64,000 nt of DNA from Spirochaetota bacterium (lineage in GTDB: Bacteria; Spirochaetota; UBA4802; UBA5550): contig CAXXHB010000003.1 in NCBI GenBank assembly GCA_963664815.2, positions 1,024,001 to 1,088,000 on the forward strand, in the 5' to 3' direction. A program made the position numbers and the translations under genes. The first letter of the stretch is position 1, and each line of letters begins with the position of its first letter. Under the pieces are notes generated by a model. It searched no databases and had not been told where the DNA came from. It was given only the letters and a program-made list of their open reading frames with translations. This document shows, one piece after another, positions 1 through 64,000 of this stretch.

Positions 1-1
1 C

Positions 2-133
2 GGATCATGGCTCCCTGAGAGCGGCTACCAGCCGGATGACAAACCATGTTTTGAACTCTACGGTCCGGACCCAAAAGATCACCCGCAGGGAAAGCATATT
101 TTTGATATATGTGTACCGGTGAAACCTTTATAG
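2..133 (+). CDS. 3' end of a GyrI-like effector-binding domain protein (probably AraC-family regulator), truncated by window start
   Basis: Hand translation GSWLPESGYQPDDKPCFELYGPDPKDHPQGKHIFDICVPVKPL*; WLPxSGY...FExY...ICxPV is the GyrI-like C-terminus. Confidence 0.75.
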   Translation, partial: GSWLPESGYQPDDKPCFELYGPDPKDHPQGKHIFDICVPVKPL

Positions 134-579
134 AAATGCCGCTGTGTCAGATTTTTATACCTGAATTGAAATTCTCAATTCAGGTATAAAATATAGTCAT
201 TTCCTCATCCAGCGAATCATCAGTCCGGCGGCATAAGCGCCGGCGAGTGCAACCGGTAATAAAAGTCCGAAAGAATAAGAGACAAGGGCAAGCTCTAAAA
301 ATGTAAGTATACCGGGAATGAAAATAAACAGAATGAACACCACTATTACGGCTTTTCTCATTTAATATGCGGCTCCTCACCTTAAATTTAAGATTCATAT
401 ATTACCGGCAATAAAATATCAACCTGAATCAATATCAATTCCCGAATTTATTTGATTAAAAGTATTATTATTTATTATAATAAAAAAACTTCAAAATATT
501 ACACTTATTGTAAATTATATATTCATATCTTGCATGTAGTAATATATAAAATAAAAATTACATCAATATATCAAATTTA

Positions 580-608
580 TTGACATTTATCTGTGTATAT
601 CCTATACA
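580..608 (+). promoter_or_regulatory. sigma70-like promoter upstream of the acetyl-CoA hydrolase gene
   Basis: TTGACA (580-585), 17 nt, TATACA (603-608) in an AT-rich intergenic region. Confidence 0.45.
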
Positions 609-710
609 TAGAAAGCCTGATTGTTTATGAAATATTGCTGTATTAGTGCTTTTTTTACTTCAGCCCCTGCAATAATCCATGAAAAACCAGTTATTTACAG
701 GAGGAAAGAT

Positions 711-2915
711 ATGAATATGTTGGAAAAATCCGTAAGTATTTATGGTAAAACAGGAGTGGTTACGGATGATGTGGTTAAAACTGTTGATGATGTAATTAAT
801 TATGTAGGCAAAGAGATCAATTTTTCCATGACCCTTGGACTCGGGAAACCTGTGCGCTTTATAAACGAACTGTACAGAAGGGCAAAAGAGGATCCAGCCA
901 TAAAACTTAATATTATGACAGGGCTCTCTCTTGAAAAACCGAGGGGAAACAGCGAACTTGAAAAAAGACTCATAGACCCACTTGCCGAGAGAATATTCGG
1001 GGGATACCCTGATTTCCAGTACATGATAGACCTCCGGGACGGGAAGATGCCCCCGAATGTACAGATGTTTGAATTTTACAGCAAGGCCGGTTCTATAATC
1101 AATATACCGTCTCAAAACAGAAACCACCTCCCTTCAAATTATACCCACGTAGCACGTGACGCCTACTGGCATAACAGTGCCAATGTTTTTGCGCAGCTTA
1201 TCGGATGCAGGGAGATCAACGGCAAGGTTATGTACTCCATGGGGTGCAACACGGATATATGCGTCAGCGCCCTTAAACTTATTGAACTGGGGAAGTCACA
1301 GGGCAAGAAGATGGCCCTTATCGGAGAGGTTAATGAAAATCTGCCGTTCATGTACGGAGATGCAGTTTATGAGGGCGAGGCTTATGACATTCTTCTTAAG
1401 GGGCCGGAGTTCAACTACAGGCTCTTCGCTCCGCCAAAGGATGCAGTTACAGCTAAAGACCATATGATAGGGCTTAATATAAGCACGCTTGTAAAAGACG
1501 GCGGCACACTGCAGGTGGGGATAGGCGCACTTGGCGACGCCATAGTAGCCGGACTTGACCTGCGGCATTCGCACAATGAATTATATAACGAAATGATTGA
1601 TAAGGCCGGCTTAACCGGACGCTATGGCCGACTGATTGACAAGTACGGAGGGAAGGGTACTTTTGAAAAAGGCCTGTACGGTTCTTCGGAGATGTTTGTA
1701 GACGCTTTCCTGCAGCTTTACAGGAAAGGGATACTTAAAAGGAAGGTATATGACAACCTTGCCATTATGAAACTCGTCGATGAAGGGAAGCTCTCGGAGA
1801 ATAACATTCCTGACGATATACTGGAACTCCTCTATGAGAAGGAGGGGATCCACCTGAGGATGAGAGAGAAGGATTTCAACATGCTTGTTGAATACGGTAT
1901 TTTAAGGGAGGGCCTGACATATAAAGACGGTTTCATATACGACGGCGAAACAGAATATAATGCCGACATTTATGATAAAAAGAACCTGGCGGCAATAAAG
2001 AAATTTCTTGGTAAAAAACTGAAAAAGGGGCAGGTTATACTGGGTGCCTTTTATCTCGGGCCTGAATCATTCTACAAAGCTCTCAACGAAATGAGCGAGG
2101 AGGAGAGATCCCAGTTCGGGATGTCGGGAGTTGAAAAGGTAAACCAGCTGTATGGCGACGAGGAGCTTCGTTCACTGCAGAGAAAGAACGGCAGGTTTGT
2201 AAATTCAGGTCTGGTGGCTACGGTTACGGGAGCCGTGGCATCTGACCAGCTTGAGGATGGAAGGGTTGTAAGCGGTATAGGGGGGCAGTACAATTTTGTC
2301 TCTATGGCGCACGCAGTCCCCGGCGGCAAGCTGATTATGGCTATAAGGGCTACAAGGGGATCGGGTAAGAACCTGAGGTCTAATATAGTATACAATTACG
2401 GTCACTGCTCAATACCAAAATACCTGAGGGATATCATAGTAACAGAGTATGGCATTGCGCATATTAAGGGATTGCCTGAAAGTAAAATTATAGAAGAGAT
2501 GATAAAAATAACCGATTCCCGGTTCCAGCAGGAACTTGTCAACAGGGCAAAAAAACATGGCAAACTCCCTACGGAATATCAGATACCTGAGGAGTACAAA
2601 AATAATTTCCCTGAAAGGATTGAAACCTTTATTAAATCCTACCAGCCTCAGGGTCATTTCCAGCAGTTCCCTTTTGGAACTGATGTTACACGGGAGGAGG
2701 CCGTTCTTGCCGGTTCACTTAAGGGGCTGAAGGCATATAAGGATTCAAGACCAGTAACTACAGTCCTTAAGCTCATTACAGAATTTTTTAAACCTGTGCC
2801 GGAAAAGGCCTCTCCATACCTGAAAAGAATGGATCTTGAAAAGCCGGCAAACTTCAGCCAGAGATTTCAGCAGAAGACTGTAATTGTGGCGCTCAGGAAT
2901 GCCGGGAGGGTGTGA
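711..2915 (+). CDS. acetyl-CoA hydrolase/transferase family protein (long form)
   Basis: LGLGKP, SNYTH, DGGTLQVGIG, SGIGGQYNFV and RDIIVTEYGIA motifs; AGGAGG RBS before ATG 711 (ORF track start 621 is likely too early). Confidence 0.85.
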   Translation: MNMLEKSVSIYGKTGVVTDDVVKTVDDVINYVGKEINFSMTLGLGKPVRFINELYRRAKEDPAIKLNIMTGLSLEKPRGNSELEKRLIDPLAERIFGGYPDFQYMIDLRDGKMPPNVQMFEFYSKAGSIINIPSQNRNHLPSNYTHVARDAYWHNSANVFAQLIGCREINGKVMYSMGCNTDICVSALKLIELGKSQGKKMALIGEVNENLPFMYGDAVYEGEAYDILLKGPEFNYRLFAPPKDAVTAKDHMIGLNISTLVKDGGTLQVGIGALGDAIVAGLDLRHSHNELYNEMIDKAGLTGRYGRLIDKYGGKGTFEKGLYGSSEMFVDAFLQLYRKGILKRKVYDNLAIMKLVDEGKLSENNIPDDILELLYEKEGIHLRMREKDFNMLVEYGILREGLTYKDGFIYDGETEYNADIYDKKNLAAIKKFLGKKLKKGQVILGAFYLGPESFYKALNEMSEEERSQFGMSGVEKVNQLYGDEELRSLQRKNGRFVNSGLVATVTGAVASDQLEDGRVVSGIGGQYNFVSMAHAVPGGKLIMAIRATRGSGKNLRSNIVYNYGHCSIPKYLRDIIVTEYGIAHIKGLPESKIIEEMIKITDSRFQQELVNRAKKHGKLPTEYQIPEEYKNNFPERIETFIKSYQPQGHFQQFPFGTDVTREEAVLAGSLKGLKAYKDSRPVTTVLKLITEFFKPVPEKASPYLKRMDLEKPANFSQRFQQKTVIVALRNAGRV

Positions 2916-2984
2916 GATCTTCTTTAATATTGAACAATCAATGTTACCATCGGGGGACTGACCTGCATCAGTAAATAATGTTCA

Positions 2985-3110
2985 GCCCCCGGCTCACACG
3001 CTTATTGTCTGGACTGCACATCATCCGGTAAGTTTACCTGTACCGGAAGCCCCTGGCACACACTCATTTTCTGGATTGCACATCACCTGGTAAGTTAATC
3101 TGTACTAAAA
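2985..3110. repeat. two tandem ~63-bp imperfect repeats; diverged third copy at ~7219-7280
   Basis: Units 2985-3048 and 3049-3110 share GCCCC..GG..CACAC.CT.ATT.TCTGGA.TGCACATCA.C.GGTAAGTT.A.CTGTAC. Confidence 0.7.
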
Positions 3111-3340
3111 GCCCCCTAAATCCCGGCGGGGGACTTAAAGGCTGCTGTACTGATAAATATTTAAGTCAATAATACACAGATACATGCCTGATTTTTACTG
3201 TCATAAGAGAAAGCCAGTATTAGAAATTGATTCAGATGTTCATAAACTCAGAAAGTATTATGACGATTACAGGAATGAATATATTAAAACACAAATAGTT
3301 TAATAACAGTATCTTCAAGTCCATCGGGGGATTTAGTGGG
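3111..3340. repeat. inverted pair of REP-like elements
   Basis: CCCCCTAAATCCCGGCGGGGGACTT (3112-3136); the reverse complement of 3317-3340 is CCCACTAAATCCCCCGATGGACTT. Confidence 0.5.
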
Positions 3341-3522
3341 ATGTTTCCGGAGGATTATGGATTCGCCGGGGAATTTTTTTGTTTATTATAACGTTTAATT
3401 GGTTATATTACAATAAAGATGTTAATATTATAGTTGGTCATCTGCTGTAAATTGTGTATTGTTATATATACTGTTTTATAAAAACTTATAAAAGAGCATG
3501 GCATTTTTACGGGGGGGATATC

Positions 3523-4368
3523 ATGCGCCACTTTTCTCATATTCTGCTACGAATAAACCGTATTTTACTGATAACTCCGATATTCTTTTCGGGGAAGCAG
3601 TATGTCTATGCTGAAGAGATTATCCGGATTAATGGATCCGGAACGTGTCTTGAAATGATTAAACCGGTGATGGAAAGCTACATAAAAGATTACCACGGTA
3701 CTTCATTCCGTATAGAAAAGCCGCTGGGGAGTTCGGGATCGATCAAGGCGCTGCTGGCAGGGGCTGTTGACATTGCAATTGTAAGCCGTCAATTGAAAAG
3801 TGAAGAAGCAGCCATGGGAGCAAACCTCAAAGTTTACGGCATTACACCCCTTGCAATAGTTACAGAAAAGAAAGTGCGGGTAAAAGCCATATCTGCCGGT
3901 GAACTTGCAGATATTTATTCAGGCAAAACAGTGAAGTGGCCCGATGGGACAACCATAAGAGTGATCCTGCGGCCGAATGAGGATACCGATACGAAAATAC
4001 TGAAGGCCCTGTCTGCAGAAATGGCGGATGCGGTAACAAAAGCGCATGGACGCAGAGGGGTAAGGATTGCATTGAATGATACAGAGTCGAATGAGGCGGT
4101 ATCCTTAACATCTGGCGCCATAGGAACATCAGGTCTTGCAGGAGTACTTGCAGGAAAACCGGCACTGAATGTCCTGACTCTTAACGGAGTAAAACCGGGG
4201 AGGGATACGCTGGCTGACGGGACCTACCCACTTTCAAAGGAGATAAACTTTGTTACTACTGCCGGATTGTCCGATGCAGCGGTAAAATTTTTAAGGTTTA
4301 TATATTCCGAAAAGGGGCGCGCCATAGCGGAGAAAAACGGAGTCCTGGTAACTGTTGATAAAAAATGA
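3523..4368 (+). CDS. PstS-like periplasmic substrate-binding protein (PBP domain)
   Basis: INGSGT, LGSSGSIKAL..GAVDIA..SR, IYSGK..KW and GTYPLS motifs; start uncertain (3454 or 3523). Confidence 0.8.
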   Translation: MRHFSHILLRINRILLITPIFFSGKQYVYAEEIIRINGSGTCLEMIKPVMESYIKDYHGTSFRIEKPLGSSGSIKALLAGAVDIAIVSRQLKSEEAAMGANLKVYGITPLAIVTEKKVRVKAISAGELADIYSGKTVKWPDGTTIRVILRPNEDTDTKILKALSAEMADAVTKAHGRRGVRIALNDTESNEAVSLTSGAIGTSGLAGVLAGKPALNVLTLNGVKPGRDTLADGTYPLSKEINFVTTAGLSDAAVKFLRFIYSEKGRAIAEKNGVLVTVDKK

Positions 4369-7142
4369 AATCGCCTGCCACATCCATAATGAATATTTCA
4401 TCAATACTGACAGGTATAATCAGTATTATAATAGCATTGTCCATTCCGACGGCGCATTTTATATACGCTTACCAGTACATGACAGGCGCTGTCAACGCCG
4501 AGATGACATTTTCTGCCCGGGTCATTGAGGGCCTGGTCGTCAACAATCCGGATTCATGGCAGTATGAAGAGAGTCGTTTAAAGGAGATACTGGAACATCA
4601 TCTTAACCGTACAAGCCGTGAAAATATGAGAATTAAAGATCTTAATGGACACGTATTGGCAGAGACAAATGAATACCCGGCATATCCGGTGATCACCATG
4701 AGACGGTATATTTATGATTCAGGCGTTGAAGTGGCATTGATCGAGAGTGAATGTTCAATAGCCCCTGTAATATTTCGTACAATATTTACCGGGGTTTTTT
4801 CGACTTTGTTCGGCATCATGGTTTTTCTTCTCTTTTATTTTTTCCCCTTAAAAACTGTCAGGATAGCTTATAAGAATCTGCAGGAAAGCGAGGAGCGTAT
4901 CAGGTCTATTATTTCGACAAGTCAGGAGTGGATATGGGCAATAGACACTGATGGAATCCACACCTTCAGCAATCCCGCAGTTGAAAACATCCTAGGGTAC
5001 AGGCCGGATGAAATAGTGGGCTGTACTGCCATACCGTTTCTGATATATACAGAAGATATTCCAAAGATGAACGCGCTTGTTAAAGACAGTATCCGGAACG
5101 GAACAGGCTGGTCAGACATCGTCCTGCGGTGGAATCACAGGGATGGAACAATCCGCTACCTCGAGAGCTTCGCCATGCCGGTTTTTGACAGCGCAGGTGT
5201 GATTACAGGTTTCCATGGATCTGACAGGGATATTACTCAGCGGCAGCAGGCGGAGGATTCTATAAAAAAGAGCGAGGAGCTCTACCGGACTATCTTTGAA
5301 AGCACCTCCACCGCCAATATCATTATCAATGAAGATTCCACGATTCGAATGGCAAATAACAATTTCGCCGAACTTAGCGGATATACAAAGAAGGAGCTGG
5401 AGGGTAAAATCAGCTGGGATGTGCTTGTGCATAAGGATGATCTGGAAAAGATGAAAAACTACCATAAGATGAGAAGGATAAATCCCGATGCTGTGCCGAC
5501 TTCCTATGAAATCCGGTCTATTGGACGTAAAAACGGAGAGAGGAATCTTTTATTAAATGCGGCCATAATTCCGGAAACAAAGGAGAGTGTTATTTCAATT
5601 GTGGATATCACAGAATGGAAACGCCTGGAAAAGGCAAGGATCGAGAGTGAAGAACGTTTCAGGGAGCTTGCGGAACTCCTCCCGGAAACTGTTTATGAGG
5701 CTGATATAAACGGTATATTTACTTTTGTAAACAATTCAGGTTATGAGAAGTTCGGCTATAATTGGGGGGATCTTTTAAAAGGAACGTCGATATTTGATCT
5801 CATTGTTCCGGAAGAACATACTGCCATGATTGAAACTTACCGGAAACTCATTAAAGGAGAAAGAGTGGCTTTGACTGAATATACCGGGAGAAGGAAGGAT
5901 GGTTCTGCTTTCCCTGTACTGGTCCAGGCAATGGCAATTTTTAATAACGGGAAGGTGGCGGGACACAGGGGATTTGTCATTGATATCTCTGAAAAGAAAA
6001 ACATGGAGGATCAGCTTTCAAAGGCAAAAAAAATGGAAGCAATAGGGACGCTTGCAGGGGGTATTGCACATGACTTCAATAATCTGCTTATGGGTATTCT
6101 GGGAAACATATCACTTATTCTGATGAAAATGGATGAAAGTGATCCTGTATATAAACGGCTTAAGAGCGTTGAGGAATATGTTCAGCGGGGGTCGAGCCTG
6201 ACTAACCAGCTTCTCGGGTTTGCCCGGGGCGGAAAATACGAGGTTAAGTCAACGGATATAGGGATGTTTATACAGAATATTTCGGAATTATTCGGACGGA
6301 CCAGAAAGGAGATACATATTCACCACAGGGCACAGGATGGCCTCTGCACCGTTGATATAGACCAGGGGCAGATAGAGCAGGTGCTTATCAACATGTATCT
6401 GAATGCCTCGCATGCAATGCCGGATGGAGGAGACCTCTACCTTTTTGAAGAGAATGTTGAACTTGACAGCAGCCAGGTGAAACCTTACGGGATAGAGCCG
6501 GGGAGATTTGTCAGGCTGACTGTTCAGGATACCGGCACTGGAATGGATGAAACTACTAAAGCAAGAATATTTGAGCCGTTTTTTACAACACGTGAGCCCG
6601 GCCATGGCACCGGCCTTGGACTTGCATCGGCATACGGGATAATAGGGAATCACGGAGGATTTATCAATGTTGAAAGCGAGAAGGGAACAGGAACAACCTT
6701 TGAGATTTATCTCCCGGCATCCGCCGGGAATGCCGAGCCTGCCGTAAAGAGCGAGGATTGTGTTTTTAAAGGAAATGAAACCATACTTCTGGTTGATGAT
6801 GAAGAGATGATCCTTGATGTTACGGCGGAGATGCTCAGAGAGCTCGGCTATAATGTTATAACCGCTTCAGGCGGGATAAGGGGAATAAAAACATATGAAC
6901 AGAAGATGGATAAGATTGACCTGGTTATTCTTGACATGATTATGCCTGACGTCAGCGGAAAAGAAGCATTTGACGAGATGAAGCGTATAAACCCTCATGT
7001 GAAAATACTGCTGTCCAGCGGCTACAGTCTCGACAGCCATGCAAAGGAGATTATTCAGCATGGAAGCAGCGGGTTTATACAGAAACCGTTTGTTACTAAA
7101 GATCTTTCTAAAAAGATCCGGGGACTGCTTGATAAGGGATAA
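4365..7142 (+). CDS. membrane hybrid sensor histidine kinase (2 TM, 3 PAS, HisKA/HATPase, REC)
   Basis: [13 protein letters not shown]-box, FEPFFTT, GTGLGL, C-terminal LLVDDE/LDMIMP receiver; ATGA overlap with upstream gene. Confidence 0.92.
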
Positions 7143-7457
7143 GAGATACCCCGGCACACTTAAAGGGGGCAAAGCAGAACTGTCTGTATAGTACCTTCGG
7201 CAATTTGGACTCATCAGACCACGCACACTTCTGTCTGTCGAGTACATCATCTGTTAAATTTACCTGTACCATAAGCCCCCGCACCCCCGGAGGTGGCAAA
7301 GCAGTATGCCAATTTGATAAACCTGTTTTATTAACATATAAAATTTTTAAAAATTCTGCTTGCGCCATGTCATTTGTTTTTCCGGACTGGTTATTAGAGA
7401 CATAAGTTTCTATATAAATAACGATAAAATATAACAGCAATAAAGGAGTGTATATCT

Positions 7458-7997
7458 ATGGCAAAAGTTAAGCTTCATCCCTATTTAAGAACTGCGCATG
7501 GTGGTCTGGATGGTCTTGTCTTTTACCGTCGTTATGGTAAAATTTATATTAAGGCACGTACAATACCGGCTAATCCGAGAACTGAGCCGCAGGTTAAGTG
7601 CAGGGGTAATTTTGGAGGCGGTGTTAAGGCTTGGCAGGTTCTCCCGGAGGAGGAGAAGAACATTTACAGAGCAAGAGCAAAAAGAAAGAAAAAGTCAGGG
7701 TATAACCTTTTTATGTCGGAATACCTTCGCGGTATTGCTCCCGGTTCGCCTGTTATCCCATCGGGAAGCGGCGGAACAGGGGATGCAGTGGTTATATCTT
7801 CTTCCGCTGAAGCTGCAGAATATACATGCTGCTATTCAGGAAACAGCAGATCAGCAGATGGACAGAGTAATAATAATGCGGTAAAAAATAAAAGTAAATC
7901 TGTTAAAACGGGACTTAAGCAGTATATAGACCCTGTTAAAAACCGTTTCAATACCGTTTCAACACCGTTACCTACAGAGAAAAACGCGCGTTTATAG
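7458..7997 (+). CDS. basic hypothetical protein, possible nucleic-acid binder
   Basis: AAGGAG RBS; conserved-looking N-terminal ~90 aa (GGLDGLVFYRRYGK..PANPRT.PQ...R..F...W..L.EEEK..Y...SGYNLFM) followed by a low-complexity tail. Confidence 0.7.
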   Translation: MAKVKLHPYLRTAHGGLDGLVFYRRYGKIYIKARTIPANPRTEPQVKCRGNFGGGVKAWQVLPEEEKNIYRARAKRKKKSGYNLFMSEYLRGIAPGSPVIPSGSGGTGDAVVISSSAEAAEYTCCYSGNSRSADGQSNNNAVKNKSKSVKTGLKQYIDPVKNRFNTVSTPLPTEKNARL

Positions 7998-8116
7998 CTG
8001 TATGTAACGTGTTCGAAGCGAAATTAAAGCGAAACTCAATACTCTGTAAACAGATTGTGATATTTGTCATAAATCTGACGTGAATTTGAATCAGAACCAG
8101 TTGATGCACGAGGCAG

Positions 8117-8153
8117 ACCTCACCCCCGGCCCTCTCCACATGGCGAGAGGTGA
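8117..8153 (+). repeat. REP-like element (CCTCACCCCCGGCCCTCTCC..GAGAGG type)
   Basis: GC-rich hairpin; related element in opposite orientation at 27608-27665. Confidence 0.5.
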
Positions 8154-8257
8154 CTATAGTATTTCCCGTTTTACTTAAAAAACACCCGGGGAGTGGTGTG
8201 GTTAAAGAAACCGGGAGGAGGCGGTTCCGGAACAGACATTATACGGATATCTTCATT

Positions 8258-8305
8258 AAGTGTTGACCTTCATTATTTTAAAAATTCTTTGTGTTATGCG
8301 TAAAA
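8258..8305 (+). promoter_or_regulatory. promoter/operator copy 1, upstream of the WYL gene
   Basis: 40/48 ungapped identity to 9637-9684; contains a -35-like TTGACC. Confidence 0.65.
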
Positions 8306-8403
8306 GTGTTGATAAAGCTGATGTCATTCAGATATTTATTTTCATGGCTTAAATGAGTTGATGCATGAATTGCCGGTAATGGAGTTATTATATTGAGGTG
8401 AGC

Positions 8404-9324
8404 ATGAACCAGGGAAAGATTGAAAAGAAAGTTTCAGGTACAGAATTCAGTATTTTTATGCGGCAGCTGCATATTCTGGCACTTGTGCAGCATAGCACCG
8501 CATCTGAGTATATGAACTACAGGAGCATGGCAGACCTTCTTGATCTTGTTCCATGGGATGAGAATATTGATTCAAAAAAAATAGGGCGATGCGTGGAAAA
8601 ACTTAAAGAGATGGGATTCCCCGTTCATACCGGGAAGGGGGAACAGCGGGTGATGCTTGACCGGGAACTCGGCGCTGATGAAATGCTGGAGATACTACCC
8701 TACTATCTGAACGTAGTGACTGACACAGTCGGCATAAGGGACTGCTTTAAAAGTTATGTTGAAAACCACGGTTCAAGGTCTTTATGGATTATGGCGCGTA
8801 TTTACTTTGCATCTCTTGAGAAGAAGAGGATTAAACTTTCATACCGGTCTGTGAATAATAATGTTCCGGATACATATATACTTAATCCATACCGGTGGAT
8901 CTACAGGGATAACGCGGTTTACCTTATTGCAAAAAATATAAGCCGTGGCGACAATGTGTCGCTTTTCCGGCTTAACAGAATCAGAGATGTTGATATTACA
9001 GATGACAGGTTTGAAGACGATATTCCTTCAGCATATGAGCTTCTTAAACACAGCATGGGCTCGTTTATAAACAACAGGTATTATAATGTAAAACTGATGT
9101 TCCGCTTTGAAGATAAAGAGAGGATTGAAGAGGATTTCGGACACCTTGAGCTTATGTTTGCAGATTCACACTCGGACGGATACGGTGAGGTGACGTTTAC
9201 GGTATGCGACCTTATCAATGTCTGCAAAGCGGTGTTCAGTTATTGCGGCAGGGTAGAGATTATTGACCCTCCTGAAGCTGTAAGCGAGATGAAACGGATG
9301 ATTGAGGGGAATAATATTTACTGA
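8404..9324 (+). CDS. WYL-domain transcriptional regulator (wHTH-WYL-WCX, CapW/BrxR-like architecture)
   Basis: N-terminal HTH-like segment; LSYRS..LNPY..AVYLIA..FRLNRI WYL core; VEIIDP WCX end. Confidence 0.85.
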   Translation: MNQGKIEKKVSGTEFSIFMRQLHILALVQHSTASEYMNYRSMADLLDLVPWDENIDSKKIGRCVEKLKEMGFPVHTGKGEQRVMLDRELGADEMLEILPYYLNVVTDTVGIRDCFKSYVENHGSRSLWIMARIYFASLEKKRIKLSYRSVNNNVPDTYILNPYRWIYRDNAVYLIAKNISRGDNVSLFRLNRIRDVDITDDRFEDDIPSAYELLKHSMGSFINNRYYNVKLMFRFEDKERIEEDFGHLELMFADSHSDGYGEVTFTVCDLINVCKAVFSYCGRVEIIDPPEAVSEMKRMIEGNNIY

Positions 9325-9508
9325 CCTGTATTCACATTTCCGGATGGAGAGCAAAACTTCATTTATTTCATGCTTCCCCTCGGTACAACGGCGTACTTTT
9401 GATAATTTAGAACCTGTTCTTTTACGCCGTCACTCGGGGAGCGCATACTTCCGGCACAAAATACGATGTTTTATCGAGTTGGCCTTTATAAACCAAGCAA
9501 GACTCCCT

Positions 9509-9539
9509 GCGGTTTCAAAAACCTTGTTTTTGAAACCGC
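9509..9539. repeat. perfect 14-bp inverted repeat in the WYL-cas6 intergenic region
   Basis: GCGGTTTCAAAAAC-CTT-GTTTTTGAAACCGC. Confidence 0.75.
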
Positions 9540-9636
9540 CCATAAGTTTTATTTCATTCCGATCTGACTTCACCTGCAAATATTTTGAATTATACAGATT
9601 TTTTCCCAACATGGATGTTATGCGGGTATGTTTATG

Positions 9637-9684
9637 AAGTGTTGCCATGTATTATTTAAACAATTCGTTGTGTTATGCGGAAAA
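9637..9684 (+). promoter_or_regulatory. promoter/operator copy 2, upstream of cas6
   Basis: 40/48 identity to 8258-8305; -35-like TTGCCA; followed by the inverted repeat TTTGTTAT/ATAACAAA (9685-9719). Confidence 0.65.
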
Positions 9685-9758
9685 TTTGTTATTTAATATT
9701 AATATTTACCGATAACAAAGATAATGTATGAAAATAAAAATATTAAAGGCTAAACAAA

Positions 9759-10535
9759 ATGCGATTTATGACGGATATTATTTTAAAAGATAAAGGACCT
9801 CATAGAATACCAACAAGTTACAGGATAGATATTGCATCTCTCATGAAAGAGGGTATGAAAAATGTAAATCCTGATTTGTACTATCAATTCTGGGGTAACG
9901 ATAAGGCTAATGTTGCAAAACCTTATACTTTCTGTGTCTATATTCCGGAAGCAAAACACATAAAAGGTAATGATAGATCATATATTGAACTTAATAATGA
10001 CCGGATTTATTTTACCTTTTCGTCAAACGACCCTGCTATCGTTATAAATTTCTATAATTCAATGCTTAATATATCAGGTAAATACTCTTTGTTTAAAAGT
10101 GATGTTTTGCTTAACAATTTTCATCTTATGCCGGATGTACAGATCAAAGGGGGCAAAATGCAGTTCAGGTTGATGTCTCCCATGATTGTAAGAAATATGA
10201 ACGAGAAGGATGATGATAAAAAAAGGGGGGACAGATATATTGCATTCGATGATCCGCGATTTGCTAGTTGCCTTTATAATTCTGTAAGTGTTATGTGCAG
10301 GGATTTCCACCCTGATTCTACAGGAAACAGGCATGCCTGTCTCCTATCGGAGCAGGATTTTGTTTTTACCCCTGTGAACTGCAAAACGGTGAAAGTTTAT
10401 CATTATAAAGAGGTTATAACTGCAGTGTCAGGAACCTTCATTATTGAAGCACCGGACGATGTACTCAAGTTTATTTATGACGTTGGTATAGGCGCGCGCC
10501 GCAGCCAGGGTTTTGGTATGCTGGAAATGCTGTAG
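9759..10535 (+). CDS. cas6: CRISPR-associated endoribonuclease Cas6
   Basis: KPYTF, MSPMIV and the C-terminal Gly-rich loop GIGARRSQGFGM; heads the cas operon. Confidence 0.93.
   Translation: MRFMTDIILKDKGPHRIPTSYRIDIASLMKEGMKNVNPDLYYQFWGNDKANVAKPYTFCVYIPEAKHIKGNDRSYIELNNDRIYFTFSSNDPAIVINFYNSMLNISGKYSLFKSDVLLNNFHLMPDVQIKGGKMQFRLMSPMIVRNMNEKDDDKKRGDRYIAFDDPRFASCLYNSVSVMCRDFHPDSTGNRHACLLSEQDFVFTPVNCKTVKVYHYKEVITAVSGTFIIEAPDDVLKFIYDVGIGARRSQGFGMLEML
10320..10347. repeat. degenerate GTAG-type REP palindrome inside the cas6 coding frame
   Basis: ACAGGAAACAGGCATGCCTGTCTCCTAT, 22/28 identical to the REP at 10816 and 11124; perfect core ACAGGCATGCCTGT. Confidence 0.8.
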
Positions 10536-10557
10536 GGAAAAGGCCCCAACCTCCGTA

Positions 10558-11037
10558 GTGAACAGAGAAAGGAAATTAAACCGTTTGCCAGGGTATAATT
10601 ATTCGTTTCAGGGATTATATTTTGTGACAATTAATGTTTATAACAGGGAACCGGCATTTGGTGAAATAATAAATGGAGAAATGATGCTGAATGAATATGG
10701 TAAAATAGCAATACAATGCTGGGATGAATTACCGGATCATATAGGGTATTGTGAATTGGATAAATATGTTGTTATGCCGGATCATTTTCATGGAATTGTA
10801 ATTATTCCCGCCCCTGTAGGGAACAGGCATGCCTGTTCCCTACAGGAATCACCACAATATATGAAATTACCGGTTATCATCGGATCGTATAAATCCGCAG
10901 TATCAAAATTGATTCATATGGCAGGCAGGAAAGATTTCCGTTGGCAGAAATCGTATCATGACAGGATTATAAGGGATCAGAATGAATTGAATGCAATCAG
11001 GGAATATATACGGCAGAACCCGGAAAGGTGGCGGTAA
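10558..11037 (+). mobile_element. REP-associated tyrosine transposase (RAYT/TnpA-REP, Y1 HUH family)
   Basis: RLPGYNYS..YFVTI, MPDHFH (HUH), WQKSYHDRIIR, catalytic Tyr in EYIRQNP; probable GTG start 10558. Confidence 0.9.
10813..10846. repeat. REP palindrome within the RAYT gene
   Basis: Perfect 34-bp palindrome CCTGTAGGGAACAGGCATGCCTGTTCCCTACAGG, read as VGNRHACSLQ. Confidence 0.9.
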
Positions 11038-11119
11038 AGGAATATGAATGATACGATTAAGGTGTATGAATAAATCACAGCGTGTTATGGAAAAGATTGT
11101 GTGACAGGGAAACGGATGG

Positions 11120-11155
11120 TGTGGTAGGGAACAGGCATGCCTGTTCCCTACCACA
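11120..11155. repeat. REP palindrome between RAYT and cas8b
   Basis: Perfect 36-bp palindrome TGTG-GTAGGGAACAGGCATGCCTGTTCCCTAC-CACA. Confidence 0.9.
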
Positions 11156-11193
11156 TCGGTGAAAAATATACAGAATATGATTATGGATAGGGG

Positions 11194-12825
11194 GTGAGGG
11201 GATTGAAACACCGTGTATATATGAGAGACTGGTATTTTAATGCCGGTATTGTGGGTTTCCTGCGGGTTATCAGTAACGATGCCATGCCAGATGATCTGAA
11301 AAAGATTGAAGGTCTTGAGATAGGGGATAATTATATAGAGTTTGAAGATTATCTGCTGGAAGGGTTTATTGATAAATTTATAAGAATGGCATTCTCCATG
11401 CTTAAGGACTTATCAATTTATTCAAGAAAGTTAAACATTGTTCAAAAAGATATATCTGGAGATAAATCGGGAAAGCTAACTGTTAAGAAAGCATGTGGCA
11501 GTTTTAGTTCTTCTTATGAGAAATTTAATAAAGTGATTCTCAAACAGAATTTTGAAGAATCATCTGATTTAAGCGAATTATCAAATAAATTAAATCATTC
11601 GTTAGATCAAATGACATCCTTAGATGTTGAGATAATATATGATGAACTTATTAGAACGGACGAAGGGAAAGAGTATATTGACTGGTTTATCAATGGCTGG
11701 CAATTAAAAGGAATTACCAGTTCGGCGAATCTGGAAAAATATGCTGAAGAGGTAGGGCAATTCGATTATTCCAAAGAATTAAAGAATAATGATATTTGTC
11801 TATCCTGTCAGAAGAGAAAATCTGAGTTTGAGTTTAATAATAGCATTTCAAATGTCATTGGATTTAATAAAGACAACACAAACTGGATATGGGGCTTTAA
11901 ATCATCTAAAACCAGATTGTGCGGAATATGTTCTTTAATTTATACTTCGGCTTTTCTGAGCATGGTTAAAGTTCATAGGTATATTAATGAGAATGCAGTG
12001 GATTGCTTCTATTTTATTAATAGAAATAGTGATATGGAAGTACTTTATAAATCTTCAGCTCTTTTCAGAACAATATCTAAATCATCTGATCGTAATAAAC
12101 CATTCATATTGATTATTAAAGATACAATATTTAAAGTTCTTGAAGAACAGGCCAAGACGGTTGATGAAAATATCAACTTCATTGAAATGGCAGAAAACCC
12201 GGTTTTAGCTGGTCAAAGCTCAAAAGGCTATAATATTTATAATTATAGTATTACACCCGATCTGGCATCATTTCTAAAAAATCAGGTAAATTCAATTCCA
12301 CAGGGTTTTTATAAAACACGAGAAGGTAGCTATAGTATTGATGATGAGCTTATACAGAAATCAATAAATTATACGCTTGGTTATTCTGATATAGATAGGT
12401 ATTTCTCATATTACGTGAGAGATGGAATAATTTCGGCTTATAATATTTATCAGGTGAATAGTTTTATTTTTAGTTATATAAATCAAGTCATTCAATCCGG
12501 AGGAGAGATGGAAGATAGAAAGAATGTAATCAACAAAGCTTTTTATAATGGGAAGGAACTTGCTGATCTTTTAAAATTAAATAAAAGAGAAAACCAGATC
12601 GATGGTATTGTTTACGGTTTGCTTAACGATCTTAAAATTTCCGATAAGGAGAAGTTCCTGGATAAATATATCCGTTTAATGATGAGTCATAAAATGGAAC
12701 TAAAATTCGGCAGTAATAATGAAATGGCTGATACCGACAGCTTCCTTCAGTTCGGCTACTCGTTTATTAATGGATTACTCAGCAATCATGGGAAGAAAAT
12801 AGAAAAGGAGAATACAAATGGCTAA
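11194..12825 (+). CDS. cas8b: type I-B large subunit Cas8b1/Cst1 (CxxC-CxxC type)
   Basis: DWYFNAGIVGF N-terminus; CLSC and CGIC zinc motifs; position between cas6 and cas7; start uncertain (11194/11203/11221). Confidence 0.85.
   Translation: MRGLKHRVYMRDWYFNAGIVGFLRVISNDAMPDDLKKIEGLEIGDNYIEFEDYLLEGFIDKFIRMAFSMLKDLSIYSRKLNIVQKDISGDKSGKLTVKKACGSFSSSYEKFNKVILKQNFEESSDLSELSNKLNHSLDQMTSLDVEIIYDELIRTDEGKEYIDWFINGWQLKGITSSANLEKYAEEVGQFDYSKELKNNDICLSCQKRKSEFEFNNSISNVIGFNKDNTNWIWGFKSSKTRLCGICSLIYTSAFLSMVKVHRYINENAVDCFYFINRNSDMEVLYKSSALFRTISKSSDRNKPFILIIKDTIFKVLEEQAKTVDENINFIEMAENPVLAGQSSKGYNIYNYSITPDLASFLKNQVNSIPQGFYKTREGSYSIDDELIQKSINYTLGYSDIDRYFSYYVRDGIISAYNIYQVNSFIFSYINQVIQSGGEMEDRKNVINKAFYNGKELADLLKLNKRENQIDGIVYGLLNDLKISDKEKFLDKYIRLMMSHKMELKFGSNNEMADTDSFLQFGYSFINGLLSNHGKKIEKENTNG
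12508..12825 (+). CDS. cas11: putative Cas11 small subunit translated internally from cas8b (105 aa)
   Basis: In-frame ATG 12508 preceded by a GGAGG(AG) RBS at 12499-12505; helical C-terminal domain. Confidence 0.6.
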   Translation: MEDRKNVINKAFYNGKELADLLKLNKRENQIDGIVYGLLNDLKISDKEKFLDKYIRLMMSHKMELKFGSNNEMADTDSFLQFGYSFINGLLSNHGKKIEKENTNG

Positions 12826-13717
12826 GCATGTTACTTTAACAGTTCTTTTTGAGGGTTCTAATCTGAATTATGGTGAGGGTTTTGGAAATATCCAATCATT
12901 AAAGAAAGTCAGCAGTAAAGGGAAAAATTATTCTTATATAAGCAGGCAGGCTTTAAGATATGATATTGTAAGGATTATGAATGAAGAATTTGGTGTAGCA
13001 CTTACACCGATAGGAAAAGATGGTAAAGTAATCCAGTTTGATAAAAACGCATTTATTACCGATTTTCCTGAAATTGATCTGTTCGGCTATATGAAAACAG
13101 GGTCCAATGCAAACAAAGGAAATCAGGAAATAAGAAAAGCTATTGTGCGGCTCACTGATGCAGTTAGTATTGAACCATATAATAATGATATGGATTTTGG
13201 AAATAATATGGGCCTGGCAAGAAGAAAGGAGGGGGAGGATAATGGTCTTTTCCAGTCTGAAATTCATAAGGCATTCTATTCATATACGATTACTATTGAT
13301 CTTGATAAAATCGGTATTGATGACAATGATAAAACTAAACTATCTGATGATGAGAAAGAAAAGCGTATAAAGACTTTGCTTGATTCAATAAAGATTTTAT
13401 ACCGTGATATTAAAGGTAAAAGAGAGAATCTGGCACCGTGCTTCGTTATAGGGGGTGTTTTTGATTCGGGTAATCCATTTTTTTATAACAGGGTGGGTCT
13501 TGATTTTCAGAAAGATAAAATACTTCTTAATACACGGATGATTAATGATGTGCTAAAAACCACAATTAATGAAAAGGCCATTAAAGAATCTGCATGTGTC
13601 GGGTATGTGGATGGATTGTTTTCAAATATTGATGATATTGAATTAAAAGCAAAATCTGCGGTTGAGGATTTTTTTAAAGATTTAAAGAAAAAGATATCTG
13701 AATCACTGAAAGGTTAA
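12818..13717 (+). CDS. cas7: type I-B Cas7/Cst2/DevR
   Basis: NLNYGEGFGNI..LKK, YISRQALRY, EIDLFGYM, RLTDAVS motifs. Confidence 0.92.
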   Translation: MAKHVTLTVLFEGSNLNYGEGFGNIQSLKKVSSKGKNYSYISRQALRYDIVRIMNEEFGVALTPIGKDGKVIQFDKNAFITDFPEIDLFGYMKTGSNANKGNQEIRKAIVRLTDAVSIEPYNNDMDFGNNMGLARRKEGEDNGLFQSEIHKAFYSYTITIDLDKIGIDDNDKTKLSDDEKEKRIKTLLDSIKILYRDIKGKRENLAPCFVIGGVFDSGNPFFYNRVGLDFQKDKILLNTRMINDVLKTTINEKAIKESACVGYVDGLFSNIDDIELKAKSAVEDFFKDLKKKISESLKG

Positions 13718-13720
13718 AAA

Positions 13721-14431
13721 ATGCAGGTGGTTAAGATCAAGCTTTACCAGAATATGGTTAATTATCGCATGGAGATGAGCTATGGATATGTACAGACATA
13801 TCCTTTACCAACACCTTCTATGGTAAGAGGTATGGCTCATAGCCTTATAGGTGCCAGAGAGTATCATCCATTAAAGATCTCAATCCAAGGTTGTAGCAGT
13901 TCAGTTGTAACGAATATGCAGAAAATTTTTAAGTTCGACAGGAAGGGGCGATATCCTGTGCCGGTAGCAGTCAATTCAGATGAATACAATCAGAGCGTCA
14001 ATAGAGGTTTAATGTATGTTGATCAGATTGTTGATATGAATCTGATATTGCATATATCATTTGCCGATAATTCGCTGAATAGTAAGCTTGTTGAATCGAT
14101 AAATAATAATACTGTAGTTCTTGGAAGAAACGAAGATGTTGCAAGAGTAGATGAATGTCAAATTATCGATCTCCATGAAGAAAAATCACGACATCAGAGA
14201 TTACCATTCAATATGTATCTCCCGAAAGAATATTGCGATAATAATAATCTGTCAGGAACAGTTTACAGATTACCTTTTAAATATAATGATGTTTCATCAT
14301 TCGCAGATAAAAGAATTTTCCAGTTTGTTGATGTAAAATATATCAGCAGCGGAAGAGAGCTTGCAAAACAGAAATTTCCAATAGATGATGCTGGTAATCC
14401 TGTTGCATTATTAGGGATTGAAGATGATTAA
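13721..14431 (+). CDS. cas5: type I-B Cas5
   Basis: TYPLPTPSMVRGM N-terminal motif; VLGRNED. Confidence 0.9.
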   Translation: MQVVKIKLYQNMVNYRMEMSYGYVQTYPLPTPSMVRGMAHSLIGAREYHPLKISIQGCSSSVVTNMQKIFKFDRKGRYPVPVAVNSDEYNQSVNRGLMYVDQIVDMNLILHISFADNSLNSKLVESINNNTVVLGRNEDVARVDECQIIDLHEEKSRHQRLPFNMYLPKEYCDNNNLSGTVYRLPFKYNDVSSFADKRIFQFVDVKYISSGRELAKQKFPIDDAGNPVALLGIEDD

Positions 14432-16673
14432 TATTTATGCCAAATCTAAACCACCTGAGAGTTTGATTGATCATACTAATCATCTTCTTCAATCATTCGA
14501 AAGATTTAAACGATATCAAATTAGCAGTCAAATAAACAATTATTCAGAATGCATCAAGAGAATATTGTATTATCATGATCAGGGGAAAGCCAATATTCCA
14601 TTTCAAAACTTGATAAGGAAAAGTTTAAAACTGGAGCCTCTGGGTAAAAGTGCATTTAATAAAAGCATCCCACATGAATGGTTATCGTTAAGTTTTATCA
14701 GTGAAGAGGATGAATCTTTTTTTCATTCACTCGATTATAAAAATATAAGCTTCTATGATCTTGCCTGTTATTCTATTGCATTTCATCATAGCCGTAGTTT
14801 TCCTGCTAATTCTAAAGAACTGGAATTGCAGGTAAAAGAAATTATTGATAATTCTGATTTGTTAGAGATTAAGAATGAGTTATACACTGTAACCGATATA
14901 AAAGGTATTCAGAGTAAAATTGAATCTCCAGAATACTGGCCATCCTATTTCCCCTATGTCGTTTATTTTAAAGGCATCCTCCACAAGTGCGATTACGCGG
15001 CATCAGCACATATAGAGGCAGAACAGGTGTATGAGCCCGAAGGTAAATACTCCGATCATTTCACCGAAGGTCTAAAGAAAAAAGATATTAAAGCTTTGTA
15101 CGACTACCAACTAAAAGCCTGTGAATACTCTGATAAAAGCATAATCTTCATAGCATCCACAGGCGCAGGTAAAACGGAATACTCAATGAACTGGATAAAT
15201 GGTGACAAGGCTTTTTACCTGCTTGGACTACGCACAGCTGTAAATGCAATGTATGACCGCTTCACTGATATGTTTTCAAAAGAGAATGTCGGCCTTCTTC
15301 ATGGTGAGAGCATATACAGGCTCCTTGATGATGATAAAAACAACAATGATTATGAAGATGATGAGGATGTATTTACACAGCATACAAAGATAAGGCAGCT
15401 TTCAATGCCGATTACTGTGGCAACTGCTGACCAGCTTATACCTTCAGTTTTCAAGTTTCCCGGATTCGAGTTCTATTATTTTACAGCATCGTACAGTAAA
15501 ATAGTAATAGATGAAATACAGAGCTTTGCCCCTGAAACGATTGCATCGATTGTTGTGTTTTTAAAAGAGATACAGAGGCTTGGCGGAAAGTTTCTTCTAA
15601 TGACAGCCACGTTGCCACAGTTTATTATTAACGAATTTAATGAACTATATGAATCAGGTGTGCTCGCAAGAGAATGTTTCCATTCTCAGAAAAGACGCCA
15701 TGTGATTAAACTTATAGGTGATAATCTTTCATGTAACTCTGCAGAGCAGATTATTGATGATGCATTTAAAACAGAAAAAAAAGTTCTTGTTATATCCAAT
15801 ACTGTTGCAGGCGCGCAGAGACTTGCAGAGAGGTACAGCAGCTTTGAACCGGAGCTTCTTCATTCCAGGTTTATACGTTCAGACCGGAAGAAAAAAGAAG
15901 ATAAGATTTTTGATGAAACAGACTATGTTAATCATCCGGAAAATAAAAATAAGTCATGCCTTTGGATTTCTACTCAGATCGTTGAGGCAAGCCTTGATAT
16001 TGATTTTGATATTCTGCTTACTGAGAATGCCACAATAGATGCATTGTTCCAGAGGTTCGGCAGGTGCTGGCGCAAACGCGTATATGATTCATCTGAACCG
16101 AACATCTATATATTCAAACCGGAAGATGAAGGAATAAATAATCTTATTTATGATAAAGAAATTTCAGAAAAGACATGGAATATCCTGATGGGATATAATG
16201 AGATGCATATATCTGAAGAAGATAAACAAGAAATAATTGATAAGGTATTTTCGGATATAGAGAATACTGATTATTATAAAAAGTATAAAAGAATTAAAGA
16301 GTTGCTTACTCTTGGTCTGAGAGCTGAAAAAGCAAATGAAGCAAGAGATTTATTCAGAAATATTAATAGTAACTATACTGTAATTCCTGAACCTGTATTT
16401 AATAAACATAAAGAAAAAATTGAACAATTGTTTGCAGATATTGATAACAGAGAATTAGGTGCTAAGGAAAGGTATAGTCTTAAAAACGAATTATTTGGTT
16501 TTACTGTCCCTGTGCAATTACTGGGTAAAAGGCATGAGCTTTTACATCCTATACCTGTTTTAAAAGGGAATCCGCGAAAGCTTGACATCTGGCTGCTGGA
16601 AGGTGTAAATTATGATAGCAAAAAGGGTGCAGAGTTTATAAAGTGTTATAAAACCAGCGCGAAAATAATATAG
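14418..16673 (+). CDS. cas3: Cas3 HD nuclease-helicase
   Basis: HD motifs (YHDQGK, HE, HH, CDYAAS); Walker A STGAGKT; DEIQ, TAT, QRFGR. Confidence 0.95.
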   Translation: MKMINIYAKSKPPESLIDHTNHLLQSFERFKRYQISSQINNYSECIKRILYYHDQGKANIPFQNLIRKSLKLEPLGKSAFNKSIPHEWLSLSFISEEDESFFHSLDYKNISFYDLACYSIAFHHSRSFPANSKELELQVKEIIDNSDLLEIKNELYTVTDIKGIQSKIESPEYWPSYFPYVVYFKGILHKCDYAASAHIEAEQVYEPEGKYSDHFTEGLKKKDIKALYDYQLKACEYSDKSIIFIASTGAGKTEYSMNWINGDKAFYLLGLRTAVNAMYDRFTDMFSKENVGLLHGESIYRLLDDDKNNNDYEDDEDVFTQHTKIRQLSMPITVATADQLIPSVFKFPGFEFYYFTASYSKIVIDEIQSFAPETIASIVVFLKEIQRLGGKFLLMTATLPQFIINEFNELYESGVLARECFHSQKRRHVIKLIGDNLSCNSAEQIIDDAFKTEKKVLVISNTVAGAQRLAERYSSFEPELLHSRFIRSDRKKKEDKIFDETDYVNHPENKNKSCLWISTQIVEASLDIDFDILLTENATIDALFQRFGRCWRKRVYDSSEPNIYIFKPEDEGINNLIYDKEISEKTWNILMGYNEMHISEEDKQEIIDKVFSDIENTDYYKKYKRIKELLTLGLRAEKANEARDLFRNINSNYTVIPEPVFNKHKEKIEQLFADIDNRELGAKERYSLKNELFGFTVPVQLLGKRHELLHPIPVLKGNPRKLDIWLLEGVNYDSKKGAEFIKCYKTSAKII

Positions 16674-16689
16674 AACAGAGAGATCCGGC

Positions 16690-16992
16690 ATGAACAGAAT
16701 AATAACACTTGAAACTGCACTTGAAATATTACGCAAACATAAACTACAATTAGCCGAGAGATACGGCATTACAGAACTTGGCATTTTCGGCTCTGTAGCC
16801 CGTGGGGATGCCGGGGCTGACAGTGACATTGATATTGTAGTGAAGATGAAAAAACCAGACCTTTTTTATATGGTACATATCAAAGAGGAGCTTGAAGAGG
16901 AATACCAGGCAAGCGTTGATATAATTCATTACAGGGAAAAAATGAATCCACTGCTCAAGCAGAGGATTGATAAAGAGGCTGTCTATGTTTGA
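16690..16992 (+). CDS. minimal nucleotidyltransferase (MNT, MntA-type antitoxin)
   Basis: IFGSVARGDAGADSDIDI (GSx10DxD); 100 aa. Confidence 0.9.
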   Translation: MNRIITLETALEILRKHKLQLAERYGITELGIFGSVARGDAGADSDIDIVVKMKKPDLFYMVHIKEELEEEYQASVDIIHYREKMNPLLKQRIDKEAVYV

Positions 16993-17356
16993 CCGGGAAC
17001 TGGTAAGAGGGGTTTTGTTGCAAATTCAGACCGCAATAGAACGTGTTTCGCGCAGGTCGTCTTCCGTAGAAAGTCCGGATGATTTTTTAGCATCTGACGA
17101 GGGCATTGACAAACTTGACGCAATATGCATGATGCTCATAGCGATAGGAGAGAGCCTCAAATATATTGATAAACTGACGGATAAATCATTATTGAATAAT
17201 TATCCGCAGGTTGACTGGAAAGGCGCCAAGGGTGTAAGAGACATTATAGGACATCATTACTTTGACCTTGATGCTGAAATTGTTTTTACAATATGTAGGG
17301 AACATATACCGGATATGGCAACTGTTATCAGGCAAATGATAAAGGATATCAACTGA
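16985..17356 (+). CDS. HEPN/DUF86 ribonuclease (HepT-type toxin)
   Basis: IGES and W...G.RDIIGHHYF (Rx4HxY); overlaps the MNT gene. Confidence 0.88.
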   Translation: MFDRELVRGVLLQIQTAIERVSRRSSSVESPDDFLASDEGIDKLDAICMMLIAIGESLKYIDKLTDKSLLNNYPQVDWKGAKGVRDIIGHHYFDLDAEIVFTICREHIPDMATVIRQMIKDIN

Positions 17357-17446
17357 TGGCGCACAGGCTGGAACTTAAAGAGAGAATCATGGCAAAGGTA
17401 GTATTTATTTAAATAGAACCTGAATACTCTAACCAGGGAGCACAAC

Positions 17447-17530
17447 ATGAACTGGCAGGAAAGAATAGCATCTAACCCGGAAATTCTGTCTGTTATTGGC
17501 ATGCTCTATGAAAAATATAAGGACCAATGA
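17447..17530 (+). pseudogene. truncated DUF433-like antitoxin remnant
   Basis: AGGGAG RBS, then MNWQERIASNPEIL..., matching the DUF433 N-terminus but lacking the GKP.I.GTR core; 27 aa; stop overlaps the cas4 ATG. Confidence 0.55.
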
Positions 17531-18030
17531 GCGATTATATCGATAACGACATTACCGGAGTGGAGATAAGTTACTATTTTCTCTGCAAAAGAAAGCTGTG
17601 GCTGTTCAGTCACAACATACAGATGGAGCATACAAGCGAAGCTGTAGAGATGGGTGCAAATATACATGAAAATTCATACAAAAGAAAAAGACGCGAGATT
17701 GAACTTGACGGTATAAAGCTCGACTTCATTGAACCTGGCAGGGGACTTATACATGAAGTTAAGAAATCAAAGGCTGTTGAATCTTCGCATATATGGCAGC
17801 TTAAGTATTATATATACAGACTTAAAAACCTTGGCGTATTATTCACCGGTAAAATAGATTATCCGCTCATAAGAAGAACGGAGGATGTTGTGCTTGAAGA
17901 TGAGGATGAAAAGGAAATTGTATCAATACTTGGAGAGATAAGCAGAGTCAAGTCATTTGCAGCGCCGCCGTCGGGAAAGATGTCGGGTATATGTAAAAAA
18001 TGCAGCTACTACGAGTTCTGTTTCGCATGA
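17527..18030 (+). CDS. cas4: Cas4 exonuclease
   Basis: YYFLCKRKLW, HENSY, EVKKS, QLKYY, CKKCSYYEFC Fe-S cysteines. Confidence 0.95.
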   Translation: MSDYIDNDITGVEISYYFLCKRKLWLFSHNIQMEHTSEAVEMGANIHENSYKRKRREIELDGIKLDFIEPGRGLIHEVKKSKAVESSHIWQLKYYIYRLKNLGVLFTGKIDYPLIRRTEDVVLEDEDEKEIVSILGEISRVKSFAAPPSGKMSGICKKCSYYEFCFA

Positions 18031-18031
18031 T

Positions 18032-19024
18032 ATGAGAGATTACTATATATTCAAATCCGGAAGACTCGCCAGGCAGGATAATACTCTGATGTTGAGTCAT
18101 GATGATGAAAACGGTTTTGAGCAGAAGGTGCCGATACCTGTTGAAGATGTAGACTGTATATTTATATTTGGCGAGATGAACCTTAACACAAAACTGTTGA
18201 ATTTTCTGAGCCAACATAATGTTATGCTTCATATATTCAATTATTACGGTTTTTATTCCGGTACATTTTATCCAAGGGAGTTTCTTAATGCCGGTGATGT
18301 GATTGTTAAACAGTCGATGTTTTATCTTGATCCTGACAAACGACTGTATATAGCGAAAGAGTTTATCCGTGGTGCTGGTTATGGGATTATCCAGAATCTT
18401 AAAAGATATAAGGATAAGTGTACTGAACAGCTTGAAAAGATAGAAGCGCTCTTTGAAAACATAGATAATCAGTATGATATACCGTCACTGATGGGCATTG
18501 AAGGAAATATCAGGGACATATACTACAGGACGTTCCCTCTGATTATAAACCAGGAGATTGTGTTCGAAAAAAGGGTGAAGAATCCTCCTGATAACATGAT
18601 GAATGCTTTTATCTCCTTCATGAACAGCCTTGTGTATACTGCTGTACTGAAGGAAATTTACAGGACACAGCTTAACCCGACAGTGAGTTTTCTGCATGAA
18701 CCATCCTACCGGAGGTTTTCCCTTGCACTTGATGTGGCGGAGATTTTCAAACCTATTTTTGCCGACAGGATCATATTCAGCCTTATGAACAACAACCAGA
18801 TTACAGAAAGACATTTTGATAAGGAGCTGAATTATGCCTATCTCCTTGAGCAGGGCCGCAGGATTGTTGTGCAGGAATTTGATGAAAAGCTGAATACGAC
18901 TGTATACCATAAGCAGCTTAAAAAGAACGTTTCATACAGGCGGATCATTAGACTTGAGCTTTACAGGCTTATCAAGCATATACTTGGTGAAGAGGAGTAT
19001 AAATCTTTTCGTATATGGTGGTGA
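18032..19024 (+). CDS. cas1: type I-B Cas1 integrase
   Basis: GRLARQDNTL, FNYYGFYSG, LMGIEG, NAFISF, SFLHEP, LALDVAEIFKP, terminal WW. Confidence 0.96.
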   Translation: MRDYYIFKSGRLARQDNTLMLSHDDENGFEQKVPIPVEDVDCIFIFGEMNLNTKLLNFLSQHNVMLHIFNYYGFYSGTFYPREFLNAGDVIVKQSMFYLDPDKRLYIAKEFIRGAGYGIIQNLKRYKDKCTEQLEKIEALFENIDNQYDIPSLMGIEGNIRDIYYRTFPLIINQEIVFEKRVKNPPDNMMNAFISFMNSLVYTAVLKEIYRTQLNPTVSFLHEPSYRRFSLALDVAEIFKPIFADRIIFSLMNNNQITERHFDKELNYAYLLEQGRRIVVQEFDEKLNTTVYHKQLKKNVSYRRIIRLELYRLIKHILGEEEYKSFRIWW

Positions 19025-19027
19025 TAT

Positions 19028-19309
19028 ATGTTTGCCATTGCGGTTTATGATATTTCAACAATGGATGCAGCAGGCAGGAGAAGGTTGCCGAAAGTTATGA
19101 AAACAATGAGAAAATACCTTCATCATTCTCAAAAGTCAGTATTTGAAGGTGATATTACAGAGGCAAAGTTTTTCGCATTAAAGAGGGAAATTGAAGATTT
19201 GATTGACAGTAACGAGGATTATGTTGTTTTTTATAAAGTACCGGGTATTACAGGTCTTGACAGGATCAATATTGGCAAAGACTTTAATCCGAATTCAAAT
19301 ATATTGTAA
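19028..19309 (+). CDS. cas2: Cas2
   Basis: AVYDIS, KYLHHSQKSVFEGDI. Confidence 0.95.
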   Translation: MFAIAVYDISTMDAAGRRRLPKVMKTMRKYLHHSQKSVFEGDITEAKFFALKREIEDLIDSNEDYVVFYKVPGITGLDRINIGKDFNPNSNIL

Positions 19310-19385
19310 TGCATTACCGGCACTTCGAGAATTATTTGTGCATTTTAGATAGTTAATCCCTGAATAAATCAGGGATTTTTAATGG
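19310..19385 (+). promoter_or_regulatory. putative short CRISPR leader containing a hairpin
   Basis: 76 bp between cas2 and the first repeat; AATCCCTGA-ATAAA-TCAGGGATT at 19355-19377. Confidence 0.55.
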
Positions 19386-22300
19386 GTATCAGCTTCCAGT
19401 AATGGGATTTAAAGCAGATCATAGGCGTTTTCTTCACCGTGTTGTTTAGCCAGGTATCAGCTTCCAGTAATGGGATTTAAAGTACAATAAATTGTTCCTA
19501 CTTTGGTCGGCATATATGGTATCAGCTTCCAGTAATGGGATTTAAAGTGTTCTTAAGTTCTTTCATCTCGTCCTCTGTATTACGGTATCAGCTTCCAGTA
19601 ATGGGATTTAAAGTTCAGAGACGAAAGCTGACCATCATAATTCACATACGGTATCAGCTTCCAGTAATGGGATTTAAAGTAATCTATTGTTGTCAAGATC
19701 AGCCATTGAAACCGAGTATCAGCTTCCAGTAATGGGATTTAAAGTTTTGCGTGAGGAATATACGTTAATTAAGGTTGCTGGTATCAGCTTCCAGTAATGG
19801 GATTTAAAGATATTTGAATGTGTCTCTCATTTGTCCACATATCATAGTATCAGCTTCCAGTAATGGGATTTAAAGATCTTTCATCCGTTGTTCAAATCTC
19901 TGCCAGACACGTATCAGCTTCCAGTAATGGGATTTAAAGTAACTTTATTTTTACTTACCCGGTTTAATACCCCATGTATCAGCTTCCAGTAATGGGATTT
20001 AAAGTATCATGCACCCCTTAAACTTTCTGTACATTCTTCAGTATCAGCTTCCAGTAATGGGATTTAAAGTAGTGAAAACTTTTCTCCATGCCCTGAAGCG
20101 TTCTAGTATCAGCTTCCAGTAATGGGATTTAAAGTTTAATCCCTGTGCGCCTTGCGCTCCGGTATCACCCGTATCAGCTTCCAGTAATGGGATTTAAAGT
20201 GCACAGTTGGGGGGCGTTAATAATAAATTATATGTAGTATCAGCTTCCAGTAATGGGATTTAAAGGGCTTTCGAAGATTGCAAAGAGTTTGGTATATTCC
20301 TGTATCAGCTTCCAGTAATGGGATTTAAAGTTACACCGTTGGGAGTGAGTCCTGCGAGTGACATAAGGTATCAGCTTCCAGTAATGGGATTTAAAGTTGC
20401 AATACTATAATCAACCTCTTTCGGCAGAACGGGTATCAGCTTCCAGTAATGGGATTTAAAGAATTTCCAGCATGAATAAATATATTCTCTGTCAATTGTA
20501 TCAGCTTCCAGTAATGGGATTTAAAGGTCGTTAACCGCCTGAAATAACGGCCCTGATTCCTCAGTATCAGCTTCCAGTAATGGGATTTAAAGCAAACCAT
20601 ATTTGGTTTATATCTCATTTCGTCATAGTATCAGCTTCCAGTAATGGGATTTAAAGATTGATACAGCATATATGCTGTTAGATGTAAGTGATAGTATCAG
20701 CTTCCAGTAATGGGATTTAAAGCAAGGAACGATGGCAGGACACGGAATTTCGGTGTCAGGTATCAGCTTCCAGTAATGGGATTTAAAGCATAATTTAACA
20801 TTGTTGCTTTCTTCTTTGCATCGGGTATCAGCTTCCAGTAATGGGATTTAAAGATAAGTACACAAGCACCTCAACGTGCTCCTTACAAGTATCAGCTTCC
20901 AGTAATGGGATTTAAAGTAACTTTATTTTTACTTACCCGGTTTAATACCCCATGTATCAGCTTCCAGTAATGGGATTTAAAGTATCATGCACCCCTTAAA
21001 CTTTCTGTACATTCTTCAGTATCAGCTTCCAGTAATGGGATTTAAAGTAGTGAAAACTTTTCTCCATGCCCTGAAGCGTTCTAGTATCAGCTTCCAGTAA
21101 TGGGATTTAAAGTTTAATCCCTGTGCGCCTTGCGCTCCGGTATCACCCGTATCAGCTTCCAGTAATGGGATTTAAAGTGCACAGTTGGGGGGCGTTAATA
21201 ATAAATTATATGTAGTATCAGCTTCCAGTAATGGGATTTAAAGGGCTTTCGAAGATTGCAAAGAGTTTGGTATATTCCTGTATCAGCTTCCAGTAATGGG
21301 ATTTAAAGTTACACCGTTGGGAGTGAGTCCTGCGAGTGACATAAGGTATCAGCTTCCAGTAATGGGATTTAAAGTTGCAATACTATAATCAACCTCTTTC
21401 GGCAGAACGGGTATCAGCTTCCAGTAATGGGATTTAAAGAATTTCCAGCATGAATAAATATATTCTCTGTCAATTGTATCAGCTTCCAGTAATGGGATTT
21501 AAAGGTCGTTAACCGCCTGAAATAACGGCCCTGATTCCTCAGTATCAGCTTCCAGTAATGGGATTTAAAGCAAACCATATTTGGTTTATATCTCATTTCG
21601 TCATAGTATCAGCTTCCAGTAATGGGATTTAAAGATTGATACAGCATATATGCTGTTAGATGTAAGTGATAGTATCAGCTTCCAGTAATGGGATTTAAAG
21701 CAAGGAACGATGGCAGGACACGGAATTTCGGTGTCAGGTATCAGCTTCCAGTAATGGGATTTAAAGCATAATTTAACATTGTTGCTTTCTTCTTTGCATC
21801 GGGTATCAGCTTCCAGTAATGGGATTTAAAGATAAGTACACAAGCACCTCAACGTGCTCCTTACAAGTATCAGCTTCCAGTAATGGGATTTAAAGGTTGA
21901 TTTCCCCAAAAGAGCTTATAACTTAGTGTAGTATCAGCTTCCAGTAATGGGATTTAAAGCATAATTTAACATTGTTGCTTTCTTCTTTGCATCGGGTATC
22001 AGCTTCCAGTAATGGGATTTAAAGATAAGTACACAAGCACCTCAACGTGCTCCTTACAAGTATCAGCTTCCAGTAATGGGATTTAAAGGTTGATTTCCCC
22101 AAAAGAGCTTATAACTTAGTGTAGTATCAGCTTCCAGTAATGGGATTTAAAGATGGTAAGCAAGGCTTTTATTCCACTGTTGGGGGAGTATCAGCTTCCA
22201 GTAATGGGATTTAAAGACCTTATATAAGGCGGCCGGATGTCGTTTAAATATAGTATCAGCTTCCAGTAATGGGATTTAAAGAAATATGATTCAATCCCAG

Positions 22301-24383
22301 TAACACCAAAACAAATATGTATCAGCTTCCAGTAATGGGATTTAAAGTACTATAAAGCTCGGTAAATATTGCGTTCACTTCATCGTATCAGCTTCCAGTA
22401 ATGGGATTTAAAGCCTCTCAACACTTTTACTGTTACACCTGAACTGTTTGTATCAGCTTCCAGTAATGGGATTTAAAGCTATAATATTTAGTAATCGCGT
22501 CATCATGCTTTTTTGCGTATCAGCTTCCAGTAATGGGATTTAAAGGTTTATAGCGGATAAGATAATCAGCATCAGACATGTCGTATCAGCTTCCAGTAAT
22601 GGGATTTAAAGTGATTAAAGAAATGCCAGATGGCCCTTTAAAATCAAGTATCAGCTTCCAGTAATGGGATTTAAAGCCAAATATAATTATAGGAGCAATT
22701 GATTTCTTAAAAGTATCAGCTTCCAGTAATGGGATTTAAAGCGTTATTATATTAATAGATTAGGTATTGATCCTAATGTATCAGCTTCCAGTAATGGGAT
22801 TTAAAGTTTTTTGCACAAATTTCTGATTTTAAAATTGCTTGTTGTATCAGCTTCCAGTAATGGGATTTAAAGTCATTAAAATCATATTGCTCAAATCGAG
22901 CAATTTCTAGTATCAGCTTCCAGTAATGGGATTTAAAGCGCTTTAGCGCAAGAATAAATTAAAAGGAGTATGCGGTATCAGCTTCCAGTAATGGGATTTA
23001 AAGTTGACACCACCTGTGATAAAGTTTTCCCAATCGTCCCAGTATCAGCTTCCAGTAATGGGATTTAAAGTAAACTACCTATTGCTACGTTTGTCGGGTT
23101 CCATCTTGTATCAGCTTCCAGTAATGGGATTTAAAGAGTAATGTGTTTAAAAGTACAGGCAGTCTTAACCCTCGTATCAGCTTCCAGTAATGGGATTTAA
23201 AGAGTATTAATGGTTTATTCAGAAACTCTGATACTTTGGTATCAGCTTCCAGTAATGGGATTTAAAGGACAAGAGGAACTATTAAAAAACATCCTGCAAT
23301 AGTAGTATCAGCTTCCAGTAATGGGATTTAAAGAAATTTATCATACCTTTATTCCAACAACTTTTTATAGTATCAGCTTCCAGTAATGGGATTTAAAGTA
23401 TGAATAAGATTGATAATGCCTTAACCGGGAAAAGGTATCAGCTTCCAGTAATGGGATTTAAAGTTATAATTTTGTATTTTCCTGCACGGGGGCCAGCGGT
23501 GTATCAGCTTCCAGTAATGGGATTTAAAGTTGTTTGGTTTATGTCTCATATCCGGGATTGATAAAGTATCAGCTTCCAGTAATGGGATTTAAAGTACGCT
23601 TTTCAAGGTCGGTTTTTTGTACCGGCTTGTGTATCAGCTTCCAGTAATGGGATTTAAAGAAATTAACGGCTTGTTCAAAAACTCTGATACCTTGCCGTAT
23701 CAGCTTCCAGTAATGGGATTTAAAGATAATCTCTTACTTGTTGTGTTAATCATATGCTACCAGTATCAGCTTCCAGTAATGGGATTTAAAGCCATCAGCG
23801 CAATAGGGAGCGCAAAAACTAAATAAACGTATCAGCTTCCAGTAATGGGATTTAAAGATTACACTATTGGACAAGAAAATTTTAGTAAAATAGTATCAGC
23901 TTCCAGTAATGGGATTTAAAGCCGTATTCCACTAAGTCTTCTCCGGAATTTTTTCCCTGGTATCAGCTTCCAGTAATGGGATTTAAAGAGTTATACTACG
24001 ACCAATTATATTCGTATTGGTTGTGAGTATCAGCTTCCAGTAATGGGATTTAAAGCGCAAAGATATATTTGCAGCACCTTCTGAACCGGGAGTATCAGCT
24101 TCCAGTAATGGGATTTAAAGTCATTAACTGCCTGAAATAACGGCCCTGATTCTTCAGCGTATCAGCTTCCAGTAATGGGATTTAAAGCCCGTTTCAACGT
24201 CCATGTTTCACCGGCCGCTCGCTGTATCAGCTTCCAGTAATGGGATTTAAAGTATATTCGATGTGAGTCTGTAGAAGATGAAACTATAGTATCAGCTTCC
24301 AGTAATGGGATTTAAAGATGTTAGTTCCTGAAGTTATTTCAGCTTCAAGTGCCAGTATAAGCTTCCAGTAATGGAACCTTCAT
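19386..24383 (+). CRISPR. CRISPR array: 29-nt repeat GTATCAGCTTCCAGTAATGGGATTTAAAG, 77 repeats, 76 spacers (58 unique, 35-39 nt)
   Basis: Counted by hand; last repeat degenerate (24355, GTATAAGCTTCCAGTAATGGAACC); 3' ATTTAAAG handle supports + orientation. Confidence 0.98.
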
Positions 24384-24556
24384 TACTCAATAGTTTGATT
24401 TTCATCCTGTTCCTGGCAAGCGGTGAGTCGAAGTGTTCCCTTTTAACATTAATTTCTACATACGAATTATTCTTGCAATTATAAATCCGGTAATTTAAAA
24501 TCCATGGATATTATGTTGGGCTACTGCTAAGGCGGTTACCCTATGTCAAACCTGAA

Positions 24557-24612
24557 GAGTATTTAAATCAGTGTAGATTGATTAAGATACTCATCTTAAC
24601 GTTAAATGCCAG
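24557..24612 (+). repeat. attC-like 3' hairpin and core site G|TTAAATGCC
   Basis: Hairpin GAGTATTTAAATCA/TGATTAAGATACTC; homologous to the IS3-split copy at 25181-25198 + 26455-26494. Confidence 0.55.
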
Positions 24613-24650
24613 TGCCTTGTTGCTTCATATAAAAGGAAGTTAACTATCTT

Positions 24651-25160
24651 ATGGATTACATAAAATTTCAAAAGCGAGATGCTTGGATCTTATTAACAAT
24701 CCCATTAAACAATGAGGGTACTGATTTACAAGGAGTAATTGGAAGAGCAGATGCCATCAATAAATTAATACCTTCAGATGAAGAAATTGAAGGTGCTATA
24801 AATAGATTTTTAAAGACTGGTATAATTAAATATGAAAACAATAATTTTATTTTAATGAACGAATATACTCAAATAATAAAAAACATTTATGATGAACATA
24901 AGATAATATTTGATGTATGGGGTGAATTAGAATTTTTTTTAATGAATAAAGAATGGCCATTATTAAATGCTGATCTTCATTATAAACTAGCAAAGGATGA
25001 AAGCAGAATTGCATATCAAAATTATTCAAAATGGTTTTGGAAAACATTTAAAGAAATTTCAAAAAAAGATAAAAACAAAAAAAAGATAACGGCATATAAC
25101 AGACGATGCACAGCTTGTATTGGACTTGTCAAAATAAACTGTACCGAAGTGATGTTATAA
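24651..25160 (+). CDS. AT-rich hypothetical protein (putative gene cassette 1)
   Basis: Intact ORF with no recognised family; tail KKITAYNRR runs into the GGCATATAAC inverse-core-like site. Confidence 0.65.
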   Translation: MDYIKFQKRDAWILLTIPLNNEGTDLQGVIGRADAINKLIPSDEEIEGAINRFLKTGIIKYENNNFILMNEYTQIIKNIYDEHKIIFDVWGELEFFLMNKEWPLLNADLHYKLAKDESRIAYQNYSKWFWKTFKEISKKDKNKKKITAYNRRCTACIGLVKINCTEVML

Positions 25161-25263
25161 AAAAGCAGGCCAACTTGTGTAGTGTCTCAATCGGATAATG
25201 ATCTTCCCCTGATATAGTGGACATTAAGTTAAGCCGAAAATATAATAAATTTGGAGGCTTACA

Positions 25264-25554
25264 ATGTCAGAGAGAAGTAAATACAGCCCGGAATTTAAGA
25301 AAGAGGCTGTAGAATTATTAAGAACCAGCGGAAAGACATCACTTGAAATAGCGAATGATCTTGGGATTAAAAGAGATAATCTATTGCGCTGGAATAGGGA
25401 AATTGAAACAGAGGAAAGGAATTCCGGGACAATAACAATAAATCCTCAGGATAGTGAAGAAATTAAACGACTCAAGAAGGAAATGTTGATTCTTAAGCAG
25501 GAGCGTGACATTCTAAAAAAGGCTCTGGGCATATTCTCGAAACCACAAGAATGA
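25264..25554 (+). CDS. IS3 transposase OrfA (HTH)
   Basis: YSPEFKKEAV...IA.DLGI...W, ERDILKKA; A6G slippery site at 25515-25521. Confidence 0.9.
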   Translation: MSERSKYSPEFKKEAVELLRTSGKTSLEIANDLGIKRDNLLRWNREIETEERNSGTITINPQDSEEIKRLKKEMLILKQERDILKKALGIFSKPQE

Positions 25555-26421
25555 AATATGAATTCATCAAGGAACAGAGTACTGAATTTCCAGTATCGAG
25601 GATATGCCAGATTATGGATGTGAGTAAAAAGCGGTTATTATGCCTGGCTGAAAGCTCCAAAGAGTATAAGAGGGCTTGAAAATGAAATACTATTGGAGAG
25701 GATAAAATCATCACATGAATCAAGCGGAGAGAGCTATGGCAGCCCCAGAATTCATCAGGATTTACTTGAAGAAGGTATTTTCTGCGGAATACATAGGGTT
25801 GAGAGGCTGATGAATGTGAATGGGATTCATGCAAAGACAAAGAAAAAATTTAAGGCAACCACTGATTCGGGTCATTCTTTGCCAGTGTCTGAGAATATAC
25901 TAGACAGGAATTTTACTGTTGAAGAGAAAGATAAAGTATATGTGTCAGATATAACCTATATCTGGACATTAGAAGGCTGGCTGTATTTATGTATAGTAAT
26001 GGATTTATTTTCCAGAATGATAGTCGGATGGTCAATGGCAAATCATATGAGAGCTGAACTTGTTGAAGATGCTTTTAACATGGCCTGTATGAGAAGAAAT
26101 CCGGGCCCTGGCCTGATATTCCATTCTGATAGAGGTAAACAATATGCCAGCAAATCCTTCAGGGAATTACTTGAATCAAAGAAATGTATTCAGAGTATGA
26201 GCAGGAATGGCAATTGCTGGGATAATGCCTGTGCTGAATCTTTATTTCATTCGATGAAAACAGAAGAATTTTATTTTAATATTTACAAAACAAGGAATGA
26301 GGCTAAGAGAAGTATCTTTAGATATATTGAAATATTTTATAACCGTAAAAGAAGGCATTCACATCTGGGTTATAAAAGTCCGGAGATTTTTGAAAGATTA
26401 AATCTTAAAATAATGGTTTAA
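25551..26421 (+). pseudogene. IS3 transposase OrfB (DDE), frameshifted
   Basis: SDITYI, DLFSR, HSDRG, CWDNA.AES; MKYEFI..DVSK and SGYYAW lie in different frames because of an extra A at 25626-25630. Confidence 0.8.
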
Positions 26422-26482
26422 CAAAGTGTCCATTTTTTCGGGGGAACATCATAAAATTGATTAAGATATTCTTATTAACGTA

Positions 26483-27073
26483 ATGAGAAAAACTATGATG
26501 AAGAATATAATACAAAAATTAAAAGCAAACAAGATAGAAATAACAGTTTCAATTATTCTTATTTCTAACATTATAATAATAATAGTCTTTTTTGATCCTT
26601 CTTGTGTTTATTATTCATACGGTCCAACGAAGCCAAACAGCAGATTTGATCTTGCTGGACCAAAAACAGTTGATTATAAGCTTTTAAATAATCTTCGTTA
26701 TCAATTAATCGACGAACTCACAACTGATTCAGAGTACAATAAAAAAGATGCAATTTTTATACTTACAAAAATGCCAAAATTTAATTACAAAATTAAAAAA
26801 TTTGATCTGGACTATCTAAATTCAAAAATTCAAGAAGAAAAAGATAAATTAAAAGAAATGGAAAATCAGTACAAAATAAATAAAAGCAAGAAACATTACA
26901 ATGAGATTGTTTTGCAAAAAGAAATTATTAAAAAGAAATATGAAGAAATCAACGCGTTTCAAATAAATGAAAAAAATGCAAAAAATGAAAGAAATGAATA
27001 TTATCAAGTTTTAGAAGACTTGAAAAACCATAAATATGTTGATTCTAAAAAAATATTAAAATTTCTTGAATGA
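26483..27073 (+). CDS. AT-rich hypothetical membrane-anchored coiled-coil protein (putative gene cassette 2)
   Basis: N-terminal hydrophobic run, K/E-rich C-terminus; start may be 26495/26498. Confidence 0.6.
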   Translation: MRKTMMKNIIQKLKANKIEITVSIILISNIIIIIVFFDPSCVYYSYGPTKPNSRFDLAGPKTVDYKLLNNLRYQLIDELTTDSEYNKKDAIFILTKMPKFNYKIKKFDLDYLNSKIQEEKDKLKEMENQYKINKSKKHYNEIVLQKEIIKKKYEEINAFQINEKNAKNERNEYYQVLEDLKNHKYVDSKKILKFLE

Positions 27074-27314
27074 GAAACATAAAAATATAAAAAACCATTG
27101 TGAAATTTCAGTTATTCGCATAACAAAGTAAAGTGTCGCAAAAGTAACTTATTAAAAAAATTGAGTAGTCTAAAATAAAATCGGCTGAATATCCTCTGAT
27201 TTTATTTTTATAATTCTGTATGTATCCCGAAGTTCGTGTGTCTTCGGGAATATTTTACTTTATCTCATTATAATCTGTATTCAAACCGGGCTAGGGTTTT
27301 CTTCGAGTTATTAA

Positions 27315-27461
27315 GGATGGGAAAATATTACATTAGAAAGCTTTTTAGAAGCTGCAATATCATGGGCCGAAGATTCTGAATTTGGGAAAATGCAAAAGAA
27401 TAAAGATAATTTATGGTATAAATTTGCATTATTTTTGTACTGCGGAAAAATATATGAATGA
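27315..27461 (+). pseudogene. 5'-truncated fragment of a DUF7660-like small protein
   Basis: Hand translation GWENITLESFLEAAISWAEDSEFG...NLWYKFALFLYCGKIYE*; in-frame stop immediately upstream and no start before the conserved block. Confidence 0.55.
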
Positions 27462-27607
27462 ATATTGTTCTAAAGTAAGCACAACAATAATATCCTGGCG
27501 GGTAATATAAACCAAGTTGCAGATTAAATGTTCACTTTTTAAAAGTCTATTTAATAATACTCAAGAAGAAAATTTTTTAAATTCTGGACTGTATGCAGTT
27601 TCAAAGA

Positions 27608-27665
27608 CCCTCTCCAGCCGTAAGGAGGGAGAGGGTGCGCAAGCCATAGCGATGCGCGGGTGAGG
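27608..27665 (-). repeat. REP-like element, inverse orientation to 8117-8153
   Basis: CCCTCTCC..GGAGAGGGTGCGC..GCGCGGGTGAGG. Confidence 0.5.
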
Positions 27666-27829
27666 CGACAATAAAGATATAATAATCGAGAGGAAAGACC
27701 CGAAGTTTCTTGCAAAAAGTCTGTATTTCGCATTATCCAGCTGGGATACCCCTGTTGAGTACAACAATATTTCTCTTACCTCCGGGAAGTAAATTTTAAA
27801 ACGGTATTTACCGTTTGTATCAATAACAG

Positions 27830-27855
27830 CCTGCCCTCCGGCTCCGGAGGGCAGG
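27830..27855. repeat. perfect GC-rich hairpin (REP-like)
   Basis: CCTGCCCTCCGG-CT-CCGGAGGGCAGG. Confidence 0.6.
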
Positions 27856-28131
27856 TGCTTCATATCTCCGGCAGTGAAACATCTGTTACCTGATGAAAAT
27901 TCATTCAGTCAAAGTACAGGCTGCAGCAGCAGTTGACTGTTAAACGGAGACATTCCGTATATCCCTGAATTATAATATAATTTTTTATCACGACCCGTTG
28001 AAAAACCTGACCTTTTTTATTATAGTGAATAAAACGTATAACAGAAAAAGGGGATGTATCACCGGCTGATGATACTCAATATTGAACTGATGTCGTTTAC
28101 TGGTATTGCCGGGGACATAAAGGGTAAAGTT

Positions 28132-29268
28132 ATGAAACAGATATCGTTTGAAGAGATTGCCGATGTTATAAGCGGGCTTTCAGGAAAAACCGGAAACCAG
28201 CTGGATTTTATTCTGGAGAAGATGATGGCCGAGCAGCCGGCTATTGTAGATTTTCTCTATCAGCCTGGAGACCTGGAGGAGAGGGAGCAGTCGATACTCA
28301 TATATACGGCGCAGATAGGGTGGTTTATCATTAAAAAAGTTCTGAAGAAAAATGCCCTGGTCAGCGAGGAGTTTCTTTATGAGCAGCTGTCAAGAAATGA
28401 AATTCTTTACCGTGACAGTGTATACAACAGCAGTAAAGATGATGACGAAATCAGCGTGGTTTTTCACCAGGGTAACAGCCAGCCTTACCTTATGGATTAC
28501 CTTGTGAAGCTTATTTCGGAACATCTCCCCGGCACAGATGACCCGGTTAGGGGTGAACTGGTTCCCAATCTTGTAATTGACGTTAAAACTGTGGTCGACT
28601 GTCTTGTGCTTGATGAAAAAAAGGTGATGGCGGAAACCTGTGACGCGGCATATTCGGAGGAGAGTTTCAGTAAAGTGAAGGAATCACTGGCAGTTTATTT
28701 CAGTGAGTTTAAAAAAAGCCGCTTCTATATAAAACTGGGGCAAAAAGAGAAAAATGAGGCGGAGCTTGTAGTATCGATATTCGGTGAAATGATGTATAAC
28801 TATTTTCTGCAGATGCCGCTGAACTGGACTGCCCGGCGTTCACTGGAGTGCTGTATAGGATTAATGCCGCGCAAGGTTGTGGCCAATGAAAACTTTTTCT
28901 ATTCAGTTGAACCTGTACTTCGGGCTTTTATGCTCTTCTGTGCGGAGAATGGTTATGTAGCGGATGCTGAAAATATCGAGCGAAGGCTCTGCGAGGTTAC
29001 TGAGGATCTGCTCCTTGAATCGGACAATCCGGAAAGCTGGGGTATCGGGAAGCCGATTTTTAAAAATGGTAAAACCGGAGAGAAGAAAAAAACAGTAAAG
29101 GGGAAATCGGGCGGTAAAGGTGATATCGGGAAGAAAACAGCCGGTAAGGCTAAACCGGCTGTGAAGGATGATGAAACCGGGAAGATCGTTAAACCGGTGA
29201 AAGATACAAGGTCAGCCGGAGGTGTAAAACCGGTAAAGAAAATAACAAAAGTAAAAAAAGAAGTCTGA
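28132..29268 (+). CDS. hypothetical protein with Lys-rich low-complexity tail
   Basis: Long ORF; MPRKV..PVL..F..NPESWG block; KPVK-rich C-terminus; start 28054 or 28132. Confidence 0.7.
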   Translation: MKQISFEEIADVISGLSGKTGNQLDFILEKMMAEQPAIVDFLYQPGDLEEREQSILIYTAQIGWFIIKKVLKKNALVSEEFLYEQLSRNEILYRDSVYNSSKDDDEISVVFHQGNSQPYLMDYLVKLISEHLPGTDDPVRGELVPNLVIDVKTVVDCLVLDEKKVMAETCDAAYSEESFSKVKESLAVYFSEFKKSRFYIKLGQKEKNEAELVVSIFGEMMYNYFLQMPLNWTARRSLECCIGLMPRKVVANENFFYSVEPVLRAFMLFCAENGYVADAENIERRLCEVTEDLLLESDNPESWGIGKPIFKNGKTGEKKKTVKGKSGGKGDIGKKTAGKAKPAVKDDETGKIVKPVKDTRSAGGVKPVKKITKVKKEV

Positions 29269-29354
29269 TCCTGCGGCACGTGTGAAGAATAAACAGGTTA
29301 TGCATTGTAAATTAATTTGACATATTACTTCGAATCTTTTTAGTTTGCATCACA

Positions 29355-29741
29355 ATGAAAACAAACATGAAATATAAGGCTCAGATGCATGATCTTAAAA
29401 AGAACAGGGAGCAGTATTTTCCCCTGATGGAAGTTCTTCTCTATGCAGAGAACAGAATCGATAAAAACGACCCACCTGTGGAGATCAGGGATATAAGTCA
29501 GATAGCCCTTATTATGGAACTTATTGATATTGGCTATCTTGACAAGGATACATTTATAATAAATAAAAACCGCAGGGACATTACCGGCATGTTTTATAAA
29601 GGTGATTACCCCCTGACCGAAGCCGGGGCAAAGGTATATCGTCAGCATCTCCATGAAAGGAGAATCAGGTATATCCAGGGGTTTATGCTTCTGGTTCTGG
29701 TGCTTCTTGGCATGGTTGTATTTTATATTATGTTTAAATAG
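29355..29741 (+). CDS. hypothetical protein with C-terminal TM helix
   Basis: 128-aa ORF; ELIDIGYL..LTEAG resembles a winged helix; hydrophobic C-terminus. Confidence 0.65.
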   Translation: MKTNMKYKAQMHDLKKNREQYFPLMEVLLYAENRIDKNDPPVEIRDISQIALIMELIDIGYLDKDTFIINKNRRDITGMFYKGDYPLTEAGAKVYRQHLHERRIRYIQGFMLLVLVLLGMVVFYIMFK

Positions 29742-29772
29742 AAAATATATTATGTTTAAACAGGTAATATTA

Positions 29773-31164
29773 TCATTGCCGGTCATTTTTCCCTGTAACA
29801 AGGTATGTGTTTATAGCGATCTCCTTCCCTTTAAGCTTAAGATCCCCCCTCGGTTTTAAAAAATAACTGCTTCTTACGTCATCGCTCTTTGCCGTATATT
29901 CAGATATCAGAATTTCATCCCGGCCGGCTACCGATTCAAGCCTTGCCGCCGTATTGACGTTGTCGCCTATGACAGTAAAGTCACGCATATCCGCAGAGCC
30001 GACATCGCCCTGCATCACCTCGCCGGTATGAATACCGATGCCTATATGAAGGTTCTCAAAATCAGCCCTCTCCTCATTCATTCTCTTCTGGATCGCCAGG
30101 GCGGCATCAATTGCTGCGGAGGGGGCATTGAATACTGCCATAACCTCATCTCCGACAAACTTGTCAACATCCCCGCCGGTATTCTGTATTATCTCCGATT
30201 GAAGCGAAAGGATTTTATTCAGCGAACTGATTACAGCTGCCGGGTCCCTCGATTCCGAATAGGTTGTAAAGCCCCTTATATCTGAAAAAAAGAGTGTAAG
30301 GACTTTCCGTGTTGTCCGGTGTCCGCCGCTGTCCCCCAGCGAATCTTTTACCGCCTTTATGGTTCCCTGCGAAACGTAATTATACAGCCTGAATTTTTCC
30401 TTCAGTCCCTGCACCATTTCATTAAACCTCTGTGCAAGGAGTCCGAATTCATCTTTCGATCCTTCATGAAGCACTATTTCAAGGTTGCCGTCTCCGACCT
30501 TCTCCATGGCGCTGGTTACTTTCAAAACCGGTTTTATTACGGTACTTCTCATGGTGATGAGAAGTACGCCTAGCAGGCCGGCAAGGAGCGTCAGCGCTAT
30601 GATGATGGCGCCTGTTTCAATGGCGGTATACTGAGCCTCAAGCAGCGTTATGCTCTGAGCAAAATCGAGTTTAACCTCGATTACCATCGGAGAACCTTCG
30701 GCGGAGGTGAAATAAGAGACTACATCGATATCCCTGGAGATATTTCCGTCTTTATCTTTATTTGTTTCCTCAACTGTCTCCATATTTTTCTTTGAGAAAG
30801 CTTCGCGTATATCATCATGGGCAGCGTAGCTTGCCCCCTTTTCACTTTCGGGAAACGAAGCCGTAACTGTGTAATCCGGTTTTATAAGAAGAATTTTTTT
30901 TAACTCAAACCCCTTGCTTTCATCCGAAATATGTTTGGCAATATTGAAATCTGAATTTATATGTCTGATAATATCTTCGCCCGAGGCTTCTTCCATTGAT
31001 GCGCTTACTCTGTGCTGAAGAAACATCGTTATATTCTCAGCCTGTTTCTTCATCATCTTCGTCGACAGACTATCAAGCACAAAGGTTAATCCGTAGATAA
31101 CAACAAAAATATTTAAAACCAGCATTAACGCAAATATTACCGATACCTTTACTCTTAATTTCAT
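29773..31164 (-). CDS. membrane class III adenylate cyclase with HAMP domain
   Basis: FSDIRGFT, DKFVGDEVMAVF, GIGIHTG, DFTVIGDNVNTAARLE; HAMP DEFGLLAQRFN. Confidence 0.92.
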   Translation of the reverse strand: MKLRVKVSVIFALMLVLNIFVVIYGLTFVLDSLSTKMMKKQAENITMFLQHRVSASMEEASGEDIIRHINSDFNIAKHISDESKGFELKKILLIKPDYTVTASFPESEKGASYAAHDDIREAFSKKNMETVEETNKDKDGNISRDIDVVSYFTSAEGSPMVIEVKLDFAQSITLLEAQYTAIETGAIIIALTLLAGLLGVLLITMRSTVIKPVLKVTSAMEKVGDGNLEIVLHEGSKDEFGLLAQRFNEMVQGLKEKFRLYNYVSQGTIKAVKDSLGDSGGHRTTRKVLTLFFSDIRGFTTYSESRDPAAVISSLNKILSLQSEIIQNTGGDVDKFVGDEVMAVFNAPSAAIDAALAIQKRMNEERADFENLHIGIGIHTGEVMQGDVGSADMRDFTVIGDNVNTAARLESVAGRDEILISEYTAKSDDVRSSYFLKPRGDLKLKGKEIAINTYLVTGKNDRQ

Positions 31165-31677
31165 TTTCTGAACTCCAGGAAAATCCGATAACCACTACGC
31201 CAAAATATACAATAACCAGCGTATTCTGCAAACAATTAATCTGCCGGTTTGTTGAATAAAAAGAGAATATTCCCGATACTCAATCAATGATATACTGATA
31301 CCGCGAAGCGCAGCGGCTGTATAAGCTGCGTGACCGGTTAACATACCGGTGTACGGTCACAGTGTATATGGAAATGCTCTATTGTGTACCTGCTGCGTGA
31401 TTCCGCCCGCCGGGGCTTTATTTTATAACATATGGTATATGGTGTGCGGGTGAATTACTTATTTTCATTCACACTGGACTGAGTGTGAATGTTTATTTTT
31501 TAACGTTACATTTTTGATAGTTAAGAGAATTAAATATCAAAAAGCATGCGCAATGTCGGATTATCGGAGTACTGCAAAATCTATTTTTTATTATTTTAAA
31601 AAATATTTTGTGGCATTTTTTTTCGTTATATGTGAGTATAGTAATAGTTTGGATTTAACATCAACCTCCGGAGTTCT

Positions 31678-33450
31678 ATGGACAGCATCACTAAAAAGAA
31701 AATACTTCTTGTTGAAGATGATAATATTATAGCTTTTTCCCAGGCAAAGTTTTTAAGAGAGAAAGGTTTTGAAGTGGTTACTTTCCCTTCGGGAGAGGAG
31801 GGTGTAGAGTATGCCGCCTCGGGAGCTGTTTTTGATCTTGTGCTTATGGACATTGACCTTGGAAAGGGGATTGACGGGATTCTTGCAGCAGAGAAGATCA
31901 CCGGTATAATCGATGTGCCTGTCGTTTTCCTCACAGCCTTCAGCGATGAAGATACAATACGCAGGGTTAACGGTGTGGCGCGGTATGGCTACGTTGTAAA
32001 GAGTATCGGCAATCCGGTTCTTCTTTCTTCTATTAATATGGCATTCCGTCTCTTTGAGTCGGCCATGGTTCTGCGTGAAAGCGAGGAGAAATACAGATTT
32101 ATTGCTGAAAACTCAACAGATGTAATATCACGGATTGATGAAAACGGAATAATTCTTTATATATCCCCGCTTTGCAAAGCTATTATAGGTTACAGTGAAA
32201 ATGAACTCACCGGAACTAATATTGTACAGTATTATCACGAGGAGGACAGAGCAAGCGTATTTGATATATACCGCAGAATTGTTGAAATCCCCGATATTTT
32301 TACCTTCAGCTACAGGGTAAAAAGGATGGATGGCTGCTATATATGGCTGGAGACTACCGGGAAGAGGATAACCTCACCTGACGGTAAATTTAAGGGAATT
32401 ATCTCATCATCAAGAGATATTACTCAGAGGATCGAAGCTGAAAAGGCATTAAAGAACAGTGAAGAAAAGCTTCATGTGATGATGGACGGAGTCCCGGCTC
32501 TTCTGTCCTATATCGATACTGATGAACGCTTTGTGTACGCCAATGACGGGTACGACAGATGGTATGGAATTCCCAAAGAGGCTATAATAGGGAAACATGT
32601 CAGTGATGTATTGCCCCCTGATGAGTATGCTGGTATTTCTGAGTATAACAGAAAAGCCCTTGCCGGTGAGAGGGTGGAATTTGAAAGCGTTTCATTCCGG
32701 AAGAATGTCGGGGAGAGGTATATAAGGGCTCACTTTGTACCTCATGTAAGCGATGGAGTCATACATGGCTTTTTTACCCTGATGTTTGACATAACTGAGA
32801 ACAAAAAATCGGAGCAGAAGATTCTTTCGCTCCTCAATGAAAAAGATCTGCTGCTTAAAGAGGTACATCACAGGGTGAAGAACAACATGGGTTCAATTGC
32901 AGCTCTTCTGTATCTCCAGATGGACTCAATGGATAATCCCGCTGCTGTCAATGCCATACAGGACGCAAGAAGCAGGGTTATGAGCATGATGGGGATTTAT
33001 GATATACTTTACAGGTCAGGTGAGTACAGGTCAGTAGCTGCAAGGGAATATTTTTCCGATCTCCTGGCAAAGATATCTTCCACTTATATTACATCATCGC
33101 GCATAAAGGTTGAAAGTGAAATAGATGAGATGGTACTGGATTCCAGCGTCCTTTTCCCTGTAGGGATGATTGTCAATGAACTGTTTACCAATGCCGTTAA
33201 ATATGCCTTCAGCGGAAGTAAACCGGGAGTAATATATGTCATGATAAAAAAGAGGGGTGAAAGGCATGTCGAGATAAGCATAAGGGACAACGGCATAGGG
33301 CTGCCCGATGCCATGGAAATATCCGGCAGCCGCGGATTTGGTCTTAATCTTGTAAGAATGATGATACAGCAGATTAATGGTTCAGTCAAAATCAACAGGA
33401 TTGGTGGGACTGAATTCCGCATCAATTTTTCTGTAGATAAACCTGTTTAA
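31678..33450 (+). CDS. REC-PAS-PAS histidine kinase (HisKA_2/HWE-like)
   Basis: LLVEDD/LMDIDL receiver; KEVHHRVKNN H-box; NELFTNAVKYAF, DNGIG. Confidence 0.9.
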   Translation: MDSITKKKILLVEDDNIIAFSQAKFLREKGFEVVTFPSGEEGVEYAASGAVFDLVLMDIDLGKGIDGILAAEKITGIIDVPVVFLTAFSDEDTIRRVNGVARYGYVVKSIGNPVLLSSINMAFRLFESAMVLRESEEKYRFIAENSTDVISRIDENGIILYISPLCKAIIGYSENELTGTNIVQYYHEEDRASVFDIYRRIVEIPDIFTFSYRVKRMDGCYIWLETTGKRITSPDGKFKGIISSSRDITQRIEAEKALKNSEEKLHVMMDGVPALLSYIDTDERFVYANDGYDRWYGIPKEAIIGKHVSDVLPPDEYAGISEYNRKALAGERVEFESVSFRKNVGERYIRAHFVPHVSDGVIHGFFTLMFDITENKKSEQKILSLLNEKDLLLKEVHHRVKNNMGSIAALLYLQMDSMDNPAAVNAIQDARSRVMSMMGIYDILYRSGEYRSVAAREYFSDLLAKISSTYITSSRIKVESEIDEMVLDSSVLFPVGMIVNELFTNAVKYAFSGSKPGVIYVMIKKRGERHVEISIRDNGIGLPDAMEISGSRGFGLNLVRMMIQQINGSVKINRIGGTEFRINFSVDKPV

Positions 33451-33637
33451 TACTTCCGCCAGCTTTTGTTGACTCCTGTGTCTGCTGACCCGCAAAATTC
33501 CTTCAGATAAAAATATTACGATTTTACACTATTAAAAGTCATCTTTTTTCTCAGACTTTACAGGTGAAATACAGAAGAGTTTAAACATTTTATAAAGAGA
33601 AAAAATTGACATACTGCATCGTTATTTTATATTTGGT

Positions 33638-33672
33638 AAAAAAAGAGGGCACATTTGTCTCTTTTTTTTTTA
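33638..33672 (+). terminator. intrinsic terminator-like hairpin
   Basis: A-tract, GAGGGCA-CATT-TGTCTC, long T-tract. Confidence 0.5.
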
Positions 33673-33844
33673 AGGTATAAAAACATGAAAAACAGAATCA
33701 GTAATTTTTCCTGAAATTTTTTATTTACACCGTGAATAAATAATATAATACCAGCTGCTGTTATCAGTGCTGGATATTATAAAATGTTTTGCCTGTAAAA
33801 TATTCAGAGATTACAGATGAATTAAACTTCCAAAGGTTAATGAA

Positions 33845-36800
33845 ATGAAAACATTTAAAAAAGTTCTTATTGCAAACAGGGGGGAGATTGCCATCAGGAT
33901 TATCCGGGCATGCCATGAACTTGGTATACGCACAGTGGCAATTTATTCCAGAGAAGATAGATATGCCCTTTTCAGGACAAAATCCGATGAGTCATATCTC
34001 ATAGGTAAAAACAGCGGCCCGATTGAGGCTTATCTTGGTATTGAAGAGATTATAAATCTCGCGCTGAAGAAGGGTGTTGATGCCATTCACCCCGGTTACG
34101 GTTTTCTTGCTGAGAATCCGGATTTCTCCGCGAAGTGCGAGGAACATGGGATTGAATTTATAGGCCCCACACCTCATATGCTGGACAGCCTGGGTGATAA
34201 GATAAAATCAAAAATTGTAGCACAGAACAACGGTGTGCCGGTAATACCGGGCGTTGAAAGGGCCATTAAAAGCGATGATGAGGCTGTTGAGTTTGCCTCC
34301 GGATGCGGTTACCCGGTTATGCTCAAGGCATCTGCCGGGGGTGGGGGACGTGGAATGCGTATAATCCGCAGTGAAAGCGAGCTTATTCCGGGGTTCCACA
34401 ACGCAAGGAACGAGGCGCGTAAAGCCTTCGGCAATGACGATATATTCATGGAAAAATACCTTGAACAGCCGAAACATATAGAGGTGCAGGTTCTTGGGGA
34501 CAATTACGGAAATATTGTACACCTCTTTGAGAGGGATTGTTCCATACAGAGAAGACATCAGAAGGTTATAGAGTTTACCCCCTCCATCGCAATATCCGAA
34601 AAGCAGAGAGAGGCCATATGCGCCGATGCTGTTAAAATCGCGAAGGCTGTCGATTACAGAAGCGCGGGAACCGTTGAGTTTCTTGTCGATAGAAACGGAA
34701 ACCATTACTTTATTGAAATGAACCCGAGGATACAGGTTGAGCATACGGTTACCGAAATGGTTACAGGCATAGACCTTGTACAGAGTCAGATACTGATCGC
34801 GCAGGGGCACAGGCTCGACTCCGATGAGATAGGGATTAAATCGCAGGATTCAATCAGGTCGAGAGGGTACGCGATACAGTGCAGGGTAACCACTGAAGAT
34901 CCGGCAAACAACTTTGCCCCCGACACCGGAAGAATTGACGTTTACCGGACCGGCTCGGGCTGCGGTATAAGGCTTGACGGCGGAAACGGCTATACCGGCT
35001 CTGTTATAAGCCCATACTACGATTCGCTGCTTGTGAAGATCATATCTCATTCAAGGACATTTCATGATGCCATAAACAAGGCAAGGCGTTCCATCAAGGA
35101 ACTTGTCATTTCCGGCGTTAAAACAAACGAGGGGTTTCTGCTTAATGTTCTGTCACATCCGGTCTTTCAGAATGGCGAGTGTACAACAGGATTTATTGAA
35201 AGTACCCCCGAACTCTTTAATATAGCCCCCCGTGATGACAGTGAAATCAGAATACTCACATACCTCGGGGAAAAGGCTGTTAATGAGACCAAAGGGGTTA
35301 CAATGGAACATGACGTTCCGAGAATTCCGCATGTTCCGGAAAATGTCAGACTTCGCGGAACAAAACAGCTTCTCGATGAAAAGGGGCCAGCAGGTGTTGT
35401 AGAGTGGATTAAATCGCAGAAAAAACTTCTTCTTACCGATACATCATATCGTGACGCTCACCAGTCACTTATGGCTACAAGGCTGAGGACCCACGACATG
35501 CTGAAGATAGCCGAACCGACGGCGTATCTCGCGCCTGAACTTTTTTCTCTTGAGATGTGGGGCGGTGCGACATTTGACGTTTCGTACAGATTTCTCAAAG
35601 AGGACCCATGGAAAAGGCTCGAGGAACTGAGGGAAAAGATTCCTAACATAATGTTTCAGATGCTTCTGCGTGGTGCAAACGCGGTTGGCTACACAAATTA
35701 CCCTGACAATCTTATAAGGGAGTTTATACAGCAATCCGCTTCATCCGGAATAGACATTTTCAGGATATTCGATTCCCTGAACTGGCTTAAGGGGATGGAG
35801 GTTGCGGTTGATGAGGTTCTTAAAACAGGGAAGATTGCCGAGGCATGTGTATGCTATACCGGCGATATCCTCGACAGCAAAAGAGATAAATATACACTTG
35901 AGTACTATGTAAAAACCGCGAAAGAGATTGAGAATATGGGCGCCCATATTCTCGGTATTAAGGATATGGCCGGTCTGCTTAAACCATACGCTGCCGAAAA
36001 GCTGATAAAGGCATTGAAGGATGAGATATCAATCCCCATACATCTTCACACGCATGATACCAGTGGTAACGGAGTTGCCACTGTTCTTCTCGCGGCGGAG
36101 ATGGGTGTTGATATAGTCGACACATCATTCAACAGCATGTCCGGGGTTACAAGCCAGCCTGCTCTTAACTCTATCGTAGCCGCGCTTGAATATACAGACA
36201 GGGATACTGGGCTCAACCGCGATAATATACAGGAGATTTCAGATTACTGGAACGATATACGACCGGTTTACAACCAGTTCGAATCCGAGCTGAAATCGGG
36301 CACGGCAGAGATTTATAAATATGAGATTCCGGGCGGGCAGTATTCAAATCTCAAATCACAGGTGGACAGCTTTGGCCTTGGGCATAAGTTTCTTGAGGTC
36401 AAGGAGATGTATATGACAGTTAACCTCATGGTGGGAGATATTGTCAAGGTAACTCCATCTTCGAAGATGGTGGGTGATCTTGCGATTTTCATGGTTAAAA
36501 ATGATTTAACCCCTGAAAATATAATAATAAAGGGGAGGGACATGGCTTTTCCCGATTCTGTGGTTTCGTTTTATGAAGGTATGATGGGTCAGCCTGTGGG
36601 AGGTTTCTCAAGGGAAATTCAGGAGATAGTACTGAAGGGGAAAACCCCGATTACCTGCAGGCCCGGTGAGCTGCTTCCGGCAGTTGACTTTGAAAAACTG
36701 AGAGACGAGCTTTCGGGAAAAATGGACATCGCTCCGACTATGAAGGATGTTTTAAGCTATGCGCTTTACCCGAAGGTATTTGAGGAATATATTGCGTTTA

Positions 36801-37273
36801 TAAAAAAATACGGCGACTTGAGCAGAATGGATTCTCCGCTCTTCTTTGACGGGTTGAGGATAGGAACACCATTTGACGTGGAACTTGACGAGGGGAAGGT
36901 ATTTATTATTGAACTTCTTCAGATCGGAAAGATAAACAGTGACGGATACAGGGAAATTGTATTTGAAGTCAACGGCAACAGACGTGAAATGACTATACTT
37001 GACAGGACGTACAGGGCTGAGAAAACGGTTGTTACAACACAGAATGCCGATCCGGACAATCCGAAAGAGATAGGCGCCGGTATACCCGGTTCTGTCTCCA
37101 GGCTGCTTGTAAAAGCAGGCGATCATGTGAAAGCGGGGCAGAGCCTTCTTGTTATTGAAGCGATGAAGATGGAGACAAATATTACGGCGCCTTCAGACGG
37201 CGTTGTAGCCGTTATTGCGGTAAAAGAGGGGCAGAGGGTTAAAAACGGCGAGCTGCTGATCAAGCTTGAGTAA
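33845..37273 (+). CDS. pyc: pyruvate carboxylase
   Basis: ANRGEIAIR and RDCSIQRRHQK (BC domain); RDAHQSL, WGGATFD, HLHTHD (CT domain); EAMKM biotinyl domain. Confidence 0.97.
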   Translation: MKTFKKVLIANRGEIAIRIIRACHELGIRTVAIYSREDRYALFRTKSDESYLIGKNSGPIEAYLGIEEIINLALKKGVDAIHPGYGFLAENPDFSAKCEEHGIEFIGPTPHMLDSLGDKIKSKIVAQNNGVPVIPGVERAIKSDDEAVEFASGCGYPVMLKASAGGGGRGMRIIRSESELIPGFHNARNEARKAFGNDDIFMEKYLEQPKHIEVQVLGDNYGNIVHLFERDCSIQRRHQKVIEFTPSIAISEKQREAICADAVKIAKAVDYRSAGTVEFLVDRNGNHYFIEMNPRIQVEHTVTEMVTGIDLVQSQILIAQGHRLDSDEIGIKSQDSIRSRGYAIQCRVTTEDPANNFAPDTGRIDVYRTGSGCGIRLDGGNGYTGSVISPYYDSLLVKIISHSRTFHDAINKARRSIKELVISGVKTNEGFLLNVLSHPVFQNGECTTGFIESTPELFNIAPRDDSEIRILTYLGEKAVNETKGVTMEHDVPRIPHVPENVRLRGTKQLLDEKGPAGVVEWIKSQKKLLLTDTSYRDAHQSLMATRLRTHDMLKIAEPTAYLAPELFSLEMWGGATFDVSYRFLKEDPWKRLEELREKIPNIMFQMLLRGANAVGYTNYPDNLIREFIQQSASSGIDIFRIFDSLNWLKGMEVAVDEVLKTGKIAEACVCYTGDILDSKRDKYTLEYYVKTAKEIENMGAHILGIKDMAGLLKPYAAEKLIKALKDEISIPIHLHTHDTSGNGVATVLLAAEMGVDIVDTSFNSMSGVTSQPALNSIVAALEYTDRDTGLNRDNIQEISDYWNDIRPVYNQFESELKSGTAEIYKYEIPGGQYSNLKSQVDSFGLGHKFLEVKEMYMTVNLMVGDIVKVTPSSKMVGDLAIFMVKNDLTPENIIIKGRDMAFPDSVVSFYEGMMGQPVGGFSREIQEIVLKGKTPITCRPGELLPAVDFEKLRDELSGKMDIAPTMKDVLSYALYPKVFEEYIAFIKKYGDLSRMDSPLFFDGLRIGTPFDVELDEGKVFIIELLQIGKINSDGYREIVFEVNGNRREMTILDRTYRAEKTVVTTQNADPDNPKEIGAGIPGSVSRLLVKAGDHVKAGQSLLVIEAMKMETNITAPSDGVVAVIAVKEGQRVKNGELLIKLE

Positions 37274-37278
37274 TACGG

Positions 37279-38544
37279 ATGAATGGCAGGAGGCCAGCCC
37301 CGGCGCTCAGGGCACTGTCAAACAGGAATTACCGGCTGTTTTTTTTCGGCCAGGGAGTTTCTCTTATCGGCACATGGATGCAGAGCATTGCCGCAAGCTG
37401 GCTCATCTACCGCCTTACCGGTTCTGCGTTTATGCTGGGACTCTCAGGTTTTCTCGGACAGATGCCGGTGTTTTTCATATCCCCTTTTGCCGGAGTTATC
37501 GGGGACAGGCTTAAGAAACGCAGGATACTTCTGGTTGTGCAGACATTGTCCATGTTTCAGGCCTTTGTTTATGCTGCTGTCACCCTCTCCGGCATAGTTC
37601 AGGTGTGGCATATACTCACTCTCAGCTGCATTCTCGGCATCATTAACGCTTTTGAAATGCCTGTAAGGCAGGCTTTCGTTATAGAGATGGTGAAAGACAA
37701 ATCAGACCTTCCGAATGCCATCGCGCTCAATTCATCGATTTTCAACGCATCAAGACTCATCGGCCCGGCTCTTGCAGGGGTTATTGTGGCAGCGGCCGGC
37801 GAGGGGGTATGCTTTCTTATAAACGGAATCAGTTATATCGCGGTTATTGCCGCCTTTGTTTCAATGAAGGTAACTCCGGTTGAAATTGCAAAATCGGGGA
37901 AAAATCTTCTCTCGGATATGAAGGAGGGTTTTACCTATGCTATGGGTTTTATTCCGATAAGAGATATTCTATTCTTAATAGCTTCTATCACTTTTTTCGG
38001 CATGACATTCCCTGTACTTCTCCCTGTTTTTGCCGCTAAAATCTTCAACGGCGGGTCACATACCTTCGGGCTGCTTGTATCCTCCTCAGGAGCCGGGGCA
38101 TTTCTTGCTACGGTTTACCTTGCAATGAGAAAGTCGATTGAGGGCCAGGGGAGGGTAATGAATATTGCCGTTTATACTCTGGCTGCGGGTTTAATGGCTT
38201 TTTCATTCTCCGGAATTCTTTATGTATCTGTAGTTCTCCTGGTAATTATCGGTTTCAGCATGATCGTGGTTATCGCCTCCTGCAACATGGTTCTGCAGGC
38301 TGTTGTTGATGAGAATAAAAGGGGAAGAGTAATGAGCTTTTACGTAATGGCGTTTAACGGCGCAGCACCTGTTGGCAGTCTCATTGCCGGCGCGGTATCC
38401 TCAAAAGCAGGCGCGCCTGTAACTGTTTTTATCTGCGGTTCTGTATGCCTGATTCTCGGAATTATTTTCTCATTCAGGATTCAGAAAATCGGAGATTCCG
38501 TCAGGGAGGCTGCAGCGGTTAAGCTCGATGAAGGAAAAAGATAA
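37279..38544 (+). CDS. MFS transporter (MFS_3/H+ antiporter-like)
   Basis: RNYRLFFFGQ..SLIGTWMQ, NAIALNS..FN..R.IGP, RGRVMS; ~12 TM. Confidence 0.9.
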   Translation: MNGRRPAPALRALSNRNYRLFFFGQGVSLIGTWMQSIAASWLIYRLTGSAFMLGLSGFLGQMPVFFISPFAGVIGDRLKKRRILLVVQTLSMFQAFVYAAVTLSGIVQVWHILTLSCILGIINAFEMPVRQAFVIEMVKDKSDLPNAIALNSSIFNASRLIGPALAGVIVAAAGEGVCFLINGISYIAVIAAFVSMKVTPVEIAKSGKNLLSDMKEGFTYAMGFIPIRDILFLIASITFFGMTFPVLLPVFAAKIFNGGSHTFGLLVSSSGAGAFLATVYLAMRKSIEGQGRVMNIAVYTLAAGLMAFSFSGILYVSVVLLVIIGFSMIVVIASCNMVLQAVVDENKRGRVMSFYVMAFNGAAPVGSLIAGAVSSKAGAPVTVFICGSVCLILGIIFSFRIQKIGDSVREAAAVKLDEGKR

Positions 38545-38575
38545 TAAAGACAAACATCCGCATTAAAATAATTTA

Positions 38576-39887
38576 CTTGAGTTAGGCGTTTTTTTAAAAG
38601 AAAAAAGATAATGGGGCAAAAAATAGTATTAATTTTTTACCCCATTATGAATAGTATTTTAAAAACTCTAATGAATAAAAAAATAAACAACAGATTACAG
38701 AAGACAAGTATTTTACAGCGGCGAAAGAAATTTTTTCAAAACCGCAAATGAGGCATTTTACTAAGATGCTGAAAGGGATAATAGAATATGATGGTCGTCA
38801 TACAATCTCAAGTCTCAACTCCATTCAGGTTGACACAAGAGATGTTAGTAATGATATAAAGTTTATAAGAGATACAGCTTGGACCTGTAAAGATCTTTTA
38901 AGAGTTAACAGGAATTTTTTAAAATGTATCGCGAAGAAAAACGGGACAGGCTTTTTAATAATAGATGATACTGTGATAGAGAAGCCGGGAAAACCGAAGA
39001 AGATAGAAAGTCTCGGGTGGCATTATTCTCATTCAAAAGGCAGAACGGTATATGGTCACAGTTTGGTGACAAGTCATTATAGATCAGGGGATATATCTTT
39101 CCCATATGATTTCCGGTTTTATCTAAATGAGAAAGTGGCAACTAAATCCGGAGAAGTATTTAAAACAAAACCGGATATAGCATGTGAATTGATAGATAAG
39201 TTTGAACCTTTTACGGGAGATAAGATATACTGTTTAGTAGATAGCTGGTACACATCGGAGAAAGTCGTAAAAGCTGTAAAAGACCGGGAATTTGAACTTA
39301 TAGGAGCGCTTAAGAGCAATAGAGTATTCCAGTTCAAAGAGCATGGTAAAAAACATAAGCTGTCAGCTTATGTGAAAAACTTAAGAAACTCATCCTTTGA
39401 GAAAGTAAAATTAAAGGATGAAGCCTTCAAAGTCAGACGGATAGAAGTCTGGCTGAAAGGTATCGGTAATGCAATTATACTGATATCAAAGAGAGTCAAG
39501 GACGGATCTAGAATGTTCATCCTTAGTACGGATATGAACTTGAATAATGAAGGCATCTTGAAATATTACAGCTTTCGCTGGGATATTGAAGTTGGATATC
39601 TTTATTGTAAAGATCGTCTTGGTATGAGTCAATACCAGATGAGGAAACTGAAGGCAATAGAAAAATACTGTGCTCTTGTATTTGCTGCGTATGCTTTACT
39701 TGAATCATTGAGAGTTGCTAACAATGAACAGAGTCTTGGGAAATCTCGACAGTATTTCAAAATAATGAAGAAGCGGGAGTACGTTGATCAAGTGATTATA
39801 ATGCATAAAAAGGGTGTCTCCAAGAGGGACATTTATAAAAAACTAAAACTCATGGCGTAGCTATGTCCAAAAAACGCCTAACTCGAG
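38576..39887 (+). mobile_element. IS701-like insertion sequence (1312 bp)
   Basis: IRs CTTGAGTTAGGCGTTTTTT / rc CTCGAGTTAGGCGTTTTTT (18/19); flanking 7-bp direct repeat TAATTTA. Confidence 0.88.
38748..39860 (+). CDS. IS701-family DDE transposase
   Basis: LIIDDTV..KPG, LVDSWY, ALKSNR, Y..RW.IE...K..LG. Confidence 0.88.
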   Translation: MRHFTKMLKGIIEYDGRHTISSLNSIQVDTRDVSNDIKFIRDTAWTCKDLLRVNRNFLKCIAKKNGTGFLIIDDTVIEKPGKPKKIESLGWHYSHSKGRTVYGHSLVTSHYRSGDISFPYDFRFYLNEKVATKSGEVFKTKPDIACELIDKFEPFTGDKIYCLVDSWYTSEKVVKAVKDREFELIGALKSNRVFQFKEHGKKHKLSAYVKNLRNSSFEKVKLKDEAFKVRRIEVWLKGIGNAIILISKRVKDGSRMFILSTDMNLNNEGILKYYSFRWDIEVGYLYCKDRLGMSQYQMRKLKAIEKYCALVFAAYALLESLRVANNEQSLGKSRQYFKIMKKREYVDQVIIMHKKGVSKRDIYKKLKLMA

Positions 39888-40184
39888 TAATTTAATACTT
39901 GAAATTCATGAGGGATATACTTATTTTGAATTTCAGTAATAATTCCTGAACATATTTCTTGTTAAAAAATAAATATTAGGGTTGTTTCAAGACTGGTATT
40001 TGTAGGGCTCAGGAAGCCTTGATGTGGCTTTTTTAAGGGGCTTCGCCCCTTAGACCCTGTAGAAAAGGGAGAAAGGAAACAAGTTTATTATCTCTTCCGG
40101 CAGATATGGCGGCATGGAACTTAAACATTTTTTACTTATAAAACTGAAGGAATAAATACTGATTAAAATTAAAAGGAGAAACAT

Positions 40185-40589
40185 ATGAAAAAAATTCTGG
40201 CATCAATGTTCGTACTCATCATAGCAGGCATGGTTTCATGTTCAAAGAGCCCTGAATCTGAAGCAAAGGCGCTCATTCTTGATATGACAAAACTGACAGA
40301 CAAAACAGCCGATAAAGTAAGCTCAGCCACAAGTGGTAAAGATGCAGGGGAAGCGCTTATAGCATACGCCGAAGGGATGAAAAAACTTGCTGAAACGGGC
40401 AAGGAACTTGAAAAGAAATATCCTGATCTGAAAGTGGAAGACAATGAAAAATTCAAATCTGAAGAAGAGGCCATGACCAAGGCAATGGGGAAGTTTACCG
40501 TTGCAATTACAGGTGTTATGACAAAATACGCCGATTCAAAAGAGTTTAAGGATGCTATGTCAAAAATGACTGAAGTAATGAAACAGTAA
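40185..40589 (+). CDS. hypothetical lipoprotein
   Basis: AAGGAG RBS; signal MKKILASMFVLIIAGMVS-C lipobox; helical K/E-rich body. Confidence 0.8.
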   Translation: MKKILASMFVLIIAGMVSCSKSPESEAKALILDMTKLTDKTADKVSSATSGKDAGEALIAYAEGMKKLAETGKELEKKYPDLKVEDNEKFKSEEEAMTKAMGKFTVAITGVMTKYADSKEFKDAMSKMTEVMKQ

Positions 40590-40620
40590 AAAAAAATATA
40601 TTAATTATATTAATCGTATA

Positions 40621-40653
40621 AAAAGAGAGCCGGAAAGGCTCTCTTTTTTTTTT
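40621..40653 (+). terminator. intrinsic terminator
   Basis: AAAAGAGAGCC-loop-GGCTCTCTTTTTTTTTT. Confidence 0.85.
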
Positions 40654-40806
40654 ACTGTGAAGCATTGTTTATGGAGAGGATTTTCATTACTATATATATG
40701 ATTACAGGATTGCTTAATCAGGTGAGTAATTTTGTAAAGAACAGGAAGAGAATATCCGAACCCGGTGGCCTGATGATTTTAAACTGTTTTATACAGGGAA
40801 AGAATT

Positions 40807-43800
40807 ATGGGAAATGAAGAAGACAACGGCGGCGAATTTAAATTTTCCGAACTGGTAGACATTGAAGAGTTGCGCGGTTTGTGTGAAAGCTTCAGCGCAA
40901 TCACCGGAATGGCGACCGCTATACTTGACCTTGAAGGGAATATTCTGGTTGCTACGGAATGGCAGGACTTATGCACCCGTTTTCACAGGATTAATCCTTT
41001 AACGGCGGGACGTTGCCATGAGAGTGATACTGTATTGGCCGGAAAGCTGGATAAAGGGGAAACCTATAATGTCTACAAATGTAAAAACGGATTGGTTGAT
41101 GTCGCGGTACCGATTATGATTGACGGGAGGCACCTCGCTAATTTTTTTACAGGGCAGTTTTTCTTTGATAAACCGGATAGGGAATTCTTTCTCCGTCAGG
41201 CAAAGGAAGCCGGATTTGATAGAGAGGGGTATATGAACGCGCTGGAACGCGTTCCGGTTTTCAGCGAATTACGGATAAAAAGCGCAATGGATTATTTTTC
41301 ACGCCTGGCAAGGCTCTTTGGTGAGATGGGGCTTTCCGGAAAAAAACTTGAGAAAGCAAACAAAGAACTTAGAAAACAGCATGAAATCCTCAGGACCAAA
41401 GAGTCGGATTACAGAAGTGTTATAGACAATATTCAGGATGTATTTTACCGGAGCGATAAATCGGGGAATCTTATTATGGTGAGCCCAAGCGCTCTGACGC
41501 TTCTGGGATATGAGTCGGCAGATGAGCTTCTCGGGAAGCCGGTTGCGGATGTTTTTTATTACAAGCCTGAGGAAAGGGCTGAATTTCTTAGAGAGATCAG
41601 GGAAAAGGGGAGAGTTACAAACTACGAAGTAGTTCTGAAAACAAAAAGCTGCAATCCGGTAATTGTTGAAGTCAGCAGTCATATATATTTTGATGATGCC
41701 GGAAATTACGCGGGAGTTGAGGGTCTGTTCAGGGACATTACCATGCGCAAACGGCGCGAGAAGGAACTGCGTGAAGCCTCCGAAAAGAGAGTCGAACTGG
41801 AATTTATCATTAATCACAGCCCGGCAATAGCCTGGTTATGGAGGGCTGTCCCGGGATGGCCGGTTGAATACGTGTCAGACAACCTTGCAAATTTCGGTTA
41901 TACACCTGATGATTTTATAAGCGGCAGGATCAGGTATGAATCGGTGATACATCCTGATGACGTTCAGAGGCTGGCTGAAGAGATTGAAAGGTATACGGGG
42001 GAGGGGAGATCGGAGTTTACTCAAGAATACAGAGTTTTGACAAAAGCAGGCGACATACGATGGATTGACGACAGGACATGGATCAGACGCGGTGTTGATG
42101 GAACAATAACTCACTACCAGGGGATAGTCCTGGATATAACCGAGCGTAAAAGAGCTGAAGAGGCGCTGAGGTCAAGCGAGCAGAACCTGAAGGCAATAGT
42201 GGATGGATCTCCTATTCCACAGTTTGTAATAGACAGAAATCATAAGGTGACACACTGGAACAGAGCGCTTGAGGAGTACAGCGGAATCAGGGCTTCAGAT
42301 GTTATCGGCACCAGCAGGCAATGGATGGCATTTTATGACCATGAACGTCCCTGTCTGGTCGACCTGCTGATGGATGGTTCTGCAGATTCAATCGTACAAT
42401 GGTATGAAGGAAAGTTTAACCGTTCGGGGCTTATTGAGAATGCATACGAATCGACAGATTTTTTCCCGGCTATGAAAAACGGAAAATGGCTTCGTTTTAC
42501 CGCAGCTCCGGTATATGATAATAACGGAAAAATTAAAAGTGCAGTGGAAACTCTCTACGATATTACCGATGAGAAAATGGGTGAGGAATTGCTTCGTATA
42601 AATGCAGAGAGGCTGGACACGCTTCTGAAAATAAACCAGATGACCGACACAGCTGACTATGAAATCATGAAATATGCCTTTGAAGAGGCTATAAGGCTCA
42701 CACAGAGCGAAATAGGATATCTTGGATTGATGAATGATGATGAAACTGAAATTGATGTTCAGGTATGGTCGCATGGTGTAATGCCTGAATGCGGTATTAA
42801 TGACAGGAACCTCCATTACCAGGTCAGTACCTCCGGTCTCTGGAGGGAGGCTATACGCCAGCGGAAGGCAGTTTTAAACAATGACGACAATACACCCAGC
42901 CCGCTTTATGAAGAGTCTGATGAAGAGCGGCTGTGGATAAAACGGCATATGCATGTCCCGGTTATAAGCGGCTCAAAGATTGTACTTCTTGCCGGTGTTG
43001 CAAATAAGTATTGCGAATATGATGAAACCGATCTCAGGCAGATGACTCTCCTGATGGAGGGGATGTGGAGTATTATAGAACGAAATCGTGTGTACAGTGA
43101 ATTGAGAGAATCGCAGAGGAGGCTTAAGGATATTATTGATTTTCTTCCTGATGCAACTCTTGTAATTGACAGGAACAGCAGGGTAATAGCCTGGAACAGG
43201 GCTATGGAGGATATGACCGGTATAAAGGGGGCAGATATGATAGGGAAGGGTGACTATGAATATGCTGTCCCGTTTTACGGTGAAAGGAGACCGATATTAA
43301 TAGATTTTGTCCTTGAACAGGATGATAACATTGAGAAGAAATATACAGGAATCAGAAAAGCAGGGGATATTCTTTTTGCCGAAGCTTTTACTCCGGCATT
43401 GCCGGGGGGAGGGGCGTACCTTTCCGGTGCAACCTCTGTTCTTCGCGATTCTTCAGGTGAAATTTTTGCCGCCATTGAATGTATAAGGGATAATACCGAA
43501 CATAAAAAGGCGGAAATGGAACGTAAAAAGCTTGAGGATCAGCTTATCCAGGCGCAGAAGATGGAAGCTGTAGGCAGGCTCGCGGGGGGCGTGGCCCATG
43601 ATTTCAACAATATGCTTACTCCTATAATGGGTTATGCGGAACTTATCAAAAAAAGCCTGTCGAAGGATGATCCTCGTCTGAATAAACTTAACGAGATTAT
43701 CCGCGCTTCGGAAAGGTCACGCGACCTTGTACGGCAGCTTCTTGCCTTTGCGCGGAAGCAGACTCTTGAAGTGAAACCCGTTGACCTGAATACGCTTATA

Positions 43801-44676
43801 TCCGGTTTTGAAAACATGCTTCGTCATACTCTCTCTGAAAATGTTAATATTCAGATGAATCTTACCCCTTCAGCCTTTCTGATTATGGCCGATATCGGAC
43901 AGATTGAGCAGGTTATACTGAATCTGGCTATCAATGCCCAGGATGCAATGCCGGCCGGGGGTACTTTATTTATAATAACTTCATCTGAGGAGATTGATGA
44001 GTCTTATGCAAGAAGTCATGAAGATATAAAGGCCGGATCTTATGTTGTTATGGAGATTGCCGATACCGGAGAAGGTATTGATTTTGAGACCCGTAAGAGG
44101 ATATTTGAACCTTTTTTTACCACAAAGGGGGGGAGAGGTACAGGTCTGGGCCTTGCTACGGTTTACGGAATAATCAAACAGCATGGAGGGCATATTTCTG
44201 TCTACAGTGAACTGAATAAGGGTACCAGTTTCAGGGTTTATATTCCGTGCTACGAGGGTACAGTCCCTGCAAGCTCCCATGCGCCGGAAACTGAAATATC
44301 TGCAGATGGCCGGGAGACTCTTCTGGTGGTTGAGGATCAGGAACAGGTGCGTAAAATGACCATAAACCTTCTGGCAGACTGCGGGTATACAGTCATTGAG
44401 GCCATGGATGTCAAAACTGCACTGGAAATTGCCGGATCATACCGGAAGAATATTCAGATGCTGATCACAGATGTTGTGCTCCCCGACGGGAACGGGAAAG
44501 AGCTTTATAAAAGCCTTTTTGAAAAACGTATATGCTCCAGAGTACTATATATGTCGGGTTATCCCAGCGATATAATAAGTCACCACGGGATTCTTGAAAC
44601 AAATGTACATTTCATCCAGAAACCCTTCCAGATGGCTGCTTTTATTAAAAAAGTAAGGGAAGTGCTTGATGAGTGA
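40807..44676 (+). CDS. PocR-PAS-GAF hybrid histidine kinase
   Basis: PocR ([25 protein letters not shown]); multiple PAS; GAF; [10 protein letters not shown]; C-terminal REC. Confidence 0.92.
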
Positions 44677-44724
44677 CCGGATATATAACAGGTAAATAAT
44701 CGTTATTTTTTAACAGGAAAAAGA

Positions 44725-47004
44725 ATGAAAGGCGGAAAACTTAATATCGGGATTATACCCACCCCATATGTCCGGAAATGGCAGGAGTCAGTGGATATAT
44801 TATCAGAAATCTCGAGCGCTCAATTGTCTGTATTGATGAGAGTTGATGGTGATTTTCTTGAAGTAATTGCAGCTAATGGTGCTGCTGCAGTTCCGGTGAA
44901 TACAGGATACCGGATTAATAAAATGCCGCGTTCGTTTTTTGAAAAGATAGCAGGTTCAGGAGAGCTTGTCTGTGCTGTAAATGATTCACAGGATGTAAAC
45001 AGCAAAGAGATGTCCGATCTGAACCTGGGGTTTGTCTCCTGCATCGGCATCCGGCTGGTTCTCCCTGATGATGAACTCTTCGGACTTCTCTGTGTACTGT
45101 ATAATGATGAGATATCTTTTAACAGCAGCATCGGGAAAATTATTTCAGGATTGAGACGGATTATTGAAATTGATCTCAGAATATATATACATGATTCTCT
45201 TATAAATGATGACCTGAAAAGCAGGGAGTTCCGTTTCGAGGAGAGGTTCAGGCAGATCGCTGAAAATATCACAGAGGTATTCTGGATAGTATCCTCAGAC
45301 TGGAATGAAATGATATACGTCAGCCCTGCATACGAGGAGATATGGGGCAAGAGCTGCAGGAGTTTATATGAAGATCCACGTTCGTGGCTTGATTCAGTGG
45401 CTGCTGATGACCGCGAATCTGTACTTTCGGCCATACGTGACAAGGCATCGGGAGATATAACGGATCCCGGGTTTCCGGAGTACCGGATAATCCGCCCTGA
45501 TGGCAGCATCAGGTGGATTTACGCCAGGGCTTTTCCCGTAAGAAACGCTGAAGGTGAAACATACAGGATGGCGGGGATTGCCGAGGATATAACCGGACGC
45601 AAGAATATTGAACTTGAACTGAAACTCAAGGAGAATGCCCTTGATTCATCGCTCAGCGGTATAGGGATATCTGATATGAAAGGGAAGATCGTTTATGTCA
45701 ATCCTTCAATGGTTAAAATGTGGGGATATGATTCGGCTGATGAGATAAAGGGGAGGATAGCGGCTGAATTCTGGGAAAAACCTGACATGGCTGTTCAGGT
45801 AAACCGTGACATCCTTAAAAATGAAATTTATTCCGGACTCCTCTCGGCATTAAGGAAAGACGGTTCCGTTTTTATGTCCCGTTTTTTTGCAACTATGCTC
45901 AAGGGGAAAGATGGAAGGGCAATGTATCTTATGGGATCATTTCTCAATGTAACCGAAGAGCTGAAATCGGAACAGATTTTAATGGACAGCGAAGCCAGGC
46001 TTAAAGAGGCGCAGGAGATTGCCAACCTGGGGTACTGGGATTATGACATTAAAAATGACCGCCTCACATGGTCGGACGAAATGTACAGGATATTCAACCT
46101 TGAGCCCGGATCTGTAGTGCCTACATATGAAGCCTTTCTTGACAATGTACATCCGGACGAAAGGGAGTTTGTCAACCAGATATATACCGGATTCATCTAC
46201 AGCAGAATACCTTATGATATAGTACACAGGTTTGATCTGAAAGATGGTACAGTGAAGTATGTTAATGAAAGATGCAGAATTGAATGTGACAGCAAAGGGA
46301 AGGCTGTCCGGTCATTCGGCACTGTTCTTGACATTACAGGGAGGATTGAGTCTGAAAATCAGCTGAAGGATGCACTTAAAGAAAAGGAGGCCCTGATTCA
46401 TGAAATATACCACAGAACCAGGAATAATATGCAGATTATCTGCGGCCTCATGGAACTGAAGGCATCATATCTTGGAAACAGTGAACTTGCCGAACAGTGC
46501 ATGGAGATTGAGAACAGAATTATGTTCATGGCTCTTGCCCATGAAAAGCTCAGCCGGTCGGGTAATCTATCAAAAATAGATTTCAGGGAATATATTGAGG
46601 AGCTGGTGGAGCTACTTCTGAAAAGATACAGAGTCTCAGATGAACGTATAACGGTTTCAATAGATGTGGAAAACATCAACCTCCTTATTGATTATGCTGT
46701 TCCATGCGGGCTGATACTTGGCGAGCTTTTATCCAATTCATTCAAACATGCCTTCCCGGGGGGGAGGAGAGGGAATGTCTCTGTAAAATGCTTCAGAACC
46801 GGAGAATATATAGAGATACATTCGGGGGATGACGGCTGCGGACTTCCCGTGTCATTTGACATTAATAATGCGGACAGCTTCGGATTGATGATAATGAAAA
46901 ATATAGTCATAAGCCAGCTCAGGGGGATTGTGGAGTGTAAAAACGAAAGCGGAGTCTCTTGGCGTATAGTTTTCAACGATAATAAATATTACGAGCGTGT
47001 ATGA
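44725..47004 (+). CDS. GAF-PAS histidine kinase (HisKA_2 type)
   Basis: EIYHRTRNNMQ, ELLSNSFKHAF, DDGCG; PAS repeats. Confidence 0.88.
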   Translation: MKGGKLNIGIIPTPYVRKWQESVDILSEISSAQLSVLMRVDGDFLEVIAANGAAAVPVNTGYRINKMPRSFFEKIAGSGELVCAVNDSQDVNSKEMSDLNLGFVSCIGIRLVLPDDELFGLLCVLYNDEISFNSSIGKIISGLRRIIEIDLRIYIHDSLINDDLKSREFRFEERFRQIAENITEVFWIVSSDWNEMIYVSPAYEEIWGKSCRSLYEDPRSWLDSVAADDRESVLSAIRDKASGDITDPGFPEYRIIRPDGSIRWIYARAFPVRNAEGETYRMAGIAEDITGRKNIELELKLKENALDSSLSGIGISDMKGKIVYVNPSMVKMWGYDSADEIKGRIAAEFWEKPDMAVQVNRDILKNEIYSGLLSALRKDGSVFMSRFFATMLKGKDGRAMYLMGSFLNVTEELKSEQILMDSEARLKEAQEIANLGYWDYDIKNDRLTWSDEMYRIFNLEPGSVVPTYEAFLDNVHPDEREFVNQIYTGFIYSRIPYDIVHRFDLKDGTVKYVNERCRIECDSKGKAVRSFGTVLDITGRIESENQLKDALKEKEALIHEIYHRTRNNMQIICGLMELKASYLGNSELAEQCMEIENRIMFMALAHEKLSRSGNLSKIDFREYIEELVELLLKRYRVSDERITVSIDVENINLLIDYAVPCGLILGELLSNSFKHAFPGGRRGNVSVKCFRTGEYIEIHSGDDGCGLPVSFDINNADSFGLMIMKNIVISQLRGIVECKNESGVSWRIVFNDNKYYERV

Positions 47005-47378
47005 CAAAAGCGGATAAAATCAGGCTGATGATAGTTGAGGATGAAATCATTACCGCAATGCTTATCAGAAAGAGAATGACAGGCATCGGACTTGATGTCT
47101 GCGGCATAGCCGCATCCGGTGAAGAGGCCGTGCTGATGGCCGATCTTCACAGACCGGATCTGATAATGATGGACATCAGACTCTCCGGTATAATTGACGG
47201 CATTGAGGCGGCATGGAGAATTGTACAGTCTATGGAGTCAAAAATTGTATTCGTTACAGGATATATCAATGAAGACATTCAGAATGAAGTAAAAAAAATA
47301 AATCCGCTGGCCTTCCTGACAAAACCTGTGAATTTTGACGAATTGATTGAAATTATAAAGCGTGAGTTTTCTCTTTGA
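47001..47378 (+). CDS. single-domain response regulator
   Basis: IVEDE, MMDIRL, FVTG, TKP. Confidence 0.9.
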   Translation: MTKADKIRLMIVEDEIITAMLIRKRMTGIGLDVCGIAASGEEAVLMADLHRPDLIMMDIRLSGIIDGIEAAWRIVQSMESKIVFVTGYINEDIQNEVKKINPLAFLTKPVNFDELIEIIKREFSL

Positions 47379-47399
47379 CGCTGTTTCCGACACATTAAG

Positions 47400-47440
47400 A
47401 AAATCCGCATTATCCGGCGGATTTCCTTAATGCGGATTTT
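47400..47440. terminator. hairpin between convergent genes
   Basis: AAATCCGCATTA...TAATGCGGATTT. Confidence 0.5.
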
Positions 47441-50400
47441 TTAGCTCCGGGTTTAGTCTTAACCTTTTCTGCCGTTTCAGTCGCCGGTTCATCCGGATCA
47501 GTTTCATCCGAAAGTGTGTCAGGTTTCTTTTTTATTCTGAATCTGCTTTCTATAAACTCCCTGAACATGTCGATGTATTCAAATGTAGCAGGTACTACCG
47601 CCAGCGTAATTACTGTTGAAACAAGAAGACCTCCGAGAATTGCAACACCCATCGACTGCTTTATCTGGGCCCCTTCACCGAGACCCAAAGCAAGGGGGAG
47701 CATGCCGGCCATCATGGCGAATGTTGTCATAAGAATCGGACGCAGCCTTTTAAGCCCGGCATCCATAATTGCCTTCTTCCTCTCAACTCCCGATCGTACC
47801 CCCTCCAGGGCAAAGTCAACAAGGAGTATTGAGTTCTTGGTGACAAGCCCCATGAGCATTACCATCCCTATCATGCTGAACATGTCAAGAGTAAACCCGG
47901 TTACAAGCAGTGAGATTAACGCACCGGTCATGGCGGGTGGAATTGCAAGGAGTATGGTAAAGGGTGTAATAAACGATTCGTAAAGGCTTGCAAGCACCAG
48001 AAAGATAAATATAAACGAGAGGGTGAAAGCAACTTTTATTCCCGAGAGAAGCTCTCCGAAGCTCTCTGATTCCCCTATAAAACTGTATGTAACACCGTTG
48101 GGGAGAGGATATTTCTCTTTAATCAGTTTTTCAGTCAGGTTCATTGCATTACCGACGGCGCCCTTTGCCGAGAGGTTTGCAGTTATTGCTATTACGTACG
48201 CCCTGTCCTGGCGGCTTATTTTTGATTTGCCGGTTGTGCTGTTGAAATCCGCTATGGCAGTCAGGGGAACCATCATGTTATGCATATTAGGTATTTTTGT
48301 CGATTTATAGGTGTATCTCAGATCTCTCTGGTCAGGTCTGAGCCTTGCCCTGATGTCGTATTCAAGACCGCCGTCTGTAAGTTTGCCGACTACTGCGCCG
48401 GCTACATCATACCTCAGTTCCATCCCCGCAACACCAGGTATTACACCGAGTTCTTTCATCTTGAACTGATTCATTTTAACCTGAAATTCCGCTTTACCGG
48501 TTTCATAACTCGATTCAACCTCGGTCAGGTCTGGTATTTTCTGCAGATCCTTTAACATGTCTGTTGAGTATTTTTCTATCTGTTCAAGATTATTCCCCTT
48601 TATGGCGAGAATGTACGGCTTGTCATCAATTGATGAGATTTTAATCCTGTCAACGGCAGGTCTGGCGTATTGAAAATCTGCAAGAAATTTCCTGGTTTCG
48701 GTCTTGTTCCACTCTGTATTGTTCTTTCTCATCTCAACCGGCAGGAGAAAACAGTCAATTTTTCCCTGTTCAGGTTCCCCCTGGTCGCCCCCTATCGTTA
48801 CCGACATATAGTCAAGATCCTGAAGCGTTTTAATCCTGGTCTCAATTTGGCTTATTACCTCCTGCGTACCCTGGAGACTTGTGCCGTTGGGAAGTTTTAT
48901 GGAAATAGTATACATTCCATCATCCCCTTCAGAAACAAATCCCTGTTTAATAAAAGCCATTAAACCAAGGCTGCTTATGAAAACGAGTGTTGTAATTATT
49001 ATAATTGTGAGAGGTTTGGTGAGGCAGAAGTTCATTATAACAAGATATTTCTCTTCAAGGTATTTCTGGAACTTCTCGAAATTTCTGACCAGAATATTTT
49101 TAGCCTTTTCACCCGAGCCTGCGAAGTAGGCGCTGAGGAAAGGGGCGACTGTAAGTGCGTCGAAGAGACTCACCGCCATTGCGAATACTACGGTAAATCC
49201 GAACTGTTTGAAAAACCTTCCAACTATACCCTGGAGGAATGCAATGGGGATAAATACAGACATGATTGTAAGGGTTGTGGCTATAACGGCAAGCATAACC
49301 TCTTTCGTCCCCTTTTCAGCCGCCTCGTCCGGAGGGAGACCGCCTTCAAGTTTCCGGAATATATTCTCCCTGACAACGATGGCGTCATCGACAAGAAGAC
49401 CGACGGTAAGAGAAAGTGCCAGCAGCGTAATCATATTTATCGTGAAGCCCATGTAGTACATTATTATAAATGCGCCGATGAGCGAATTAGGTATGGCAAC
49501 ACCTGTAATAATTGTGGAGCGTATGTTTCCCAGAAAGAGATAAACAACGAATATGGCAAGAATTATCCCGAGTATAATATCCCGTGATGTTTCGTCAACG
49601 TTTATCCTTATCCAGTGGGATGTGTCAAGAACTGTAATGAGTTTCGGAACGCCTTTGTAATCCTTAAGCATGGTGTTTACATCGCCCAGACTTTTGTATA
49701 CTTCATCGACGACCTTTACAGTGTTTGCTCCCGACCGTTTCTGAATGTCAAGGAAGATACATGATCTTGTGGTTCTTGCCGGATTGGCTTCATTTTTCTT
49801 CTTTTTGTACTTGGCCCCCTTCTCATAGGGGTAGTAGAGGTAAGTGATGTTCTTGATATCTTCATTGCCGTCCCTTACTGTTCCAAGGTCTTTAAGCGCA
49901 ATCCCGCTTCCCATGTCACCTGAAAATGAAATGAGGCTGTTTTCAATCTGGGAAAGCTTTGTAAACTCCCCGATTGCCCTGAAGTTTGTTTCGGTGCTTC
50001 CATGTTCTCTCTTTCCGATCGGGATATTTGAACCTGATCCCTTCATGTTGTGGACAACTGAAGTGGTGGAAAGCCTGAACTCGTTAAGTTTATCCTGATT
50101 CAGTTCAACCTGTATTTCACGCCTTGTGCCTCCAAGGAGCTTTACGTCGCCGACGCCCTCTATGCGGACAAGCCTCGGTTTCAGCACCTCTTTGGCGATA
50201 TCATAAATATCGGAAGGGGAGAGGTCGGCAACAAGTCCCATCCTGAGAATTGGCGAATCGGAGGGGTCAAGCTGTTGTACAAGCGGTTCGTCTATATCAT
50301 CGGGGAGTTTATTCTTGGCAATGTTTATCTTTCCACGAACTGTCTGGTCAGCCTGCCTTAAATCGGTATCAAGCATAAATTCAATTGTTATAATGGATAT

Positions 50401-50661
50401 TCCCTCAAGGTTTGTCGAGTATATATGCCTTATCCCTTCAACTGCACCGAGTTCCTCCTCAAGAGGCTTGGTTATCAGTTTCTCAATCTCCTCTGGTGCG
50501 GCACCGGGATACACGGTAGATATGGAGAGCATTGGAAAGTTAATTTCCGGGAAAAGATCAACTCCGAGCCTGTTCAATGAAATGACGCCGAAGGTCAGCA
50601 TTGACAGCACTATACATGAGATAAGAATAGGGCGTTTTATGGAAAGCTTTGCTATGTTCAT
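47410..50661 (-). CDS. RND efflux permease (AcrB/AcrD/AcrF family)
   Basis: YPGAAPEEIE, VDDAIVV.EN, KNSILLVDF, RLRPILMT. Confidence 0.95.
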   Translation of the reverse strand: MNIAKLSIKRPILISCIVLSMLTFGVISLNRLGVDLFPEINFPMLSISTVYPGAAPEEIEKLITKPLEEELGAVEGIRHIYSTNLEGISIITIEFMLDTDLRQADQTVRGKINIAKNKLPDDIDEPLVQQLDPSDSPILRMGLVADLSPSDIYDIAKEVLKPRLVRIEGVGDVKLLGGTRREIQVELNQDKLNEFRLSTTSVVHNMKGSGSNIPIGKREHGSTETNFRAIGEFTKLSQIENSLISFSGDMGSGIALKDLGTVRDGNEDIKNITYLYYPYEKGAKYKKKKNEANPARTTRSCIFLDIQKRSGANTVKVVDEVYKSLGDVNTMLKDYKGVPKLITVLDTSHWIRINVDETSRDIILGIILAIFVVYLFLGNIRSTIITGVAIPNSLIGAFIIMYYMGFTINMITLLALSLTVGLLVDDAIVVRENIFRKLEGGLPPDEAAEKGTKEVMLAVIATTLTIMSVFIPIAFLQGIVGRFFKQFGFTVVFAMAVSLFDALTVAPFLSAYFAGSGEKAKNILVRNFEKFQKYLEEKYLVIMNFCLTKPLTIIIITTLVFISSLGLMAFIKQGFVSEGDDGMYTISIKLPNGTSLQGTQEVISQIETRIKTLQDLDYMSVTIGGDQGEPEQGKIDCFLLPVEMRKNNTEWNKTETRKFLADFQYARPAVDRIKISSIDDKPYILAIKGNNLEQIEKYSTDMLKDLQKIPDLTEVESSYETGKAEFQVKMNQFKMKELGVIPGVAGMELRYDVAGAVVGKLTDGGLEYDIRARLRPDQRDLRYTYKSTKIPNMHNMMVPLTAIADFNSTTGKSKISRQDRAYVIAITANLSAKGAVGNAMNLTEKLIKEKYPLPNGVTYSFIGESESFGELLSGIKVAFTLSFIFIFLVLASLYESFITPFTILLAIPPAMTGALISLLVTGFTLDMFSMIGMVMLMGLVTKNSILLVDFALEGVRSGVERKKAIMDAGLKRLRPILMTTFAMMAGMLPLALGLGEGAQIKQSMGVAILGGLLVSTVITLAVVPATFEYIDMFREFIESRFRIKKKPDTLSDETDPDEPATETAEKVKTKPGAKKSALRKSAG

Positions 50662-50742
50662 ATAGTGGTTCCTTTTTAAAATAATCAGAATTGCAACTTT
50701 TTTATTAAGGCAGTTAGGGACAAATTACTCTTAACTATATAA

Positions 50743-50785
50743 TTTAATTAACTGGTTAATTAAAATTCTGGTTTAAATCTGTCAA
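50743..50785 (-). promoter_or_regulatory. RND promoter with palindromic (TetR-type) operator
   Basis: Minus-strand TTGACA at 50780-50785; palindrome TTTAATTAAC-TG-GTTAATTAAA (50743-50764) over the -10 region. Confidence 0.6.
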
Positions 50786-50896
50786 TAATTTTTCACTGTT
50801 ATTCAGTTTATGGAGCTGATTTTCTGATAAATCTGTAAAAAAACTGATAAAAAAACGATATGAATGAAATTCTGTGGATTCAATGGAGATTAATGA

Positions 50897-52240
50897 CTAG
50901 AATACCTTCTTTATTACCATGAGTGTAATATCATCGTCCTGCCCTGCCTTGTATGAGTCTATATCATCAAGCATGGCGAGAATTATTTCGTTTATGGGGA
51001 GTGAGCTGTGCAATCTGAAAGATTGTATTACGCGTTCATCCCCATAAAGTTCCCCTTTGCTGTCCACAGCCTCTGAAGCGCCGTCAGTATATAAAAGTAT
51101 AAGATCACCAGCACTGATCTCTATTTCATGATCTTTCATAAAATGATCAATATTATCTGCTATTCCTATCCATGTGCCTGAGGTGGGGATAATATCGATG
51201 TTGCCGGAACTCCTCATAATTACAACATCCTGGTGTTTCCCGGCAACTGTCAGTTTACTCTCTTCCAGTTTCAGAGCTATTATTGTCATGTATCTTTTCA
51301 TGTTAAGGCGGAGAATGTTTTTTCTTATTACGGAATTTATAGCACTGAGCATTCTGGAGGGGGCGTAACCCGAAGTGCGGTTAAGAATTGAAAATATGCT
51401 TGTCTGAGTCATCATCATTATGAGCCCGGAATCCACACCGTGACCCGATACATCCCCTATGGTAACCCATTTTTCCCCGGAATCGGTCTCAAAAAAATCG
51501 TAATAATCACCCCCGACTTCATCGGCAGGTTTCATTACAGCCGCAACCTGGTATTCTCCAAGGCGTCCGTTTCCCGGAAGAAGTGAAGTCTGTATTTTTT
51601 TTGCGAGTTTCATCTCTCCCCATAATGCATCTCTTGCTTTACGGAGTTCTGTCCGCAGAAAAAATTCCTGTTTAATAAGTTTATGCCTCACATAATTTAT
51701 GCTTACCGCTATGATAACTGTTCCATTCATAAAGTAAAGATTATTGATCAGATTCTCTGCTCTGAAAGGGTGGGGGAAAATAAGATTTATTACGACATAA
51801 AACATGACAAGCATAAAGCCATTTATGGCTGAATGGTAAGCCTCCCAGGGGAGCAGCAGGTTTACCCCTATAATCACAAGATTTATTCCTGCATAATAAC
51901 TTGAGTCAAATCCGCCGAGGTTCACTGTCATGATGGCAATAACACCCCCTACAACAAGGGACACCAGATAACCGTGTAAATGTGAAAATGTTCCCGGTGA
52001 GGTTTTTTTAATAATAAAATACTGGATAACCGGGATAGCGGTTGCAGTTATTCTGTACAGGGCAAACCGGGGAAGCAGATCCGCCGGCATTGTAAAATAG
52101 TCAAGTATAAAGAAGAGGGGGACAAGTACAAAGGCAAGCGCAGTAAGTGTAAGCGACCATTCATGAATAATTTTATGGAGGTACTCATTAATTGTAAAAT
52201 CTGTTGCTCTTGAAAGGTTTTTCCAGGTTCTTACGGTCAT
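50897..52240 (-). CDS. membrane sensor fused to PP2C/SpoIIE phosphatase
   Basis: ~6 TM including SSYYAGINLV..LLPW; VGGDYYDF, IGDVSGHG, LYTDG, DDITL. Confidence 0.9.
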   Translation of the reverse strand: MTVRTWKNLSRATDFTINEYLHKIIHEWSLTLTALAFVLVPLFFILDYFTMPADLLPRFALYRITATAIPVIQYFIIKKTSPGTFSHLHGYLVSLVVGGVIAIMTVNLGGFDSSYYAGINLVIIGVNLLLPWEAYHSAINGFMLVMFYVVINLIFPHPFRAENLINNLYFMNGTVIIAVSINYVRHKLIKQEFFLRTELRKARDALWGEMKLAKKIQTSLLPGNGRLGEYQVAAVMKPADEVGGDYYDFFETDSGEKWVTIGDVSGHGVDSGLIMMMTQTSIFSILNRTSGYAPSRMLSAINSVIRKNILRLNMKRYMTIIALKLEESKLTVAGKHQDVVIMRSSGNIDIIPTSGTWIGIADNIDHFMKDHEIEISAGDLILLYTDGASEAVDSKGELYGDERVIQSFRLHSSLPINEIILAMLDDIDSYKAGQDDDITLMVIKKVF

Positions 52241-52252
52241 ATTATTAATTAC

Positions 52253-53644
52253 CTATTGTCTGGTTGCGGTAAGAAACATCTGGGTTCCGGTGTCCTCAAA
52301 TATTATTGTTAAATCCCTGGCATCCGTATCCTTAAGAAGGGCCGCAAATTCATCCTCTGTCCGGTAGTAAAGAACCCAGTCATGCCAGTACTCCAGGAAC
52401 CAGCGGCTCCGGTTTTTAAAGTGGTAATTCCCTACCAGCAGCCTGCCCCCCGGTTCAAGCAGCGAATACATCTTCTCTATAACAGCCTTGGCAACGGGCG
52501 GTGTCAGGTAATCAAAGAGCCCCATTGAATAGATGCAGTTGAATCTGCCCCATGTGTCTGAAAGGTTTTTTGTACGAACCATAGTTCTCACGGAGTCTCT
52601 GATATACTGTACATTTATTTTATAACCGATTCTTTTTTCTATAGCCTGGATGTTCTCCGATGCTTCGTTTATGGCTTCAGCATCCTGATCCAGCAGAGTG
52701 CAGTGGAAAATCTCTGCATCACTTTCGCCGGAAAAAATATCATTCAGCTCATAAGCAGGGCCGCATGCAACTGACATGAATCTGAAAGGGGTGTTTTGCA
52801 CGCCGTAAATCTCATCCCTGATGGTTCTGATAAGTTTCGGAATCATGATTCTCCTGTTTCTCACGGCCTGCGCTGCGGGATGCTCAAGTGAAAATTTGTA
52901 GAGGATTTTGGAGAAAATACTGTCGCCTCTGTATTCGTTTTCATAGATCATTCTCATGGTTTCTGAATCGCCAATATATCCCCTCGGCTTGATATTGGTA
53001 CGTGTCATGAATTCCGAGCAGAGTATTATATCCCATACCTGCTTCCTCAGGTAAAATCCATGTATCTCGTGTTCTTCGTGTGTGTAATTGCTTATCACTC
53101 TTTCCAGATCTTCAAGATATGCAGCAAAGAAATCCATAAACCTTCTCCCTTCGGTGCTGATGACTGCCTGAATAACAGGTTCTTTTACAGAATCCGGTTC
53201 CGGTTTGATTGTGCTGTCGAGTTCGTCAAAAAACTGTTTATAGACCTTTAAATCGTAGGTAAGCATGGATACGTAGTTTTTGAAATCATCCCTCACTCTG
53301 TCTTTGTGGTTGAGTATAAGGGCAAGATTTTTTGAAAGCTCATCCGGGTTGATGAAGTCTTTATTACTGAAGAGAATATCAAAATTATATAAATCGTCAA
53401 TAAAAACAAGGCGTCCATTGATACCGCAGATATCTGTCTCAGATAAAAACCGGCAGTTTCCCAGTTCATAATTTTTGCTGTCAACAGATATTGAAAGGGA
53501 TGAGAACTCTTCACCATCCCGTATGGACTGGCAGTTCTCAAATTTTATGAATATGGAATACCTGGAGGCGTAATGTATTTCCACAGGTATGGATATATTG
53601 TCAGACTTCAGTATTCCGTTAAATGTATTATTATTTTTTTCCAT
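52253..53644 (-). CDS. class I SAM methyltransferase, PhcB-like
   Basis: KPRGYIGD, AVRNR, SVACGPAYE, LLDQD, YSMGLFDYL, LEPGG..GN, W.LYYR; 463 aa. Confidence 0.75.
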   Translation of the reverse strand: MEKNNNTFNGILKSDNISIPVEIHYASRYSIFIKFENCQSIRDGEEFSSLSISVDSKNYELGNCRFLSETDICGINGRLVFIDDLYNFDILFSNKDFINPDELSKNLALILNHKDRVRDDFKNYVSMLTYDLKVYKQFFDELDSTIKPEPDSVKEPVIQAVISTEGRRFMDFFAAYLEDLERVISNYTHEEHEIHGFYLRKQVWDIILCSEFMTRTNIKPRGYIGDSETMRMIYENEYRGDSIFSKILYKFSLEHPAAQAVRNRRIMIPKLIRTIRDEIYGVQNTPFRFMSVACGPAYELNDIFSGESDAEIFHCTLLDQDAEAINEASENIQAIEKRIGYKINVQYIRDSVRTMVRTKNLSDTWGRFNCIYSMGLFDYLTPPVAKAVIEKMYSLLEPGGRLLVGNYHFKNRSRWFLEYWHDWVLYYRTEDEFAALLKDTDARDLTIIFEDTGTQMFLTATRQ

Positions 53645-53649
53645 TCAGG

Positions 53650-54021
53650 TCACTTCCCGGTGATTTCAATTCTGCGATCCCTGGTTTCAAAAATTTTTAA
53701 TGCTGAAAAACTGAGATCCTGCCATTTCTTCGACTTTTTATATTGTATTGAAACTGAACTGTTCATATCATTGGCTTTTTCCACTGTCCTGATTACAGGA
53801 GTAATTGTGGATGAGTTCATATATTCAAGCTCCAGGAAATTCAGAATAACCATCTTGCCGAACTTTATGCTGTTGTTTAACGACTCTGTGAGAATGGGGG
53901 ATATGAAATCTGACGGATCGCGCTCGGTGCTTTTCCCTTTAAACCTGATGTTTATTTCGGTTTGCGTTTCTTCCACCTCAATTGTAAGCATACTGCTGGT
54001 AAAAGTTTCAACATGTGACAT
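53650..54021 (-). CDS. STAS/SiaC-like phosphoacceptor protein
   Basis: LNFLELEYMNSST matches the anti-anti-sigma LDxxxLxYMDSS motif. Confidence 0.7.
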   Translation of the reverse strand: MSHVETFTSSMLTIEVEETQTEINIRFKGKSTERDPSDFISPILTESLNNSIKFGKMVILNFLELEYMNSSTITPVIRTVEKANDMNSSVSIQYKKSKKWQDLSFSALKIFETRDRRIEITGK

Positions 54022-54531
54022 TTATAACCTCCCCGGCTCTGACAGATGATAAACAGCTGAAACAGATATTATATTATTATCATTCACAAAAAAGTCTATT
54101 ACCGACTGTCCTTCATAGGCAATGCGGACAATCCCCAGACCGCTCTGTGTGTCATCTAACGGCTGGCGGGAGATCTCCTTAATCTTTTCAACATATGCCT
54201 CAAAGGGATTCTGGTATCCGCGTACCCACTGAATTATTTTATCCAGACGATTGAAGTGCATGTCGTCTCCATCTTTAACAGGACTTTTCACCTCTACAGT
54301 TATATCTCTCTCAGATATGGTTATTGCAGCGATAATCTCGTCTATGTTGTTTTCGAAATTCCCGTATTTGATGGCATTTTCAAGAAGTTCGCTTATGTTC
54401 ATAATGATCGCGTTTTTCACATTCTCGTCAAGTCTGTCTGAATTCAGAAAACCCTCAGCCTTAACGCGAACTTCTTCTATATTGTCCCATTCCGGTTTAA
54501 TACTCACCACAATCTTTTTATTCATAAACAT
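54022..54531 (-). CDS. anti-sigma/SiaB-like Ser/Thr kinase (HATPase fold)
   Basis: SELLENAIKYG N-box, SGLGIVRI G-box, no HisKA. Confidence 0.75.
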   Translation of the reverse strand: MFMNKKIVVSIKPEWDNIEEVRVKAEGFLNSDRLDENVKNAIIMNISELLENAIKYGNFENNIDEIIAAITISERDITVEVKSPVKDGDDMHFNRLDKIIQWVRGYQNPFEAYVEKIKEISRQPLDDTQSGLGIVRIAYEGQSVIDFFVNDNNIISVSAVYHLSEPGRL

Positions 54532-54955
54532 CTCCGGGAATTTATCAGCCTGGTAACTATCAATTTAACAATATAGATAAATTATAGAAAAACCAAATTT
54601 TTTTATAACAGTCTGCATTTCTGTTTTTTAGGGGGTATAAGGCTGATAAATTTCCTTATCTTTTAAATTGGCGGGATCACTGCAAAGAAGCCAGTTCCAT
54701 ATTTAAACCTTTTATAAATATAATTCGGAACACGATTTCAGGATTAAAGGATTAACGGAATTACCTGTGAATACAACGGCAGATTTAAAGGTCAGAGGAT
54801 TTCGTTTACTTTATACTAAAACAGGTGCTGAGGAACTAACGTTGAAATGTAATATAAATTCTGATCTGACAGTAACAAATATAACCACATATCTGTTGAT
54901 ATTTTGAGTTGCAAATTAATCCGGTTTTTATATATATAACATATGGAGCTTAAAT

Positions 54956-55168
54956 ATGCCTTTCATAAAAATAGAGGGATTCACGGGGAACATCTATGTA
55001 CCCGAAAAAAACCAACAGAAAAAAAAGCATCCCTGTGAAGACTGTTTTTCATGCCAGTTCTGCAGCGATGAAAGGTGTGAACTCTGCCGCAGGAATAAAT
55101 GCTGCACAAATACGAAAGAATCATCATCTCCCCCTGTGACAGTTGAAAACAAATCTGTGAAAGAATAA
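54956..55168 (+). CDS. small Cys-rich hypothetical protein
   Basis: GGAG RBS; CEDCFSCQFCSDERCELC...CC. Confidence 0.65.
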   Translation: MPFIKIEGFTGNIYVPEKNQQKKKHPCEDCFSCQFCSDERCELCRRNKCCTNTKESSSPPVTVENKSVKE

Positions 55169-55184
55169 TTATGAAATACAGGTT

Positions 55185-55201
55185 TTAACGGTATATTAAC
55201 G
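55185..55201 (+). promoter_or_regulatory. candidate KdpE (OmpR-type) direct-repeat site
   Basis: TTAACG-N5-TTAACG, 11-bp period, upstream of kdpA. Confidence 0.35.
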
Positions 55202-55324
55202 ATCATAATGCGGAAATTCACTAAAAACTCACCAATGCTGCAATAATCTTAACCAGTATAAAATTGAAAAAATCCCTTTTAGTCTTTAAATCAATACTAT
55301 CAGTAATTTATGGGGAGAAAACAT

Positions 55325-57031
55325 ATGAATACTATTGATATTACAGCGCTCCTGATATTTTTTGCAATTCTCATTACAGCTTCAGTTTTTCTTGGTAAAT
55401 ATATGATGAAGGTGTTTACCGGTACGAAAACATTTATGACACCGGTAATACGTCCGCTGGAGCGGTTAGTCTACAAAGTTTGCTCCGTTGACGAATCATC
55501 GGAAATGTCCTGGAAAACCTACGCATGGGCATTTATTCTGTTTAATATTGCTGGTGTAATACTCCTGACCGTTATTCAGATGGTTCAGGGTTATCTCCCG
55601 CTGAATCCGCAGAAACTTCCCGGCGTAAAATGGGACAGCGCACTGAACACGGCTATCTCTTTTGTTACCAATACCAACTGGCAGGGTTACAGCGGCGAGC
55701 TTACTATGAGTTATTTTTCGCAGATGACCGGGTTGACGGTACAGAACTTTGTCTCCGCCGGAATAGGAATGGCAGCCGGACTTGCCCTCATCAGGGGATT
55801 TATTCAGAAAGAATCAGACTCTGTAGGGAACATATGGGTGGATCTTACACGCTCGGTTCTTTACGTGCTTCTTCCTCTTTCTGTTATTACTGCGGTGATT
55901 CTGATGTCTCAGGGTGTAATTCAGAATTTCCATTCCTATGTTACCGCTCAAACTCTTGAGGGGGGGAAACAGCTTCTTCCTATGGGGCCTGCGGCATCAC
56001 AGATCGCGATTAAGCAGCTTGGTACAAACGGAGGAGGTTTTTTTAATGTCAACTCGGCCCATCCATTTGAGAACCCGACATTTATATCCAATCTTTTAGA
56101 GACATTTTCAATAATAGTTATACCTGCGGCGTTTGTATTTATGTTCGGTTATATGCTCAATAACCGCAAACAGGGGAGAGCAATCTTCGCAACAATGGCG
56201 CTTCTCTTTGCCATGGGCCTCTGTTTAATTCTCTGGAGTGACAGCAAAGTTACTCCTGTATACGAAAATGCCGGAATTTCAGGTTTACAGAACATGGAGG
56301 GGAAGGAAAACAGAATAGGAGTCTTCTGGTCAGGTGTATGGAGCCAGATTACGACAGTTACCTCAAACGGTTCAGTGAACAGTATGCATGACAGTTATAT
56401 GCCTGTAGCAGGTTTGGTGCAGATGTTCAATATCGGAATTGGAGAGGTAATATTCGGCGGCGTCGGAGTCGGACTTATCGGGTTTCTTTTTTATGTAATT
56501 CTGTCGATGTTTGTCGTGGGTCTGATGATCGGACGGACCCCGGAATTTATGGGTAAAAAGTTCGGGCCGTACGAGATGGGGATGTCGCTCATTGCGCTGC
56601 TTGTTCCTATGTGTACAGCTGTGATATTTTCCGCTATAGCTGTTTCCACCCAACCCGGGCTTTCAGGCCTGAATAATCCCTCGGCTCACGGGCTTTCTGA
56701 AATTCTTTATGCTTATTTTTCAGCTGTGGGGAATAATGGTTCAGCATTCGCAGGACTTAATGCCAATACGCTGTTTTACAACAACACACTTTCAATAGCG
56801 CTTCTCGTCGGACGTTTTGCAACAGTACTCCCGGCACTTGCTATCGCTGGTTCTCTTGCTCATAAGAAAATAGTGCCGGACAGCCCGGCGACATTCCCGA
56901 CTAAAGGGATTCTCTTTGTCGCCGTTGTTGCCGGTGTAATTATAATTATGGGAGCTCTGACATTCTTCCCGGTTTTTGCTCTCGGACCTGTACTTGAACA
57001 TCTTTTTGTTCAGCAGTCATTAACGTTTTAA
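55325..57031 (+). CDS. kdpA: K+-transporting ATPase subunit A
   Basis: SFVTNTNWQ, LGTNGGG, SNGS.N.MHDS, NNGSAF. Confidence 0.96.
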   Translation: MNTIDITALLIFFAILITASVFLGKYMMKVFTGTKTFMTPVIRPLERLVYKVCSVDESSEMSWKTYAWAFILFNIAGVILLTVIQMVQGYLPLNPQKLPGVKWDSALNTAISFVTNTNWQGYSGELTMSYFSQMTGLTVQNFVSAGIGMAAGLALIRGFIQKESDSVGNIWVDLTRSVLYVLLPLSVITAVILMSQGVIQNFHSYVTAQTLEGGKQLLPMGPAASQIAIKQLGTNGGGFFNVNSAHPFENPTFISNLLETFSIIVIPAAFVFMFGYMLNNRKQGRAIFATMALLFAMGLCLILWSDSKVTPVYENAGISGLQNMEGKENRIGVFWSGVWSQITTVTSNGSVNSMHDSYMPVAGLVQMFNIGIGEVIFGGVGVGLIGFLFYVILSMFVVGLMIGRTPEFMGKKFGPYEMGMSLIALLVPMCTAVIFSAIAVSTQPGLSGLNNPSAHGLSEILYAYFSAVGNNGSAFAGLNANTLFYNNTLSIALLVGRFATVLPALAIAGSLAHKKIVPDSPATFPTKGILFVAVVAGVIIIMGALTFFPVFALGPVLEHLFVQQSLTF

Positions 57032-57042
57032 GGAGATAAATC

Positions 57043-59055
57043 ATGAATTTACTGAGTTCTGAATTTTTATTGCCCTCCTTCAGGGAATCTGTCAGGAAGC
57101 TGAATCCGTTTACACTCTGGAAAAATCCTGTAATGTCTGTAGTGGAGATCGGAGCTTTGATAACAACAACTGCAGCGATAAGAAACTTTTATTCAGGGGA
57201 GAGCGTCTTCTTGTCATTACAGGTCAGTGCCTGGCTGTGGGCAACTGTTATATTTGCGAACTTTGCCGAATCCCTGGCTGAAATAAAAGGAAAGGCAAGA
57301 GCAGAATCGCTCCGCAGCACAAAAAATCTGTTAATCGCAACACGAATATCCGAAAGCGGGAGGGAGGAACAGGTCAGTGCAGCACTCCTCAGAAAAGGTG
57401 ATAGCATTATTGTTCATGAAGGTGAGACGATCCCCGGTGATGGGGATATTATTAAGGGTACAGGCCTTATTGATGAATCCGCAATAACCGGTGAGTCTGC
57501 CCCTGTTATAAGGGAATCGGGCGGAGACAGATGCGGAGTAACAGGCGGAACAAAGCTTCTCTCGGGAAACATTACAGTCAGAATCGCTGTCAATCAGGGG
57601 GAATCCTTTCTTGACAGCATGATTAAGATGGTCGAAAGCGCGAAGAGACAGAAATCCCCCAACGAATCGGCCATGGATATACTGATAACGGCTCTCACCA
57701 TACTGTTTTTAGTTGTTGTAGTTACGCTTCCTGCATTTGCGGAATATATGGGTTTGTCCATAAGTGTTACTGTTCTTGTTGCACTTCTTGTATGTCTTAT
57801 GCCTACAACAATCGGAGGTCTTCTTCCTGCGATAGGAATTGCAGGCATGGACCGGGTTCTTCAGCATAATGTAATTGCAATGAGCGGAAGGGCTATTGAA
57901 GCTGCCGGAGATGTTAACATTGTCCTTCTCGATAAAACCGGAACAATTACATTAGGCAACAGGATGGCTTCGGAATTCATCCCTGCAGATGGCGTTGATA
58001 TGAAACTACTGGTTGAGAATGCAATGTATTCATCTCTTGCCGATGAAACCCCCGAGGGACGCAGTATTGTTGTACTGGCAAAGAAAGAACTCGGTATTCA
58101 CGGAAGCGATATCCGTCAGCCGGCCGGTTCGGTGTTTATCCCTTTTACACCGGAAACTGCGATGAGCGGCATTGATATTGCAGGTCGGAAAATAAGGAAG
58201 GGATCTCTGCATGCAATTGATGAAATGGCCGGGAAGACCGGTATTGTAATACCTGATAAGATATATTCAACGGTTGACCATGTGAGTATGGCGGGCGATA
58301 CACCCCTGGTGGTGATTACCGACGGCAAGGTGCTTGGAGTAATACGTCTTAAGGATATTGTAAAAAGCGGTATCGCGGCCAGAATTGCACAGCTTCGAAA
58401 CATCGGTATTAAATCAGTAATGATAACCGGAGATACACATTTAACTGCAGCATCAATTGCTGCCGAAGCCGGGCTTGATGATTTTATCGCCCAGGCTAAA
58501 CCTGAAACCAAGCTTATGCTGATCAGAAAATACCAGAGTTTCGGGAATATGGTTGCGATGATAGGTGACGGCACCAATGATGCGCCGGCTCTTGCTCAGG
58601 CGGATGTCGCCGTGGCTATGAATGCGGGAACGCAGGCAGCACGTGAAGCCGCGAATATGATAGATCTGGATTCCTCACCGACAAAGCTTCTTGATATAGT
58701 GGAGATCGGCAAGGAGATACTTATAACGCGGGGAGCGCTGACCACTTTCAGCATTGCGAATGATGTTGCGAAATATTTTGCTATTATACCTGCTATTTTT
58801 GCGGTAAAATATCCAGTTCTTGGTATTCTTAATATCATGAGGCTGGAGAGCGCCGAGTCGGCAGTATTATCTGCGGTTATATTCAATGCCCTGATAATCC
58901 CTGCACTGATACCTGTTGCTCTCCGGGGGGTGAAATATCGTGTAACCTCGGTATCAGCTCTTCTGAGAAGAAATCTGATGATTTACGGACTTGGCGGGAT
59001 AATACTACCTTTTATGGGTATTAAAGTTATTGATTTACTGATAAAAGTGATATAG
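57043..59055 (+). CDS. kdpB: K+-transporting ATPase subunit B
   Basis: [27 protein letters not shown]. Confidence 0.97.
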
Positions 59056-59631
59056 GTGGGTTATATGAAACAACTTAAAATATCGGTTTTGATGCTTTTA
59101 ATTTTTACGCTGCTTACCGGAGTTATTTATCCCCTGGCAATAGCAGGGATCGGCAGGGTTTTGTTTAAGGAAAAAACAGACGGTAGTCTCATAATAAAGG
59201 ATGAAATTGTTAAAGGCTCATCCCTGATCGGCCAGAAATTTGAGAAACCTGAATTTTTTCAGGGAAGACCATCCGCTGTAAATTATGATGCCGGTGGTTC
59301 AGGAGGGAGCAACCTCGGGCCGACAAATAAAAAGCTTACAGATGGCGTAATAGCCCGCGCTGATCAGATAAGGAAAGATTTCAATATATCGGGTAAAACA
59401 GCGCTTCCTTCAGATTTTATCTTTACTTCAGGGAGCGGGCTTGATCCTCATATCAGTATTGAGGCAGCGATGCTCCAGGCAGACAGGATAGCCGCCGCGC
59501 GGAAAGTCGATAAATCTGTGATACTCAATATAATTAATTCAAATGCCGAGAAACAGTTATTTTATGGAAACGCATATGTTAATGTCCTTAAAATGAATAT
59601 GATACTTGCTGACAGAGGTGAACTTAAATGA
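59056..59631 (+). CDS. kdpC: K+-transporting ATPase subunit C
   Basis: GSSLIGQ, GRPSA, SGGSNLGP, SGSGLDPHIS; start may be 59065. Confidence 0.95.
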   Translation: MGYMKQLKISVLMLLIFTLLTGVIYPLAIAGIGRVLFKEKTDGSLIIKDEIVKGSSLIGQKFEKPEFFQGRPSAVNYDAGGSGGSNLGPTNKKLTDGVIARADQIRKDFNISGKTALPSDFIFTSGSGLDPHISIEAAMLQADRIAAARKVDKSVILNIINSNAEKQLFYGNAYVNVLKMNMILADRGELK

Positions 59632-62294
59632 GTGAACATTACAGACCGGACCCGGAAAATATCCTCGCTGCAATAAAAAAAGAGGAGGAAGAGAGCGGCA
59701 GAGCCAAACTGAAGGTTTTTTTCGGTATGTCTGCCGGTGTCGGTAAGACATATGCCATGCTCAAGGCGGCGCACAAACTGAAAGAGGAAGGTGTGGATGT
59801 CGTTGTCGGTTATGTAGAAACACATAAACGCGCCGAAACTGATGAACTTGTATCAGGCCTTGAGCTGATTCCACGTAAAAAAGCCGATCAAAGCGGACTT
59901 GTTGTTGAAGAATTTGATATTGATGCTGTTCTTCTGAGAAAACCGGAGGTAGTTCTTGTAGATGAGCTCGCACATAGTAACGCTTCCGGATTCCGTCACA
60001 ATAAAAGATACCAGGATGTAATGGAACTGCTTGATCACGGAATTGATGTATATACTACACTGAACGTACAGCATGTTGAAAGCCAGGCGGATGTTGTTAA
60101 TCAGATAACAAGTGTAAAAATACACGAGATCATCTCGGATTCCATACTTGACAGGGCAGATTCGATAGAGCTTATAGATATATCTCCCGAAGGGCTGCTG
60201 AAGCGTCTTTCAGAGGGTAAAGTGTATATACCGGAAAAAGCTGAACTCGCTGCTGAAAGGTTCTTCAGAAAAGGGAACATAACAGCACTCAGGGAGATGG
60301 CTCTCAACTATGTTGCAAAGTCAGTGGATAACGATCTGCAGCATTACATGCAGAGAAAAAACATTCCCGGGCCATGGAAGGCAGGAGACCGGCTGATGGT
60401 TGCTGTAAGCCCCAGCCCTTACTCGGAATATCTGATAAGATGGACCAGAAGAATGGCATTTAATCTGAAAGCCCCATGGATAGCTTTATATATTGAAAAA
60501 CAGCGGCCCTTGTCGGATACAGGACAACGAATTCTTAAAAATAACCTTAATCTTGCAAGGGAACTGGGAGCTGAAGTAATTTCAACTATTGATAACGATA
60601 TTGTCGCAGGTTTATTGAGAATAGCTAAGCAGAAAAATATAACTCAGATTGTCGCCGGAAAACCACTCAGATCTTATTTGTCAGACTTTTTTACAGGGGG
60701 GAATCTCATAGAAAGACTGCTGAAAGCGAGCGGGGATATAGAGATTCATATAGTGAGTCAGCCTGCGATAAAGTCCGCGAGGTTCAGCCTTAAAGGCAGG
60801 CTTAATTTTTCAGTAAGGTGGACTGATTATCTGACAGCAATTATGGCTGTATCAATAATTACTGTTATAAATATTTTTATTGTCAGTTTTACAGGATACT
60901 GGACAATCGCACTGATATTTCTTATTTTTATTCTGCTGCTAGGCTTATATCTGGGCAGAGGAGCAGTCCTTGTTGCGGCAGCATTCAGTGCTATGATATG
61001 GAATTTCCTTTTTATCCCTCCACTCTTTACATTAAGAATAGCAAAGCTTGAAGACCTGATGATGTTTTTTGTTTATCTTATCACCGCAATGATCGTCGGT
61101 GGTCTGACATCAAAACTCCATTCAAAAGAGTGGGCTTTGCGGATAAGAGAGAAGAACATTTCCGATATGTATGAATTTTCCAAAGCCCTTGGAAATGCCG
61201 CTGATATTGACGAAGTAGTCATTACAACTGTCAAGTATATTGAAGTATATTTTAATGCGAAAACAGCATTTATACTAAGGGACGGATCCGGTGTACTTTC
61301 GGCAGTACAGCATAAACATAGTTCCTGCATCATGCATGAGGGTGGAAGAGGAATAGCGGAATGGGTTTATAAAAACAGGAAATCTGCAGGATTAAATACT
61401 GATACTCTCCCTCAGGCATCAGCCACTTATATCCCGCTTAATTCACCGGGGAAGGTGATGGGAATTCTCTGTATACAGTCGGAAAAGGGGTCAACATTGT
61501 CATTTGATCAGGACAACTTTTTCCAGAGCATAGTTTATCAGGTATCCATGAGACTGGAAAGAGAGTTTCTTTCCCTGGAAAACAGAGATTCGCTGCTCCT
61601 GGCAGAATCAGAACGGATTTATAAGATACTTCTTAATTCAATCTCACACGAGCTTCGAACACCTTTGACAACAATTACCGGTGCATCAACAAGCCTGCTT
61701 GATGAGATTGTAGAGTCTAAACCTGAAATCAGGAATGCCCTTGTCAATGAAATATTGAGGGCAAGTGAAAGACTGAACAGACTGGTTGATAATCTTCTGG
61801 ATATAAGCCGTCTGGAATCGGGAATGATGAAACTGAATCTGCAGAAATATGATCCGGGAGATCTTGTCAGTGTTGTGCTCAGGACACTTGAAAGAGAACT
61901 GTCGGATTACAAAGTTTTGGTTGACATTCCTGACAATCTTCCCATGATAAAAATAGATTTTGTGCTGATGGAGCAGGCTCTGGTAAATCTTGTCTACAAT
62001 GCGGTAAATCATACACCTGCGGGGACTGTTATCGGTATCAGTACAGAACTTTCAGAAAACAGTTTTCAGATTACAGTTAAAGATAACGGGCCCGGGCTTG
62101 TACCTGAAGAGATCCCGTTTATATTCGATAAATTTCACAGGGGGGCTTCCTCTCCGGCAGGAGGCACCGGACTTGGGCTTTCAATATGCAGAGGAATCGT
62201 TGAAGCTCATAACGGTTCAGTAACGGCAGAGAATAATACCGACGGTGGAGCGAAGTTTATTATAACTCTTCCGTATTCACCTGGAGAGCTGTGA
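59628..62294 (+). CDS. kdpD: sensor histidine kinase KdpD
   Basis: GVGKTYAML, VDELAH, Usp domain, 4 TM, SHELRTPL. Confidence 0.96.
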   Translation: MSEHYRPDPENILAAIKKEEEESGRAKLKVFFGMSAGVGKTYAMLKAAHKLKEEGVDVVVGYVETHKRAETDELVSGLELIPRKKADQSGLVVEEFDIDAVLLRKPEVVLVDELAHSNASGFRHNKRYQDVMELLDHGIDVYTTLNVQHVESQADVVNQITSVKIHEIISDSILDRADSIELIDISPEGLLKRLSEGKVYIPEKAELAAERFFRKGNITALREMALNYVAKSVDNDLQHYMQRKNIPGPWKAGDRLMVAVSPSPYSEYLIRWTRRMAFNLKAPWIALYIEKQRPLSDTGQRILKNNLNLARELGAEVISTIDNDIVAGLLRIAKQKNITQIVAGKPLRSYLSDFFTGGNLIERLLKASGDIEIHIVSQPAIKSARFSLKGRLNFSVRWTDYLTAIMAVSIITVINIFIVSFTGYWTIALIFLIFILLLGLYLGRGAVLVAAAFSAMIWNFLFIPPLFTLRIAKLEDLMMFFVYLITAMIVGGLTSKLHSKEWALRIREKNISDMYEFSKALGNAADIDEVVITTVKYIEVYFNAKTAFILRDGSGVLSAVQHKHSSCIMHEGGRGIAEWVYKNRKSAGLNTDTLPQASATYIPLNSPGKVMGILCIQSEKGSTLSFDQDNFFQSIVYQVSMRLEREFLSLENRDSLLLAESERIYKILLNSISHELRTPLTTITGASTSLLDEIVESKPEIRNALVNEILRASERLNRLVDNLLDISRLESGMMKLNLQKYDPGDLVSVVLRTLERELSDYKVLVDIPDNLPMIKIDFVLMEQALVNLVYNAVNHTPAGTVIGISTELSENSFQITVKDNGPGLVPEEIPFIFDKFHRGASSPAGGTGLGLSICRGIVEAHNGSVTAENNTDGGAKFIITLPYSPGEL

Positions 62295-62405
62295 ATTTGA
62301 ACAACTCCATATGGGACTGCAGGTTCCGGATTTACAGGCATCTGCCGGCGTAGCGCTGATATGATTGTCTGATTTCAAAGGGAGAATGATGGTGCGGTTA
62401 AAAGA

Positions 62406-63092
62406 ATGAGTGAAGGACCGGTAATACTTATAATTGATGACGAAGTTCAGGTAAGGCGGATGCTTCGTTTAAGTCTTGAGGCCCACGGATATAATGTGAA
62501 GGAGGCAACAACTTCGCAGGAGGGCCTTGACCAGTCTGCTTTATCAAAACCTGACCTTGTAATACTTGACCTGGGGCTTCCGGATCGGAGCGGCCTTGAC
62601 ACTCTCAGGAGTTTAAGGGAGTGGAGCAGGGTTCCTGTTATTGTACTGTCGGTAAAAAATTCCGAACAGGACAAAATTGACCTTCTTGACAGTGGCGCCG
62701 ATGATTATCTGACCAAGCCCTTCAGCATGGGGGAACTTCTTGCGCGGATAAGAACCGCGCTCAGGCACAGCGTTCCGGAATCTTCAGATGGTATAATCAT
62801 TTCAGGTGATCTGACTATAGATATTGTAAAGAGGATAGTATCAAGAAAAGGTGAGGAGATAAAACTTACCCCGACGGAATATACTATAATAAAAATTCTT
62901 GCTGTCAATGCAGGTAAGGTGATTACTCATAATCAGATCATGGATGAGTTATGGGGGCTGAATGCCCATGCTGATTCGAGTTATCTCAGGGTATACATAC
63001 TCCAGCTTAGAAAAAAGATAGAGACAGATCCGTCCAGCCCGAAAATAATACTGACAGAACCTGGTGTGGGCTACAGAATGATTATTGATTGA
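62406..63092 (+). CDS. kdpE: response regulator KdpE
   Basis: LDLGLPD, GADDYLTKPF, YLRVYI.QLRKK, TEPGVGY. Confidence 0.95.
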   Translation: MSEGPVILIIDDEVQVRRMLRLSLEAHGYNVKEATTSQEGLDQSALSKPDLVILDLGLPDRSGLDTLRSLREWSRVPVIVLSVKNSEQDKIDLLDSGADDYLTKPFSMGELLARIRTALRHSVPESSDGIIISGDLTIDIVKRIVSRKGEEIKLTPTEYTIIKILAVNAGKVITHNQIMDELWGLNAHADSSYLRVYILQLRKKIETDPSSPKIILTEPGVGYRMIID

Positions 63093-63225
63093 TTTTATAA
63101 TAAAATTTAATATTTTTCATATATCAGATATATGACCTGTTGCCTTATCTCAGTTTTTTTGTGGTATAAGGAGCAGAGAAGCTTTAAAATCATAGTGTCA
63201 GATTAATCCGCAACCCTGGAGAAGA

Positions 63226-64000
63226 ATGCTGAATAATACAGGTTTAATTTCAATTTACAACAGTAGGAAGGTGCTGGCAGGGGTCTTTACAGGGCTGATA
63301 CTTCTGGGCTGCTTATATGTAATCAGCAGATTCAATTACCTGCTGTTTCATATGCTTGCTGAATTATTTTCTATCTCTGTAGCCGGCGCCGTATTTTTAC
63401 TGGCATATAATGTAGCCGGTCCTTCGCGTAACGATTCAATGGTTTTCCTCGGTATTTCATATTTTTATATCGGTATGATCGATCTTATTCATACGATGGC
63501 CTATAAGGGGATGGGTATTTTCCCTGAGGAATTAGGGTCAAATACTGCAACTCAACTCTGGATAGCGGCCAGGGCGATGGAGGCTGTAACCATGCTTGTA
63601 TATCCGATGCTGATAAACCACCGCTTCAAAGCGTGGTCCTTCAAGATTAATATAGCATATGCCGGCATAACCGCTGTGATAATGGCAGCAGTATTTTCAT
63701 GGGGGATCTTCCCTGTTTGTTATATTGATGATACAGGACTGACGGTTTTCAAGAAAACCTCCGAATATATAATCTGCATTGTACTGGCCGCGGCAGTTAT
63801 TCTCCTGTCAAGCAGGAGAGACGACATGGATAAAGATGTATTCCGCCTGCTGTTCTTTTCTCTGGTTGTTACCATTGCTGCGGAGCTGGCATTTACCTTT
63901 TATGTCGATGTTTATGGATTTTCCAACGTTCTTGGTCACTTTTTCAAGATAATCTCTTTTTTCCTGATATATGCAGCTTTTGTGCGTTCTTCACTGATCC
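63226..64000 (+). CDS. MASE3-domain membrane sensor, truncated by window end
   Basis: Hand translation FNYLLFHMLAELFSI, DLIHTMAYKGMG, TQLWIAAR, GLTVFKK.SEY. Confidence 0.8.
   Translation, partial: MLNNTGLISIYNSRKVLAGVFTGLILLGCLYVISRFNYLLFHMLAELFSISVAGAVFLLAYNVAGPSRNDSMVFLGISYFYIGMIDLIHTMAYKGMGIFPEELGSNTATQLWIAARAMEAVTMLVYPMLINHRFKAWSFKINIAYAGITAVIMAAVFSWGIFPVCYIDDTGLTVFKKTSEYIICIVLAAAVILLSSRRDDMDKDVFRLLFFSLVVTIAAELAFTFYVDVYGFSNVLGHFFKIISFFLIYAAFVRSSLI

Follow-up and report, generated by a model that had tools for sequence, protein, structure and literature searches.

The cassette and its surroundings

Four tightly packed genes occupy positions 50897-54531 on the minus strand of the window, i.e., the whole 64,000-nucleotide stretch of spirochaete DNA that was analysed. 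They encode a kinase-like protein, a predicted STAS/SiaC-like phosphoacceptor, a PhcB-family methyltransferase and a membrane sensor-phosphatase (Table 1). In the ORF listing of the window, the intergenic gaps are 0, 5 and 12 bp, exactly as given in the first-pass annotation, and all the motifs quoted there for the methyltransferase, the sensor and the STAS-like protein are present in the translations.

Table 1 Features of the four-gene cassette and its upstream region
Feature	Position	Strand	Description
Kinase-like protein	54022..54531	-	169 aa; anti-sigma-factor-type GHKL Ser/Thr kinase fold, without HisKA
STAS/SiaC-like phosphoacceptor protein (predicted)	53650..54021	-	123 aa; conserved motif YMNSSTxTP, residues 67-75
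PhcB-family SAM-dependent methyltransferase	52253..53644	-	463 aa
Methyltransferase N-terminal beta-barrel domain	53402..53626	-	residues 7-81; strands in AlphaFold model
Methyltransferase helical middle region	52805..53383	-	residues 88-280; contains KPRGYIGD; helices in model
Methyltransferase class I (Rossmann) SAM-binding catalytic domain	52262..52786	-	residues 287-461
Membrane sensor-phosphatase	50897..52240	-	447 aa; MASE8 (PhcS-type) domain fused to PP2C/SpoIIE
Six-segment membrane sensor domain	51629..52195	-	residues 16-204; homologous to PhcS sensor domain
PP2C/SpoIIE phosphatase domain	50909..51478	-	residues 255-444; Pfam SpoIIE
AT-rich intergenic region, kinase gene to divergent kdpA	54532..55309	.	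presumed cassette promoter region

An AcrB-family pump gene lies downstream of the cassette (47410-50661, minus strand), and kdpABC-kdpD lies upstream in divergent orientation. As the first-pass annotation had remarked for the operon, neither a sigma factor nor a diguanylate cyclase gene accompanies it, the flanks included. The upstream intergenic region has a GC content of 0.33-0.36 in the 1000-base windows covering it. No ORF of at least 80 aa is listed wholly within the region, and a 101-aa plus-strand ORF (54251-54556) reaches 25 bases into it. One promoter-like site is found there on the minus strand (54878-54851), the number of sites in the region being close to the shuffled expectation. 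No Rfam family was detected across the whole window.

Properties of the encoded proteins

The methyltransferase was compared with PhcB using hhalign profiles of 16 cassette methyltransferases and 13 PhcB orthologues, the latter drawn from named Ralstonia, Cupriavidus, Paraburkholderia and other Burkholderiales records. The match (probability 100%, E 3.3e-46, 427 columns) covers residues 14-463 of the cassette protein and 16-464 of PhcB, and it includes the alignment of the N-terminal barrel with the N-terminal domain of the PhcB orthologues. A reversed control reached a probability of 0.3%. In pairwise comparison, the identity to PhcB is 27% (E 6e-35). The motifs KPxGYxGD, CGPAxE, GLFDY and W...R are common to both subfamilies and read KPRGYIGD, ACGPAYE, GLFDYL and WVLYYR in the window's protein; K219, P220, G222, Y223, G225 and D226 show little or no variation. 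In IMG, 'EF 3-hydroxypalmitic acid methyl ester biosynthesis protein' is the name given to many homologues. The full-length homology bears out the earlier suggestion of a PhcB-like enzyme. Judged by its sequence, the cassette methyltransferase is not a PhcB orthologue: in the tree, its clade is separated by long branches from 19 PhcB-type sequences (SH-aLRT 99 on both sides), and identity between the two types in the catalytic half is only about 27%.

Pfam recognised only generic class I models in the methyltransferase (Methyltransf_25/31/23), close to the cut-off and over residues 272-441. In the AlphaFold model (pLDDT 89.4), strands and helices alternate through residues 287-461. The nearest solved chain is 3ocj_A (residues 120-463, Z 19.8, rmsd 3.6, 252 aligned). 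Searches with Foldseek and VIA-align returned small-molecule methyltransferases, e.g., SgvM (E 6e-11, Z 19.3), and the structural neighbours comprise small-molecule and lipid methyltransferases, cyclopropane fatty acid synthase among them. None of 27 methyltransferase N-termini matched Pfam PilZ. PilZ domains were found in seven of ten tested methyltransferase relatives of about 600 aa.

The sensor-phosphatase begins with a membrane domain in which SSYYAGINLV...LLPW is found. Residues 16-204 were aligned by hhalign with a PhcS-type profile, built from the N-terminal membrane domains of histidine kinases encoded beside the PhcB genes, at a probability of 98.4% (E 9.9e-15, 186 columns). Controls with reversed sequences and unrelated membrane proteins did not exceed 3.6%, and the domain can be called PhcS-like, as the first-pass annotation had proposed. 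BLASTP matched the sensor to a Paraburkholderia PhcS-like kinase (E 8e-7) and to methyltransferase-adjacent kinases of Planctomycetota (E down to 8e-15). Hydropathy analysis revealed six hydrophobic segments in residues 24-184, and the Ralstonia protein also has six. The precomputed Pfam annotation of the window's own protein lists MASE8 (PF20968) and SpoIIE (PF07228). The phosphatase part matches Pfam SpoIIE/PP2C with an E-value of 6.6e-32 and contains GGDYYD, GDVSGHG, TDGASE and DDDIT, which we take to be the metal-binding motifs of the PP2C family. The NCBIfam SiaA model was matched by the phosphatase part only, at 60 bits against a cut-off of 700. The genome contains three MASE8-like PP2C genes, two of them without a methyltransferase nearby; therefore, the sensor is not exclusively tied to the synthase.

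For the two small proteins, sequence-family matches are weak, every Pfam and NCBIfam match lying below its curated cut-off. The kinase-like protein matches HATPase_c_2 (E 1.8e-5, 25.2 bits against a cut-off of 27.4), and no HisKA was detected by Pfam on its 169 aa. The best Foldseek matches of its AlphaFold model (pLDDT 89.7) are SpoIIAB (1tid_A, E 2.8e-6), RsbW (6m36) and SiaB (6kko_A, TM 0.63), in keeping with the HATPase-fold kinase without HisKA described at first. Among 45 sequences, the N-box residues E48, N52, K55 and Y56 and the lid S130-G131-x-G133 are invariant. The profile matched PDB sequences weakly (E 0.085 to SpoIIAB). A clear DxGxG G1 box is absent from the 45-sequence consensus, and kinase activity is therefore not assured. 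The STAS-like protein matches Pfam SiaC (E 3.6e-4, 20.6 bits against a cut-off of 24.5). Its 45-sequence profile matches the anti-sigma antagonist TM1442 (E 1.2e-4), with EYMNSST aligned to SYMDSAG, so that the YMNSST motif singled out earlier falls on the phospho-serine motif and S70 on the phospho-serine position. Across the 45 sequences, N69, S71 and P75 are invariant, and conservation is 90% or higher for S70, T72 and T74.

Conservation of the cassette and exchange of the output domain

All 12 genome loci, comprising six from relatives and six from more distant members of the phylum, have the genes in the order kinase, STAS, methyltransferase, sensor-PP2C. Among metagenome loci with enough flanking sequence, genes for the kinase and the STAS protein are present in 59/59, and wherever the contig extends for at least 1450 nt beyond the methyltransferase (53 loci), a sensor-domain gene directly follows it. 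Since the order recurs in the genome loci and in the metagenome loci with enough flank, the arrangement is not due to chance, and the linkage assumed in the first-pass annotation is conserved. It persists over methyltransferase identities from 76% down to about 40%. The distribution is patchy: of 301 genomes sampled from the phylum, 23 have the cassette, and it occurs in 11 of the 126 genera covered. Named homologues belong to Leptospira, Desulfobacterales, Calditrichia and Thermodesulfobacteriota. Around the cassette, only the four core families recur (in 88, 81, 75 and 68 of 93 loci); no other conserved neighbour gene was found, the next best family occurring in 8 of the 93. As no conserved output gene lies beside the cassette, the circuit proposed below is incomplete.

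Synthase and sensor stay paired, but the output domain varies. Among the 53 sensor genes that follow the methyltransferase, 46 are PP2C fusions and one has a split PP2C; in a further six loci, the sensor is fused to a class III cyclase. A sensor-PP2C gene follows the sensor-cyclase gene in five of these six, and at the sixth (L167), a PP2C gene is located upstream and in opposite orientation. Beside PhcB-type methyltransferases, the next gene encodes the same sensor joined to HisKA/HATPase in 75 of 79 loci; at the four others, fewer than 800 nt of contig remain beyond the methyltransferase. The sensor thus also adjoins the methyltransferase in PhcB-type loci devoid of kinase and STAS genes. 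In three of the six relatives' loci examined, the cassette is also flanked by an Hpt + HATPase gene, the product of which matches the sensor region (BLASTP E 4e-4 to 5e-7). The cyclase variant also carries a canonical PilZ gene.

Proposed circuit and competing explanations

On balance, we consider it probable that the four genes form one signalling cassette, in which a self-made molecule is read by a sensor-phosphatase partner switch. The methyltransferase would make a lipophilic methylated small molecule. By analogy, this would most likely be a fatty-acid-derived methyl ester, probably not the compound made by PhcB; because of the separate clade and the low catalytic-half identity, it may also be another compound or substrate class. 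The product would partition into the membrane and be perceived by the MASE8 domain of the adjacent phosphatase. Ligand occupancy would then determine how strongly the fused PP2C acts on the phosphorylated form of the STAS-like protein, in place of a His-Asp relay. The predicted phosphoacceptor is Ser70 or the neighbouring Ser71, and the SpoIIAB/SiaB-like kinase would re-phosphorylate it. The phosphorylation state of the STAS-like protein, or the kinase it sequesters, may control a target encoded outside the cassette. We favour a signal acting between cells rather than within one cell. Spirochaetes and other bacteria would thereby have a hitherto undescribed means of detecting a chemical that they make themselves; no account of the cassette was found in the literature searched.

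In passages of a study of the Phc system (PMC6989110), PhcB is described as essential for the synthesis of 3-OH PAME or 3-OH MAME, these esters are said to 'likely trigger' PhcS autophosphorylation, and their perception by the membrane domain of PhcS is described only as likely. The cassette has in common with the Phc system a full-length PhcB-family methyltransferase (N-terminal barrel, helical KPxGYxGD region, class I SAM domain) and a next gene beginning with a six-segment MASE8-type sensor. In contrast to the Phc sensor, which is fused to HisKA/HATPase, that of the cassette is fused to PP2C; moreover, PhcR- or PhcQ-like receiver proteins are absent, the methyltransferase gene is instead preceded by genes for a SpoIIAB-like kinase and a STAS protein, and the methyltransferase itself forms a clade apart, with about 27% identity. 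CqsA/CqsS and LqsA/LqsS are alike in outline, a hydrophobic-signal synthase being encoded beside a six-helix membrane receptor, but differ in their PLP-dependent synthase, unrelated sensor families and histidine kinase output.

SiaABCD of Pseudomonas aeruginosa comprises the membrane PP2C SiaA, the kinase SiaB, the phosphoprotein SiaC and the diguanylate cyclase SiaD. In both systems, one operon encodes a PP2C anchored in the membrane, a GHKL kinase and a phosphoacceptor, the last two being small proteins, and an enzyme gene directly follows the phosphoacceptor gene. The superposition of the kinase model on SiaB and the Sia family matches add to the likeness. However, these matches lie far below their cut-offs, the cassette sensor domain is MASE8, and the cassette has a methyltransferase in place of a GGDEF cyclase and a different gene order.

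An unlikely alternative to the self-sensing circuit follows this model: like the cyclase SiaD in SiaABCD, the methyltransferase would be the output that the partner switch regulates. Another membrane or external cue would be detected by the sensor-PP2C, and the dephosphorylated STAS protein (or the kinase) would bind the methyltransferase and switch on a methylated effector. The methyltransferase gene indeed comes directly after the STAS gene (5 bp here; many loci have no gap between the two ORFs or even an overlap), paralleling siaC-siaD, in which siaD reportedly follows siaC. No other conserved output gene is present, and the conserved N-terminal beta-barrel could be a regulatory docking site. 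Yet this explanation leaves unaccounted for the PhcS-type sensor that stands beside the methyltransferase across output domains, including PhcB-type loci, and no fused STAS-methyltransferase was found (weak evidence, with only two longer matches, both on contigs of about 1 kb). Regulated output could also coexist with the self-sensing circuit as positive feedback on signal synthesis.

It is rather improbable that the product stays in the cell, the methyltransferase modifying a membrane lipid or making a retained metabolite and MASE8 monitoring the membrane or metabolic state of the same cell, for homeostasis rather than quorum sensing. Small-molecule and lipid methyltransferases, including cyclopropane fatty acid synthase, among the structural neighbours point this way, as do the six membrane segments, whose loops, read as short from the segment positions, fit sensing within the membrane. 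The PilZ domains of the longer relatives and the PilZ gene of the cyclase variant likewise suggest intracellular second-messenger inputs in part of the family. Against this, autoinducer systems are typically laid out with a membrane sensor adjoining its own synthase. Furthermore, the ester handled by PhcB and PhcS, the only relatives that have been characterised, is secreted and diffusible according to published accounts, including PMC6989110.

Spirochaete genomes are rich in PP2C, STAS and kinase paralogues (here eight weak STAS-like and three MASE8-like PP2C matches), but a generic stress partner switch with the methyltransferase as an unrelated passenger, kept for non-signalling reasons, is very improbable. 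The synteny counts disfavour it: wherever a locus has room, the four families occur together across wide divergence, and their flanks show no conservation. In addition, sensor domain and methyltransferase are each homologous to one of the two partners in a known system. The cassette shares with RsbU-RsbV-RsbW and SpoIIE-SpoIIAA-SpoIIAB a SpoIIE-family PP2C, an anti-sigma-type kinase fold (best Foldseek matches SpoIIAB and RsbW) and a STAS-type antagonist in which a serine is conserved. It differs in having no sigma factor gene in or near it and in its input domain, a membrane sensor that is coupled to a small-molecule synthase dedicated to it.

The four-gene cassette and its conservation

Four minus-strand genes form the cassette and encode, in order, a kinase-like protein, a STAS-like protein, a methyltransferase and a membrane sensor fused to a PP2C phosphatase (sensor-PP2C). 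The gaps between the ORFs are 0, 5 and 12 bp, the last of these separating the methyltransferase gene from the sensor-PP2C gene. The tight packing and the motifs quoted in the first-pass annotation were recovered in full: ORF coordinates and gaps agree, and every motif is found in the translations. Six hydrophobic segments lie within residues 24-184 of the phosphatase according to hydropathy, and a SpoIIE/PP2C match covers residues 255-444 (Pfam, E 6.6e-32), in agreement with the earlier description of about six transmembrane segments joined to PP2C.

Coordinates of the cassette genes and of neighbouring genes in the window
Feature	Position	Strand	Product length	Basis
Kinase-like protein	54022-54531	minus	169 aa	ORF
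STAS-like protein	53650-54021	minus	123 aa	ORF
Methyltransferase	52253-53644	minus	463 aa	ORF
TM-PP2C phosphatase	50897-52240	minus	447 aa	ORF
AcrB-family RND pump	47410-50661	minus	1083 aa	
PAS-rich HisKA_2 histidine kinase and stand-alone receiver protein	44725-47378	plus	759 aa and 125 aa	

The cassette is flanked downstream by an AcrB-family pump gene and upstream by the divergent kdpABC-kdpD genes. Neither a sigma factor nor a diguanylate cyclase is encoded there; the operon itself had been read as lacking both. The pump gene follows the phosphatase gene at a distance of 235 bp, also on the minus strand, and no membrane-fusion or outer-membrane partner gene is found beside it. The pump could be an exporter of a hydrophobic product; an RND gene is absent from the cassette loci of six relatives and from the conserved flank families of 93 loci. 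Convergent with the pump gene is a pair of genes for a HisKA_2 histidine kinase and a receiver, overlapping by 4 bp. No Rfam family was found in the window, and promoter and terminator scans gave site numbers close to the shuffled expectation. Six sequencing runs were found, five of which, from two studies, contain the whole or part of the stretch; no RNA run containing it was found.

The linkage of the methyltransferase with PP2C, STAS and kinase genes, which the annotation had expected to be conserved, holds in all data sets. Among 41 genomes of relatives, 13 gave a match and eight a full-length orthologue. In the six relatives' loci examined with wider flanks, the order kinase, STAS, methyltransferase, sensor-PP2C is always kept, and the flanks are not conserved. 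Of 301 sampled genomes from the phylum, 23, belonging to 11 of 126 genera, contained an orthologue (E <= 1e-60); the order was the same in six of six further loci, with a methyltransferase identity of 40-49%. The scan of metagenome contigs covered the best 80 of 505 relatives. Here, the kinase gene and the STAS gene were each present in 59/59 loci with 1000 nt or more upstream, and a sensor-domain gene directly followed the methyltransferase gene in 53/53 loci with 1450 nt or more downstream. These 53 genes comprise 46 sensor-PP2C genes, one split PP2C gene and six genes in which the sensor is fused to a class III adenylate/guanylate cyclase. In the split case (metagenome locus L133:2632-3938), sensor part and phosphatase part are two overlapping ORFs; the split is a frameshift or an assembly error.

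Clustering of the flanking ORFs of 93 loci revealed no fifth conserved gene family beside the cassette: only the four core families recur (in 88, 81, 75 and 68 loci), and the best non-core family reaches eight. A second PP2C paralogue is found beside the cassette in only 8/67 loci and is therefore not a core part of it. The pair of methyltransferase and sensor domain is found in more than one phylum, with Leptospira species and many sediment bacteria among the carriers.

Relation to PhcB and PhcS

In the Phc quorum sensing system of Ralstonia, PhcB is the synthase of methyl 3-hydroxypalmitate or methyl 3-hydroxymyristate and PhcS the membrane sensor kinase. A scan of one genome per species, with an alignment seeded on the methyltransferase of Paraburkholderia graminis, yielded at least 80 named PhcB-type loci, of which 80 were kept. 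These originate from Paraburkholderia, Cupriavidus (including C. necator), four Ralstonia species, Janthinobacterium, Polaromonas, Hydrogenophaga, a few Planctomycetota and others. R. solanacearum is absent from the 80 loci kept, and the experimentally studied strains are not among the PhcB and PhcS references, which come from named Ralstonia species other than this one, from Cupriavidus necator and from further species. The Ralstonia loci have the order methyltransferase, kinase of 442-447 aa with HisKA and HATPase_c, protein with receiver, HisKA and HATPase_c, and receiver protein. This order agrees with the phcBSRQ description in the accessible passages of PMC6989110.

By tblastn of plasmids, an operon for a methyltransferase (468 aa), a histidine kinase (445 aa) and two successive receivers was found on a P. 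graminis plasmid, and none of the 143 matching plasmid records covered at least 80% of the query. This phcBSRQ-like operon (L022) lies at 432595-436970 of pPHS1_P, a 494-kb plasmid typed as conjugative. The gene in the position of PhcR encodes a 134-aa receiver only, without the kinase-like part present in Ralstonia and Cupriavidus. In Planctomycetota, Brocadiia, Thiotrichaceae and other metagenome-assembled genomes (L096-L103, e.g., L102:7400-9985), a protein of 856-883 aa follows the PhcB-type methyltransferase. The one scanned with Pfam (L102) is composed of sensor, HisKA, HATPase, receiver, HisKA and HATPase, and from this domain order the protein looks like a fusion of PhcS and PhcR.

The cassette methyltransferase belongs to a large family. 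HMMER detected 4170 relatives at E <= 0.001 among 1.84 billion representatives, 356 of them at E <= 1e-30. Many of the 120 closest homologues listed (of 1452 at E <= 0.001) are named 'extracellular factor (EF) 3-hydroxypalmitic acid methyl ester biosynthesis protein' in IMG, and Pfam gave only generic class I methyltransferase models at about cut-off. The proposal that the enzyme is PhcB-like was substantiated by profile-profile comparison (hhalign) of 16 cassette methyltransferases with 13 PhcB orthologues. The match is full-length (427 columns, residues 14-463 against 16-464) with a probability of 100% and E 3.3e-46, and the reversed control reached 0.3%. Given the extent of this alignment, the homology to PhcB takes in the N-terminal non-catalytic part. 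Little or no variation is seen in the motifs KPxGYxGD, CGPAxE, GLFDY and W..R, in the cassette and the PhcB-type subfamilies alike.

Orthology of the cassette enzyme with Ralstonia PhcB is ruled against by separate clades in a tree of 61 sequences and by a pairwise identity of 27% over residues 176-457. The quick maximum-likelihood tree was built from chosen sequences: 33 PP2C-linked, six cyclase-variant and 19 kinase-linked methyltransferases, and three short paralogues as outgroup, one of which is misplaced on a very long branch. Long branches (SH-aLRT 99 each) separate the 19 kinase-linked enzymes, encoded next to a sensor-histidine kinase, from the 39 switch-linked enzymes of the cassette type. 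This clean split is partly due to construction, since each group was collected by a search of its own. Within the switch-linked group, the cyclase-variant methyltransferases form one clade with the exception of one of the six.

The methyltransferase model (pLDDT 89.4) consists of a beta-barrel (7-81), a helical region (88-280) and a Rossmann domain (287-461). A PDB sequence search gave no match below E 0.05. The structural neighbours are small-molecule methyltransferases, the best being 3ocj_A from Bordetella, which is uncharacterised (Z 19.8, rmsd 3.6; 252 residues aligned within residues 120-463 of the model). The whole-model lists of Foldseek and VIA-align were filled by the catalytic domain, and the barrel was barely probed there. 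No PilZ relationship of the barrel was detected: Pfam PilZ matched 0/27 N-termini, and hhalign against cassette-linked PilZ proteins gave a probability of 0.2%. Among relatives of about 600 aa, seven of ten tested have PilZ domains, one or two at the N-terminus (P0186, P0198, P0208, P0244, P0245, P0252, P0259). These domains suggest that some members of the family are controlled by c-di-GMP. Shorter paralogues of 352-368 aa, without the N-terminal barrel and with 25-32% identity, were found in relatives at L019, L020 and L021 (genomes G014, G020 and G006), where the kinase, STAS and PP2C genes are absent. The L020 paralogue adjoins a large PAS histidine kinase.

The membrane domain of the phosphatase had been called PhcS-like, and this was supported. 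Seven phosphatase N-termini matched 13 PhcS-like N-termini over 186 columns with a probability of 98.4% and E 9.9e-15 (hhalign); the controls, for which the alignment was reversed or membrane proteins from the window (KdpA, KdpD and RND) were used, remained at <= 3.6%. By BLASTP, residues 38-221 share 26% identity with residues 33-216 of the Paraburkholderia kinase (E 8e-7), and an S-x-x-Y-A-G stretch is common to both. With the sensor domain alone, kinases encoded beside methyltransferase genes in Planctomycetota and others are matched at E values as low as 8e-15. In precomputed Pfam annotation, MASE8 (PF20968.4), the six-segment membrane sensor domain of PhcS type, stands together with PF07228 on the window's own protein and on most of the 120 matches shown. 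The older model PF20968.2 did not reach E 0.1 on the window's phosphatase; its matches to a phosphatase paralogue (E 3.3e-4) and the Paraburkholderia kinase (E 0.0044) were both below cut-off. The cassette phosphatase shares the N-terminal MASE8 domain of PhcS, but its C-terminal domain is SpoIIE/PP2C, whereas the Ralstonia protein has HisKA and HATPase_c. In the window, in all 53 cassette loci with room and in 75 of the 79 PhcB-type loci with a methyltransferase ORF, the methyltransferase gene lies directly upstream of the gene with the PhcS-type sensor domain. In the PhcB-type loci this next gene is a sensor-kinase gene, and the contigs of the other four end within 800 nt.

The kinase and the STAS protein compared with known partner switches

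The kinase had been described as an HATPase-fold protein without HisKA. Consistent with this, Pfam gave a sub-threshold HATPase_c_2 match and no HisKA, and the best fold match of the model (pLDDT 89.7) is SpoIIAB (1tid_A, E 2.8e-6), followed by RsbW. The model also superposes on SiaB (6kko_A, TM 0.63), with SpoIIAB ahead by E-value. In 45 kinase sequences, neither the N-box residues nor an S-G-x-G lid vary, and no clear DxGxG box was seen by eye in their consensus. The match of the kinase profile to the SpoIIAB sequence is weak (E 0.085). The STAS profile matches the antagonist TM1442 (E 1.2e-4) with SYMDSAG aligned to EYMNSST, which places Ser70 at the phospho-serine position. N69, S71 and P75 are invariant in the STAS protein, and S70 and T72 are conserved to at least 90%. 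Only two longer matches were found in the search for fused STAS forms, both on contigs of about 1 kb, and they say little about fusions. Prediction of a complex of methyltransferase and STAS protein scored 0.00 in two runs, with alignments of 43 and 45 rows and controls not folded, and speaks neither for nor against an interaction.

Based on sequences and models, the cassette seems to share with the Rsb/SpoII switches a PP2C phosphatase, an anti-sigma-type kinase and a STAS antagonist with a putative acceptor serine. No cognate sigma factor gene is linked to the cassette, which is flanked by the RND pump and kdp genes, and only the four core families are conserved. In the comparison with SiaABCD of Pseudomonas, the STAS-like protein scored 20.6 bits against Pfam SiaC (DUF1987), below the cut-off of 24.5, and its profile retrieved TM1442 and SpoIIAA but no SiaC chain from the PDB sequences. 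No SiaB match was among the NCBIfam results for the cassette proteins. SiaABCD encodes the diguanylate cyclase SiaD, whereas no GGDEF family was found on the four proteins (Pfam, NCBIfam) and no diguanylate cyclase in the cassette flanks. Membership in the slr1658 and slr1659 superfamilies of NCBIfam was rejected, with 38 and 29.4 bits by hmmscan and 36.8 and 28.8 in the genome search against cut-offs of 100. The accessible part of the literature contained nothing relevant naming either family.

A candidate synthase and receptor pair and its outputs

Each of the two Phc partners has its homologue in the cassette, one in the methyltransferase and the other in the sensor domain. They are adjacent across phyla, and the domain fused to the sensor varies. 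For these reasons, the pair is read as a synthase and its cognate receptor, for which the partner switch would be the read-out. Alternatively, the methyltransferase itself may be the output of the switch, like SiaD for SiaC, possibly as a feedback loop; in favour of this, passages of PMC6989110 point to regulation of PhcB activity and to the importance of the N-terminal region of PhcB. The loop may also be cell-autonomous and not intercellular. For the synthase and receptor reading, the comparative argument, which is drawn from sequences, is the strongest. Synthase and sensor appear to be a portable pair of the specificity-determining parts of Phc.

A wider proposal, which we hold tentatively and consider somewhat doubtful as a whole, is that the cassettes represent a widespread, undescribed class of autoinducer systems. 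A PhcB-like synthase would make a diffusible lipid-derived methyl ester, and the receptor would be a membrane PP2C with the PhcS sensor, in some lineages also an adenylate/guanylate cyclase. Cell density would then be converted into Ser/Thr phosphorylation of the STAS protein and not into a His-Asp relay. If true, this would be the first quorum sensing receptor that is a protein phosphatase and the first candidate quorum sensing system for spirochaetes, including Leptospira, and MASE8 would be a portable sensor for this signal class.

In the accessible part of the literature surveyed, descriptions of the Phc system are confined to Ralstonia, Cupriavidus and Paraburkholderia. That survey, with most subscription journals outside it, gave, among the matches listed, no link of PhcB or PhcS with PP2C, SpoIIE, Leptospira or Spirochaetes, and MASE8 had one relevant single mention, in a preprint on HD-GYP proteins. 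The difference from the known systems would lie in the rewiring of synthase and sensor of Phc type to a Ser/Thr partner switch. Should the pair function as it does in Ralstonia, it would be a candidate for chemical signalling between spirochaetes that can be tested directly, would link MASE8 to a class of ligands and would add a read-out by Ser/Thr phosphorylation to the known quorum sensing architectures. The four-gene cassette is compact and could be transferred to a laboratory host.

At least three outputs seem to be joined to the pair, namely a histidine kinase, the PP2C partner switch and a class III cyclase, and BLASTP points to an Hpt-kinase as a possible fourth. The cyclase match (PF00211) was obtained in 5/5 variant loci tested, with E about 1e-49. 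In five of the six cyclase loci, the cyclase gene is followed by genes for a sensor-PP2C and a canonical PilZ protein; in the sixth (L167), a PP2C gene lies upstream on the opposite strand. The variant cassettes of L137, L141, L149, L151 and L182 (e.g., L141:4106-10201) read kinase, STAS, methyltransferase, sensor-cyclase, sensor-PP2C and PilZ. Such an operon encodes two receptors whose sensor domains are related and whose outputs differ, and its PilZ protein has the canonical RxxxR and DxSxxG motifs.

In three of six relatives' loci, a gene flanking the cassette encodes a protein with a BLASTP match to the sensor region (E 4e-4 to 5e-7), Hpt and HATPase_c. These proteins of about 680 aa, with the sensor match at the N-terminus (L015:3123-5165, L016:1976-4021, L018:815-2854), may represent the fourth output type. 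The source genome (G000) has two more MASE8-like PP2C genes, at C3:1672782-1673420 (L202:6732-8105) and C3:992992-993597 (L203:6315-7697). Neither adjoins a methyltransferase, kinase or STAS gene, and the genes around them encode, among others, a MarR regulator and a protein with a metallo-beta-lactamase fold. Both may be orphan receptors.
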